The notes beneath the pieces are model-generated. The model was not told the DNA's origin and made no database searches. It worked only from the letters and a program-made list of their open reading frames with translations. Of a DNA stretch of 64,000 bases, positions 1 through 64,000 are shown in pieces. The DNA is from Clostridiales bacterium (lineage in GTDB: Bacteria > Bacillota > Clostridia > Christensenellales > UBA1242). The stretch spans positions 216,049-280,048 of the forward strand of contig SVHV01000002.1 of the NCBI GenBank assembly GCA_015055605.1, written 5' to 3'. Within the stretch, counting starts at the first letter, position 1. The number at the start of each line of letters is the position of its first letter. The translations under genes and the position numbers were made by a program.

Positions 1-39496: not shown

Positions 39497-40751
39497 GATG
39501 ACCTCCTACCATTGTATTTCTCTCTCGTTGGGTTGATTTTTCAAAGAAGTCTATACCTTTTAAGATGGCATTTTTGCCGAAAGTGTCTTGAATAGAGAGT
39601 ATGCTCTTAGTTAGATTTTTTTGTTTGGATACTTTTTTAATGTCTGTAAAGAGGTCATAAGATTCACATTCCTCAGATTGCAATTCTGCAAAGTCGTAGC
39701 CTATTTTTCTAATAGGTCTTTTTCTATCTACGATTTTATCAAAAAGATTAGATACATAAGGCTCAATCTCGGTATATAGGTTGGTGGTAATGGGCATACG
39801 AATAGTGCCTTTTGCGAAGTTTTCTCTATCGTCTCCATAGCCTATTAGGATATGAATAAGACTGGTTACTTGTTTTTCTCTAAAGAGGTCGTAACAGCCA
39901 TTCTGGAGCATTTCTTTCAGTATAATTTTTGCGTCAATATAACTATAATCGCAGGGTAGTATTTGAGATGAAGACATTGATTTTGAGGCTGGTTTGTGTG
40001 CTTTGATATCTGACATTAGGCAGGTTTCTATTCCTTTTGCGTGGTCAATGAGTAGTTCGGCATTGATTCCAAATTCTCTATATAATATATCTTCGTCCAT
40101 AGTTGCTATTCCGTACATATCTGTTATTCCGTATTTAGCAAGCCTTGTGCTAATACCTCTCGATATTCCCCAAAAGTCGCTTAAGGGTTTGTGGTGCCAG
40201 AGGGTTTCTCTAAAGAGTTGTTCGGTTAGAAATCCTATATGATTAGGTTTATGCTTTGCTGTTATATCTAGTGCAATTTTGGCTAGATACATATTAGTTC
40301 CGATACCAGCAGAGGCTGGGATTCTAAGGGTGGACCATATCTCGTCCATTAGTTTTTTTGCAAATGATACGGGGGTTAATTTGTATATTTTTAGATAATC
40401 GGTTGCATCTATGAAACACTCATCTATGGAGTATACAAAGATATCGCTAGAGTCTATGTACTTTAGGTATATTCCATAGATTTCTGATGCGTATTTGATG
40501 TATTTTTTCATTTGGGGCTTGGCTATTATATACTCTAGTTTTGGTGGGATTTCGAATAGTCTACATCTATTCTTTACGCCTAAGGCTTTCATTTTGGGTG
40601 ATACTGCTAGACAGATACTGCTCTCAGTCCTCTCTTTGTCAGCAACCACTAAGGGTGTAGTGTAGGGGTCTAACCCTCTCTCTGCACATTCAACTGATGC
40701 AAAAAAAGATTTCATATCTATAACGAAATATATTCTATTCTTAGTTGCCAT
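39489..40751 (-). CDS. Y-family (ImpB/UmuC/UvrX-like) translesion DNA polymerase
   Basis: YFVIDMKSFFASVECAERGLDP catalytic N-terminus, SIDECFID motif. Confidence 0.85.
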   Translation of the reverse strand: MATKNRIYFVIDMKSFFASVECAERGLDPYTTPLVVADKERTESSICLAVSPKMKALGVKNRCRLFEIPPKLEYIIAKPQMKKYIKYASEIYGIYLKYIDSSDIFVYSIDECFIDATDYLKIYKLTPVSFAKKLMDEIWSTLRIPASAGIGTNMYLAKIALDITAKHKPNHIGFLTEQLFRETLWHHKPLSDFWGISRGISTRLAKYGITDMYGIATMDEDILYREFGINAELLIDHAKGIETCLMSDIKAHKPASKSMSSSQILPCDYSYIDAKIILKEMLQNGCYDLFREKQVTSLIHILIGYGDDRENFAKGTIRMPITTNLYTEIEPYVSNLFDKIVDRKRPIRKIGYDFAELQSEECESYDLFTDIKKVSKQKNLTKSILSIQDTFGKNAILKGIDFFEKSTQRERNTMVGGHRG

Positions 40752-40776
40752 CAGTTACTCCTTATTTTCACATATA

Positions 40777-40789
40777 AAACATTTGTTCG
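40777..40789 (-). promoter_or_regulatory. Putative LexA (Cheo/SOS) box CGAACAAATGTTT just downstream of a TATAAT -10
   Basis: Minus strand TATAAT(40800-40795)-ATTAT-CGAACAAATGTTT; matches GAAC-N4-GTTC in 7 of 8 core positions. Confidence 0.55.
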
Positions 40790-40977
40790 ATAATATTATA
40801 GCATATAAAAAATATTTTGGAACTGATTTTGATAAAGAAAATTAAAATATGAATAGGAAATTATTGTAAAAGAGATAATTGCATAATTTAACAAAGTTAA
40901 AAAATGTGTATAAGGGGTGGTTTTGGTTTTGAAAAAAATAAATTTGCTGTTACAATACAAGGTGTATAAGGTGTGAT

Positions 40978-42465
40978 ATGCAATTTAAATTACTTAATTT
41001 TCATAAATTTGTAGCAAACTTTGCAACATCATTAGTTGGAACATTTATTCCTCTTATGATATACAAGACAACGGGTAATATTAGACTCGCTGTGCTCTTT
41101 CTTTTTGGACAGAGTTTGTTTAGAATGATAGGAAATCATTTATTTAAGAAGTCATATTCAAAAAAACCTCAACTTATGCTTATTCTCAGAGTTATACCTC
41201 TGCTAATATATAATATCAGCCTGATATTCCTAGAAGATTTTATGGTTGTGGGAATCATAATTATCAGTATTAGTTACGGTATCAGTGTTTCGATTAAGAA
41301 TAATGCTAATGGTGTGTTGCTTAATTATTCTAGTCAAAAGAAATCTCAGAAAAATCTAACATTTACCAGAGTGGTTGATGCTCTTAGTGCTATTGTTGCC
41401 GCGATTGCCGGTGGTATCTTTATCGACTGGAACCAAACAGTCTTAATTATATTTAGTATTTCTTTGTACTTAATCAGTGTTGCACCATTATTTATTTACT
41501 ACTTGAGTAATAGAAAGAAGAAGGGCTTTAACAAAGACTTTACTTCAAATGCTGCAATCTTGTATGACAAAGAGCCTGAACTTAAAGAAAAAAGAAAGGG
41601 TATTGTTAGATACTATCTACTTCAATATTTCATTTTCTACTCAGTATTCTGTGTAATTGATAACTTTACAAATATGTATACCCTTCACTTATTTATATCG
41701 GTACCTACATTTGCAAAAGCTGGTTACTTAACAGCAATGTTCCAGGTTGCTAATCTTCTAGGTGTTCTAAGTATTAATACAATTACTAAGAAGTTTGACT
41801 TAAAAACTGCAAATACAATCTGTGGTATTATATGTGCTATACCTCTAGGTATTATTCCTTTTATTCAGAATAATACAGTTGTATATATCTTATTCTTCAT
41901 ATTTGGATTTACTTATGCAATTTGTTCATTCTTTATGATGAATTCACTTATGACTAAGTGTAAGATAGTGGGCTGTACAAATAGGACACTACTCACAAGG
42001 CAAGACGGTATCGTTACAGGTCAATTAGTTAACCCTATAATTGTTATGATTTTTGGTACAATTACTCCTGTGTTCTTTGTAATGGTAGGAGCGCTCATTG
42101 TATATGCTATCTATACATTTGTAGTTGAAGACAAGTTGAGAGAAAGACTAGTAGACTATCTACAGAATAATGAAATAGAGACATCGGGTGGTTCTCGTAG
42201 AAAGAGGACTTCTAAACCTAAAACCACTCCAACTACTAAAGTAAAGGTTAATGTAGATACAAAGGTAGAGTCTAAGGGGACTACAGAAAAGGGTGTAGAG
42301 ACTAAATCTAAAGAAGAGAAAAAAGAAACTGTAGAAAAGTCTAAAACTACAGATTCAAAATCAGACACAATAACTAAAACTACGGCTACTACAAAGAAAG
42401 CTGTAGCAGATGGCGAAAAAGAAACAGTTAAAAAGGCCACAGAGAAAAAAGTTTCTGATAAATAA
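40978..42465 (+). CDS. MFS-type transporter with Lys/Thr-rich low-complexity C-terminal tail
   Basis: About 12 hydrophobic helices; tail of roughly 100 aa rich in K, T, E. Confidence 0.65.
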   Translation: MQFKLLNFHKFVANFATSLVGTFIPLMIYKTTGNIRLAVLFLFGQSLFRMIGNHLFKKSYSKKPQLMLILRVIPLLIYNISLIFLEDFMVVGIIIISISYGISVSIKNNANGVLLNYSSQKKSQKNLTFTRVVDALSAIVAAIAGGIFIDWNQTVLIIFSISLYLISVAPLFIYYLSNRKKKGFNKDFTSNAAILYDKEPELKEKRKGIVRYYLLQYFIFYSVFCVIDNFTNMYTLHLFISVPTFAKAGYLTAMFQVANLLGVLSINTITKKFDLKTANTICGIICAIPLGIIPFIQNNTVVYILFFIFGFTYAICSFFMMNSLMTKCKIVGCTNRTLLTRQDGIVTGQLVNPIIVMIFGTITPVFFVMVGALIVYAIYTFVVEDKLRERLVDYLQNNEIETSGGSRRKRTSKPKTTPTTKVKVNVDTKVESKGTTEKGVETKSKEEKKETVEKSKTTDSKSDTITKTTATTKKAVADGEKETVKKATEKKVSDK

Positions 42466-42578
42466 TAAAAACACACTCTATGTGATTTTTTAGGGTGTGT
42501 TTTTTTGGTGTGGTGTGTATAATTTTTTGCTAAAAAGAAACAAATTTGTTATGATAAAAGAAAAAGGGGTTTTTGTAT

Positions 42579-43610
42579 ATGCAACACAAAATCGAAAAAC
42601 CAGGCAAGTTACTAGACGAATTTGGTAATATAACAGAGCCGGGATACGCAACTAGTCTAATCCTTGATTATGATAGAAAGGATATAAAGGCTGGTAAACT
42701 TAGAATCAAAGAATGGGATTATTATCTAGTATATAATGACGATTATGCAGTAGCATTAACTATTGCAGACAATAGTTATATGGGACTTATGAGTCTCTCT
42801 CTTATAGACTTTAAGACAGCAACTGAGACAACTAAATCTATAATGACCATACTTCCTAATGGAAAGACTAATCTTCCTAAGACTAGTAAAGAGGGAGATG
42901 TTAGATTTGAGAATAAGAAGTGTTGTTTTGAGTTTTTGAATGACGGTAAAGAGCGTAAACTTAAGTGTCTGTTCAAAAAGTTTAGAGATGACAAGGATAT
43001 GACTGTTGACTTTGTGCTCACAGACGAGCCTGAGGATAGTATGGTGATAGCAACACCTTTTGAGAAGCCTAAATATTTCTACTATAACCAAAAGATTGTT
43101 GGTATGAGAGCAGAGGGCAGAGTGACTCTAGGTGAAGAAGTTATAGACTTTAATGGCGATAAAACTGGTGCAATACTAGACTGGGGTAGAGGAGTTTGGA
43201 CATATAGCAATACATGGTACTGGGGCGCTGGTTGTGGTTTGGTAGATGGTAAGAAAGTTGGGTTCAATATCGGATACGGATTTGGTGATACTAGTGCTGC
43301 TAGTGAAAATATGGTTTTTTATGATGGCAAAGCACATAAACTTGATGGTGTAACATTTAATATTCCTAAAGATGAGAATGGCAAAGAAAAGTTTATGGAA
43401 GACTGGACCTTTACATCTACTGACGGTAGATTTGAGATGAGGTTTACTCCTATTATTGATAGAAGTTCATTTACTTCTGCAGTTGTTATATATTCTGACC
43501 AGCATCAGGTGTTTGGAAAATTCAATGGTACTATTATTCTTGATGATGGCAAAAAGGTAGAACTTAAGGACTATATCGGATTTGCAGAAAAAGTGATTAA
43601 TAAGTGGTAG
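42579..43610 (+). CDS. DUF2804-like protein
   Basis: KEWDYYLV near the N-terminus and size resemble DUF2804 family; motif-level call. Confidence 0.5.
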   Translation: MQHKIEKPGKLLDEFGNITEPGYATSLILDYDRKDIKAGKLRIKEWDYYLVYNDDYAVALTIADNSYMGLMSLSLIDFKTATETTKSIMTILPNGKTNLPKTSKEGDVRFENKKCCFEFLNDGKERKLKCLFKKFRDDKDMTVDFVLTDEPEDSMVIATPFEKPKYFYYNQKIVGMRAEGRVTLGEEVIDFNGDKTGAILDWGRGVWTYSNTWYWGAGCGLVDGKKVGFNIGYGFGDTSAASENMVFYDGKAHKLDGVTFNIPKDENGKEKFMEDWTFTSTDGRFEMRFTPIIDRSSFTSAVVIYSDQHQVFGKFNGTIILDDGKKVELKDYIGFAEKVINKW

Positions 43611-43615
43611 AATAA

Positions 43616-43651
43616 AGAAAAAGACCTTACAAATAAGTAAGGTCTTTTTTT
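43616..43651. terminator. Bidirectional terminator
   Basis: AGACCTTAC-6nt-GTAAGGTCT flanked by A and T runs. Confidence 0.75.
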
Positions 43652-43659
43652 GTTATGTA

Positions 43660-44208
43660 TTAGCCTATCATCATGATTATAACAGCGATAAGTGCTACAA
43701 ATCCTGCAACATAGAATAGTCCATCTTTTGTAGAGAAAAGATATGACATTAACATTCTAGCATTTTTACCACGACTAGGGTCTTTGATTTTAATCTTTGA
43801 ATCCGGAGGAGTTTGTGTTGTTGGGTTTGTGCCTAGTGTTGGAGTTGTAGGTGCAGAAAATGTTGTTGGCTCCTCTACAAAAGTGTTTGTAGGAGTATAA
43901 GGAACGGTTGCTAATTCTACAGGAGCAGTATCCATCTCTTCAGTATAGTCGTAGTCATAGTCTTCAGTCATAACTGGCTCAAAGTCTTCTACCACCTCTT
44001 GAGGAACTTCGTCAGAAACAACAGGGGCAGGTCTTAGACTTTGTTTACGATTGTAATGGTCTAATACTTCTCTCCTTAGGGCCTCTTTCTTTTCTCTTTC
44101 TGCACTAGTTTCAGTTTTAGCAGGTGCTTTTTTTGTAGTAGACGCCTTGCTAGTAGTCTTTGTGCTGGTCTTTTTTGTAGTGGTTTTTGTTTCTTTTTCT
44201 TCTGCCAT
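43660..44208 (-). CDS. Hypothetical C-terminally anchored protein with Thr/Lys/Pro-rich region
   Basis: Low-complexity N-half, single C-terminal TM (LFYVAGFVALIAVIIMMIG). Confidence 0.5.
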   Translation of the reverse strand: MAEEKETKTTTKKTSTKTTSKASTTKKAPAKTETSAEREKKEALRREVLDHYNRKQSLRPAPVVSDEVPQEVVEDFEPVMTEDYDYDYTEEMDTAPVELATVPYTPTNTFVEEPTTFSAPTTPTLGTNPTTQTPPDSKIKIKDPSRGKNARMLMSYLFSTKDGLFYVAGFVALIAVIIMMIG

Positions 44209-44241
44209 ATAAAACTCCTTATATTTAAGAAATGATATGTC

Positions 44242-44934
44242 TTAGGTGTATAGTACAACCTGTATATTTTTACTTTTGTGTGTTGCAGGGGTTGATGTGT
44301 TGTAATTAGAGTAGAACTCTATGTTTGCAAAACCTAATCTTTCAGCAATCTTCTTTATTTTGTGCATTTTAAAGATTTTAAATGTATGAGTGTCTATCAT
44401 GGTTTCGTTGTCTACTTTATATGTAATAGTTGTATACTCCTTATTACATAGATGACAGACTTTCCATTTCATTTGTCTAGTAGCCCCGTCTATGTTGTCT
44501 ACCTTTTCGCCACTGTGCTGAGGGTTGTGTAAGTCTAGAATGATTATTCCTCCCTCTTTTAAGTGTTCTTTTAGATTACATAGAGCAGACTGAAGTTCTT
44601 TGTAGTTGCGTAAGTGATTAAATACTGCAAAGAATGATATAATTGCATCATAATGAATTTTTGAAGAAAAGTCAAGCAAACTAGCTATAGTGAAGTTTCC
44701 TTCAACTTTTTTTATAGCAATACTTAGCATATCTGGACTTAGGTCAAAGCCGTCAGTTTTAAATCCTAACGAGTTTAGTTCTTTGCAGTGACTACCAGTG
44801 CCACAGCCGGCATCTAGTATATGCGAGTGTGGGTTTAAGAAGTGTGCTATAAATTTTGCCTCTCTCTTGTAGTCTTTATGAGCATAAAATTTATCATAAA
44901 GTGCAGACATTTTGCCATATTCCAGATTGTCCAT
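44242..44934 (-). CDS. Class I SAM-dependent methyltransferase
   Basis: Motif I ILDAGCGTGSH; motif post-I DGFDLS. Confidence 0.8.
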   Translation of the reverse strand: MDNLEYGKMSALYDKFYAHKDYKREAKFIAHFLNPHSHILDAGCGTGSHCKELNSLGFKTDGFDLSPDMLSIAIKKVEGNFTIASLLDFSSKIHYDAIISFFAVFNHLRNYKELQSALCNLKEHLKEGGIIILDLHNPQHSGEKVDNIDGATRQMKWKVCHLCNKEYTTITYKVDNETMIDTHTFKIFKMHKIKKIAERLGFANIEFYSNYNTSTPATHKSKNIQVVLYT

Positions 44935-44964
44935 TATGTGCTCCTAATAGGTTTAGTATGCTTG

Positions 44965-45306
44965 CTATCTAATTATTACAGACTCGAAGTATTGTTCTTG
45001 AAATTCAGTCAGTGCTCTTATCTGGTCGTCTGTATAATTTCTGCCCTCAGCCATAACTACGAGTTTATCATCATTATCGTTAGTTCTATGGATAATTGCT
45101 ATAACTGTACCTGTAAAAGACTGTAATGGTTTATGCTCTCCTAAAACATAAGCATCTAGTTCTTCACCGTCACCAGATATGGTGTTGGGGATAAATCCAT
45201 AGTTGACAGGGTATACAAAACCATGTTTTGGGTGAATAGTGCCTAGAGGTCTATCCATCTCCACTGTAACACTTTTGCCTAAATAATCTATAGTTTCTAT
45301 TTCCAT
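44965..45306 (-). CDS. Short inorganic-pyrophosphatase-like protein (113 aa)
   Basis: YPVNYGFIPNTISGDGEELDAYVL parallels the ppa core [24 protein letters not shown] but the protein is about 70 aa shorter. Confidence 0.55.
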   Translation of the reverse strand: MEIETIDYLGKSVTVEMDRPLGTIHPKHGFVYPVNYGFIPNTISGDGEELDAYVLGEHKPLQSFTGTVIAIIHRTNDNDDKLVVMAEGRNYTDDQIRALTEFQEQYFESVIIR

Positions 45307-45402
45307 ATTTCACCTACTATTACGACTTTAGTATAACATAAAAATTCGCTTAGTCATACAAAAATAACTTATATTTTTATATATCAAAACGCTATTTAGG
45401 GT

Positions 45403-45433
45403 AAAAAGAAAGCCATAGAGTATCTATGACTTT
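45403..45433 (-). terminator. Probable intrinsic terminator
   Basis: 10-bp stem with one mismatch, T-run on the minus strand. Confidence 0.45.
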
Positions 45434-45439
45434 GGTTTT

Positions 45440-46198
45440 TTATAATTGACTAGCCTCTCTATATAGTTCTTCAACGAACCACACAAAGTCCTCTCGGCTT
45501 AAGTTTGAGCCTCTAGGAGGGAAACATTCTAAGCAATTAGATGTGCCTTCGATTTGACGCAATTTTTCTACATACAATTTGCAGTCTATCTCACCTCTAG
45601 TTGGTATTTCGTGTGTGTCTTTTCCGAAATTGTTGTGTATGTGACTGCACTTGATATATTTCTCAAATTGTTTAAAAATCTTCTCAGTATCTCCGTAACT
45701 ATGAGCGTGTCCTAAGTCGTAGCAAAATCCTACATTAGGTAGGTTTAGGCTGAGTAGAGTAGTTAGATTTTCGTTGACTCTAACATTTTCTAGACATAAG
45801 TAGACATCTGTTCCAGCAAACTTAGACATCATCTGAGTAAATTTATCAATTTGGTCTTGTGTTAGATTTGGTGGTGTGTCGCTTTTTGATGCGTGTGCGA
45901 CTACATACGGAATATTTAGTTTAAGAGCCTCGTCTAGTTTTTCTGACAAATATGTTAGGTATCTATTAGTGGTTTCTTCGTCATACATATTGGCGATATT
46001 ATAGTCAATATGAACTTGCCTTACTTTTAGGTCTATTTGTCTTGCGTAGTTGATTATGTCTAAGTATGATTCCTATGGTCTATTGTGTGCATCATCTAAG
46101 TATAAGGCAAACTCTTTAAATCCTGCATTTTTGTATATGTCTAGTCTAGCCTTGTAGTCTAGGTTTGAGCATATATTTAAGTCGTATATTCCAAGCAT
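45440..46198 (-). pseudogene. Xylose-isomerase-like TIM-barrel (sugar phosphate isomerase/epimerase / AP-endonuclease 2 family) gene interrupted by an in-frame TAG at 46075-46073
   Basis: ATG 46198 behind RBS GGAGACAGAG; 41 codons, TAG, then the same frame runs into ORF 45440-45988; motifs VVAHAS, LCLEN, DLGHAH. Confidence 0.6.
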
Positions 46199-46371
46199 CT
46201 CTGTCTCCTTTTTTATATTAAAAACCAAAACAGATTTTTAGTCAATTCTTTTGTGATGTGCTGTATAGTATTTATATATTATATTTTATAATACTATTGT
46301 TGTACATATTTTCTTGACTTGTACATAAATTATTTTTTATAATATATGTACTAATAAAAGGTGGGGATAAT

Positions 46372-48273
46372 ATGACTGCCACATCAACTAAGAAAGGAAA
46401 AATAATCGCAGCAGTATGCTTTGTGGTCGTAGTAATCGGCTTGGCTTTTTTCTTGTTTTCTGGAGATAATTTTGATGTGTTAAAAGAGATTTTCTCCACA
46501 TCTGCTACTAAAGAGCAGGTTCAAAACTCTATTGAGAAATTAGGAATTAGAGCATATATTGTTGTACTCATAATATCTATGTTACAAGTGGTGCTAACAT
46601 TTGTTCCTGCAGAGCCTCTTCATGTTATTTCTGGTATCAGTTTTGGTTTGTGGAAGGGTATGGCGGTATGTCTAATAGGCATATTGATAGGTAATACCAT
46701 TGTGTATCTTTTATACAAAATTTATGGTGCTAGACTTACTGATTATTTTGCTGCTAATGTCGACTTTGATTTTAGTTCAGCTGGGGCATCTAATAGACTA
46801 GCACTAATAGTAATTATCTTATACTGCTTGCCTGCAATACCTTATGGAATTATATGTTTCTTCGCCGCATCTATGGGAATGAAATATCACAAGTATATCT
46901 TTATTACAGGTATCGGTGCGATACCGTCATTATTTTTAGATGTTGGTTTGGGACACTTGACTATGTCTACTAGTTGGACGATTTCCATTATTGTATTTGT
47001 TGTAATAATTATCCTCTTGATACTAATGTGTAAGTATAAGACACAGATATTTGCAAAGGTAAATGAGTTTGTTAGAAGAAGTAGAGAAAAAGCACAGAAC
47101 AAAGTTGGTAAATACAATCCATTTGTATACTGGTGTGCTAGTAGCTTGGTTTTAGCAACTATTAGGAGCAAAGTAAAAATCAAACTAAAGAATAATGTTG
47201 GTAAACTAAGCAAGCCTTGTATAGTTCTTAGTAATCATGGTTCGTTCTTTGATTTTGTTTATTCGGGGAAATTACTCTATAAGGAACAGCCACACTTTAT
47301 CGTGGCTAGAATGTATTTTCACCATAAATGGTTGAGGTTTATTTTAGAGCGAACAGGTGCATTTCCTAAGAGTATGTATTCGACAGATATAGACAATGTA
47401 AAGAATTGTCTAAAGGTTATGTCTGGTGGTGGGGTTTTGGCTATGATGCCTGAGGCTAGGCTATCAACTATAGGTAGATTTGAGGATATTCAAGACGCCA
47501 CATATAAGTTTATTCAGAAAGTTAATGTGCCGGTGTATACTATCAAGATTAATGGTGGATACCTTGCTAAACCTAAGTGGGGAAATAAGATTAGAAAGGG
47601 TGCTGTTGTAGAGGCTGAACTAAATCAATTATTTGGTGATGGAGAGTCACAGACAATATCTCTTGCAGAGGTGAAGGCTCGTGTAGATGAGGCTCTAACA
47701 TTCAATGAATGGGAGTGGCTAGATAATCACCCAGAGATTAGATACAAGACTAAAACTATTGCAGAGGGATTAGAGAATGTTCTAATTGTATGCCCTAAGT
47801 GTGGTAGTAAATATTCACTCACAACATCTAGAAACCATATTGCATGTGAGCATTGTGATTTGTCAGTAGATATGGATAATAGATATGCTTTACATGGGGT
47901 GGAGTTTAAGAATATTGCTGAGTGGTACGATTGGCAATGTGATGTGTTTAGAAAAGAATTAAAGAAGAAAAAATTTGCTCTTGAGAGTGAGGTGGAACTC
48001 AGACACTTGTCTGAAAATGGCAAGAGGTGTACTAGATATGCAGGTAAAGGTGTGTGTACACTAGACAGGGAGGGACTAAAGTATGTAGGAACTCAAGATG
48101 GCACAAAGATAGAAAAATTCTTCCCTCTTGAGAATATTCACAGAATCCTCTTTGGTGCAGGAGAAGACTTTGAAATTTATGATGGTAAGGAATTATATTA
48201 TTTCGTACCTGAGAACAAGAGAAGTTCGGTGGCATGGTATATTGTGAGTGGGCTTCTAAAAGAAAAAGATTAA
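46372..48273 (+). CDS. Fusion protein: TVP38/TMEM64 (DedA/VTT) membrane domain + PlsC-type acyltransferase + C-terminal zinc-ribbon region
   Basis: N-terminal multi-TM region; HX4D acyltransferase motif NHGSFFD and MPEARLS block; CPKCGS...CEHC zinc ribbon. Confidence 0.65.
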   Translation: MTATSTKKGKIIAAVCFVVVVIGLAFFLFSGDNFDVLKEIFSTSATKEQVQNSIEKLGIRAYIVVLIISMLQVVLTFVPAEPLHVISGISFGLWKGMAVCLIGILIGNTIVYLLYKIYGARLTDYFAANVDFDFSSAGASNRLALIVIILYCLPAIPYGIICFFAASMGMKYHKYIFITGIGAIPSLFLDVGLGHLTMSTSWTISIIVFVVIIILLILMCKYKTQIFAKVNEFVRRSREKAQNKVGKYNPFVYWCASSLVLATIRSKVKIKLKNNVGKLSKPCIVLSNHGSFFDFVYSGKLLYKEQPHFIVARMYFHHKWLRFILERTGAFPKSMYSTDIDNVKNCLKVMSGGGVLAMMPEARLSTIGRFEDIQDATYKFIQKVNVPVYTIKINGGYLAKPKWGNKIRKGAVVEAELNQLFGDGESQTISLAEVKARVDEALTFNEWEWLDNHPEIRYKTKTIAEGLENVLIVCPKCGSKYSLTTSRNHIACEHCDLSVDMDNRYALHGVEFKNIAEWYDWQCDVFRKELKKKKFALESEVELRHLSENGKRCTRYAGKGVCTLDREGLKYVGTQDGTKIEKFFPLENIHRILFGAGEDFEIYDGKELYYFVPENKRSSVAWYIVSGLLKEKD

Positions 48274-48288
48274 AGAAGATATTTGCCT

Positions 48289-49749
48289 ATGAAAAAAGTA
48301 GAAGATAAAGAAAATGTAACAGTGAAAAATAGCGAAAAAGCCTTTTCGTCTATTAATGCAAAGTCGTTTATTTCTGTAGTTGCAATATTAGTAGTTTTGA
48401 TTGCTATATGTGGAATTTTAACATTAATCATTCCTCAAGGAGCATTTGCTAGAACAGAGAGTGGTGAGATTATCGCCGATACCTTTACTCAAGGAAGTGT
48501 TAAAGGCATAGAGTTTTGGAGAATAATCACTGCTCCATTTAGAGTATTTGCATCATCTAGTGGACTCACTATTATAATGATTTCAATATTCTTGCTAGTT
48601 ATGAGTGGAGTATTTAATCTACTCGAAAAGACTGACGGAATGAAAATTATTATGAGTAGAATAGTTGGCAGGTTTGGTCGCAAAAAGAAAACTGTTCTAT
48701 GTTTCTGTATATTGTTCTTTATGCTATTTGGTAGTTTATTTGGACTGTTCGAAGAATTAGTTACTTTGCTACCTTTTATGATTGTGTTTATGCTATCTAT
48801 GGGATTTGATACAATGACAGGATTGGGTGTGTGTATGCTTGCTGCTTGTTTTGGATTTGCAGCTGCTATTACTAATCCTTTCTCTATAGGTATTGCATCT
48901 ACATTTGCTGGTATTAGTACCATGAGTGGTATTTGGTTAAGACTAATATTCTTTGCTATAGTGTTTGGATTAGTTTGTTTATTTATATTTAGATACACAA
49001 AGAAAATATCTTTGAATCCAGAGAAGTCACTATCTTTTGAGATTGATAAAGTAAAGAGAGCATCACTTAATTTTGACTTAGGTGAGGTAACTGCTCGAGA
49101 AAATAGAATATTTAAGGTGTACATAATATTCTTCGCTATTCAGTTTGTATTATTAGTGTCTATTGCACTTATTCGAGCAATATCTGACTTTGCTATACCT
49201 ATTTTAGCAGTTAGTTTCCTTATCGGTGGTATTATCTGTGGATTGCTAGTAGTTGAAGACAAAAAGAAAGTATTTGCATATATGGGCAAGGGAGCACTTG
49301 CGATGCTACCTGCTGTATTACTAATCGCTCTTGCTTCATCAGTTAATCTAATTATGCAAGAGAGCGGAATTCTAGATACTATCATGAATAGTGTTATTAA
49401 TTACTTAGATGGCAAGAGTATATTTGTAGTAGTACTACTAATATATCTTCTAGTATTAATATTACAAGTATTTATAGGCTCTGCTTCAGCAAAAATCTTC
49501 TTAGTTATGCCTATACTACTTCCTATATGTTCTGTTATCGGAATTTCTCCGACACTACTTATTCTTGTATACTGTATGGCAGATGGATTTACAGATGTGT
49601 TCTTGCCTACAAATCCAGTATTGTTAATTGGTTTGTCTATGGCGAATGTGTCCTATGGTAAATGGGTAAAGTGGACATGGAAGATGCAGATAGTTATGTT
49701 GCTTGTATCATTCTTAGTTTTATTCTTCGGAGTACAAGTAGGGTTGTAA
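48289..49749 (+). CDS. YfcC/DcuC-like anaerobic C4-dicarboxylate-type transporter family protein
   Basis: About 12 TM helices, size and N-terminal topology typical of the YfcC family; motif-level call. Confidence 0.6.
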   Translation: MKKVEDKENVTVKNSEKAFSSINAKSFISVVAILVVLIAICGILTLIIPQGAFARTESGEIIADTFTQGSVKGIEFWRIITAPFRVFASSSGLTIIMISIFLLVMSGVFNLLEKTDGMKIIMSRIVGRFGRKKKTVLCFCILFFMLFGSLFGLFEELVTLLPFMIVFMLSMGFDTMTGLGVCMLAACFGFAAAITNPFSIGIASTFAGISTMSGIWLRLIFFAIVFGLVCLFIFRYTKKISLNPEKSLSFEIDKVKRASLNFDLGEVTARENRIFKVYIIFFAIQFVLLVSIALIRAISDFAIPILAVSFLIGGIICGLLVVEDKKKVFAYMGKGALAMLPAVLLIALASSVNLIMQESGILDTIMNSVINYLDGKSIFVVVLLIYLLVLILQVFIGSASAKIFLVMPILLPICSVIGISPTLLILVYCMADGFTDVFLPTNPVLLIGLSMANVSYGKWVKWTWKMQIVMLLVSFLVLFFGVQVGL

Positions 49750-49758
49750 GAATAAACA

Positions 49759-49792
49759 AAGTCTATTAGGTTGCTAATAGACTTTTTATTTT
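49759..49792 (+). terminator. Intrinsic terminator marking the left edge of the accessory island
   Basis: AAGTCTATTAG-gttg-CTAATAGACTT plus T-run. Confidence 0.75.
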
Positions 49793-50218
49793 GAGGCAAG
49801 GAGTGAAAGCATATAGTGGGGCGGTATTTTGTACAATAAGTGTGCTATACTAATAATTAGAAAAATATTCTTAAATAAAATATCTTTGTTTGTGTTTCGC
49901 TCTATAAAGTAATATAATGTAAAAAAATAGGTGGGTTATGGCTGATACTGTTGATAAAGAATTTAAGTTGTAAATAAACAGATTTCAGTGAGAGTAGGGG
50001 AACTACTTTTGTTTGCTAGTAGAGAGAAGTCTTTGATATTGTTTGTATAAAATGTACAAAAGATATAGGGGAAATAGATTCTCGTGCAACAGTGGGCAGG
50101 GTTGAGGTTGAAAACGATATTGTAAATGTTGTTACAGAATAAGGTAGGTTATTGATGCTAAACCTTAATATATTGACAATAACGCCTAGTTTTAAAGTGA
50201 TAAAAAGGGAGGCAGTAT

Positions 50219-50851
50219 ATGCCTAAATTAGATGATATTATGAATGTGGTGCAAAAACTGGCAAGTATTGAAGGTGTGGGAGAACACTTATGCTTTTTTG
50301 GTGGCTCTGTGCCTTATATGTTACATGGTATAGATTCTAATAGAGAACATTCAGATATTGATGTTTTAGTTGGAGAGAGTTACATGTCGGCCATTAGAGA
50401 ATGGGCTCAAGACGAGCAGAATGGTTGTCATTATAATTCTGACTTAGACTCTTTAAATTTAGGATTAAATGACGATTATGGTTTCAAGGTATATATTGAT
50501 GGCGTATATGTAGAGTTTGAGCCGTCAGTTGCCCAGAATGGTGTTTTTGTCCGAAAAAGTTTTAGTCCTAATAGGGGGCTTGCTGGTAGGGAAGAGATAC
50601 CTTTTGAGAATATAGAAGATATAATGACCAGTGTTAATATTGGTGGAGCACAAACATTCTTTCAGAGTGTAGAGATGATTAAGGCAGGTAAAGAGCAATA
50701 CAGGAGAGAAAAGGACTTGCAAGATATAGCGTTTATTGAAAGTCAAGGTTACGATACTGAGAGGTACGCTAGAGTAAAACAAGCCTTAGAGTCTAAAAAA
50801 GAGATAATAGGTAGTTATGCTGAACTGCAAACTTCAACTCAAGATATGTAA
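50219..50851 (+). CDS. Pol-beta-superfamily nucleotidyltransferase, Lnu(A)/ANT(2'')-like
   Basis: FFGGSVPYMLHGIDSNREHSDIDVLV closely parallels the GG...G...REHxDID active-site stretch I recall from Lnu(A)-type enzymes. Confidence 0.5.
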   Translation: MPKLDDIMNVVQKLASIEGVGEHLCFFGGSVPYMLHGIDSNREHSDIDVLVGESYMSAIREWAQDEQNGCHYNSDLDSLNLGLNDDYGFKVYIDGVYVEFEPSVAQNGVFVRKSFSPNRGLAGREEIPFENIEDIMTSVNIGGAQTFFQSVEMIKAGKEQYRREKDLQDIAFIESQGYDTERYARVKQALESKKEIIGSYAELQTSTQDM

Positions 50852-50886
50852 AAAAGAACAACTGATTTAGTTGTTCTTTTTTTTTT
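50852..50886. terminator. Bidirectional terminator between convergent genes
   Basis: AGAACAACT-5nt-AGTTGTTCT flanked by A5 and T10. Confidence 0.8.
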
Positions 50887-50888
50887 GC

Positions 50889-52148
50889 TTAGTTATTGTC
50901 GTGCATTATTTTAGATACTTCTTTGTGAGATAGTAGTTCTTTTTTCATTAGCGACTTTGCGACTTTGTCGAGTAGATTCATATTATTAGATAATAATTCT
51001 TTGCTTCTTTGATAATATTTGTCTAGTTCGTGACCGATTTGTTTAGCAATATACTCAGGAATGGCCTCTCTTCTCTCTGAATTGTGGTAATTACTAAAGC
51101 CATACTCACAATACTCAGTCACTAGTCTTTTTGCTATTCTATGAGCTCTGTCGATATCTGAGCCAGCACCGATATCTACTTTGCCGTACTTAAGTTCAAT
51201 TGCTGCCCTTCCTGCGAGTAGGGTAATAATTCTATTCTCCATATATTTCTTATCTACCCAGTAGTCGTCACACTCGTAGTAAGCAGTGAATCCTCCTATA
51301 TTACCCATGTGATTAGCGATAGTTACTAGAGATACACTATGTGGCTGTAATAGTTCTGCTACAACGGCGTGTCCTGCCTCGTGATAAGCAATGACTTCGA
51401 TTTGCTTTTCAGTTCTGCCATAGATATTAGTTGGAGCACCGAAAGCAGTCTTTACATAGGCTTTCATGATGTCGTCCATCTCGATTTGGCTCTTGTTTGC
51501 ATAACCTGCAACAACTCCAGCCTTATTGATAAGACTCTCTAATTCTGCACAAGAGTAACCATTGAGGAGTTTGGATATCTCGTCTATGTCTAAAGTTGCT
51601 ACATATTTCTTTTGGCTTAGGTAATACTCAATTATTTTCTTTGCGTCTTCGCCTTGAGGGTTTTGTACTTGAATCTTTTCGTCAAATCTACCCTCTCTAA
51701 GTAATGAGTCTGGTAGTAGGTACTTAGCGTTAACAGTGGCGATTACTAATACATTTTTATTTTTCACCTCGTCCATACAGGCTTGTACTGTTACATACTC
51801 TTCTGTATTAGGTCTAGTGTAGTCCTCGTTTGCAAATTTGTCTAGGTCGTCTAGTAAAACTATTGAAGGAGCATTCTTTACTGCTTCGTCAAAAGTTTCT
51901 TTTATATGATTGATAAATTCTCCGTTTGGTTTGTTTTTTCTGCATATAAATCCGGGTCTGCCACTAGCCTCGATTAGGCAGTTTGCCATTAAACTCTTGC
52001 CCACACCTGGGTCGCCATGAAACATAATGCCCTTAGGTAGTCTTGCTCCTAGTGCATCGTATTTGTCTGGATGTTGCATAATGTCTGCAAACTTCCTAAG
52101 TTCAGTTTTTATTCCTTCGTATCCTATGATTTTGTCTAAGCAATCCAT
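50889..52148 (-). CDS. Soluble FtsH-like AAA+ ATPase / M41 zinc metalloprotease lacking transmembrane and periplasmic regions
   Basis: Walker A GDPGVGKS, Walker B VLLDDLD (D in place of the usual E), SRH LLREGRFDEKIQV, zinc site HEAGHAV and GAGSDIDRAHRIA; the protein begins directly at the AAA module. Confidence 0.8.
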   Translation of the reverse strand: MDCLDKIIGYEGIKTELRKFADIMQHPDKYDALGARLPKGIMFHGDPGVGKSLMANCLIEASGRPGFICRKNKPNGEFINHIKETFDEAVKNAPSIVLLDDLDKFANEDYTRPNTEEYVTVQACMDEVKNKNVLVIATVNAKYLLPDSLLREGRFDEKIQVQNPQGEDAKKIIEYYLSQKKYVATLDIDEISKLLNGYSCAELESLINKAGVVAGYANKSQIEMDDIMKAYVKTAFGAPTNIYGRTEKQIEVIAYHEAGHAVVAELLQPHSVSLVTIANHMGNIGGFTAYYECDDYWVDKKYMENRIITLLAGRAAIELKYGKVDIGAGSDIDRAHRIAKRLVTEYCEYGFSNYHNSERREAIPEYIAKQIGHELDKYYQRSKELLSNNMNLLDKVAKSLMKKELLSHKEVSKIMHDNN

Positions 52149-52200
52149 ATAGTGTCTCCTTTAGTGAAAATTTTTATTGTACTTATTATAAGGTATTGTA

Positions 52201-52217
52201 TGTACCAAAATTTGTAC
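52201..52217. promoter_or_regulatory. Island palindrome copy a: TGTACCAAAATTTGTAC
   Basis: Read directly; between the phosphatase stop and the FtsH-like start. Confidence 0.6.
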
Positions 52218-52224
52218 TTCGTGT

Positions 52225-52905
52225 TTATTTTGTGTAAAATTCTTTCATGTCTTCTTTTCTTAAAATGCCTAACATTCTCGTATAGCTAACACCTGTATCT
52301 AGTCTGATTCTGGAGTAGGAGGAGAAGTTGTTGCGATTGTGATTTCGCTTAAGTGTTTTTATAAACTTGCCAGTGTTGTTGGTATATACACAGGGTGTGT
52401 GTCCTAATAAGATAGGTTTGTCTAGGCTAATGCCTTTGGTCTGAATGAAGTTCCTGTCGTATATCAAATAATTTGTATTTTGTTGTTCTAGAGGTAATAC
52501 TTTATTGTTAACAACTTCTAGTCCTGCATGTACACAGATAAAGTCCTCGGTTTCTATATAGTATGGTAAATTAGATAAATAAGAAATTTCTTTTGCTGTG
52601 ATTTCTTCGTTGTTTGATGGGAAGTAAGTATTTATTTCTCTTATAATTTCCTCGTCTTCTAGTTGTGAGGGGGTTAGTGCTATTTCTCTAACATATTGTA
52701 AGAAGGTGGCTTCATGATTGCCTAGAATAGCAATCATATTTTTGTTCTCTATAATGAACTTTAGTAATTTAATAGAGTCTTTGCCTTTGTCTATGATGTC
52801 GCCGAGTATATATAGGGTGTCATTTTTATTGAAATTAATTTCTTTTAATAATTCAATAAATAGCTCATATTCGCCATGGATGTCGGATATAAAATATGTT
52901 GCCAT
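52225..52905 (-). CDS. PPP-family metallophosphoesterase (PrpA/lambda-phosphatase/ApaH-like)
   Basis: SDIHGE, LGDIIDKGKDS, GNHE, HAG and GHTP motifs in canonical order. Confidence 0.8.
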   Translation of the reverse strand: MATYFISDIHGEYELFIELLKEINFNKNDTLYILGDIIDKGKDSIKLLKFIIENKNMIAILGNHEATFLQYVREIALTPSQLEDEEIIREINTYFPSNNEEITAKEISYLSNLPYYIETEDFICVHAGLEVVNNKVLPLEQQNTNYLIYDRNFIQTKGISLDKPILLGHTPCVYTNNTGKFIKTLKRNHNRNNFSSYSRIRLDTGVSYTRMLGILRKEDMKEFYTK

Positions 52906-52949
52906 GTTATTCTCCTTATTTTGAATCGGCTTTATTGTATATTAATCAA

Positions 52950-52967
52950 TGTACAAAATTTGGTACA
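52950..52967. promoter_or_regulatory. Island palindrome copy b: TGTACAAAATTTGGTACA in the divergent control region
   Basis: Read directly; lies in the 106-bp gap between divergent genes 52905(-) and 53012(+). Confidence 0.65.
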
Positions 52968-53011
52968 ATGGTTTATTTATAATATGAATAATATGTTTTC
53001 TAGGAGGAAGT

Positions 53012-53467
53012 ATGGGCGTAGTTATTAATGATTTAGCAGATTTGAAAAATTTTATCAAGTTAAAACACAGTAAAAAAAAGATTGAAATGAAATTTGATGA
53101 TGTGGTGTTTAATTGTGTATTGCCACACAAAAGGCATTTTAATTATTTTTGCGAGCAGGATATACAAGATTATGATGTTAGTATAATTGCAAAGAGTGTT
53201 ACCTTTAATTATCCTGCAGAGATAGATAATCTTCATGCTAGTCAAGTCGTGGCGAATGATTCGCTAATTTGCGAATTGATAAATGTGATAGGAGATGTGA
53301 GAGGGGCATATATAGCAACCAACTCTTTTATTGGCATTGATATAACAGCGGGTACTTTTGTTGTTAAGAATCTTGTTTGTCGGCATATTAAAGTCAAACT
53401 ATTAGTTCTTAATAATGAAGATTATCCATATCTAAAAGCAGATGCTATTAATAATATAGGGGTGTAA
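53012..53467 (+). CDS. Hypothetical protein P1 (151 aa), paralog of P2
   Basis: RBS AGGAGG; N-terminus INDLADLKNFIK parallels P2 INKIEDLKPFIK; alternating hydrophobic pattern suggests a beta-rich repeat. Confidence 0.55.
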   Translation: MGVVINDLADLKNFIKLKHSKKKIEMKFDDVVFNCVLPHKRHFNYFCEQDIQDYDVSIIAKSVTFNYPAEIDNLHASQVVANDSLICELINVIGDVRGAYIATNSFIGIDITAGTFVVKNLVCRHIKVKLLVLNNEDYPYLKADAINNIGV

Positions 53468-53468
53468 T

Positions 53469-54059
53469 ATGATTGAGATTAATAAGATTGAAGACTTGAA
53501 ACCATTTATTAAGTATGTGGACAAAAAATACACTAATGGAATATATCCTGCTATTAATTTTGAATTTAAAATACATGGTGAATTGCAAGATGTTGAGATT
53601 AAATGTGACCTACAACTGATTGAGGAAAATATGAATATTTTTTATGGTGAACTTGATGATGTGTTGTCGCTAGTAGATATAGATGAGGGGTATTGTGTAA
53701 ACTTTTTTGCTAAAAATGTTTATGCGAAAAAAATATTCGATTGTGAACATCTGAAGTGCGAAAATTTTTATATTGAGAAAGAGTCAAAAGTAGATTTTTT
53801 GGTTGTGGCTGATACTATTAAGGGTAGGATATTAAAGGCTCAAGATATATTTTGTGATAATTTAGATATAGACATTGTTGATTGTAGTTTTTTAAATGCT
53901 CTTAATGTAAAAGCAAAAGTTTATAAGGGTAAAGGTGCAGTCTTTACAAATGTTGAATATCACAACCCAGACTTTCCAAAAGAATTGGTTGAGAGTTGGG
54001 GTAGTAATGAATCTAAGCCGTATGGTATTGTGTATCAACATGATAGGCTATTGTTTTAA
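53469..54059 (+). CDS. Hypothetical protein P2 (196 aa), paralog of P1
   Basis: ATG 1 nt after the P1 stop (TAATATG); shared N-terminal motif and repetitive A..V.A..I pattern. Confidence 0.55.
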   Translation: MIEINKIEDLKPFIKYVDKKYTNGIYPAINFEFKIHGELQDVEIKCDLQLIEENMNIFYGELDDVLSLVDIDEGYCVNFFAKNVYAKKIFDCEHLKCENFYIEKESKVDFLVVADTIKGRILKAQDIFCDNLDIDIVDCSFLNALNVKAKVYKGKGAVFTNVEYHNPDFPKELVESWGSNESKPYGIVYQHDRLLF

Positions 54060-54075
54060 AAATGTATTGTAACAA

Positions 54076-54093
54076 TGTACCAAATATTGGACA
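54076..54093. promoter_or_regulatory. Island palindrome copy c: TGTACCAAATATTGGACA upstream of the DUF2779 gene
   Basis: Read directly; 38 nt upstream of an extended -10 TGTTATAAT (54131-54139). Confidence 0.6.
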
Positions 54094-54130
54094 TAGTACA
54101 ATAAAATTGCTTTCTTGATGGTGGGAATTG

Positions 54131-54139
54131 TGTTATAAT
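54131..54139 (+). promoter_or_regulatory. Extended -10 promoter element TGtTATAAT
   Basis: Read directly; 24 nt upstream of ATG 54163 (RBS AGAGAGG). Confidence 0.5.
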
Positions 54140-54162
54140 GGTTGTATGTAAGAGAGGTGCGT

Positions 54163-55659
54163 ATGCATTTTAGCAAATCGAAATATTGTGGGTTTTATCA
54201 GTGTCCAAAGATTACATGGCTAAAGAAAAACAAGCCAGAAGAGTTTGTTCCTGACGAGGCGGCACTAGGTCGTATGGCTAGTGGTAATGAACTAGGCGAC
54301 CTTGCTATGGGGATTTTTGGAGATTTTGTAGAAACAACAACCTATACTGATGATAAATTAGATATTCCTCAGATGATAGAAAAAACTAAAGAGTATATGG
54401 CTAAAGGTGAGGCTGTTATATGTGAGGCGTCTTTTGAATATGATGGCTTGTATTGTGCAGTAGATATACTTAAGAAAGAGCCTGGTGGTTATAGTATTTA
54501 TGAGGTAAAGAGTTCTACTCATGAGCATAATTTTGCATACATTGTAGATGTTTCGTACCAGAAATATGTGCTAGAAAAGTGTGGAGTAAATATTGTGTCG
54601 GTCAATCTAGTGACAGTTAATAACGATTATGTCTTTGATGGCACACTTAAACTAAATGAGCTTTTCAAAATCACTAATGTAGATCAACAAGTTGCTGACG
54701 AAATTGATAAAGTAGAGCCTAATCTAATTGATGCAGAAAAGATACTTGAGAGAGAAGACGAACCTAATATGGATATAAGTGTTAAGTGTCATACTCCTTA
54801 TGTTTGTGGTTTCTGGAAATACTGTACAAAGCATATTCCAGAGGTGTCAGTATTTAATCTATATAGAACAGACTTTCAGAAGAAATTGAACTATTATTAT
54901 AATGGCATTATTACTATGGAAGATTTGGCTAATTGTGGCGAGTATTTGGGTGATAAACAAAATATGCAGATACTACACGCTACCAGTGATTTGCCTGACC
55001 ATATTGATGCAGAGGGTATAAAAAAGTTCTTAGGTAAACTATCTTATCCTCTATACTTTTTAGACTTTGAAACCATGCAATTACCAATACCTCAGTTTGT
55101 TGGAACTAAACCATATCAGCAGATACCTTTTCAATATTCTCTGCATTATATAGAGTCTATGGGTGGAGAACTTAAGCATAAAGAGTTCCTTGCTGAATCG
55201 GGCGAAGACCCTAGAAGGGCAATTGCTGAGAGTCTATGTAGAGATATTCCTCAGAATGTATGTGTTCTAGCATATAATAAAGGCTTTGAGAGTGGTAGAC
55301 TTAGTGAACTGGCTGAGACTTTTCCAGACCTAAAGGATCATTTATTGAATATTGCTATTAATATGAAAGACCTAATTGACCCTTTTAGAGATGGTTATGT
55401 GTACAATAGGAGAATGGGAGGTTCGTTCTCAATTAAGAGTGTGTTACCTGCGTTATTTCCTAATGCACCAGAATTGGACTATCACAACCTTGATGGTGTA
55501 CATAATGGAGGAGAGGCTATGAGTATCTTCCCTAAAATCAAAGATATGTCACCAGAGGATAGAGAGAGGGCTAGGAATAGCCTGCTTAAATACTGCGAAC
55601 TAGATACTTTTGCAATGGTGAAAATATTTGAGTATCTTGTAAATGCAGTAAAGGAGTAA
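54163..55659 (+). CDS. DUF2779-type protein: Cas4-like PD-(D/E)XK nuclease with 4Fe-4S cysteines plus C-terminal DEDD/RNase-H-like module
   Basis: N-terminus FSKSKYCGFYQCPKITWL, VDIL..YEVKSS nuclease core, C-x7-C-x5-C (CHTPYVCGFWKYC), FLDFET exonuclease-like motif; start moved to ATG 54163. Confidence 0.7.
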   Translation: MHFSKSKYCGFYQCPKITWLKKNKPEEFVPDEAALGRMASGNELGDLAMGIFGDFVETTTYTDDKLDIPQMIEKTKEYMAKGEAVICEASFEYDGLYCAVDILKKEPGGYSIYEVKSSTHEHNFAYIVDVSYQKYVLEKCGVNIVSVNLVTVNNDYVFDGTLKLNELFKITNVDQQVADEIDKVEPNLIDAEKILEREDEPNMDISVKCHTPYVCGFWKYCTKHIPEVSVFNLYRTDFQKKLNYYYNGIITMEDLANCGEYLGDKQNMQILHATSDLPDHIDAEGIKKFLGKLSYPLYFLDFETMQLPIPQFVGTKPYQQIPFQYSLHYIESMGGELKHKEFLAESGEDPRRAIAESLCRDIPQNVCVLAYNKGFESGRLSELAETFPDLKDHLLNIAINMKDLIDPFRDGYVYNRRMGGSFSIKSVLPALFPNAPELDYHNLDGVHNGGEAMSIFPKIKDMSPEDRERARNSLLKYCELDTFAMVKIFEYLVNAVKE

Positions 55660-55663
55660 ATTT

Positions 55664-56659
55664 ATGCCATTAGACAGTAATAAGAAGTTATATATAATGT
55701 ATATCTTAAAGGTATTAAGAGAAGAAAGTGACGAAAAGCATCCTCTTAGACAATTAGATATAATTAACAAAGTTAAGTCTAGATATAATGTTGATAATAT
55801 CGACAGAAAGACCATTGCTAGAACAATAGATAGCTTAATAGACATGGGTGTCGATATTGTTAAATTAGAAGGTGGAGGCTGTTACCTTGCAGATAGGGAA
55901 CTTGAGCCTAGCGAGATTACTTTTTTAATTGATGCTATATTCTCTAGTCGTGCTTTGAATTGTAAACAAGCCAAAGATTTGTCTGACAAACTCTCTAAAT
56001 TGCTTAGTGTACATCAAAGAAACAGATTTAAGTATGTGCATAAGTCAGATGAGGTTGTGAGGACCGACAATAAACAACTGTTTCTAAATATTGATATGAT
56101 AAGCGAGGCTATAGAAAAGGGTAAACAAATCTCTTTTAATTACACTAGACATTATTTTGATAAAAATAAAAATGCCGAGCAAGAAGAAAAAGAGTATATA
56201 ATCAATCCATACTTTATGGTTAATAATCAAGGAAAGTATTACCTTGTGTGTAATTATGATTATTATAATGATGTGGCTAATTATAAAATTGAGCAAATCA
56301 GAAATGTGAAAATATTAGACACAGATATTAAGCCTATTACCAAACTGAAAGATTGTGAAAATGGTTTAGATAAGGCTAAATTTATCAATGAAAATATTTA
56401 TATGTTTAACAATCAGACTGTATCGGCAGTGATTAAAGTTGGTGACGAGTATGCGGTTAATTATATTGTAGACTGGTTTGGCAAGGACGCTAGACTTTAT
56501 AGTAAAGATGGCGACATACTAGCATCTGTGAGAGTCAATGAACAAGCACTAATATACTGGTGTCTACAATATGGCGAAAGTGTTGAACTTGTATCTCCGG
56601 AGACAACTAGAGAAAAAATTAAAGATATTGTGAAGATATTATATAAAAAATACCAGTAA
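55664..56659 (+). CDS. wHTH-WYL-WCX transcriptional regulator (BrxR/CapW-like architecture)
   Basis: N-terminal winged HTH (YILKVLREESDEKHPLRQLDIINKV), WYL core GKYYLVCNY...NYKIEQIRNVKIL, C-terminal extension; starts 4 nt after the DUF2779 stop. Confidence 0.75.
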   Translation: MPLDSNKKLYIMYILKVLREESDEKHPLRQLDIINKVKSRYNVDNIDRKTIARTIDSLIDMGVDIVKLEGGGCYLADRELEPSEITFLIDAIFSSRALNCKQAKDLSDKLSKLLSVHQRNRFKYVHKSDEVVRTDNKQLFLNIDMISEAIEKGKQISFNYTRHYFDKNKNAEQEEKEYIINPYFMVNNQGKYYLVCNYDYYNDVANYKIEQIRNVKILDTDIKPITKLKDCENGLDKAKFINENIYMFNNQTVSAVIKVGDEYAVNYIVDWFGKDARLYSKDGDILASVRVNEQALIYWCLQYGESVELVSPETTREKIKDIVKILYKKYQ

Positions 56660-56668
56660 GTAAAACGG

Positions 56669-56686
56669 TGTACTAAATTTGGTACA
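56669..56686. promoter_or_regulatory. Island palindrome copy d: TGTACTAAATTTGGTACA (may double as the WYL terminator hairpin)
   Basis: Read directly; followed by TGTTTTTG. Confidence 0.55.
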
Positions 56687-56837
56687 CTGTTTTTGTTATG
56701 ATTAGATTATAGATGGTTCTTGTGGACGATAAATAGAGTGATTTTAATATATTGTTTAGTGGGTTTGATAGTATGTAATTTTGTTTATATACTTACATTA
56801 AAAATTAGATGTACTATATCAAACCAAAGGGGGTTAT

Positions 56838-57341
56838 ATGAAATTTGAGGTTAGGCTATGTAGCGTGCTAGATAGTGGTACAGATATAATAGTTAATGCA
56901 GCTAATAATTATTTGTCTAGAGGCGGCGGTGTTTGTGGTGCGATTTTTGAGAGGGCAGGAGCAGAACTGCTCGAGGCTGAATGTAGAGTGTGGGGGTATG
57001 TTAAAACTGGCTCAGTTGCTACTACTAATGGATTTCAATCTGGTGCTAAATATATTATTCATGCTGTTGGTCCAAACTTTTATATAGACCATCAGGATTG
57101 GCAAGAGAAACTAGAGAGTGTGTATAAAAAATCGCTACTCGTGGCTGACGACTTGGGTGTAAATAGTATTGCTTTTCCTTGTATATCTACTGGAATATTT
57201 GGCTGTCCTATAGAAGAGTCTGCTAAGATTGCTGTGAGGGTTGTTAGAGAGTTTCAGCCCAAAAACCTAAAGAATTGTGTACTTTGTTGTTTTACAGACG
57301 GAGAATATTCTGTCTATAATGCATTACTGTATAGCAAGTAA
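56838..57341 (+). CDS. Stand-alone macro domain protein (MacroD/YmdB-like ADP-ribose hydrolase)
   Basis: IVNAANNYLSRGGGVCGAIFERAG, IIHAVGP, IAFPCISTGIFG motifs. Confidence 0.85.
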   Translation: MKFEVRLCSVLDSGTDIIVNAANNYLSRGGGVCGAIFERAGAELLEAECRVWGYVKTGSVATTNGFQSGAKYIIHAVGPNFYIDHQDWQEKLESVYKKSLLVADDLGVNSIAFPCISTGIFGCPIEESAKIAVRVVREFQPKNLKNCVLCCFTDGEYSVYNALLYSK

Positions 57342-57356
57342 ACTAGGTAAGAAGAT

Positions 57357-57393
57357 AAGTGGGTGTTTGTGATAAGCTGCACCCACTTTTTTT
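57357..57393 (+). terminator. Intrinsic terminator after the macro gene
   Basis: AAGTGGGTG...CACCCACTT plus T7. Confidence 0.75.
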
Positions 57394-57470
57394 ATTGTGT
57401 TTGGTGCTGATATGAGAATTATTCTTTTGTAATGAAAGCGTCTAGTGTGAGCCCTTAAAAAAGACAAGTA

Positions 57471-57498
57471 TTGACAAATGAAAAAATTATGATATAAT
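57471..57498 (+). promoter_or_regulatory. Near-consensus promoter TTGACA-16-TGaTATAAT
   Basis: TTGACA 57471-57476, TG 57490-57491, TATAAT 57493-57498. Confidence 0.7.
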
Positions 57499-57528
57499 GG
57501 GGGCAAGATTATTATGGGGGTTGGGGTT

Positions 57529-58725
57529 ATGAAAAAGGATTCCATAAGTAGTCTTGGCGAGCATTATAGAGGGCTAGTTGGTGATATAGCCTACAATGAT
57601 AAAAATGCTACAATTAAGACAATTGTAAAAGATTATTCTTCTAAGTTTGGCACATTACAAGCCTGCTTTATGAGTGATAATCACTTGGGCTCTTCTGATA
57701 CAGATATCGAGGGCTTAATGGAGACTCTTAGATATGCAAATTCTCAAGAGAATGCTGTTATCTTTATTCTAGGAGATGCTCTTAATACTGCGATTGTTGG
57801 CAGTAAATCTGATGCTTATGAGGACATACTTTCTCCTCAAGAGCAGTTAGATGTTTTTTCTGAGGTCTTGAAACTTGCTAAAGGCAATAAAGAAGTTGCT
57901 AGAGTATTACAAGACCTAAACGATACTGGCAAAATAGTAGTCTTGCATAGTGGAAATCACGAGGACAGAATCAGAAAAGCTGTGGGTATTTCTACTACAA
58001 AACTTGCTGCAGATATTGCCGGTGTTGGAGATGTTTTCGCTCCATATTACGCTAGTACTGATTTAGTGCTTAGACAACCACTTGCTCCAGATGGTAAGTT
58101 CCATTTTGGCGTGGTTTCTCATCACGGCACAGGTATTTCTAATATAGACGGAACATTTAGACTACTTAGAACTGTAGACAATGCTAATATGTGTGTAATA
58201 GGTCACACTCATCAGCAATCTATGAAATACGAAAGAATGATTAAAGTTGACCCAGATGGTAAGCAGAGATACCATGATGTTTTGTGTCTAACACTACCTT
58301 CTAGTGGTGGTGGTACTTATGGCGCAGGTATGTCACTTCCTGATACTGCTAAACAGACAGCAGTTTGGGTTGCTATTAGTTCACAACCAAACCCTTATGC
58401 TGGTAGGATTTCTCCTACTGGTATTGAGTATCCAGATATTATCCCTGCCTGTGCGTTCTTTACTCCTACTAATACTATGGATACAAAGATTAAACAAAAA
58501 AGACACAATGCTGCAAAGAGAGTTATTGAGCAGGGTTGTGAAGAACAATTAGACTCAGTTAATGCAAAAATCAATGAAGCAGTAGATGCTATCACAGAAT
58601 TTGAGCAGTACCTCCGTAATAAAGTGCAAGGTGCTATCGTAGAGAAACCTAGAAAAAAACCTAGTGGCTATGATGCTTATGTACAAGCACTTGAAGAAAA
58701 TCAAGGTGAAAAGGGAGGAATGTAA
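57529..58725 (+). CDS. Calcineurin-like metallophosphoesterase with complete active-site motifs and coiled-coil tail
   Basis: SDNH, LGDALN, SGNHED, SHHG, GHTHQ in canonical order; ATG 57529 behind the G-rich RBS preferred over ATG 57514. Confidence 0.75.
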   Translation: MKKDSISSLGEHYRGLVGDIAYNDKNATIKTIVKDYSSKFGTLQACFMSDNHLGSSDTDIEGLMETLRYANSQENAVIFILGDALNTAIVGSKSDAYEDILSPQEQLDVFSEVLKLAKGNKEVARVLQDLNDTGKIVVLHSGNHEDRIRKAVGISTTKLAADIAGVGDVFAPYYASTDLVLRQPLAPDGKFHFGVVSHHGTGISNIDGTFRLLRTVDNANMCVIGHTHQQSMKYERMIKVDPDGKQRYHDVLCLTLPSSGGGTYGAGMSLPDTAKQTAVWVAISSQPNPYAGRISPTGIEYPDIIPACAFFTPTNTMDTKIKQKRHNAAKRVIEQGCEEQLDSVNAKINEAVDAITEFEQYLRNKVQGAIVEKPRKKPSGYDAYVQALEENQGEKGGM

Positions 58726-58727
58726 TT

Positions 58728-60074
58728 ATGTCAGATATTGTTACTAAGATTGCTCATGGTGAAGTTGATGACAAAATTGATGTAGATTACATCAGAAGAA
58801 GTGGCGACTATATCAGAGAAAGGATTTTGGACGCAACTGAAGTTGACTTGTCTAGGACTGCTCCTAATGTATTTAATTATGTTATGCCTAGAAATAGTTT
58901 AGGCTTAAACGAGATTAGTAATGTAGATATGGGCTATGCTGGTACTAGTGTAGACTTTGCTGGCGAGCATTTGTCTAAGAGAAATCCATATCTAAAAGAG
59001 TTAGAGTATAATGTATCCCTTATGAGAGATAGCGAAAATGCTATTGTCATTCTTAATGGTGGATTATTTAGTTATGTGCCAAAGACTCAACATGGCAGAT
59101 TGCTTTCTTATCAAGAACAGATTGCTTACTTCTATTCTTTATTTAAAGATTTGGCTGATCAGGGAAAGATTGTTGCTATGGTTAGAGGAACAGAAGAGCA
59201 TAGAATTCTTAAAAACCATCAGATAGATGTTTTATCTGTATTACAAGAGGCTCTAGGCCTTCAACAAAAGGTATGTAATGATGCCCTTGTGAATGTTGCT
59301 ATTGAGGACGATATGGTTGGTAGAGCAAATGTTGGTATTAGAACTATTAACTGGAATAATACTGCAACAACAGGTGCTTATATCGGTCGTAAGATGGAAG
59401 AGAGAGCAACCAAAAGAGGTGGTGCAGATATTTATATTGCTAGAACAACTATGAATTACTTTAAGACTGCTGTAATAGGTGAGAGTGATGGTACTCATAT
59501 CAGAAAGAAACCTATCTATCTATTATCTGGTGGCTCATATACTCCATTCAAGGGTGCGATGACTGCTGGTGCAGAGTATAATTCTATTAAAGATGGCGAA
59601 CTACCTCCTAATAGTTTCTGGTACAAGGTTACTATTGAAGAAAAAGCTCCAGAGATTGATGGGGATAGACCTTATATTGTTAGAGTTAATCCTATTCAGT
59701 ACACTGCTCACCAGATTACACTTCAAGGTACTGATGAATTAGTTGCTGGAATTGAGAACGAAATCGAGGCTAAGACTGACGGTTTGGTTCAGGGCTTTGT
59801 AGATAGATTTTCTACTGCAATATCTACTCCTAGAGAAGAGGGTAGAAAGAGAATTAGAGAAATCTTGATTAATAATAAAAAGGTGGCGGCACAAAATACA
59901 GATATTGCTAAGTATGTTGCTGCTAAGAAAGGAAAGGGTGCTTATGTTGAGTCCCCAGCTAGAATAGAGGACCTAGGTAGTAATGTGCCAGTTAAGAAAC
60001 CTATAACTATCATTGACGGTGTTACAAATCTTGAAGAAGTAACCCCTGCTCCCGAAGAAGACCTACTTCCTTAG
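58728..60074 (+). CDS. Degenerate (probably inactive) paralog of the upstream metallophosphoesterase
   Basis: Blockwise similarity ENAIVILNGGLFS / ENAVIFILGDALN, LLSYQEQI / ILSPQEQL, GKIVAMVRGTEEHRI / GKIVVLHSGNHEDRI, IARTT / IGHTH; metal ligands substituted; ATG 2 nt after the upstream stop. Confidence 0.65.
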   Translation: MSDIVTKIAHGEVDDKIDVDYIRRSGDYIRERILDATEVDLSRTAPNVFNYVMPRNSLGLNEISNVDMGYAGTSVDFAGEHLSKRNPYLKELEYNVSLMRDSENAIVILNGGLFSYVPKTQHGRLLSYQEQIAYFYSLFKDLADQGKIVAMVRGTEEHRILKNHQIDVLSVLQEALGLQQKVCNDALVNVAIEDDMVGRANVGIRTINWNNTATTGAYIGRKMEERATKRGGADIYIARTTMNYFKTAVIGESDGTHIRKKPIYLLSGGSYTPFKGAMTAGAEYNSIKDGELPPNSFWYKVTIEEKAPEIDGDRPYIVRVNPIQYTAHQITLQGTDELVAGIENEIEAKTDGLVQGFVDRFSTAISTPREEGRKRIREILINNKKVAAQNTDIAKYVAAKKGKGAYVESPARIEDLGSNVPVKKPITIIDGVTNLEEVTPAPEEDLLP

Positions 60075-60086
60075 TTGAATAATAAA

Positions 60087-60116
60087 AGAGTAGACGAGAT
60101 GTCTGCTCTTTTTTTT
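60087..60116 (+). terminator. Intrinsic terminator
   Basis: AGAGTAGAC-5nt-GTCTGCTCT plus T8. Confidence 0.75.
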
Positions 60117-60142
60117 GTTGTGCAATTAATTTTTATTTGTGG

Positions 60143-60220
60143 ACAAAAGTACACGAAAATATTGTTTGGTTTATTGTGGTTGAGTGGTTTTAGTGTACAA
60201 AAAGCAATACAAAAGTACAC
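60143..60220. repeat. GTAC-cored repeats: ACAAAAGTACAC x2 (60143, 60209) and inverted GTGTAC/GTACAC (60193/60215)
   Basis: Read directly, immediately upstream of TTGACA at 60229. Confidence 0.6.
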
Positions 60221-60282
60221 AAATGCTATTGACATTAGTGTGTTATTGTGTTAGTATAAGTTTGATAACGGAGGTAATTATA

Positions 60283-61335
60283 ATGTCAAGAATAAAAACA
60301 CAAGAAGAGGTTGCTAAGTTTATAAAAGAAAAAATGAATGATAAGGGAATTAAAAAATCTATTGACCTTGCTAGAGCTGTTTCAATATGTAAGTATGGTC
60401 ATGAGATGGGGAGTAGACCAGATAATATTGATGCTATCAAGTATAGTGTGAGCAAGTGGCTACAATGGGAGAACAAAGATAAATCTAGATTTCCTGGCAC
60501 TGAGTATATATTTTATCTATCACAAGTTTTAGGGGTTACGATGGAAGAATTATTGATGGCAGGAGATGTTTGCTCAAAGTATGACAATAGACCATTTTCG
60601 TTATATGCAATAGCAAAGAGTAATAGTCCGGAGTTGCTAGAATCTGTAAGAGATAATGATAGCATAGACGGAAATTCTATTCTATCTAATTATGATGAGT
60701 TTGATAAAACACTACTGCATTATATTTTAGAGTTTGATAGTAGAGAATTGTTGCAATATATGATAGACAATGGCTATGTAAGATTTGAAAATACAGGTTT
60801 TACAATATATGTGACAATGTGGGGAATGTATTTTAATACAGAGTTATATTCAAAAATTGTGAAGATGGCTATCAAGTATGATGATATTAATATTTTTAGA
60901 AGTGCGATTAATAGAGTGTTGCCCTTGTATAAAGATATGTTAGATGAAGAGGATATGCTTAAGATTTTAGATACTACTGAAATATTTAAGTATCTCACTA
61001 CTCCTTATGTTGCTACTGCTGAGGAGTGGAGAATGGTTAATCCTGGTATTACATATATAGATAATGAATCTACTGAAGCATTAAAAGGGGTGCAGGTTTT
61101 ACCTATCTTATTTAATAACTTGTTGGCAGTTGCAAAAGATAGTCAAAATGATAAACTAGACTTACTTAGGGATATTGCGAAGAAACACAATAAAACTACA
61201 ATGGACTTGATAAATAGATTTTACTCTAGAAAAGAATTTGAAATACTTGAAGACGGACGACTTACTTCGGGTAGGTATGGTTGGCTTACAGTTTTAGGTA
61301 TGGAAGATGGGAAAGTTGTAGGAGAGGGTGCTTGA
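60283..61335 (+). CDS. XRE-like HTH protein with helical-repeat (possibly ankyrin-like) C-domain
   Basis: ATG 60283 behind RBS GGAGG; HTH stretch IDLARAVSI...KYSVSKWLQWEN; KTLLHYILEFDSRELLQYMIDNGY resembles an ANK repeat (weak). Confidence 0.55.
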   Translation: MSRIKTQEEVAKFIKEKMNDKGIKKSIDLARAVSICKYGHEMGSRPDNIDAIKYSVSKWLQWENKDKSRFPGTEYIFYLSQVLGVTMEELLMAGDVCSKYDNRPFSLYAIAKSNSPELLESVRDNDSIDGNSILSNYDEFDKTLLHYILEFDSRELLQYMIDNGYVRFENTGFTIYVTMWGMYFNTELYSKIVKMAIKYDDINIFRSAINRVLPLYKDMLDEEDMLKILDTTEIFKYLTTPYVATAEEWRMVNPGITYIDNESTEALKGVQVLPILFNNLLAVAKDSQNDKLDLLRDIAKKHNKTTMDLINRFYSRKEFEILEDGRLTSGRYGWLTVLGMEDGKVVGEGA

Positions 61336-62447
61336 TGAGATATTTGTTTTTTGATGCTGAATCTATACACAATAGGCATAAATATTCATATACTTTTGGT
61401 TATGTGGCAACTGATGATAAGTTTAAGCTTATTGCCCCTCGAGAAGATATAGTTTTTAATCCTGATATTCCCAAAGAAGAATATGACTGGCGTGTAATCA
61501 GAACAATGATGGAGCCTAGTTATAGCCTAAAAGAAGTGATTAAGAAACCTAAATTCACTACTTACTATAAGAAAATTAGTAAAATAATATCTGTTCCTGA
61601 TACTCTATGTATAGGCTGGCAGATGGACGGAGATGTGAAGTATCTTTTGAATAATTGTCATAGATATAATCTACCTGCAATAAACTTGCGATATATAGAT
61701 GTTAGAGATATTCTTCAGATTTTAACAAAGGAACAAGTGGGGTCTCTTTCGCATGAGTATACGAAATGGTGTCATAAATTACCAGAGTTGTCTCACACTA
61801 GCGATATTGATGCAGATATGACCAAAGATGTTCTAAATGCAGTGTTTAAGAAATATAAAATAAACCTAAAAGATTTCTTGGCAGAGCATAGCGAAATTAT
61901 GGGCGAAGCTAAAGACTTTGTTTATGGTTATACAAAAAAAGAAGATGTTAGAATTGAAAATGCAAAAACAGACATTATGATTAATGGTCGTAGATTTAAG
62001 CGTTCTGTGGGAGAAAAGGGCGATGATATGTCATCTAAGTCACTTAATAAACTGTTGTTTACAAGGTATTTAGACTATGTAACAATTAATAAAGATGCAG
62101 AACACTATTTAGCAGGAAAGTCGGTTAGTATAAGCTTGAATTATGAAAGGTATCATTTTCAAAATATGGTCAAACTGGTAAAAGTTCTTAGTGAGGTTGG
62201 CGCAGAGTACAGGCTAAAGGCTACTGAGTCTGATATTCTGGTAACTTATGATGATATATTAGATGCAGAAGGAGGAATAAGGTCTTGTTCTAAACTTAAA
62301 CATGTTAAAGAATTGGGCGAAGATTGTAATATGGAAATTATGAGTTTTGATGATTTTCTTGCACTGCTAAATTTAGATAGAGAATCTTTAGATGATTTAC
62401 CTAAGATTGATGTAGAATTTTTATCAGATGAAAAATATGCTCGTTAG
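61335..62447 (+). CDS. DEDDh (DnaQ-like) 3-prime-5-prime exonuclease with C-terminal BRCT-like domain
   Basis: Exo I FFDAES, Exo II GWQMDGDVKYL, Exo III HTSDIDADMT; C-terminal LAGKSVSISLNYER...VGAEYRL...DILV BRCT-like pattern; ATG overlaps the upstream TGA (TGATG). Confidence 0.6.
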   Translation: MRYLFFDAESIHNRHKYSYTFGYVATDDKFKLIAPREDIVFNPDIPKEEYDWRVIRTMMEPSYSLKEVIKKPKFTTYYKKISKIISVPDTLCIGWQMDGDVKYLLNNCHRYNLPAINLRYIDVRDILQILTKEQVGSLSHEYTKWCHKLPELSHTSDIDADMTKDVLNAVFKKYKINLKDFLAEHSEIMGEAKDFVYGYTKKEDVRIENAKTDIMINGRRFKRSVGEKGDDMSSKSLNKLLFTRYLDYVTINKDAEHYLAGKSVSISLNYERYHFQNMVKLVKVLSEVGAEYRLKATESDILVTYDDILDAEGGIRSCSKLKHVKELGEDCNMEIMSFDDFLALLNLDRESLDDLPKIDVEFLSDEKYAR

Positions 62448-62510
62448 AATTTTGTAGGCTGTAAATAGTATTGAGAAGATTGTGTAAGGGTCATATACTA
62501 GATGTCTAAC

Positions 62511-62549
62511 AAAAAAACAACCAAAGATAATTGCCTTTGGTTGTTTTTT
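62511..62549. terminator. Bidirectional terminator at the right edge of the island
   Basis: AACAACCAAAG-8nt-CTTTGGTTGTT flanked by A7 and T6. Confidence 0.8.
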
Positions 62550-62552
62550 GTT

Positions 62553-62984
62553 TTATTCGGTATATGCAGTCATTGAATCGAATATTGCTATTTCATTCTC
62601 TGCAGATTCTACACAGTCAGAACCATGAAGAACATTTTTTGTAATGTTAACATTTGGGTCGTCAGAAATAGGAGGGATTTCTGCTCTGAGTCTTTTGATT
62701 ATTGTCCTCATTTCTTCTATTGCATTTTCGCCTTCCATAACCATACCATAAGCTCTTCCGGAAGTAATGTAGTTTTCTAGATTAAGGTAAAAACCTTTAG
62801 CATTCTCATAGCTTCCTCTGAAGTGTTCTGCATAGTGTTTTTGGGCAAGTTCAACTGTATACTTTACAAATTTTTCTCTTAAGATTTGCATACCTGCTTT
62901 TTCTGCCTCACTCTTTACAAGTGCTATAACTTCTGGTTTCTCAGCAAACTCAGGTTTTACCATGATATATGTTAATTGTTTCAT
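62553..62984 (-). CDS. ndk: Nucleoside diphosphate kinase
   Basis: TYIMVKPE N-terminus and active-site NVLHGSD, AENEIAIF. Confidence 0.85.
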   Translation of the reverse strand: MKQLTYIMVKPEFAEKPEVIALVKSEAEKAGMQILREKFVKYTVELAQKHYAEHFRGSYENAKGFYLNLENYITSGRAYGMVMEGENAIEEMRTIIKRLRAEIPPISDDPNVNITKNVLHGSDCVESAENEIAIFDSMTAYTE

Positions 62985-63110
62985 TGTTTGTCTCCTTAAT
63001 ATTTATTTTTAACTATAACATAAATTATTATAAACATCAAAACATATCCGATAAAATATATTTGTTATTGTATATAATAAATTAGAATTGATGTGTTCTG
63101 TTATATTATT

Positions 63111-63980
63111 TTAGTCTACTCGTTTAGTGCTTTTGCAGTCGGCAGACTTGTTGTGTGTTTTTGCTTGTATTGAATCTAGGTTTTCTATAAGAGCTTTTTC
63201 ATATTCTTTTTTAGCAAGTTCTAGTGTGTCGGTATCGGTAAGCAGGCCCTCTAGTATTTGCATCTTGTATCTATAATATATGCTCTCGTAGTGCATAGGG
63301 TGTGGACCACCAAACCTATGATTAATGTCAACAAGTGGTGGTGTTGTGACATTAAGTATGCAGATATTAGGCATAAACTCTATTAGTAAATTTTCTATTT
63401 TTTGAACAAAACTCTCTCTGCTAAGGTGAAAATTGTTTTCAAAATCTATTCTTTTTCCGTTCTCGTAATAGTATTTAGCCATATTTACTCTATTTAAAAT
63501 TATATCCTCAGGTTTGTATACCTTTAGTAACTCTGTACATAATTTAGATACGATTTCTCTTAGAGTATCATCTGAGAATGTTTCTGGTACATTGATATAT
63601 TGTCTTTCTAGATTAAGATATTTATTGTTTTTAGCTAGATTGTCAAAAGTTGCTCTCGAATCATGTGTGTATATGATTTTGCTACCCTTTGGACTATTTA
63701 ACTCGTATATGTCATATCTACAATCTACCAGGTCGATTATTAGTTTGTCGGCTTTAGTTTTTAGTATTGCAGGTAAGCCTAATTTATTAAACTCATAGTA
63801 CATCATTCTATTCATAAAGTTTGTTCCGTCTACACTGCTAGCATCTGCTATATCTATAGGCAGAGGGGTTGTGAACATTGTGAATAATGATTGTTGAAGT
63901 ACATAACACTCTATACTGTGTCGGTCGCTATAATTAAATAATTCTCTTGTGTAACAACTGCCTAAAATATTAATTTTCAT
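63111..63980 (-). CDS. Hypothetical protein (289 aa)
   Basis: RBS AAAGAGG; N-terminus MKINILGSCYTRELF faintly recalls DUF6270/SGNH-like proteins; not secure. Confidence 0.4.
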   Translation of the reverse strand: MKINILGSCYTRELFNYSDRHSIECYVLQQSLFTMFTTPLPIDIADASSVDGTNFMNRMMYYEFNKLGLPAILKTKADKLIIDLVDCRYDIYELNSPKGSKIIYTHDSRATFDNLAKNNKYLNLERQYINVPETFSDDTLREIVSKLCTELLKVYKPEDIILNRVNMAKYYYENGKRIDFENNFHLSRESFVQKIENLLIEFMPNICILNVTTPPLVDINHRFGGPHPMHYESIYYRYKMQILEGLLTDTDTLELAKKEYEKALIENLDSIQAKTHNKSADCKSTKRVD

Positions 63981-64000
63981 TGTATACCTCTTTTGTCTTA

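Follow-up and report, generated by a model that had tools for sequence, protein, structure and literature searches.

Known WYL-domain transcription factors differ in how they act on promoters. DriD is an ssDNA-sensing WYL activator whose site overlaps a missing −35 element and lies at a fixed distance from the −10 element in all targets, with dnaG and recJ in its regulon (PMC13004042). PafBC of mycobacteria, a WYL–WCX heterodimer that acts by sigma adaptation at RecA-NDp promoters, takes over −35 recognition immediately before the −10 element and governs recA and many repair genes without the involvement of LexA (PMC6789036, PMC7617703, PMC11804915). DdaA of Moraxellaceae is a WYL activator with a palindromic box before recA and other repair and defence genes, and the genes it regulates in basal lineages include ftsH (PMC12392091). 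CapW and BrxR, of wHTH–WYL–WCX architecture, repress defence systems that include CBASS and BREX; they carry a conserved RWHVR motif and bind as dimers to palindromes some 20 bp long, and ssDNA has been demonstrated as a ligand of CapW (PMC11662680).

We analysed a 64-kb stretch of DNA (64,000 nucleotides; the window) containing what looks like six or seven neighbouring genes of a gut or rumen Clostridia genome that are co-members sharing one 18-bp box. On balance, we favour the reading that this cassette is a local cluster in a lineage-wide, WYL-controlled DNA-damage regulon of gut and rumen Clostridia. Its features, by position, are the following.

50850–50882, no strand assigned: terminator-like hairpin, 15-pair stem then T-run
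50889–52148, minus strand: soluble FtsH-like AAA and M41 zinc metalloprotease, 419 aa (from domain matches, alignment and box)
52185–52190, minus strand: −10 element (TATAAT) for the FtsH-like gene, spaced 10 nt from box 1, without a −35 element (locus L001, the window's own species)
52201–52218, no strand assigned: box 1 (TGTACCAAAATTTGTACT), 17.0 bits, in the intergenic gap between the PPP and FtsH-like genes
52225–52905, minus strand: PPP-family (Metallophos) phosphatase, lambda/NinI/PrpA/ApaH-like, 226 aa (from domain matches; box upstream of homologues)
52934–52939, minus strand: −10 element (TACAAT) for leftward transcription of the PPP gene, spaced 10 nt from box 2
52950–52967, no strand assigned: box 2 (TGTACAAAATTTGGTACA), 19.6 bits
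52978–52983, plus strand: −10 element TATAAT of the rightward (P1–P2) promoter, 10 nt from box 2
53012–53467, plus strand: P1, 151 aa, no family match
53469–54059, plus strand: P2, 196 aa, beginning 1 nt past the P1 stop
54076–54093, no strand assigned: box 3 (TGTACCAAATATTGGACA), 18.3 bits, with the extended −10 element about 40 nt downstream
54131–54139, plus strand: extended −10 element (TGtTATAAT) of the DUF2779–WYL operon promoter, read directly
54163–55659, plus strand: DUF2779 protein, 498 aa, with a Cas4-like PD-(D/E)XK domain and a C-terminal DEDDy 3'–5' exonuclease domain (PMC13621843, PMC3985635)
55664–56659, plus strand: 331-aa wHTH–WYL–WCX transcription factor, presumed to bind the box (from domain matches), starting 4 nt past the DUF2779 gene
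56662–56693, plus strand: terminator-like 14-pair hairpin then T-run, holding box 4 (56669–56686, TGTACTAAATTTGGTACA, 21.7 bits)
56697–56702, plus strand: −10-like TATGAT facing the macro-domain gene, a candidate promoter 10 nt past box 4
56838–57341, plus strand: macro-domain protein, ADP-ribose/O-acetyl-ADP-ribose hydrolase-like (from a domain match)

The six open reading frames, their domains and the four near-identical 18-bp palindromes (TGTAC-N8-GTACA) lie where a sequence-only reading had placed them, with all four palindromes located as described in the divergent control region, upstream of the FtsH-like and DUF2779 genes and downstream of the WYL gene. The leftward and rightward units share a 106-bp control region (52906–53011), and box 2, at its exact centre and 44 nt from either start codon, is predicted to serve both divergent promoters. 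Allowing at most one mismatch, TGTAC-N8-GTACA matched six times in the window compared with 1.9 expected, a number reached in 0 of 100 shuffles; four of the six are the boxes at 52201, 52950, 54076 and 56669. A matrix built from other species scored these four at 17.0–21.7 bits, the only other matches of at least 11 bits being one of 15.4 bits within an open reading frame (50308) and one of 11.4 bits (31988), so that strong copies in the 64-kb window are confined to the cluster. The hairpin at 50850–50882 separates the 3' end of the FtsH-like gene from a convergent 210-aa open reading frame and marks the left boundary.

Outside the window, 36 promoters of the soluble FtsH-like gene from other Clostridia species carry the box (consensus TGTACC-AAAAAT-GGTACA) some 48 bp ahead of the gene, each with the same arrangement of box, 10 nt and TATAAT and no −35 element. 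Box-bearing promoters at other loci also precede WYL (8), DUF2779 (5), PPP (3) and NAD-ligase paralogue (4) genes, as well as P1–P2 genes, and neighbourhood scans placed the box before a UvrD-like helicase gene, an HD/dGTPase-like gene and a full-length FtsH gene. Matches of at least 14 bits numbered 83 compared with 7.8 in local shuffles, and those of at least 18 bits 24 compared with 0.45. With the training sites left out, 47, 27 and 15 matches remained at 14, 16 and 18 bits against shuffle means of 7.8, 2.1 and 0.45, which count all sites. The spacing also recurs in front of other genes: of 49 boxes facing a gene, 23 show five or more of the six bases of TATAAT at spacing 10, with no more than 5 doing so at any other spacing, and of 81 box orientations facing no gene, 7 do so. 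This 10-nt geometry is absent from box 3 and from several boxes of WYL operons.

A protein-blind metagenome scan with the DNA pattern box-N10-TATAAT returned 45 loci. The first downstream genes included those for RecA (L137), AddB (L116), SbcD (L106 and L130), an RNase_T-type (DnaQ-like) exonuclease (L117) and four WYL proteins, and the same loci independently hold genes for WYL (10), DUF2779 (3), FtsH or FtsH-like (7) and PPP (2) proteins. The box before recA, addB and the UvrD-like helicase gene was seen once each, on short contigs, and the recA contig has a GC content of 47% compared with 33–35% here. In a cultured strain, B. proteoclasticus B316, plasmid pCY186 carries four promoters with the box, 10 nt and TATTAT or TAATAT, preceding an FtsH-like gene, a DnaX paralogue, a PolC paralogue and one further open reading frame, with a WYL gene 6 kb away. 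Box presence tracks the WYL class of the window, occurring at 19 of 20 loci with this class but 4 of 12 with a second class (p = 3.6e-4). Recurrence, enrichment over shuffles and this class link support the proposal that the palindromes act as operators of one regulon tied to the WYL gene, and control of one regulon through the shared box is strongly supported by these sequence patterns.

That there is no common regulation, the palindromes being terminators or chance AT-rich inverted repeats among unrelated neighbouring genes, is very improbable. Box 4 does sit within a hairpin that also scores as an intrinsic terminator, and the motif centre is as AT-rich as the intergenic DNA of the genome. 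However, boxes 1–3 lack flanking stem extensions and T-runs, enrichment over local shuffles exceeds 10-fold, position relative to start codons and −10 elements is conserved in dozens of species, and the DNA-pattern search returned the same protein families; divergent locus sequences argue against assembly duplicates.

The presumed regulator contains WYL (5.6e-11) and WCX (4.9e-6) domains. A profile of 35 WYL homologues searched against the PDB found DriD as the nearest structure (E = 4e-6) followed by PafC (8.5e-5), whereas BrxR and CapW were not matched at E ≤ 0.01. The alignment with DriD is limited to the latter half of the WYL domain plus the WCX; in the aligned stretch, of the residues by which DriD contacts ssDNA, Tyr192 is kept, Trp206 is replaced by Tyr, Arg207 by Lys or retained as Arg, and Arg204 is lost (PMC9186387). 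The two systems further share domain order, a palindromic site (here the box) that lies over the position of a missing −35 element at a fixed distance from the −10 element, and replication or repair genes in the regulon, namely dnaG and recJ there and recA, addB, sbcD and the ligase paralogue here (PMC13004042). They differ in host (Bacillota here, Alphaproteobacteria there), in site sequence and in the presence here of the soluble FtsH-like protease, DUF2779 and PPP phosphatase genes; no didA or bapE homologues were seen in the regulon here. PafBC resembles the present case in its −35 replacement, but it is a heterodimer with a non-palindromic element, whereas a single gene and a palindrome here imply a homodimer, and there is no pup-proteasome context here. 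DdaA is likewise similar in having a palindromic box before recA and other repair and defence genes and in regulating ftsH in basal lineages, and is set apart, by its description, by the box CGWCA-N5-TGWCG and Gram-negative hosts (PMC12392091).

The regulator also shares its domain architecture, its predicted dimeric binding to a palindrome and its location inside the cluster that it is predicted to control with CapW and BrxR. It had been proposed to be a repressor of this type, which, bound to the four palindromes, would block RNA polymerase until phage or damage released it, with nuclease, protease and phosphatase forming one defence or abortive-infection system. Occlusion would be compatible with the position of the boxes over the core promoter (−40 to −23), WYL repressors also sense ssDNA (PMC11662680), and DdaA shows that one WYL factor can govern both repair and defence genes (PMC12392091). 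Against this, KYYLV stands in the place of RWHVR, the BrxR and CapW structures are unmatched by the profile (PMC11662680), and strict 10-nt spacing to the −10 element, without a −35 element and before unrelated genes, is a trait of activator-dependent promoters such as those of DriD (PMC13004042). The CapW/BrxR assignment is not supported, and we consider the repressor model as a whole unlikely.

The proposed effectors are led by the FtsH-like protein, whose gene is the most conserved of the box targets. It contains AAA (9.4e-19), AAA_lid_3 and Peptidase_M41 (6.6e-27) domains and aligns with E. coli FtsH residues 154–593, the AAA module, lid and M41 domain with its HEXXH motif spanning the entire cytosolic part; because the alignment covers only these residues, the protein has no membrane anchor, lacking the transmembrane and periplasmic N terminus of FtsH. 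HEAGH is invariant across the family. Further differences from FtsH are a score of 237 bits where the FtsH equivalog model sets its cut-off at 600, a Walker B motif (hhhhDD) ending in DD rather than DE, and a pore-loop segment (GEF[VI]N) 4 residues shorter. The AAA part also matches models of IetA from the IetAS defence system, but the protein has its own protease domain and no IetS partner is found here.

The DUF2779 protein (domain match 4.2e-46) most likely starts at ATG 54163, which follows a ribosome-binding site (AAGAGAGG) and on which gene callers concur, rather than at TTG 54142. Across 13 homologues C14, D101, E114-V-K116, C209/C215/C221, D301-x-E303 and Y477..D481 are invariant. The suggestion of a Cas4-like nuclease core with a DEDD-like module stands as regards these motifs, including the four conserved cysteines of the Cas4-like domain, although the Cas4 Pfam match falls below its threshold (17.7 versus 22.7 bits). 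The DUF2779 (PF11074) protein MMSYN1_0389 of JCVI-syn3.0 has the same two-nuclease build, a Cas4-like PD-(D/E)XK domain and a DEDD(h/y) exonuclease related to MrfB, with conserved catalytic residues, but keeps only two Fe–S cysteines where the family here conserves all four (PMC13621843, PMC3985635). Here the gene is also predicted to be co-transcribed with the WYL gene and to belong to the box regulon. The layout of a box followed by a complete promoter recurs at L037, L039, L052 and L086, and the placement of box 3 is what would be expected for autoregulation, not −35 replacement.

The phosphatase matches Metallophos (3.2e-18) and NinI/lambda-phosphatase-like PHROGs (4.3e-41). Family searches gave no match for P1 or P2; P2 is a near-orphan with a predicted beta-solenoid at residues of about 76–165. 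Their claimed paralogy is weakly supported, with an hhalign probability of 56% (E = 1.2e-4, N-terminal 63 columns) and a BLASTP E of 0.054 over 14 aa. They form a conserved pair in a pig-gut contig, with 48% identity for P1, and boxes upstream of the P1–P2 pair of another organism again have 10-nt spacing. The macro-domain gene, which is not conserved at the other loci compared, is a candidate seventh member on promoter geometry only.

Gene content varies among genomes, so the reading as a single six-gene defence system is unsupported. At the 42 species loci where 5 kb or more of sequence was available to both sides of the FtsH-like gene, a partner gene no further than 5 kb away was present at 23 for WYL, 9 for PPP and 7 for DUF2779, and P1/P2 were found at 0 of 80 genome loci. 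A defence-island setting is likewise unsupported as far as the window extends: PADLOC matched the cluster to no system, the 64 kb contain no CRISPR array, and the flanks consist of housekeeping genes, with transporter, acyltransferase and NDK genes around the cluster. These results, the absence of an IetS partner and the presence of recA, addB, sbcD and ligase genes under the box further count against the repressor model, and viral contigs, in which the strict box–promoter pattern is rare, gave only two, uninformative, matches. On its side are IetA-like PADLOC matches from the AAA module (9.7e-23), an FtsH-like/DUF2779/WYL trio beside GmrSD, KAP NTPase and recombinase genes (L007), and a box 81 nt upstream of Cas12a (L026).

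Elsewhere FtsH-like genes often lie near genes for a serine recombinase, FtsK/SpoIIIE-like ATPases, GmrSD, KAP NTPase, a giant SNF2-like protein, a protease resembling ClpP and a DUF2201 metallopeptidase. It is conceivable, though less probable still than the repressor model, that the FtsH-like and WYL genes and their variable partners belong to mobile elements, whether integrative or conjugative elements, megaplasmids or remnants of prophages, and that the box would make functions of the element such as induction, replication or entry exclusion respond to damage of the host DNA. Cargo does differ among genomes, the B. proteoclasticus module is on a plasmid beside DnaX, PolC and DnaA/Hda paralogues, and jumbo phages encode FtsH homologues (about 30% identity). 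Yet the window cluster sits among housekeeping genes with no integrase, tRNA or repeats seen around it, its GC content is indistinct from the surrounding DNA, the box occurs before chromosomal recA, addB and sbcD, and the promoter pattern is rare in viral contigs.

For the DNA-damage regulon that we favour, we propose the following mechanism. Basal regulator would be made with the DUF2779 nuclease from their complete promoter, with one box just upstream, and a regulator dimer would recognise TGTACC-N6-GGTACA. At the effector promoters (FtsH-like, PPP, P1–P2 and probably macro-domain) the box stands exactly 10 nt upstream of a TAnAAT −10 element, where a −35 element would otherwise be expected. 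On the model of DriD and PafBC, ssDNA from DNA damage or from phage or plasmid replication would bind the WYL domain, and the bound regulator would recruit RNA polymerase to these otherwise weak promoters, acting by activation rather than de-repression. Here the putative output would combine a soluble AAA–zinc protease with a PPP phosphatase, the DUF2779 protein with its two nuclease domains, a pair of proteins of beta-solenoid type and, less certainly, an ADP-ribose hydrolase. Under the same box, related genomes would express recA, addB, sbcD, the DnaQ-like exonuclease, NAD-ligase paralogue and UvrD-like helicase genes, and replication-protein paralogues.

Of the original idea of an infection- or damage-triggered cassette, the regulon tied to the WYL gene is supported and damage or infection is a plausible trigger, whereas the self-contained six-gene system is not supported. 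In view of the FtsH-like loci with mobile-element or defence-like genes, and of the box before Cas12a, the genes may still serve in defence or in mobile elements. Because the same box precedes recA and other repair genes in related bacteria, the cluster appears to belong to a DNA-damage response, and the occurrence of the box before recA, addB, sbcD, the ligase paralogue and the UvrD-like helicase gene suggests that the cassette brings together in one place members of an otherwise dispersed regulon of DNA-damage type, a WYL-dependent regulon of Clostridia that has apparently not been described previously.

The six open reading frames of the cluster lie exactly where the sequence-only reading had placed them, and its observations of domains and of four copies of an 18-bp palindrome (TGTAC-N8-GTACA, hereafter the box) were confirmed. 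The genes and box-anchored −10 elements are as follows.

50889–52148, leftward, after the PPP gene: FtsH-like protein, 419 aa (AAA, AAA-lid, Peptidase_M41)
52190 to 52185, leftward: −10 of the FtsH-like promoter, box plus 10 nt
52225–52905, leftward: Metallophos/PPP phosphatase
52939 to 52934, leftward: −10 of the PPP promoter, TACAAT, box plus 10 nt
52978–52983, rightward: −10 of the P1–P2 promoter, TATAAT, box plus 10 nt
53012–53467, rightward: P1
53469–54059, rightward: P2, 1 nt after the P1 stop
54163, rightward: ATG, most likely the true start of the DUF2779 protein
55664–56659, rightward: WYL+WCX regulator, starting 4 nt after the DUF2779 gene
56697–56702, rightward: TATGAT, box 4 plus 10 nt, toward the macro-domain gene

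The FtsH-like protein belongs to a large family of soluble proteins of about 420 aa in Clostridia, found in hundreds of genomes. It can be aligned with FtsH over the entire cytosolic part (E. coli residues 154–593), starting at the equivalent of residue 154 and lacking the N-terminal membrane anchor, and it scores 237.2 bits against the FtsH equivalog model TIGR01241 (cut-off 600). The HEAGH site is invariant in a 33-member alignment, including H256, E257 and H260; throughout the family the Walker B motif reads hhhhDD rather than DE, and the pore-loop segment, GEF[VI]N, is four residues shorter. The phosphatase matches Metallophos at 67.3 bits (cut-off 21.5), as a PPP/calcineurin-like metallophosphoesterase, with scores for the subfamily models ApaH, PrpA/B and NinI below their NCBIfam cut-offs.

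The DUF2779 protein (PF11074, 156.7 bits; gathering score 23.3), for which the ATG at 54163 is favoured because a good ribosome-binding site precedes it and public gene calls place the start there, retains across 13 homologues a Cas4-like D...EVK motif, four cysteines and a DEDDy exonuclease motif set (invariant D101, E114, K116, the four Cys, D301, E303 and D481), in agreement with the literature on the family (PMC13621843, PMC3985635). The possibility that it is a CRISPR-associated Cas4 was rejected: Pfam Cas_Cas4 scores it at 17.7 bits, below the cut-off of 22.7, the 64 kb contain no CRISPR repeat array, and the scanned neighbours include no further cas gene.

P1 and P2 had been taken for paralogues, a relationship that proved weak (BLASTP E of 0.054; hhalign probability of 56% over the N-terminal 63 columns). 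P2 recurs unchanged on 23 contigs; as these all share one arrangement, they represent a single species, a 'Clostridiales bacterium' metagenome-assembled genome. P2 is otherwise a near-orphan: a word-indexed search recovered P2 itself only, and an exhaustive search gave nine matches among 1.8 billion representatives, two of them repeat proteins. It is confidently predicted to form a β-solenoid (pLDDT 80), its sequence resembles the leucine-rich-repeat stretches of a NACHT-LRR protein, and a fold search with the model gave no significant match in the PDB (best E of 0.3, to generic β-helices). The single-sequence model of P1 was unusable (pLDDT 40). A P1–P2 pair with the same 1-nt coupling is present in a pig-gut contig (48% and 41% identity, respectively), where it also lies behind boxes at 10-nt spacing.

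Elsewhere in the window, two adjacent Mre11/SbcD-like metallophosphoesterases (57514–58725 and 58728–60074; phrog_7339) lie behind a perfect TTGACA-16-TGnTATAAT promoter (57471–57498) and are followed by two family-less open reading frames (60184–62447); among all loci fetched, homologues of this 57471–62447 segment were found in the window's own species only, and it gave no PADLOC matches. The G+C content falls to 0.27–0.29 at 33000–36000, compared with about 0.35 around it, across a minus-strand open reading frame of 886 aa (33094–35754) that may have been horizontally acquired.

The regulator matches Pfam WYL (42.7 bits; cut-off 21.8), WCX (27.2 bits; cut-off 23.9) and the PADLOC WYL model (4.1e-26). 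Its WYL domain stands before the WCX domain, as in wHTH-WYL-WCX factors of the PafBC class A architecture. Residues 1–75 gave no Pfam HTH match at E ≤ 0.01; they are the most conserved stretch of its family, with D23, H26, R48 and L58 invariant and K49 nearly so, as a recognition helix would lead one to expect. A phmmer search of the PDB with the single WYL protein returned no match, so a profile was needed to reach known structures: that of 35 homologues matched only DriD constructs (4e-6) and PafC (8.5e-5) at E ≤ 0.01, and no BrxR or CapW structure. Whereas the WYL domain of CapW/BrxR repressors is marked by a conserved RWHVR motif (PMC11662680), the window protein has GKYYLVC at this position and its family KYYLV; in the 35 homologues Y192 and L194 do not vary, and Y193 is nearly invariant. 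The BrxR/CapW-type label given on first reading is not supported: RWHVR is absent, the profile matches no such structure and no recognised anti-phage system is adjacent. The residues by which DriD contacts single-stranded DNA (PMC9186387) are matched only partially within the aligned stretch of the regulator family.

The box is enriched in the window, where TGTAC-N8-GTACA with at most one mismatch occurs six times compared with 1.9 expected, a count reached by no shuffle; four of the six matches are those of the cluster, at 52201, 52950, 54076 and 56669, the last within a longer terminator-like hairpin. Anchoring on the start codons of FtsH-like genes at other loci, we found the 18-bp palindrome about 48 bp 5′ of the ATG in 36 promoters, including ones at loci without a WYL gene nearby, with the consensus TGTACC-AAAAAT-GGTACA and lineage variants. 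A matrix built from these 36 sites scored the four boxes of the cluster at 17.0–21.7 bits. The only other window matches of at least 11 bits were one of 11.4 bits at 31988 and one of 15.4 bits at 50308–50325, within the coding sequence of a 210-aa open reading frame (50219–50851) that has no family match and is convergent with the FtsH-like gene. Over 1.2 Mb of loci the matrix gave 83 matches at 14 bits or more and 24 at 18 bits or more, compared with 7.8 and 0.45 in local shuffles.

With the training sites removed, 47, 27 and 15 matches were left at 14, 16 and 18 bits. These lie 5′ of WYL genes (8), DUF2779 genes (5) and PPP genes (3), of an NAD-dependent DNA-ligase paralogue in four species (17–22 bits), and of a UvrD-like helicase, an HD/dGTPase-like gene and full-length FtsH; weaker matches precede RtcB and Cas12a. 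The site near Cas12a (locus L026, 720–737; 15.6 bits) is 81 nt 5′ of the gene and has no −10 element at 10-nt spacing; it could be a link between the regulon and CRISPR, or chance. The LexA/Cheo box was rejected as the identity of the palindrome on the basis of its motif, which we take to be a different one.

At every one of the 36 FtsH-like promoters, TATAAT stands exactly 10 nt after the box and there is no −35 hexamer; the box occupies positions −40 to −23. The same spacing recurs at other genes: 23 of 49 further gene-facing boxes have at least five of the six TATAAT positions at spacing 10, compared with at most five boxes at any other spacing and with 7 of 81 box orientations that face no gene. 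The operon that encodes the regulator itself differs in having its box 5′ of a complete promoter, TGtTATAAT at 54131–54139 in the window and TTGAAT-17-TATAAT at three other loci (L037, L039 and L086). A simple σ70 scan did not call the cluster promoters because they have no −35 element, and they were located by anchoring on the box. In DriD-regulated promoters, structural work has shown that the site overlaps the absent −35 position and stands at an identical distance from every −10 element (PMC13004042). The box promoters here likewise have a fixed distance to the −10 element in place of a −35, and they resemble the σ adaptation of PafBC. This geometry, together with homology, suggests that the regulator would activate rather than repress, with single-stranded DNA as its putative ligand.

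Two classes of WYL protein adjoin FtsH-like genes, and they differ in their association with the box. Of 20 loci with the window class (HPLTQ...ERKAIGRNI), 19 carry TGTAC-type boxes, compared with 4 of 12 for a second class with a long wing insertion (p = 3.6e-4). This association is the best available computational link between the WYL protein and the box. The second class (HRLSQ motif; L012, L026, L038, L045, L049, L054, L056, L062, L070, L071, L082 and L084), which in some of its loci immediately neighbours the FtsH-like gene, presumably uses a different operator, because most of its loci lack TGTAC-type boxes. Longer WYL-WCX proteins of 550–658 aa also occur (L010 15064–17031, L015 14264–16240, L020 18018–19670 and L072 11145–13007); the one checked, from L010, has an LRR_4 extension by Pfam. 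The proposal that the cluster is one regulon under the WYL regulator has good support, and we consider it very probable.

The gene content of the cluster is not constant across genomes. A single-protein scan of genome contigs with the FtsH-like protein returned nothing; a family-specific 79-residue block (A2), scanned against species-representative genomes, gave 471 matching stretches, and 80 loci were kept. Close FtsH-like relatives are divergent from DUF2779 and WYL genes at L007, and from a WYL gene followed by a Metallophos gene at L009, both with a TGTAC-N8-GTACA palindrome in the shared divergent control region. Sequence extends at least 5 kb to either side of the FtsH-like gene at 42 loci; of these, 23 have a WYL gene no more than 5 kb from it, 9 have PPP and 7 DUF2779, and full-length FtsH is present within 500 bp at 7 and within 2 kb at 8. 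None of the FtsH-like loci scanned contains P1, P2 or the macro-domain gene. The genes are thus repeatedly linked, but the set varies.

Other neighbours recur at these loci. A family of about 270 aa without Pfam match ('cl4'), absent from the window, directly adjoins the FtsH-like gene on the same strand in 17 species (among them L017, L024, L039, L047, L051, L055, L059, L086, L087 and L090, at about 11.0–12.0 kb) and probably shares an operon with the protease gene. A full-length FtsH paralogue of 660–690 aa lies directly 5′ of the soluble gene in about eight species (L017, L047, L051, L055 and L090, at about 7.7–9.75 kb, as well as L039 and L086), with its own box-10 nt-TATAAT promoter in L039 (7696–7713) and L086 (7210–7227). 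BspA-type LRR_5 proteins occur in 17 FtsH-like neighbourhoods, and in two loci (L041 and L141) such an LRR gene has a box-dependent promoter. WYL-LRR fusions, too, recur near FtsH-like genes; the recurrence of both kinds of protein hints, speculatively, that repeat proteins may serve the protease as adaptors or sensors.

When metagenome contigs were searched for TGTACCNWWWWNGGTACA-N10-TATAAT without reference to proteins, 45 loci were recovered, compared with about one match expected by chance, a rough estimate for about 10^12 positions searched that assumes even base use. The first genes 3′ of this composite promoter include RecA (L137), AddB (L116) and SbcD (L106 and L130), the last followed by a 1060-aa open reading frame, without annotation here, in the usual sbcC position; others are an RNase_T/DnaQ-type exonuclease (L117), a deoxynucleotidase and four WYL genes. 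The 45 loci, selected by this pattern, independently contain WYL (10), DUF2779 (3), FtsH or FtsH-like (7) and PPP (2) genes. Two small family-less protein groups lie behind the strict promoter at 10 and 4 loci, and both were already box-adjacent in genome loci. The larger, commonest behind the strict promoter, is a family of about 146 aa with no Pfam match ('cl31' of L018 and L033), on human gut contigs L102, L108, L111, L118–L120, L124, L126 and L129; the contigs L102, L124 and L126 also carry DUF2779 and full-length FtsH, and the latter two a WYL gene as well.

Among complete genomes, the box is carried by OZ007023.1 (Oscillospiraceae) and JNLK01000001.1 (Lachnospiraceae AC2029), as well as by a cultured strain, Butyrivibrio proteoclasticus B316. 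Its plasmid pCY186 (L142; NC_014390.1, 119816–135054) has an FtsH-like gene (BPR_RS19030) with 40% identity and, at a distance of 6 kb, a WYL gene. Four box-10 nt-TATTAT/TAATAT promoters precede the FtsH-like gene, DnaX and PolC paralogues and one further open reading frame, with a DnaA/Hda-family gene in between; the locus may be a damage-inducible replication module. The putative regulon includes, as DNA-damage-response genes, RecA, AddB, SbcD and the RNase_T exonuclease, in addition to the NAD-ligase paralogue (four loci) and the UvrD-like helicase. The common theme of the box-linked genes is DNA repair and replication, a pattern known from the PafBC, DriD and DdaA regulons (PMC7617703, PMC12392091).

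The label of a defence island or cassette is not supported: PADLOC called no system, giving only generic IetA-like AAA, Cas4 and WYL matches, and the flanks are housekeeping genes, with a generic methyltransferase 6 kb away as the sole defence-type match. IetAS was rejected, since the IetA-model matches cover only the AAA part of the FtsH-like protein and no IetS was found among 18 proteins scanned around the locus. MoxR-vWA-FtsH ternary systems were rejected because they comprise two AAA domains and MoxR/vWA partners (PMC7159879), and a mainly phage-borne origin because the strict promoter pattern is nearly absent from viral contigs (two uninformative matches only). Some FtsH-like loci do lie amid mobile-element or defence-like genes (GmrSD, KAP NTPase, a recombinase and FtsK-like ATPases), and DdaA is a WYL activator that drives both repair and immunity (PMC12392091), so the nuclease, protease and phosphatase genes may contribute to defence, but the evidence does not point there first. 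These results correct the tempting step from a WYL regulator to a defence island.

We lean modestly towards the cluster being, taken as a whole statement, a set of targets of a DriD/PafBC-like WYL DNA-damage regulon in Clostridia. A fuller reading, for and against which we see the case as evenly balanced, is that many Clostridia of gut and rumen (Oscillospirales, Christensenellales and Lachnospirales) run a LexA-independent damage response in which a homodimeric DriD-like WYL activator would act on TGTACC-N6-GGTACA 10 nt 5′ of the −10 element. Its signature output would be an anchor-less FtsH-type protease with a DD Walker B motif, rather than a classical repair enzyme, together with the DUF2779 Cas4-DEDD double nuclease, the PPP phosphatase and solenoid- or LRR-type partners: a damage-triggered proteolysis and nuclease programme also feeding recA/addAB/sbcCD repair and possibly phage defence.

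LexA-independent WYL damage responses are known from PafBC in Actinobacteria, DriD in Caulobacter and DdaA in Moraxellaceae; for Bacillota, the literature found records only the existence of WYL-WCX proteins (PMC6789036, PMC7617703). The proposed mechanism is of a known kind, and the literature searched (DUF2779; WYL with M41 or FtsH; WYL with Clostridium) yielded no description of this regulon. If the proposal is true, the box and promoter rule would allow damage regulons to be predicted from sequence for many Clostridia of gut and rumen that are uncultured, two widespread families, DUF2779 and the soluble FtsH-like proteases, would gain a first functional context, as damage-induced proteins, and B. 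proteoclasticus B316 would be a cultured host in which to test them. It would also be relevant to the responses of gut commensals to DNA-damaging drugs and to prophage induction.

Follow-up and report, generated by a model that had tools for sequence, protein, structure and literature searches.

The window analysed here, a 64,000-nt stretch of DNA from a Clostridiales bacterium to whose positions all the coordinates refer, contains a gene cluster encoding an FtsH-like protease, a metallophosphatase, a nuclease-like protein, a WYL-type transcription regulator and a Macro-domain protein. Four copies of a palindromic operator occur within the window, all of them confined to this gene cluster. The features of the locus, with the source of each assignment where applicable, are as follows.

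50850-50882, no strand: terminator-like hairpin with T-runs on either side, between the protease stop codon and a convergent 210-aa open reading frame (hairpin search)
50889-52148, minus strand: FtsH-like AAA+/M41 zinc protease without transmembrane (TM) helices, 419 aa (Pfam, PDB search, alignment, AlphaFold2 model)
52185-52217, minus strand: protease promoter, comprising the operator GTAC-N8-GTAC at 52202-52217 (palindrome 52201-52217), an 11-nt spacer and the -10 box TATAAT at 52185-52190, with AGGAG at 52156-52160 (sequence)
52225-52905, minus strand: PPP-family metallophosphatase of the NinI/lambda-phosphatase and ApaH-like type, 226 aa (Pfam, PHROG, PDB)
52934-52983, both strands: divergent promoter pair with one shared operator at 52951-52966, from which 11 nt lead to TACAAT at 52934-52939 on the minus strand (phosphatase) and 11 nt to TATAAT at 52978-52983 on the plus strand (o151-o196)
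53012-53467, plus strand: o151, behind the shared operator
53469-54059, plus strand: o196, behind the shared operator
54077-54092, no strand: third operator copy, GTACCAAATATTGGAC, with one mismatch, upstream of the DUF2779 gene; its distance to a -10 box is unlike that of the other copies
54142-55659, plus strand: DUF2779 protein, a Cas4-like PD-(D/E)XK nuclease fused to an exonuclease-like domain (Pfam, PADLOC, locus comparison)
55664-56659, plus strand: wHTH-WYL-WCX transcription regulator, 331 aa, the presumed operator-binding protein (Pfam, PADLOC, profile search)
56662-56693, no strand: fourth operator copy, core GTACTAAATTTGGTAC at 56670-56685, within a hairpin with a 14-bp stem just past the WYL stop codon, with TATGAT 11 nt downstream
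56838-57341, plus strand: Macro-domain ADP-ribose hydrolase (Pfam, NCBIfam)

The true start of the DUF2779 protein is probably the Met codon at 54163. The fourth operator copy may act as a terminator, as the operator of the Macro gene or as both, and the Macro gene is possibly a member of the same regulon. The proteins o151 and o196 were considered as paralogues and rejected as such, their similarity being confined to 14 N-terminal residues (E 0.054), and no homologues of either were found in the other loci of the protease family. The convergent 210-aa reading frame appears nucleotidyltransferase-like by eye and gave no match in Pfam, NCBIfam, PADLOC, PHROG or PDB, while the four genes at 57.5-62.4 kb gave none in PADLOC.

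The phosphatase carries the metallophosphatase motifs DxH (DIHG), GDIIDKG, GNHE and GHTP, with Lys replacing the Arg of the PPP consensus GDxxDR, and matches PF00149 with 67.3 bits. It aligns end to end with the phage NinI-like Ser/Thr phosphatase family phrog_246 (4e-41), and its closest solved structures are ApaH-like enzymes. The ApaH model PRK00166 scores 72.6 against a cutoff of 176, over residues 1-130 only, and the protein falls short of all the NCBIfam equivalog cutoffs. The metallophosphatase fold and motifs are common to this protein, lambda phosphatase/NinI and the ApaH-like PPP enzymes, the match to ApaH being that of the N-terminal half. Candidate substrates are proteins, Np4N and RNA ends.

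The protease and its family

FtsH is the textbook example of a membrane-anchored AAA+ protease. An earlier reading, made from the sequence alone, had described the present homologue as a 419-aa protein devoid of TM helices, with Asp in place of the catalytic Glu of Walker B and with the arginine-finger region and the zinc ligands intact, and each of these points was borne out. The reading frame at 50889-52148 encodes 419 residues from an ATG that is the first start codon past an in-frame stop and is preceded by the AGGAG ribosome-binding site. A missed upstream start supplying TM helices, which would have overturned that description, was looked for in the reading frame and its upstream sequence and is absent. 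The maximum Kyte-Doolittle value over 19 residues is 1.10, under the TM range, and does not exceed 1.36 in 30 relatives, as against 3.37 in a membrane transporter of the same window. A PDB sequence search aligns residues 9-416 with TM-less cytosolic constructs of Thermotoga maritima FtsH (E ~1e-46); the alignment begins from FtsH position ~150-165, so that only the cytosolic part of FtsH is covered, and the N-terminus of the protein coincides with the start of the soluble constructs used for crystallisation. In Foldseek, the apo-FtsH structure 3kds and the AlphaFold2 model of the protein (pLDDT 88.9) give a TM-score of 0.84 on superposition.

The domain organisation is that of the FtsH superfamily, a classical AAA module (Pfam AAA, residues 41-162; AAA_lid_3, 186-228) followed by Peptidase_M41 (247-414), with PF00004 at 68.6 bits and PF01434 at 95.1 bits, both exceeding the cutoff. 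Walker A (GDPGVGKS, G45-S52), the sensor-1 Asn (N140) and the arginine fingers of the second region of homology (R151 and R154, within LLREGRFD) are present, as are the zinc-binding motif HEAGH (H256-E257-x-x-H260) and the third, acidic ligand D331, the Asp of SDID. Walker B reads IVLLDDLD (D100-D101) as against IVFIDEID in FtsH and departs from the hhhhDE pattern that contains the catalytic Glu. In the pore-1 loop the aromatic F78 is retained, the Gly of FVG is replaced by Asn, and four residues are deleted directly after it. The equivalog models of canonical FtsH are correspondingly far from satisfied, with 237 bits against a cutoff of 600 for NCBIfam TIGR01241 and 159 bits against 1008 for PRK10733. 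Judged by its sequence and the structural model, the protein is a predicted cytosolic member of the FtsH superfamily in which an AAA+ ring is joined to a zinc-protease chamber of the M41 type, and it should assemble into hexamers by way of its protease ring. With the Asp-for-Glu substitution and the altered pore-1 loop, the predicted enzyme may or may not translocate substrates.

A homologue search returned more than 3000 matches, and the proteins of the best 150 clusters at 50% identity are nearly all 415-445 aa in length. Among the 138 clusters examined, Walker A is conserved in 138, HExxH in 137, the Asp-Asp form of Walker B in 134 and the arginine-finger motif RxGRhD in 127. D101, N140, R151, R154, H256, E257, H260 and D331 are invariant among the aligned sequences (30 in the case of D101), while the position of the pore-1 Gly is occupied by Lys, Asn or Asp in the relatives. 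These comparisons place the protease in a large unnamed family of ~420-aa proteins in Clostridia and Bacilli, characterised by the absence of a membrane anchor, an Asp-Asp Walker B, an intact proteolytic site and a pore-1 loop of reduced length. The Glu-to-Asp change and the missing TM helices are common to the whole family and hence no local accidents.

The contigs were also scanned with two patterns, one of which was HEAGH. This motif is common to canonical FtsH and swamped the scan, so that of its loci only L006-L011 belong to the protease family, and L012-L085 were kept only as a control set of 74 canonical FtsH loci. A plasmid megablast with the gene cluster gave no match, and a phage tblastn with the protease gave only distant FtsH genes of at most 30% identity. 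The FtsH of the jumbo phage Callisto was considered as a family member and rejected (576 aa, with an N-terminal extension). Proteins of the family are at present annotated merely as AAA family ATPase or FtsH, labels that the present analysis corrects. Wanting an anchor and altered in both Walker B and the pore loop, the family offers a natural system for the study of substrate choice and of the coupling of ATP to proteolysis.

Operators, promoters and the WYL regulator

The promoter form typical of the family is TGTAC-N8-GTACA, followed after 11 nt by TAnnnT, without a -35 element; the protease promoter of the window likewise has none. An exact GTAC-N8-GTAC lies 5' of the protease gene in 11 of 80 loci as against 0.26% of the control windows, and a copy with no more than one mismatch in 30 of 80 as against 3.8%. 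TAnnnT stands exactly 11 nt past the operator in 19 of 27 sites, and the same geometry holds for four promoter directions in the window; of 75 unique upstream regions, 27 contain the composite GTAC-N11/12-TAnnnT, as against 1.3% of the controls. As in promoters of the PafBC/SiwR type, a good -10 box is accompanied by a candidate regulator site near -26, and the -35 element is missing. The palindrome takes the place of the -35 element, in a geometry similar to that of WYL activators bound at -26, although an operator over the -35 position is compatible with repression too.

The candidate binding protein, encoded by the WYL gene of the cluster, matches PF13280 (42.7 bits) and PF25583 (27.2 bits), both past the cutoff, and the PADLOC WYL model (4e-26). 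Its N-terminal wHTH domain is not called by Pfam and is conserved in the alignment, which completes the wHTH-WYL-WCX architecture. A PDB search with the single sequence gave no match, while a profile built from 24 WYL sequences finds PafBC and DriD as the best solved structures and does not match BrxR or CapW.

Unbiased clustering of the neighbouring genes ranks the WYL regulator first (43 of 93 loci), with the phosphatase far lower. It lies within 4 kb of the protease in 27 of the 41 loci having at least 1.5 kb of flank on both sides, and near none of the 74 canonical FtsH control loci. The two genes are adjacent or translationally coupled in L006, L008, L011 and L166. The conserved partners of the protease family are the WYL regulator and the palindromic promoter, not the phosphatase. 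Binding of the operator by the WYL protein is presumed from their co-location, and the association of the two is modest: among the fully flanked loci, 14 have both, 7 neither, 7 the WYL gene only and 4 the operator only. Operator variants with GTCC, GTGC or GCAC half-sites score under the threshold of the position weight matrix. Three class-B loci (L128, L130 and L109) carry an operator variant before the protease and no WYL gene within 7 kb, so another factor could bind the site or a WYL protein could act in trans; no LexA box (GAAC-N4-GTTC) was found in those class-B loci that bear a LexA-like gene. A literature search on WYL proteins with FtsH, M41, metalloproteases or FtsH-like anti-phage proteins returned no description of a WYL-protease association.

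Interpretation and relation to known systems

Taken together, these observations make it probable that the locus encodes a cytosolic protease that is controlled by a WYL regulator and induced by stress, the trigger probably being single-stranded DNA (ssDNA), by analogy with the link between PafBC and the Pup-proteasome, and that the phosphatase is a local recruit. The soluble and regulated protease proposed in the sequence-only reading accords with the family-wide lack of TM helices and altered Walker B and with the conserved operator-promoter 5' of the gene, and the protease itself is probably switched on by stress. In the proposed mechanism, a WYL dimer would bind the TGTAC-N8-GTACA operator and, upon sensing a stress ligand, likeliest ssDNA arising from DNA damage or from attack by phages or mobile elements, would turn on the protease promoter, activation being likelier than derepression. 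The soluble hexamer would then degrade particular cytosolic proteins, such as products of the regulon, nucleases or the regulator itself, and proteolysis would carry out the response or return it to its resting state, much as the Pup-proteasome acts on the PafBC regulon. Through the four operators, the genes of the protease and the phosphatase, o151/o196, the DUF2779-WYL pair and probably the Macro gene would make up one regulon.

More tentatively, the locus may represent an undescribed stress or defence cassette of the Firmicutes, framed by the operator, the soluble FtsH-like protease, a variable nucleic-acid enzyme and the WYL gene, in which an ssDNA-sensing WYL protein would induce the protease along with a set of interchangeable nucleases (DUF2779, Mrr, HD, PD-(D/E)XK), and the protease would time or limit the response.

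A possible but rather unlikely alternative is an anti-phage module, which overlaps with the stress-induced protease favoured here and does not exclude it. The WYL protein would be a repressor like BrxR or CapW, and the protease an effector, or the core amid variable nucleases, that degrades phage or host proteins on infection. The neighbourhoods of the family are rich in nuclease- and restriction-like genes (McrBC, GmrSD-like, Mrr, HD), which fit a role in phage defence as well as one in DNA damage. Some resemble defence islands, with McrBC and HD or with GmrSD/DUF262-like genes, and Mrr, PD-(D/E)XK, HD and DnaB_C-like genes are found between the protease and the WYL gene. PADLOC shows the AAA part of the protease to be similar to IetA from the Ietas defence system (1e-22), four members of the family occur on IMG/VR viral contigs, and WYL regulators often control defence systems (PMC9122601). 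However, no PADLOC model fits the protease beyond generic AAA similarity (to IetA or TRIP13), and the match to the NCBIfam model IteA (NF042959) reaches 63 bits where the cutoff is 510. The WYL profile points to PafBC and DriD rather than to BrxR or CapW, the promoter geometry is activator-like, and in L006 the protease-WYL pair is flanked by rpoC and efp, in surroundings free of defence genes.

It appears improbable that the protease cleaves the WYL protein or another repressor, as in CapP/CapH and IrrE/DdrO, so that proteolysis would be the switch rather than the output. The tight coupling of the two genes, whose stop and start codons overlap in L011, and the fact that in 24 of 43 loci the WYL gene follows the protease on its strand, which suggests co-transcription, would agree with such a relationship. 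However, an M41 chamber protease is processive rather than site-specific, as established for FtsH, and the most conserved cis element lies on the protease gene, which marks the protease as the target. In addition, the characterised WYL regulators PafBC, DriD, SiwR and CapW are switched by ligand binding and not by cleavage (PMC11662680 among the sources).

Still less probable is a dedicated signalling or effector pair of phosphatase and protease, for instance one in which dephosphorylation gates the protease or its substrates. Such a pair had been suggested in the sequence-only reading from the position of a PPP enzyme 76 bp upstream of the protease with a palindrome between the genes. Both observations hold: the genes are same-strand neighbours with 76 bp and no predicted terminator between them, and the palindrome (52201-52217) lies inside the gap. 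The count of phosphatase co-occurrence does not sustain the suggestion. A related phosphatase lies near 7 of 95 protease loci as against 0 of 74 control loci (the controls not being taxonomically matched) and is thus lacking from 88, and as L103/L105 and L150/L158 are near-duplicates, the seven amount to about five independent occurrences. Where present, it lies 0.4-4.2 kb away in variable order and orientation; in L103, L105 and L164 it follows the protease on its strand. In the window, moreover, the gap contains the protease's own conserved operator and -10 box. As protease and phosphatase stand behind copies of one palindromic operator they are probably co-regulated, and the four copies make the phosphatase a probable locally recruited member of the regulon. 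It is thus probably a local accessory, not an obligatory or conserved partner, and its higher frequency than in the control loci suggests that it may be an occasional accessory of the family.

An ordinary housekeeping FtsH paralogue or a 5'-truncated gene fragment, to which the end-to-end resemblance to FtsH might point, is effectively refuted by conservation across the family, with more than 130 clusters (50% identity) sharing the N-terminus, the length and the Asp-Asp Walker B under clear purifying selection, by the conserved promoter and ribosome-binding site directly 5' and by the low FtsH equivalog score.

The proposed stress-induced protease under WYL control resembles several known systems in part. 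With FtsH/HflB (MEROPS M41, TIGR01241) it shares one classical AAA module followed by M41, Walker A, sensor-1, the arginines of the second region of homology, HEXXH and the third Asp, at 27-32% identity. It differs in having neither the N-terminal TM helices nor the periplasmic domain, in the family-wide change of the Walker B Glu to Asp, in the loss of the pore-1 Gly with the four-residue deletion, and in its link to the WYL gene and operator. IetA of IetAS, too, is a classical AAA ATPase similar to FtsH, active in defence alongside a protease, and the PADLOC IetA models match residues 11-281. However, IetA has no M41 domain and is partnered by a separate serine protease, IetS, and no IetS-like (S8) protease gene was found among the Pfam-scanned neighbours.

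Among the homodimeric ssDNA-sensing WYL activators DriD, DdaA and SiwR, the wHTH-WYL-WCX architecture, the profile match to DriD and the local action on adjacent genes are points of likeness. DriD and DdaA bind spaced palindromes, CGAC-N7-GTCG and CGWCA-N5-TGWCG, respectively (PMC12392091), with half-sites and spacing unlike the GTAC-N8-GTAC described here. Known targets of these activators are division inhibitors, repair genes and DinB-like enzymes and not a protease, although one paper lists ftsH among the predicted DdaA targets in some Gammaproteobacteria.

In mycobacteria, protease genes are not known to be the main target of the PafBC regulon, whereas in the present family the protease promoter is the conserved target. 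The actinobacterial PafBC/Pup-proteasome offers a parallel in that a WYL regulator is genomically tied to a compartmental protease driven by an AAA+ motor. PafBC is linked in the genome to the Pup-proteasome, which clears the proteins of the regulon after damage (PMC8223512), and PafBC and SiwR bind at -26 (PMC10693628). The promoters of the PafBC type likewise have no -35 and a regulator site at about -26, and proteolysis keeps the DNA-damage response transient (PMC8223512, PMC10693628). The machineries are unrelated, Mpa, the 20S proteasome and Pup tagging standing against a single-chain AAA-M41 protein, and PafBC is a heterodimer acting on an asymmetric site whereas a palindrome, presumably bound by a homodimer, is found here. 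The link of the WYL gene to a promoter of the -26 type suggests that Clostridia and Bacilli of the gut and rumen possess a stress or defence circuit that is driven by a WYL protein, does not depend on LexA and includes proteolysis, parallel to the actinobacterial connection. Should the cassette described above prove real, a single polypeptide, whose AAA+ motor naturally carries Asp in Walker B, would take the part that the Pup-proteasome has in the PafBC circuit.

Domain organisation and conservation of the protease

The protease and phosphatase ORFs are separated by 76 bp, as the sequence-only reading had it, and three Pfam domains were identified in the protease.

50889-52148, minus strand: protease ORF, 419 aa
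protease residues 41-162: AAA
protease residues 186-228: AAA_lid_3
protease residues 247-414: Peptidase_M41
52225-52905, minus strand: phosphatase ORF, 226 aa

The protease begins at ATG 52148, behind an AGGAG ribosome-binding site; no other start codon lies between this ATG and the preceding in-frame stop, so that no N-terminal extension, and with it no missed start supplying TM helices, is recoverable. Residues 6-411 match positions 163-598 of the NCBIfam FtsH model, which is the cytosolic part only, at 237 bits, where the model's cutoff is 600. No TM-grade segment was found by hydropathy scan in the protease or 30 relatives (maximum 1.36; a transporter encoded in the window reaches 3.37), and the earlier description of a TM-less FtsH-like protease of 419 aa is thus borne out. 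Among solved structures the protease is closest to the TM-less T. maritima FtsH constructs (E about 1e-46), and its AlphaFold2 model (pLDDT 88.9) superposes on apo-FtsH 3kds with a TM-score of 0.84. Alignment with T. maritima FtsH confirms Asp in place of Glu in Walker B (IVLLDDLD versus IVFIDEID), with the arginine-finger region (LLREGRFD versus LLRPGRFD) and HEAGH (identical in both) intact; SDID replaces NDIE. The pore-1 aromatic residue is retained, while Asn replaces the Gly of FVG and four residues are absent directly after it.

A word-indexed search with the protease gave more than 3000 matches. Each of the best 120 is an AAA+M41 protein that lacks TM segments; all but one, of 595 aa, measure about 415-460 aa. 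They come from Clostridia-type MAGs, and "AAA family ATPase" is the most that their annotation says. In an exhaustive search of 1.84 billion cluster representatives, the best 150 clusters (50% identity) are nearly all 415-445 aa. Motifs were counted over the 138 clusters sized 380-520 aa: Walker A is present in 138, HExxH in 137, the Walker B DD in 134 and RxGRhD in 127. Invariant positions in a 30-sequence alignment include G45/G48/G50/K51, F78, D100/D101/D103/K104 and N140 of the AAA domain, R151/G153/R154/D156 of the arginine-finger region and H256/E257/H260 and D331 of the zinc site. Given the DD in 134 of 138 clusters and the invariance of D100/D101, the Glu-to-Asp change is, as judged from these sequences, a selected trait of the family. 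Retention of the arginine fingers and sensor-1 beside the Asp-bearing Walker B argues that nucleotide turnover probably still matters, and the DD together with the remodelled pore loop suggests slow or differently coupled ATP use.

A predicted operator and its presumed binder

The palindrome TGTACCAAAATTTGTAC and its close variants occur in four copies in the 64 kb (0.45 expected by chance), all intergenic and inside the cluster only; the first is the palindrome noticed earlier between phosphatase and protease.

52201-52217: operator copy
52950-52967: operator copy
53012-53467, plus strand: o151, 151 aa
53469-54059, plus strand: o196, 196 aa, back-to-back with o151 behind a common operator
54076-54092: operator copy
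54142-55659, plus strand: DUF2779 gene
55664-56659, plus strand: WYL regulator gene
56669-56686: operator copy
56838-57341, plus strand: Macro gene

Family loci were drawn from contig look-ups and genomes (11 loci), from metagenomes by family-specific N-terminal patterns (80) and from IMG/VR viral contigs (4). The exact GTAC-N8-GTAC has three matches in the window, all among the operator sites of the cluster. Of 80 loci, 11 carry an exact match 60-90 bp ahead of the protease ATG, whereas 0.26% of random 150-bp windows contain one; sites with one mismatch or none are found upstream of the protease in 30/80 (control 3.8%). In 19 of 27 sites a -10-like TAnnnT comes exactly 11 nt past the operator, and in most others the distance is 12-13 nt; of 75 unique upstream regions, 27 contain GTAC-N11/12-TAnnnT, compared with 1.3% of controls. 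An operator PWM gave 82 matches in 749 kb of family loci, half of them upstream of the protease, and 8 in shuffles, a result which is partly circular as the PWM was built from the protease-upstream sites themselves. The palindrome is thus a predicted conserved operator of the protease family.

The operator spans about -39 to -24, taking the place of the -35 element, with its proximal half-site at about -26. In the window, the protease promoter reads GGTAC, 11 nt, TATAAT, while the phosphatase and o151 have one operator in common, read divergently (TACAAT and TATAAT), with each -10 box 11 nt away. The same geometry possibly serves the Macro gene (TATGAT). The DUF2779 site has a spacing unlike the other copies; this gene has an extended -10 (TGTTATAAT) at about 54129-54137 and probably starts at Met codon 54163 and not at TTG 54142, since its homologues align from residue 8. 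The copy behind the WYL gene doubles as a terminator-like hairpin, which makes its role ambiguous.

The WYL protein is the sole DNA-binding protein in the cluster and a conserved neighbour. Searched against the PDB, a profile of 24 WYL neighbours matched PafBC at 6e-8 and DriD, in several structures, at about 1e-6, and no BrxR/CapW entry at E up to 0.01. Known WYL regulators bind spaced palindromes (DriD, CGAC-N7-GTCG; DdaA, CGWCA-N5-TGWCG; PMC12392091), and PafBC and SiwR work from the promoter -26 region (PMC10693628), where the proximal half-site lies. The architecture fits this class, with the WYL protein as the putative binder. Counted in fully flanked loci, the association of operator and WYL gene is modest: both are present in 14 and both absent in 7, with WYL only in 7 and operator only in 4.

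Genomic neighbourhood of the protease family

Using tblastn with the window's neighbouring genes, WYL homologues were detected in 46 of 95 loci and DUF2779 in 7; neither occurs in 74 control loci (1.22 Mb) around canonical FtsH genes. The WYL regulator also came first (43 loci) when all ORFs lying within 4 kb in 93 loci were clustered all against all, an unbiased approach; an unknown 267-aa protein was next (14), and DUF2779 was present in 5. WYL lies within 4 kb in 27 of the 41 loci having at least 1.5 kb on both sides, and is directly adjacent to the protease in 18 of the 43 WYL-positive loci: in a Bacilli MAG (L006) WYL precedes the protease by 17 bp, the pair being flanked by rpoC and efp, the order is the same in L008, and in L011 the protease precedes WYL with stop and start overlapping. 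The intervening genes are variable and mostly nucleic-acid-acting (DUF2779, Mrr-type endonuclease, HD, PD-(D/E)XK, a DnaB_C-like ATPase, an unknown 410-aa protein). McrBC, HD-domain and GmrSD/DUF262-like genes flanking the protease in several loci (L003/L004:1127-5558; L011:12515-15509; L093:3222-6346) suggest that the stretch holding protease and WYL is a hotspot for restriction-type genes.

A second recurrent context, class B (L128, L130, L109; e.g. L130:5922-13181), has the order AAA ATPase (670 aa, AAA_lid_6), protease, 267-aa unknown, ClpP-like protein, two unknowns, DSP-like phosphatase (weak match) and LexA-like S24 repressor. A variant operator (GCACC-N6-GGTGC, 11 nt, TACACT) precedes the protease in a 67-bp gap, and no WYL gene lies within 7 kb. 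A further member (8001-9290) is carried by a jumbo-phage-like IMG/VR contig of 214 kb (L169) with replication-type neighbours (ligase-like, PD-(D/E)XK-like), and neither WYL gene nor operator nearby.

The phosphatase matches Pfam Metallophos (3e-18) and, over its full length, the NinI-like Ser/Thr phosphatase family phrog_246 (4e-41); among solved structures ApaH-like enzymes come nearest (2e-9), with lambda phosphatase at 3e-5. By these matches it is a PPP-type metallophosphoesterase, and its lambda-phosphatase-like label was fair. The signalling or effector pair proposed with the protease finds no support across the family: a phosphatase homologue does recur, but in only 7 of 95 loci, 0.4-4.2 kb away on either side and either strand (7 of 93 loci by clustering, including the window; 8 with matches beyond 4 kb), and in none of the control loci. 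Family-wide, the phosphatase is on this survey an occasional accessory; in this genome it is probably one of several genes behind the same operator, co-regulated with the protease. As no terminator is predicted in the 76-bp gap, transcripts started at the phosphatase promoter may run on into the protease gene. RtcB-like RNA ligase fragments adjoin a phosphatase-subfamily gene in L147 (2909-4135), which also has an ADP-ribosylglycohydrolase-like gene, and share a locus with the subfamily in L164 (4393-5395 and 11262-11963); together with a weak resemblance of the phosphatase to the corresponding domain of bacterial Pnkp, these fragments hint at RNA-end healing rather than protein dephosphorylation.

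The cluster is set in ordinary chromosomal DNA (transporters, inorganic pyrophosphatase, NDK, Y-family polymerase); no tRNA gene, no plasmid match to the cluster and, among ORFs Pfam-scanned from about 33 kb onward, no integrase domain was found.

39489-40751, minus strand: Y-family (DinB/UmuC-type) DNA polymerase gene, 10 kb from the cluster
50219-50851, plus strand: 210-aa ORF, convergent with the protease
50850-50882: terminator-like hairpin between this ORF and the protease gene
57514-62447, plus strand: four consecutive genes (403, 448, 383, 388 aa) just past the Macro gene

No operator copy lies near the polymerase gene. The 210-aa ORF carries a nucleotidyltransferase-like G[GS]...DxD motif (FFGGSVP...SDIDVLV) and has no match in any library or the PDB. 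The first of the four genes has a weak likeness to SbcD or metallophosphoesterases (phrog_7339, 'DNA repair exonuclease', 1e-23), and neither Pfam nor PADLOC matched the other three; the four may constitute an uncharacterised nuclease system. o151 and o196 have only a 14-residue N-terminal motif in common (E 0.054); neither is assigned to a family by Pfam, NCBIfam, PADLOC or PHROGs, and the other 95 loci contain no homologue.

Proposed function and comparison with known systems

The protease would act as a soluble, hexameric Zn protease, with a WYL sensor governing its expression and ssDNA arising from DNA damage or phage/MGE attack as the most likely trigger; its targets could be nucleases, proteins of the regulon or of an invader, or the regulator itself. 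No publication was found linking WYL regulators to an M41 or FtsH-like soluble protease. The "FtsH ternary systems" of the Aravind group differ in having two AAA domains and MoxR-vWA partners, and the FtsH of jumbo phage Callisto, the one jumbo-phage gene checked, in keeping its N-terminal extension. The closest functional precedent for a WYL-protease link is in Actinobacteria, where PafBC has a genomic link to the Pup-proteasome, and this proteasome ends the response by removing proteins of the PafBC regulon (PMC8223512).

Follow-up and report, generated by a model that had tools for sequence, protein, structure and literature searches.

Four palindromes around a WYL-domain gene in a Clostridiales genome as probable sites of a DriD-like activator

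The locus described here raises the question of which protein reads four near-identical 18-bp palindromes, and whether its binding switches the surrounding genes off or on. The palindromes were found in the window, i.e. the whole 64-kb stretch of DNA analysed, at 52201, 52950, 54076 and 56669, where the original prediction had placed them; of the site sequences given there, that of site a was a 17-mer, whereas an 18-bp copy is present at the claimed position. The sites are as follows.

52201..52218, site a, TGTACCAAAATTTGTACT, between the stop of the phosphoesterase gene and the start of the FtsH-like gene, acting on the minus strand
52950..52967, site b, TGTACAAAATTTGGTACA, a single palindrome with two divergent promoters
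54076..54093, site c, TGTACCAAATATTGGACA, 40 nt before the extended -10 of the DUF2779-WYL operon
56669..56686, site d, TGTACTAAATTTGGTACA, inside a terminator hairpin

Searching the window with the ideal palindrome at up to 3 mismatches returned exactly these 4 matches against 0.04 expected (mean over 100 dinucleotide shuffles of the window, 0/100 of which gave 4), in agreement with the earlier view that a chance origin is implausible and that the motif occurs nowhere else in the 64 kb. With the half-sites alone (TGTAC-N8-GTACA, at most 1 mismatch) there were 6 matches versus 1.9 expected; the two additional ones, at 37669 and 60194, had spacers that were G+C-rich or non-palindromic. All four sites lie entirely outside ORFs of at least 100 aa, confined to intergenic gaps as had been noted, and since DNA of this kind accounts for 11.1% of the window, random placement would give 4/4 with p = 1.5e-4. 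The genes of the locus are listed below.

50889..52148, minus strand, soluble FtsH-like AAA+ / M41 metalloprotease, 419 aa (Pfam AAA, AAA_lid_3, Peptidase_M41)
52225..52905, minus strand, calcineurin-like phosphoesterase of ApaH/PrpE type, 226 aa (Pfam Metallophos)
53012..53467, plus strand, unk151, 151-aa protein without family assignment
53469..54059, plus strand, unk196, 196-aa protein without family assignment
54163..55659, plus strand, DUF2779 protein, 498 aa, with an N-terminal Cas4/PD-(D/E)XK-like region (Pfam DUF2779 4e-46, weak Cas_Cas4)
55664..56659, plus strand, WYL-domain transcription factor, 331 aa, the proposed palindrome binder (Pfam WYL, WCX)
56838..57341, plus strand, Macro-domain protein of ADP-ribose binding / hydrolase type, 167 aa (Pfam Macro 3.8e-35; NCBIfam)

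The FtsH-like protein has no N-terminal membrane part, its NCBIfam FtsH_fam match covering only profile positions 163-598, and the phosphoesterase matched NCBIfam ApaH-like models below their curated cut-offs. Pfam, NCBIfam and PADLOC gave no significant family match for the 151-aa protein, nor did Pfam and NCBIfam for the 196-aa protein, which has a homologue at 30% identity in one other WYL locus (L004). The DUF2779 protein matched PADLOC Cas4 at 2.4e-7, and in the window PADLOC called no known defence system, returning only generic Cas4, WYL and IetA-like AAA matches. Two regulators had been proposed originally, the adjacent WYL protein and an HTH protein at 60283. The second found no support, as ORF 60184/60283 contains neither an HTH nor any Pfam/NCBIfam match; its homologues were found in 0/80 of the WYL loci described next.

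These 80 loci (1.27 Mb) encode homologues of the adjacent WYL protein. When every 5-mer dyad in them was counted without bias, TGTCC-N8-GGACA ranked first (38 observed versus 0.33 expected), and the perfect form TGTMC-N8-GKACA, of which the local TGTAC-N8-GTACA is a variant, was present 54 times versus 2.6 in shuffles, with at least one site in 47 of the 80 loci. The sites are concentrated in the 2.5 kb that precede the WYL gene: the last 200 nt before the WYL start contain 7.5 sites per 10 kb and the interval from -2.5 to -1 kb contains 2.25, compared with 0.03-0.11 per 10 kb past 5 kb; in 11 loci a motif promoter stands directly ahead of the WYL gene. Conservation of the dyad alongside the family was directly observed, in that many species carry it beside a WYL homologue (36-82% identity), often immediately ahead of that gene itself, and this recurrence makes the WYL protein the best candidate. 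It is also the sole DNA-binding family common to all motif-bearing loci of this sample, the other recurrent neighbours being enzymes. The FtsH-like gene is the most frequent gene behind the motif (20 loci), the Metallophos and Macro genes recur beside WYL homologues, and DUF2779 genes follow a motif promoter also in L019 and L044.

Examination of the sequence next to the dyads revealed a fixed geometry: a -10-like hexamer stood at offset 10 from the dyad edge in 72 cases, and no other offset between 0 and 29 had more than 10. An independent check of IMG/VR viral contigs found N10 spacing in 61 loci and N9 and N11 in 8 each. The logo of the motif promoters contains no -35 hexamer, an extended -10 (TGn, T26/G27 in the logo) is present in roughly half of these promoters, and several of the -10 hexamers are the consensus TATAAT. 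Lying exactly 10 nt upstream of the -10, the dyad spans about -40 to -23, in place of the missing -35. In the window the following elements were located.

52185..52190, minus strand, -10 hexamer TATAAT, exactly 10 nt from site a, predicted promoter of the FtsH-like gene
52934..52939, minus strand, -10 hexamer TACAAT, 10 nt from site b, predicted promoter of the Metallophos gene
52978..52983, plus strand, -10 hexamer TATAAT, 10 nt from site b, predicted promoter of the unk151-unk196(-DUF2779-WYL) unit
54131..54139, plus strand, extended -10 TGTTATAAT, read from the sequence, presumed basal promoter of DUF2779-WYL
56662..56693, plus strand, hairpin with site d followed by a T-run, predicted intrinsic terminator of the DUF2779-WYL operon
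56694..56702, plus strand, extended -10 TGtTATGAT, its hexamer starting 10 nt from site d, predicted motif-dependent promoter directed toward the Macro gene
56765-56793, second, canonical promoter TTGATA-17-TATACT, downstream of the site d promoter and before the Macro gene

The design of dyad, 10 nt and -10 is thus present at sites a and d and, in both directions, at site b, and no canonical sigma-70 promoter was called at any of the three. The FtsH-like ORF starts 52 nt past site a. Sites a and b are both kept in the close relatives L302 and L299, and at site a neither the palindrome nor TATAAT has changed, in contrast to the diverged 10-nt spacer. Site c is atypical, as no -10 was found there at the 10-nt spacing; its role is uncertain, and it may tune the operon's basal promoter. 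It was also noticed that in the recA locus L134, and likewise ahead of the Macro gene, the motif promoter is followed by a second, canonical one; a basal promoter with an added motif promoter fits an inducible, activator-dependent arrangement.

The original prediction regarded the palindromes as sites of a dimeric HTH repressor. An operator for a dimeric HTH protein agrees with the symmetric dyad that recurs beside WYL genes, but the repressor role is probably wrong, given a dyad that takes the -35 position at one distance from the -10 and a protein whose fold is closest to activators. The AF2 model of the WYL protein (pLDDT 80.6) comprises wHTH, three-helix bundle, WYL and WCX domains, and the best Foldseek match was DriD (8tp8, E 1.5e-14), next PafBC (6e-12), with the repressors CapW (6e-8) and BrxR (2e-7) lower; a profile search of PDB sequences with the protein gave no match, and identity to DriD is only about 15%. 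It is conceivable, though we think it unlikely, that the same protein represses, sitting at -40 to -23 and blocking RNA polymerase until released by ssDNA, because extended -10 promoters can work without a -35, and the TGn elements and consensus hexamers described above could allow firing of this kind. CapW and BrxR are reported to be wHTH-WYL-WCX repressors of adjoining operons, with ssDNA releasing CapW (PMC11662680, PMC9122588), and both matched the model significantly. A repressor, however, requires overlap with the promoter, not one spacing, and among unrelated genes N10 is about eight times as frequent as N9 or N11. Furthermore, a(-), b(+) and b(-) lack both a -35 and TGn and would be weak alone, repression of an upstream promoter would be pointless at recA and Macro with a canonical promoter downstream, and the three-helix bundle of the model is the part that in DriD contacts RNA polymerase. 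We therefore infer activation rather than repression by the WYL protein.

Site d was originally assigned to a terminator region. A terminator-like hairpin is indeed present there (14 pairs in the terminator scan; RNA fold -17.2 kcal/mol, z = -6.35), but the description was incomplete, as TGnTATGAT stands at the canonical 10-nt spacing toward Macro. This strong hairpin with its U-run, and the palindromic, intergenic nature of all four sites, could suggest that the palindromes are structural elements of RNA or DNA, such as terminator hairpins or REP-like repeats, with no protein partner, a reading that we consider highly improbable. Sites a, b and c form weak folds (-3.1 to -9.4 kcal/mol) with no U-run; a and b are upstream of genes, b between divergent starts. 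The 8-nt loop is always A/T (invariably so at central positions 8-11 of the logo), and what is conserved is half-site sequence, not pairing, since among the sites listed TGTCC occurs with GTACA in L001, L002, L003, L025, L039 and L051, and TGTAC with GGACA in L015 and L061. Neither the rest of the 64 kb nor the distal flanks of the 80 loci contain dispersed copies, and a terminator would have no need of a -10 hexamer at a fixed spacing. The structural reading is already contradicted by the spacing and position data.

Among known WYL systems, the activator reading finds its closest parallel in DriD of Caulobacter crescentus. The DriD promoters of didA, bapE, CCNA_03891, dnaG and recJ have no -35, the DriD site lying over the -35 position at a constant distance from the -10, and the authors' 'optimised -35' falls in the central spacer of the site (PMC13004042), as a -35 would in the window's 18-mer. 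Shared features are the homodimer-type wHTH-3HB-WYL-WCX architecture of about 330 aa, a pseudo-palindromic site with an A/T-tolerant central spacer, and a regulon of several promoters with DNA-metabolism genes among them. DriD reads ATACGAC-N7-GTCGTAT (21 bp), whereas the dyad here is TGTMC-N8-GKACA (18 bp) in a Firmicute host with TATAAT-type -10 elements; moreover, a single dyad here seems to be shared by two divergent promoters in some cases, some dyads also seem to act as terminators, an AAA+ protease is encoded by the core partner gene, and the system is described from sequence and predicted fold. PafBC of Actinobacteria, a WYL activator of a LexA-independent, ssDNA-activated damage regulon including recA with the RecA-NDp promoter (PMC6789036), likewise has a motif at a fixed distance from the -10 replacing the -35 and genes linked to an AAA+ protease system (the Pup-proteasome), but it is a heterodimer whose non-palindromic motif at -26 is bound only with RNA polymerase, in contrast to the symmetric dyad and single WYL gene here. 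DdaA of Moraxellaceae activates from the palindrome CGWCA-N5-TGWCG before recA, repair and defence genes (CRISPR-Cas, RM) (PMC12392091), a gene mixture like that of the motif-first matches below (RecA, Pol IV, AddB, Vsr, HsdM, mobile-element genes); motif, spacing and phylum differ. CapW and BrxR, repressors of CBASS and BREX, share the family architecture, palindromic operators beside their own genes and a location in variable islands, and CapW the ssDNA sensing proposed here by analogy; they repress one adjoining operon, are structurally more distant (E about 1e-7 vs 1e-14), and in the literature consulted no multi-promoter, fixed-spacing arrangement is reported for either.

A second sample was selected by the motif and consisted of 120 metagenome loci of mean length 6.7 kb. 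Genes behind the motif promoter in it encode RecA, Pol IV, AddB, UvrD-PDDEXK, Vsr and ImmA/IrrE peptidases, a content that matches known ssDNA-sensing WYL regulators; HsdM and mobile-element genes were also among the matches. A WYL homologue lay within about 1 kb of the motif in 10 of the 120 loci, and the sequence of the other 110 contained no WYL gene. The presence of the motif ahead of recA, dinB-like and addB genes that have no WYL gene anywhere near them, together with a tie between WYL and DNA that is drawn from co-occurrence, could mean that another, global damage-responsive regulator encoded elsewhere reads the dyad, the WYL gene and its neighbours being mere regulon members; we give this little credence. 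WYL is the only DNA-binding family that the motif-bearing WYL-first loci have in common, the only other recurrent HTH of the motif-first loci, an XRE protein, is restricted to one mobile-element type, and 10/120 adjacencies, always within about 1 kb, are far above chance for a one-per-genome gene. In addition, WYL clades with a changed recognition helix lack the motif: sites were present in 0 of 7 loci whose WYL protein has lost Arg48, located where the predicted recognition helix begins, versus 47 of 73 others (Fisher p = 0.0013), whereas no clean covariation of recognition-helix residues with the TGTAC or TGTCC variant was found. The Firmicute LexA box, GAAC-N4-GTTC, differs in sequence from the dyad. 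Co-occurrence thus makes the WYL protein a well-supported candidate for the binder.

On balance, it is probable that the palindromes are sites of a DriD-like, ssDNA-activated WYL homodimer that switches on the surrounding genes. The two winged-helix domains of the dimer would each recognise one half-site, TGTAC or TGTCC, and the dimer bound at about -40 to -23 would replace the -35 at sites a, b (both directions) and d and recruit RNA polymerase, as with DriD. The local regulon would include, leftward, the FtsH-like protease and the ApaH-like phosphoesterase and, rightward, the two proteins without family, the DUF2779 nuclease and the WYL gene itself, plus the Macro gene, for which site d may act in two roles, as terminator hairpin of the WYL operon and as motif-dependent promoter. 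The signal, judged by analogy to DriD, PafBC and CapW, is probably ssDNA bound by the WYL domain when DNA is damaged or a phage attacks; another Firmicute WYL factor reportedly senses c-di-GMP (PMC11880434). The regulon of this WYL protein is thus probably DriD-like and ssDNA-activated, and many uncultured gut Firmicutes have the same promoter design ahead of recA and of genes for DNA repair and prophage induction.

The gene map, based on Pfam, NCBIfam and PADLOC, placed the four 18-bp GTAC-cored palindromes (sites a to d) within a single cluster.

Genes and palindromic sites of the cluster, with window coordinates and the basis of assignment
50889-52148, minus strand: soluble FtsH-like AAA+/M41 protease (family search)
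52201, site a: TGTACCAAAATTTGTACT, between the FtsH-like and metallophosphoesterase genes
52225-52905, minus strand: ApaH-like metallophosphoesterase (family search)
52950, site b: TGTACAAAATTTGGTACA, before the 151-aa gene
53012-53467, plus strand: unknown protein, 151 aa
53469-54059, plus strand: unknown protein, 196 aa
54076, site c: TGTACCAAATATTGGACA, between the 196-aa and DUF2779 genes
54163-55659, plus strand: DUF2779/Cas4-like nuclease (family search)
55664-56659, plus strand: WYL+WCX protein (family search)
56669, site d: TGTACTAAATTTGGTACA, between the WYL and Macro genes
56838-57341, plus strand: Macro-domain protein (family search)

All four 18-mers of the original prediction were located exactly at these positions. 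Scanning with the idealised palindrome (up to 3 mismatches) returned 4 matches in the 64-kb window, sites a to d alone, confirming that the motif is absent elsewhere in it; 0.04 matches were expected from dinucleotide shuffles, and 0 of 100 shuffles gave 4. The intergenic placement was likewise borne out, the 4 sites lying entirely outside ORFs of at least 100 aa (p = 1.5e-4 for random placement, with DNA free of such ORFs making up 11.1% of the window). The four-palindrome finding is real and represents a cis-regulatory element. Several GTACA/GGACA half-site-like words (GTGGACAAAAGTACAC; TGTACAAAAAGCAATACAAAAGTACAC) were also noticed at 60141-60222, ahead of the canonical promoter (TTGACA at 60231, 17 nt, TAGTAT) that belongs to the gene starting at 60283, and this region contained neither a complete dyad nor a -10 at 10-nt spacing.

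The remainder of the window carries ordinary chromosomal genes, and no tRNA was found in it. Genes after the Macro gene appear to form a separate unit, because a perfect sigma-70 promoter of their own (TTGACA-16-TATAAT with TG, 57471-57498, plus strand) precedes the 403-aa gene at 57514. On the other side, a 15-pair terminator-like hairpin (50850-50882) lies between convergent genes ending at 50851 and 50889, and farther away a SAM riboswitch (RF00162, 55.5 bits; 27335-27422, minus strand) was identified in front of two ORFs (26975-27298 and 25881-26975). PADLOC gave generic matches alone for the cluster (IetA-like AAA, Cas4, WYL) and recognised no known defence system.

Two proteins had been proposed as binders of the palindromes. 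The ORF at 60184/60283, put forward as an HTH protein, had no HTH match and never co-occurred with the motif, and was discarded. The other candidate, the 331-aa WYL protein, is identical to one annotated from a Clostridiales MAG and matched the Pfam WYL domain (PF13280, 5.6e-11, 42.7 bits against a cut-off of 21.8) and a C-terminal WCX dimerisation domain (PF25583, 4.9e-6, 27.2 bits against a cut-off of 23.9; pLDDT around 90), with no match to a Pfam HTH. A PDB sequence profile search with the WYL alignment had no match at E up to 0.01, so that structure prediction and Foldseek were needed. The AlphaFold model (64 homologues, mean pLDDT 80.6) comprised a winged HTH (7-75), a three-helix bundle (82-127), WYL (137-221) and WCX (252-330), the winged HTH being predicted as helices 7-21, 30-41 and 48-60 followed by a beta wing at 65-75. 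Foldseek aligned the protein over its full length, at only 10-16% identity, with 1) the activators DriD (full length, E 1.5e-14) and PafBC (E 6e-12), and 2) the repressors CapW (E 6e-8) and BrxR (E 2e-7). [quoted passage not shown]

Conservation was examined in 80 loci encoding WYL homologues of 36-65% identity (GTDB contigs, one genome per species, 1.27 Mb) from Christensenellales, 'Onthoplasma', 'Caccovivens', uncultured Clostridia, Bacilli and Erysipelotrichaceae, in which homologues of the FtsH-like protease, metallophosphoesterase, Macro and DUF2779 genes recur beside the WYL genes in shuffled order. The exact window consensus had only 5 matches (up to 3 mismatches) in these loci, and the first impression that the motif is not conserved was abandoned: DNA upstream of the relatives' WYL genes contained palindromes of the same design built on TGTCC/GGACA, and an unbiased count of every 5-mer dyad with spacers of 2-13 revealed that the window consensus is rare because most relatives use TGTCC/GGACA instead of TGTAC/GTACA. 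In that count TGTCC-N8-GGACA ranked first among all 5-mer dyads, with 38 observed against 0.33 expected in the 1.27 Mb. Perfect sites of the general form TGTMC-N8-GKACA numbered 54, compared with 2.6 in shuffles, and 47 of the 80 loci had at least one; site density upstream of the WYL start reached 7.5 per 10 kb within the nearest 200 nt and was 2.25 per 10 kb between -2.5 and -1 kb. Another dyad, TATTG-N7-CAATA (58 against 5.2, 11-fold), proved to be an artefact, as it encodes a conserved YWCLQYG peptide inside the WYL genes of L001-L057 (e.g. L001:10889) and is not regulatory.

Closer relatives (L299 and L302, WYL 76-80% identical to that of the window) had sites a and b at orthologous positions, with the palindrome and TATAAT invariant and the intervening 10 nt diverged. 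The cargo around WYL varies even among such close relatives (L299, L301 and L302): L302 has the FtsH-like, metallophosphoesterase and WYL genes together with HSP70-like and UvrD-like genes, and L299 lacks the metallophosphoesterase and DUF2779 genes and carries a UvrD-RQC helicase, a Macro protein and an ADP-ribosylglycohydrolase. These differences represent island-like turnover of the regulated genes.

Arg48 begins the predicted recognition helix of the WYL protein, and sites occurred in 0 of 7 loci whose WYL protein lacks it, compared with 47 of the 73 others (p = 0.0013, the seven not being phylogenetically independent). Enrichment of the dyad beside WYL homologues and its loss with Arg48 make the adjacent WYL protein, as judged from sequence, a well-supported candidate binder. 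That an unlinked factor is the true binder and WYL one of its targets we consider quite improbable: WYL is the sole DNA-binding family shared by the motif-bearing loci found via WYL, and clades with an altered recognition helix are devoid of the motif. Covariation between residues of the helix and half-site position 4 (A/C) amounted to a weak trend, Gly52 going with TGTCC and Ser/Ala with TGTAC; it had several exceptions and was not used as evidence.

Tabulation of -10-like hexamers at 0-29 nt on both sides of every site revealed 72 at an offset of 10 and no more than 10 at every other offset. As an independent control, IMG/VR was scanned for TGTCCNNWWWWNNGGACA-Nx-TATAAT, giving 61 loci for x = 10, compared with 8 each for x = 11 and x = 9. 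The logo of 89 non-identical promoters read aTGTCC-nn-WWWW-nn-GGACAt-N9-TAtaaT, in which G or C was never present at positions 8-11, T26/G27 produced an extended -10 in roughly half of the cases, and no TTGACA-like -35 appeared where expected (positions 6-11, the A/T spacer at the dyad centre). An ORF typically starts 35-50 nt past the dyad. In the window, -10 hexamers were located exactly 10 nt from the dyad at a(-) (TATAAT), b(+) (TATAAT), b(-) (TACAAT) and d(+) (TGtTATGAT), and a generic sigma-70 scan called no -35/-10 promoter at a, b or d. Having a -10 at 10 nt on both sides, site b appears to be one dyad serving two divergent promoters, an arrangement also found in L019, L032, L161 and L194. 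Site c had no -10 at 10 nt, with TACAAT at 3 or 4 nt and TAAAAT at 8 nt; the apparent basal promoter of DUF2779-WYL, TGTTATAAT (54131-54139), follows 40 nt downstream of the site.

The original prediction had assigned one palindrome, site d, to a terminator region, which is right as far as it goes: a strong hairpin with a T-run behind it (-17.2 kcal/mol, z = -6.35) makes it the likely terminator of the WYL operon, but the description is incomplete, as TGtTATGAT at 10 nt also gives d(+) the layout of a motif promoter. This hairpin and U-run pattern was found at site d only, sites a, b and c folding weakly. Elsewhere too, in dyads after a co-directional gene, flanking complementary bases extend the dyad and a T-rich spacer follows.

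A purely structural hairpin or REP-like element is hardly credible: the spacing to the -10 is fixed, folding at sites a to c is weak, and conservation falls on the half-site sequence, not on pairing. A dispersed REP-like repeat without relation to promoters was rejected within the window and the 80 loci, as the other ~59 kb of the window had 0 copies, density dropped to 0.03-0.11 per 10 kb at more than 5 kb from the WYL genes, and the ORF start typically follows at 35-50 nt. An alternative sigma factor reading GGACA-N10-TATAAT was dismissed, since conservation is equal in the two half-sites and several dyads are bidirectional. The operator of Firmicute LexA is GAAC-N4-GTTC, its position relative to the promoter is variable, and lexA is autoregulated; an SOS box was rejected since sequence and spacing of the dyad (TGTMC-N8-GKACA) differ and its position relative to the -10 is fixed. 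Moreover, no LexA-type Peptidase_S24 was matched by Pfam in about 20 representative proteins downstream of the motif, and LexA was not named in the descriptions of the largest ORF clusters among the motif-first matches listed.

DriD promoters have a clear -10 and no -35, the pseudo-palindrome covering the would-be -35 position at an identical distance to the -10 in 5 of 5 promoters, and the three-helix bundles of DriD touch RNA polymerase (PMC13004042). In an 'optimised -35' construct, TTGACA replaced the central spacer of the DriD site (PMC13004042); a -35 would take the same place in the 18-mer here. Promoters a, b and d share both sequence features of this type, a fixed -10 distance and no -35, so that the promoter architecture is the same although the recognition sequence differs. 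Because of this shared architecture we favour, by analogy, the WYL protein as an activator of the motif promoters. A WYL dimer would bind the dyad at about -40 to -23 and recruit RNA polymerase to promoters lacking a -35. Single-stranded DNA (ssDNA) is a probable ligand of the WYL domain, by analogy, because it is bound by DriD and PafBC (PMC13004042) and reportedly by CapW (PMC11662680). The regulon content fits a DNA-damage signal.

The repressor role given in the original prediction is probably wrong, in view of the strict spacing, the missing -35 and the DriD-like architecture. That the same WYL protein acts as a repressor is nevertheless an alternative of some, though low, probability: the -10 is of the extended type in about half of the promoters, and repression is the known role of CapW and BrxR. 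Repression would hardly explain the strict spacing across unrelated genes, nor the additional canonical promoter that follows the motif promoter at the Macro gene (56765-56793) and at recA in L134.

In the loci found via WYL homologues, the genes behind the motif were an FtsH-like protease in 20 loci, a 666-aa SpoVK-like AAA protein in 14, the WYL gene itself in 11 and DnaB_C-only proteins in 7; DUF2779, FtsK/SpoIIIE-like ATPases, small FtsK-gamma winged-helix proteins and an RNase_T exonuclease also occurred. In 14 species (L002, L004-L015, L018, L051 and L054; about 2.1 kb upstream of the WYL gene), the gene for this 666-aa protein, which has a C-terminal SpoVK/CbbX-like AAA module, stands behind the motif and directly before WYL in place of the FtsH-like AAA+/M41 protease gene. 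In nearly all cases the WYL gene thus has a classical AAA+ protein as its partner, much as pafBC adjoins the Pup-proteasome genes.

A motif-first scan of metagenome contigs for TGTCCNNWWWWNNGGACA-N10-TATAAT found at least 120 loci, and 10 among the 120 listed had a WYL homologue, each within about 1 kb of the motif. Behind the motif, the other matches listed included 1) RecA, a Y-family polymerase, AddB, a UvrD-PD-(D/E)XK helicase-nuclease and Vsr, 2) a DnaE fragment and SNF2 and DnaB-like helicases, and 3) type I HsdM, Fic and a PAPS-reductase-like protein. PafBC and DriD regulons resemble these motif-linked genes in their repair genes, and DdaA, a WYL activator of Moraxellaceae, is reported to control the same mix of repair, defence and mobile-element switches (PMC12392091). 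The motif also directly preceded an ImmA/IrrE-type M78 peptidase beside an XRE repressor in at least 12 metagenome loci (L086, L096, L098, L100, L102, L107, L119, L125, L131, L141, L173 and L175), and M78 peptidases lay behind it in 8 viral loci (L215, L231, L237, L243, L248, L249, L255 and L260); several M78-peptidase loci also carry integrase and Pol IV (Y-family polymerase) genes. These arrangements suggest that induction of integrative elements and prophages is wired to the same signal as the motif promoters. No WYL homologue was found on viral contigs, so the regulator is not phage-borne, though the promoter type occurs there.

Eight copies of TGTCC-N8-GGACA-N10-TATAAT were noticed in 6.4 kb of one metagenome locus (L115:632-5676, Ga0326513_10011065), and behind most of them a very small ORF (49-146 aa) with a strong RBS begins after some 48 nt; L167 had 4 copies in 2.2 kb, and L198 belongs to the same group. 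A region of this type looks like a phage or mobile-element early region run entirely on this promoter class. In viral loci L201, L203, L207, L216, L220, L228, L234, L236, L247, L257 and L261, the -10 of the motif promoter is followed after about 25 nt by a second inverted repeat, GAACAAACAAATGTTCG (GAAC-N8-GTTC). No ORF was called in its vicinity, and the repeat may serve a different factor as operator.

Under the regulon reading, the otherwise anonymous gene cluster of the window becomes one co-regulated unit. More widely, the recA-type sites may belong to a global regulon of this WYL subfamily. It is possible, though we hold it only tentatively, that the subfamily is the master activator of a LexA-independent damage response in uncultured gut Clostridia and Bacilli, including prophage/ICE ImmA-type proteases. 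In Christensenellales, 'Onthoplasma', RF39-like Bacilli and Erysipelotrichaceae, one composite promoter, TGTCC-N8-GGACA-N10-TATAAT, would then switch on recA, Pol IV, addAB and genes of the uvrD type, as well as restriction systems and a soluble, dedicated AAA+ protease; in resident prophages and integrative elements it would do so for the ImmA-type anti-repressor proteases. No paper on the motif or on a Firmicute WYL damage regulon was found in our literature search, the coverage of which was incomplete.

Beside LexA, ssDNA-sensing WYL regulators are emerging as a second route for the bacterial response to DNA damage and to attack by phages; the systems elucidated to date are PafBC of Actinobacteria, DriD of Caulobacter and DdaA of Moraxellaceae. 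The principle is thus not new, but the regulon is clean, widely conserved and directly testable, and it belongs to uncultured gut Firmicutes. It offers an 18-bp operator, a strict N10-to--10 promoter rule, a candidate regulator and a conserved soluble FtsH-like or SpoVK-like AAA+ partner, with a candidate regulon whose extension to recA and prophage/ICE induction genes is a possible link. Some of its predicted features are unusual, namely the bidirectional use of single dyads, the dyads that also act as terminators and the constant AAA+ partner. If confirmed, the promoter would provide a compact inducible tool for Firmicute engineering, and damage-inducible genes and inducible mobile elements would become predictable from gut-metagenome sequence alone. 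If the wider reading is true, mobile-element induction in these gut bacteria would follow a WYL/ssDNA signal, not RecA-LexA cleavage.

Follow-up and report, generated by a model that had tools for sequence, protein, structure and literature searches.

Why would a bacterial chromosome keep an intact metallophosphoesterase (MPE) next to a catalytically dead copy of the same enzyme? The question is posed by two adjacent genes, MPE-A and MPE-B, of an uncultured gut Clostridia bacterium, both of which are deposited as 'hypothetical protein'. They lie in a 64,000-nucleotide stretch of DNA that was analysed as a whole (hereafter, the window). Judged from their motifs, the two proteins are a predicted active/inactive paralog pair, and the most economical reading, already proposed in a first-pass annotation of the window, is that they would form an enzyme/pseudoenzyme heterocomplex. 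As a whole, the explanation that we favour, at somewhat better than even confidence, is a vertically inherited two-gene operon encoding a two-subunit MPE with a dead obligatory partner.

The pair is bracketed by its own control elements, and all features described here are on the forward strand. A consensus sigma-A/sigma-70 promoter (57471–57498; TTGACA-16 nt-TATAAT with an upstream TG, 12/12 matches) precedes MPE-A (57514–58725; a 403 aa ORF), the putative catalytic subunit. MPE-B (58728–60074; a 448 aa ORF), a full-length paralog with an MPE fold and no metal ligands, starts 2 nt after the MPE-A stop, with GGAGG preceding its ATG. An intrinsic terminator-like hairpin and T-run (60084–60112) begins 10 nt past the MPE-B stop. 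Upstream, another terminator-like hairpin with a T-run (57358–57393; GTGGGTG...CACCCAC, then TTTTTTT) was read from the sequence, its 12-nt loop being above the loop limit of the terminator scan. This hairpin closes the upstream neighbour, a Macro domain gene (E=4e-35), and sets it apart from the MPE pair. A palindrome that marks the surrounding island occurs at about 52.2, 52.95, 54.08 and 56.67 kb; none of these four copies falls in the control region of the pair. The true start of MPE-A is probably the ATG at 57529 (398 aa), which the NCBI record and most homologs also use; residue numbering below follows the 403-aa ORF starting at 57514. In all, the promoter and terminator, the 2-nt spacing, the missing palindrome and the macro-domain neighbour reported in the first-pass annotation proved to be real.

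MPE-A has every calcineurin-like motif earlier ascribed to it: DxH (D55, H57), GD (G87, D88), GNHE (147–150), HH (203, 204) and GHTH (230–233). These follow the superfamily pattern DxH / GD / GNH[ED] / H / GHxH with its seven-ligand binuclear centre; all seven di-metal ligands are kept, and the motifs are invariant in 36/36 family members. The AlphaFold model (pLDDT 79.5, moderate confidence) comprises an N-terminal helix, an MPE core, a beta cap, a long helix, a short helix and an acidic tail. Its core is the beta-alpha-beta-alpha-beta sandwich of the superfamily, and Foldseek returned 56 PDB matches at E≤1e-3, of which all 50 listed are MPEs. A further 47 matches at E≤1e-3 came from BFVD, almost all of them MPE-type; the InterPro label 'ApaH type' that these carry was set aside as evidence, being simply the generic name of PF00149. 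At the sequence level, PF00149 itself matched MPE-A end to end at a score below gathering (18.5 vs 21.5 bits). Matches from Pfam and NCBIfam were generic and sub-threshold, none came from PADLOC, and an hmmsearch of PDB sequences with the MPE-A profile gave 0 matches at E≤1. Foldseek also matched MPE-A to a B. subtilis YydB-YydD integrative model (9a6c_B), and a literature search that followed found no paper mentioning YydB.

MPE-A and MPE-B are homologous beyond chance. BLASTP relates them at E=7e-5, hhalign relates their families at E=1.8e-5 over 323 columns, C-terminal helix included, and the HMM of each family cross-matches the other in the sister loci described below (1e-8 to 1e-9), so the similarity claimed on first reading holds under formal alignment. 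At the ligand positions of MPE-A, MPE-B has N65, D67, G111, T155, W209/N210, R239 and T241. Thus 0/7 ligands are kept, and across 38 homologs most of the substituted residues do not vary. The reported loss of the metal ligands stands, although what was given as GD to GG is, strictly, GD to NG. Nevertheless, the MPE-B model (pLDDT 71.9, moderate confidence) passes as an MPE by fold: its significant PDB matches in Foldseek, among them YfkN, CD73, CpdB, Mre11, SMPDL3A and calcineurin, are all of the calcineurin-like fold (prob ~1.0). MPE-B is therefore predicted to have an MPE fold but not to be an active enzyme. It has no match in Pfam, NCBIfam, PADLOC or PDB sequences, where its profile retrieved coiled-coil noise only. 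Its mean column identity is 51%, and its conservation is no lower than that of MPE-A. The long C-terminal tails noted earlier in both proteins were likewise recovered, as predicted helices of 50–65 residues (MPE-A 325–375, MPE-B 336–400) followed by acidic tails. Heptad analysis of these helices for coiled-coil character gave weak periodicity and was not decisive.

The two genes travel together. The pair was found in 20 species-level MAGs, always as MPE-A then MPE-B, with an intergenic gap of -1 to +29 nt across 21 loci; wherever the contig allowed the check, no case of either gene without the other was seen. The proteins co-diverge (r=0.955) at almost the same mean identity (55.5% vs 56.2%), and MPE-B is what a pseudoenzyme pair calls for, a conserved dead paralog co-inherited with an active enzyme. 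Adjacency and co-divergence are also expected from simple co-inheritance.

An exhaustive search with the MPE-B profile added about 12 distant full-length relatives. Among the metagenome loci, 7 reach upstream of the B-like gene, and in all 7 an A-like gene whose motifs are intact comes immediately before it. This sister family, from other low-GC gut bacteria and about 20–30% identical to that of the window, has the same active-then-dead order and adds a small zinc-ribbon gene; the architecture is therefore old. Its contexts are chromosomal (RuvCAB, RadC, Tgt, QueA, NrdD, DnaX), and a sister operon is convergent with an apparent dnaX-ybaB-recR cluster, in which DnaX alone is Pfam-confirmed and the other two genes are guessed from their sizes. 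Such persistence bears on the view that the genes are independent neighbours, MPE-A acting as a stand-alone phosphodiesterase and MPE-B as a neofunctionalised binding or scaffold protein like Vps29, with co-transcription a historical relic. Inactive MPE-fold scaffolds are indeed known (Vps29, DNA polymerase B subunits), the latter being among the MPE-B Foldseek matches. However, strict adjacency, order and start/stop coupling have persisted in both deeply diverged families, the two proteins evolve at equal rates, and neither gene turned up alone where contigs were long enough to tell. We regard independent neighbours as very unlikely.

Is the pair, then, a chromosomal operon or a mobile cassette? 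The promoter is retained along with the genes, with at least 10/12 matches in 18/21 loci and the full 12/12 in 7/21, as against 0.5% among 390 other genes from these loci. Divergence of the pair equals that of flanking housekeeping genes. Locus L009 shares the window backbone at 13–27 kb with gene identities of 63–90% (and 36% for one poorly conserved gene), and its pair is 79/76% identical; in L026, AspRS/GatCAB are at 48–64% identity and the pair at 37/45%. Linkage to the AspRS-GatCAB region is kept, at differing junctions. The closest relative of the pair (92/90% identity) has entirely different flanks, which prompted us to consider a mobile cassette or horizontal transfer. Synteny and equal divergence in L009, L011 and L026 instead led us to prefer vertical descent accompanied by local reshuffling, and the mobile reading was rejected. 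Inheritance thus looks vertical, as that of a chromosomal operon.

The nearest relatives outside the family are viral. Single phage MPEs share 23–31% identity with MPE-A over the MPE core, and phage MPEs are also its nearest structural relatives (BFVD E=2.9e-18, TM 0.53/0.68). MPE-A aligns with PHROG 7339 (phrog_7339) over positions 28–210 of 263 at E=1e-23; MPE-B matches it weakly (7e-4). Members of PHROG 7339, such as Bacillus Slashvirus gp29 and the Marinitoga camini virus MPE, share the five motifs with MPE-A and are annotated as 'DNA repair exonuclease', a label assigned by similarity only. They are about 250–300 aa, phage-borne, and without the long C-terminal helix and tail or an adjacent dead paralog, whereas MPE-A exceeds them by about 140 aa, lies on a chromosome and belongs to a pair. 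By these features MPE-A would be a relative or descendant of PHROG 7339, not a member in context. At the DNA level, the pair matched nothing in 50,697 phage genomes. MPE-B had no phage counterpart by tblastn in the same genomes or by a scan of IMG/VR with its profile, and the sister-B profile likewise found nothing in IMG/VR. On this evidence the pair is no phage module. The first-pass annotation had allowed that its homologs might be ordinary phage replication-module genes of known function; what is phage-borne is only the distant outgroup of MPE-A, single-gene and uncharacterised, which sits near ERF, primase and HNH genes.

Neighbouring genes offer a further handle on function. All-against-all clustering of 28 loci revealed no conserved third gene, MPE-A and MPE-B alone recurring in all. 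The macro gene, which had been suggested to be functionally linked, adjoins the pair solely in this genome, and the flanks of the 92/90% relative differ; with no third gene conserved, we discarded the idea that the macro domain is a functional partner. Within four genes of the pair, genes for nucleotide and ADP-ribose hydrolases are enriched over farther genes (NUDIX x3, Ham1 x3, HIT x2, Macro, ADP-ribosylglycohydrolase and MazG, plus the PnuC NMN transporter). This enrichment comes from about 7–8 of 17 contexts that are phylogenetically not fully independent, and is measured against a 'far' set that was screened for these families by motif, phmmer and a top-25 Pfam list only. The earlier idea of a role in NAD-derived or cyclic-nucleotide turnover survives in a weaker form, through these hydrolase neighbours; its macro link is lost, and defence gains little support.

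A defence reading would have the pair act in anti-phage defence or counter-signalling, degrading ADPR, cADPR isomers and cyclic oligonucleotides, with MPE-B sensing the signal and macro-like neighbours cooperating. The enriched NUDIX, Ham1 and HIT genes would fit, as would the accessory-looking stretch in which the window pair lies, beside DUF2779/Cas4-like, WYL-WCX and Macro genes. Elsewhere, the pair lies downstream of an AAA_15/AAA_21 ATPase and upstream of NUDIX and ADP-ribosylglycohydrolase genes (L030), has KAP NTPase and HopA1 nearby (L004) or PnuC directly upstream (L032), and its location differs even among close relatives. However, PADLOC-DB v2 gives noise-level matches only for MPE-A and MPE-B (E=0.02–0.04), no neighbour is conserved, and the sister family sits in plain housekeeping contexts. 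The conserved consensus promoter is atypical of defence genes, housekeeping-like divergence and long-range AspRS-GatCAB linkage point to vertical descent, and MPE-B is missing from the phage genomes and IMG/VR. Defence is thus quite unlikely. Inherited as a fixed unit under a strong promoter, the pair points to an undescribed two-subunit enzyme rather than to a known defence system, and on this reading it is neither a phage gene nor a mobile defence cassette.

How might such an enzyme work? The self-contained operon of promoter, MPE-A, MPE-B and terminator would be transcribed strongly and probably constitutively, and close-coupled translation would supply similar amounts of both subunits. The product would be a two-subunit binuclear MPE with its sole di-metal site in MPE-A. 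MPE-B would stem from a duplication of the whole MPE-A gene; its metal ligands all disappeared long ago, and purifying selection has since held it as strictly as MPE-A. Like the trypanosome 'prozymes' or RNase J2, it would be an obligatory non-catalytic partner. Assembly could proceed via the MPE domains, the long C-terminal helices or both, and the remodelled, fixed former active site of MPE-B (N110, G111, F114, W209, R239) could offer a surface for regulation or for binding a substrate or ligand. Hydrolysis of a phosphodiester or pyrophosphate would be the chemistry; the few hints on substrate pull in opposite directions, and we lean slightly to the ends of nucleic acids (DNA or RNA), with nucleotide derivatives (NpnN, ADP-ribose) a close second. 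In an uncultured gut and rumen lineage of Christensenellales type, the pair is a chromosomal, vertically inherited function, and other low-GC gut bacteria have its older sister version. The physical complex, the role of MPE-B and the substrate are what we infer here, as opposed to the homology, the missing ligands, the constant adjacency and order, the co-divergence, the retained promoter, the chromosomal contexts and the like-built sister family, which were directly observed.

A more pointed proposal is a Mre11/SbcD-type nucleic-acid end nuclease built as an asymmetric pseudo-dimer, in which the C-terminal helices replace or recruit a Rad50-like partner. This is a substrate-specific version of the two-subunit enzyme. 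Size and domain order are alike (MPE core, beta-rich cap, helix-loop-helix), and Foldseek matches include Mre11, SbcD and PolD DP1, the last with the lowest rmsd (5.7–5.9 Å). The ERF, primase and HNH genes near the phage outgroup would suit such a nuclease, as would sister operons that carry a zinc-ribbon subunit and lie near RadC, RuvCAB or the apparent dnaX-ybaB-recR cluster. DNA-acting MPEs have also been published: phage Gp48 degrades DNA (PMC12287305) and an MPE from P. putida cuts ssDNA as an endonuclease (PMC7826289). Yet no SMC-like ATPase of the Rad50/SbcC kind is conserved beside the pair in about 25 contexts, and LpxH and SapH, which are nucleotide pyrophosphatases, have the best PDB E-values. 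The residue three past the GD motif in MPE-A is Asn (N91), where Mre11 presumably has His. The MPE-A core is acidic (net -9), and so strong a promoter would be unusual for a repair nuclease. Taken together, this is a tentative possibility. We rate as unlikely a bolder reading, in which a phage-MPE-derived complex is an abundant, lineage-wide housekeeping nuclease or phosphodiesterase in uncultured gut bacteria of low GC, and the fixed pseudo-site of the dead subunit binds a substrate or a nucleotide effector and gates the catalytic site. If true, it would be a new asymmetric architecture in the MPE superfamily, possibly taking the place of SbcCD/Mre11-Rad50 or of an RNA-end-processing activity; in the sister lineage, a zinc-ribbon protein would be its third subunit.

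MPEs are among the best-studied hydrolase folds, and yet MPE-B has no Pfam family. The earlier statement that no described system is built on an active/dead MPE pair agrees with PADLOC, NCBIfam, PDB sequences, Pfam (sub-threshold for MPE-A) and the literature, all without a match. Searches for MPE pseudoenzyme pairs found analogues in other folds only, and the literature searched held no description of a bacterial MPE obligatorily paired with a conserved dead paralog. Its conservation is at housekeeping level, its promoter is of consensus strength, and uncultured Firmicutes of the human gut and rumen have it in at least two versions that diverged deeply; the pair therefore probably performs an important, abundant function missed by current annotation. 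It would give a compact bacterial genetic model of a pseudoenzyme/active-paralog partnership, and would show how an enzyme of phage type can be domesticated as part of a core chromosomal operon.

Several known systems resemble parts of this arrangement. LpxH, SapH (an Ap4A hydrolase/phosphodiesterase) and Rv0805/CpdA give the best PDB Foldseek E-values for MPE-A (1e-6 to 3e-5), and the neighbourhood of the pair is likewise enriched in nucleotide pyrophosphatases. However, these are single-subunit enzymes of 230–320 aa, TM-scores are low (0.26–0.32 on the MPE-A query), and NCBIfam LpxH scores MPE-A at 17 bits against a cutoff of 134. In Mre11/SbcD, too, a binuclear MPE core precedes a capping domain, and a C-terminal helical segment binds the partner; their Foldseek prob with MPE-A is 1.0. 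By sequence, MPE-A has no SbcD/Mre11 match in Pfam or NCBIfam, and the PDB profile search was empty. Mre11/SbcD act as dimers, whereas here an active/dead obligate heterodimer is proposed rather than a homodimer. Vps29 and the B subunits of DNA polymerases alpha, delta and epsilon have an MPE fold that has lost its metal ligands and been reused as a protein-binding module. The Pol alpha B subunit is among the MPE-B Foldseek matches, and the active archaeal PolD DP1 among those of MPE-A, but these proteins are eukaryotic or archaeal, have no active paralog alongside and show no sequence similarity to MPE-B. In B. subtilis RNase J1/J2, the active enzyme needs a dead or weak paralog, itself conserved, in order to function. 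The prozyme pairs of trypanosomes (T. brucei AdoMetDC/prozyme and PRMT1 ENZ/PRO) likewise join an active enzyme to a conserved dead or weak paralog that is required for function (PMC5201418, 10.1101/776112). These pairs belong to other folds and organisms, and MPE-A and MPE-B, by analogy, may form a complex in which the dead partner activates the living one.

The feature is real and well defined: a conserved, strongly promoted operon of an active metallophosphoesterase (MPE-A) and its dead full-length paralog (MPE-B). It lies on a low-GC (~35%) bacterial chromosome whose genes in the window include RecD2, SecA, AspRS, GatA/GatB and several ABC transporters. The ORF of MPE-A spans 57514-58725 (+ strand); that of MPE-B (58728-60074, +) starts 2 nt past it, and the MPE-B ATG is preceded by GGAGG within the end of MPE-A. 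An exact-sequence look-up returned both from GenBank as 'hypothetical protein' (MBE5738957.1 and MBE5738958.1). MPE-A probably starts at ATG 57529 rather than 57514, because the -10 box ends at 57498 and an RBS would not fit before 57514, because GGGGGTTGGGG precedes 57529, and because the NCBI record and most homologs begin MKKD; residue numbering follows the 403-aa ORF. As the first-pass annotation had claimed, the pair has its own promoter, a perfect TTGACA-16-TATAAT with an upstream TG found by motif scan (57471-57498, +), and its own terminator, a hairpin and T-run found by sequence scan (60084-60112, +). A terminator-like hairpin read from the sequence (57358-57393, +) closes the upstream macro gene, and the pair is a unit with its own control elements. 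Just upstream of MPE-A, TTGACA-16/17-TATAAT is matched at 10 or more of 12 positions in 18 of 21 loci and at all 12 in seven, including the most divergent. Among 390 other genes at the same loci, the 12/12 promoter occurs in 0.5% and the 10/12 promoter in 29.5%. Strong, probably constitutive expression of the pair is evidently under selection. Downstream lie two uncharacterised genes of 383 and 388 aa (60184-62447) whose ORFs share ~55 nt; they have their own promoter-like TTGACA-17-TAGTAT at 60229-60257 and no informative family matches.

The proposed active/inactive paralogy was borne out. MPE-A matches Pfam Metallophos below threshold only, and its D55, H57, D88, N148, H149, H203/H204, H231 and H233 are invariant in a 36-member family alignment. 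Searches of MPE-B in Pfam, NCBIfam and PADLOC gave zero matches. The suggested pairwise and hhalign comparisons recovered homology between the two proteins, by BLASTP (E=7e-5) and by profile-profile alignment (E=1.8e-5), whose 323 columns run the full length and take in the C-terminal helix. At distant sister loci, the A-family and B-family HMMs each match the other family at 1e-8 to 1e-9. The AlphaFold models (pLDDT 79.5 for MPE-A, 71.9 for MPE-B) have a common layout of N-terminal helix, MPE sandwich, beta-rich cap, 50-65-residue helix and acidic tail, and the Foldseek matches listed for them are calcineurin-like folds only. At the columns of the seven MPE-A ligands, MPE-B has N65, D67, G111, T155, N210 (W209), R239 and T241, keeping 0/7. 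The substitutes are fixed, with N110, G111, F114 and W209 in 38/38 sequences and R239 in 36/38. Such fixation argues that the inactivation is ancient and selected rather than decay. Conservation of MPE-B is at least that of MPE-A (mean column identity 51% vs 48%). Judged by sequence, this is a real active/dead paralog pair.

Homologs of each protein form ~80-90 clusters at 40-92% identity, every one from gut or rumen Clostridia or Christensenellales MAGs, and the pair occurs in 20 of 185,579 species-representative genomes. Across 28 loci MPE-A and MPE-B are the sole recurrent genes, in A-to-B order without exception, the two lying -1 to +29 nt apart. Their flanks fall into ~17 differing contexts, and the closest relative (L030, 92/90% identity) has no other gene in common with the window. 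One locus (L009) repeats the window's gene order at 13-27 kb (GatA to a 364-aa gene) at 63-90% identity, with one poorly conserved gene at 36%; its pair (79/76%) occupies a junction with no insert in the window (21791/21836). Two others (L011, L026) have the pair only a few kb away from the AspRS-GatCAB backbone common to the window, at other junctions. In L026, the most divergent case, identity is 48-64% for backbone genes and 37/45% for the pair. Several contexts are common to different species, and pairwise identities of A and B correlate (r=0.955). Differing flanks had suggested a mobile cassette; on the backbone synteny, shared contexts and identity correlation, we reject this and read the pair as inherited vertically with local reshuffling, apparently under purifying selection much like that acting on housekeeping genes.

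Individual flanks hold further observations. A goat-cecum Clostridia MAG has ~13 paralogous genes in tandem directly upstream of the pair (L001 1925-9588; L002 546-9133, minus strand), an expanded family of 160-225-aa products with no Pfam match. One sub-clade has a giant minus-strand ORF convergent with the pair (L032 12728-21154; also L016, L022). The ORF call gives it >2800 aa and the gene call, extending past the locus end, 3622 aa; no Pfam match is on record. The closest relative has an AAA_15/AAA_21 ATPase (439 aa) and a 326-aa gene just upstream (L030 6641-8975) and NUDIX and ADP-ribosylglycohydrolase genes just downstream, a flank suggestive of a small defence or ADP-ribose island. In the window, genes clustered at 54142-57341 encode a 505-aa DUF2779 protein that has a Cas4-like nuclease region, a 331-aa WYL-WCX regulator and the 167-aa Macro-domain protein. 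The cluster has an accessory or defence-like look and is unlinked to the pair in other genomes. The previously noted 'island palindrome' is TGTACnAAAnnTTGGTACA, recurring intergenically at ~52200-52222, 52948-52970, 54073-54097 and 56669-56691. It flanks the 52.2-56.7 kb genes, including DUF2779/Cas4-like and WYL-WCX, and could serve the WYL regulator as an operator or represent a family of terminators.

An exhaustive hmmsearch of 1.84 billion representative proteins with the B profile gave only 33 matches. Those outside its own family include roughly twelve B-like proteins of full length with degenerate motifs, as well as a single active protein of A-like type. When metagenomes were scanned with one distant B-like group, eight loci emerged. 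Seven of them extend upstream, and in every one of these an A-like gene (A-family HMM 1e-62 to 1e-70, all five motifs intact) immediately precedes the B-like gene. These sister loci argue that the active-then-dead architecture is old and is shared by two or more bacterial lineages that diverged deeply. Sister operons carry an extra close-coupled zinc-ribbon gene of 81-87 aa (L038 9218-9481; L040 2704-2949; L041 7959-8204; L043 1046-1303; L042 9208-9558), absent from the window's own pair family. It overlaps the B-like stop and encodes CxxC...CPxCG then an acidic helix; the product may be a third subunit. Neighbours are housekeeping genes (RuvC, RuvB, RadC, Tgt, QueA, NrdD, DnaX), and we take a nearby 207-aa gene, by position, to be RuvA. 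Also near sister pairs are Rel/SpoT-type proteins of 486-489 aa (L038 734-2203; L040 4021-5481) that match HD_4 and TGS domains only, the synthetase domain being absent.

Outside both families, the nearest relatives of MPE-A are stand-alone phage metallophosphoesterases of 250-300 aa (PHROG 7339, E=1e-23), including those of Bacillus Slashvirus and Marinitoga viruses and of phage contigs from metagenomes that carry portal, tape-measure and ERF genes. In structure, too, MPE-A is much nearer to phage enzymes (BFVD E=2.9e-18, TM 0.53/0.68) than to any solved structure, the best of which reaches 1e-6. In a plausible history, a phage metallophosphoesterase would have been captured and extended at its C terminus, then duplicated in tandem, with one copy losing activity. 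Our verdict is a pair of phage ancestry that resides on the chromosome. A defence role finds little support, given no PADLOC match, vertical inheritance, housekeeping-type sister contexts and a consensus promoter.

Given its intact motifs and what is established for the superfamily, MPE-A would hydrolyse phosphodiesters or pyrophosphates at a binuclear metal site. The earlier enzyme/pseudoenzyme idea stands. We infer a heterocomplex because strict adjacency and coupling hold across two families, A and B evolve at equal rates, their architecture with long C-terminal helices is common to both, and their C-terminal tips are similar (acidic [DE]-E-[ML]). No precedent for such a pair was found in PADLOC, PDB sequences (where neither the A nor the B profile had a match) or literature searches, in agreement with the first-pass annotation. 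The superfamily and enzyme/pseudoenzyme partnerships are already known separately; their combination is not described. The pair, un-annotated in databases, introduces no new principle; it offers a clean and testable candidate for a core enzyme complex so far unrecognised in uncultured gut Firmicutes.

Two substrate classes were weighed. Nucleotide derivatives are suggested by what lies within four genes of the pair in the 17 contexts: NUDIX (three), Ham1/RdgB (three), HIT (two), Macro, ADP-ribosylglycohydrolase, MazG and PnuC; in 168 farther ORFs at the same loci we found no NUDIX, Ham1 or HIT. The best Foldseek E-values in the PDB are to LpxH and the Ap4A hydrolase SapH. Of the earlier proposal of NAD/ADP-ribose or nucleotide turnover, only this statistical tendency of the neighbourhood remains; the functional link to the macro gene falls, its position beside the pair being specific to this genome. 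We lean slightly, without conviction, towards nucleic-acid ends. Pointing this way are the zinc-ribbon third gene and RadC/Ruv neighbours of the sister lineage, the setting of some phage relatives among replication/recombination-type genes, and DNase activity published for other metallophosphoesterases (PMC12287305; PMC7826289). So do the Foldseek matches to Mre11, SbcD and PolD DP1, and a size and domain order like those of Mre11/SbcD.
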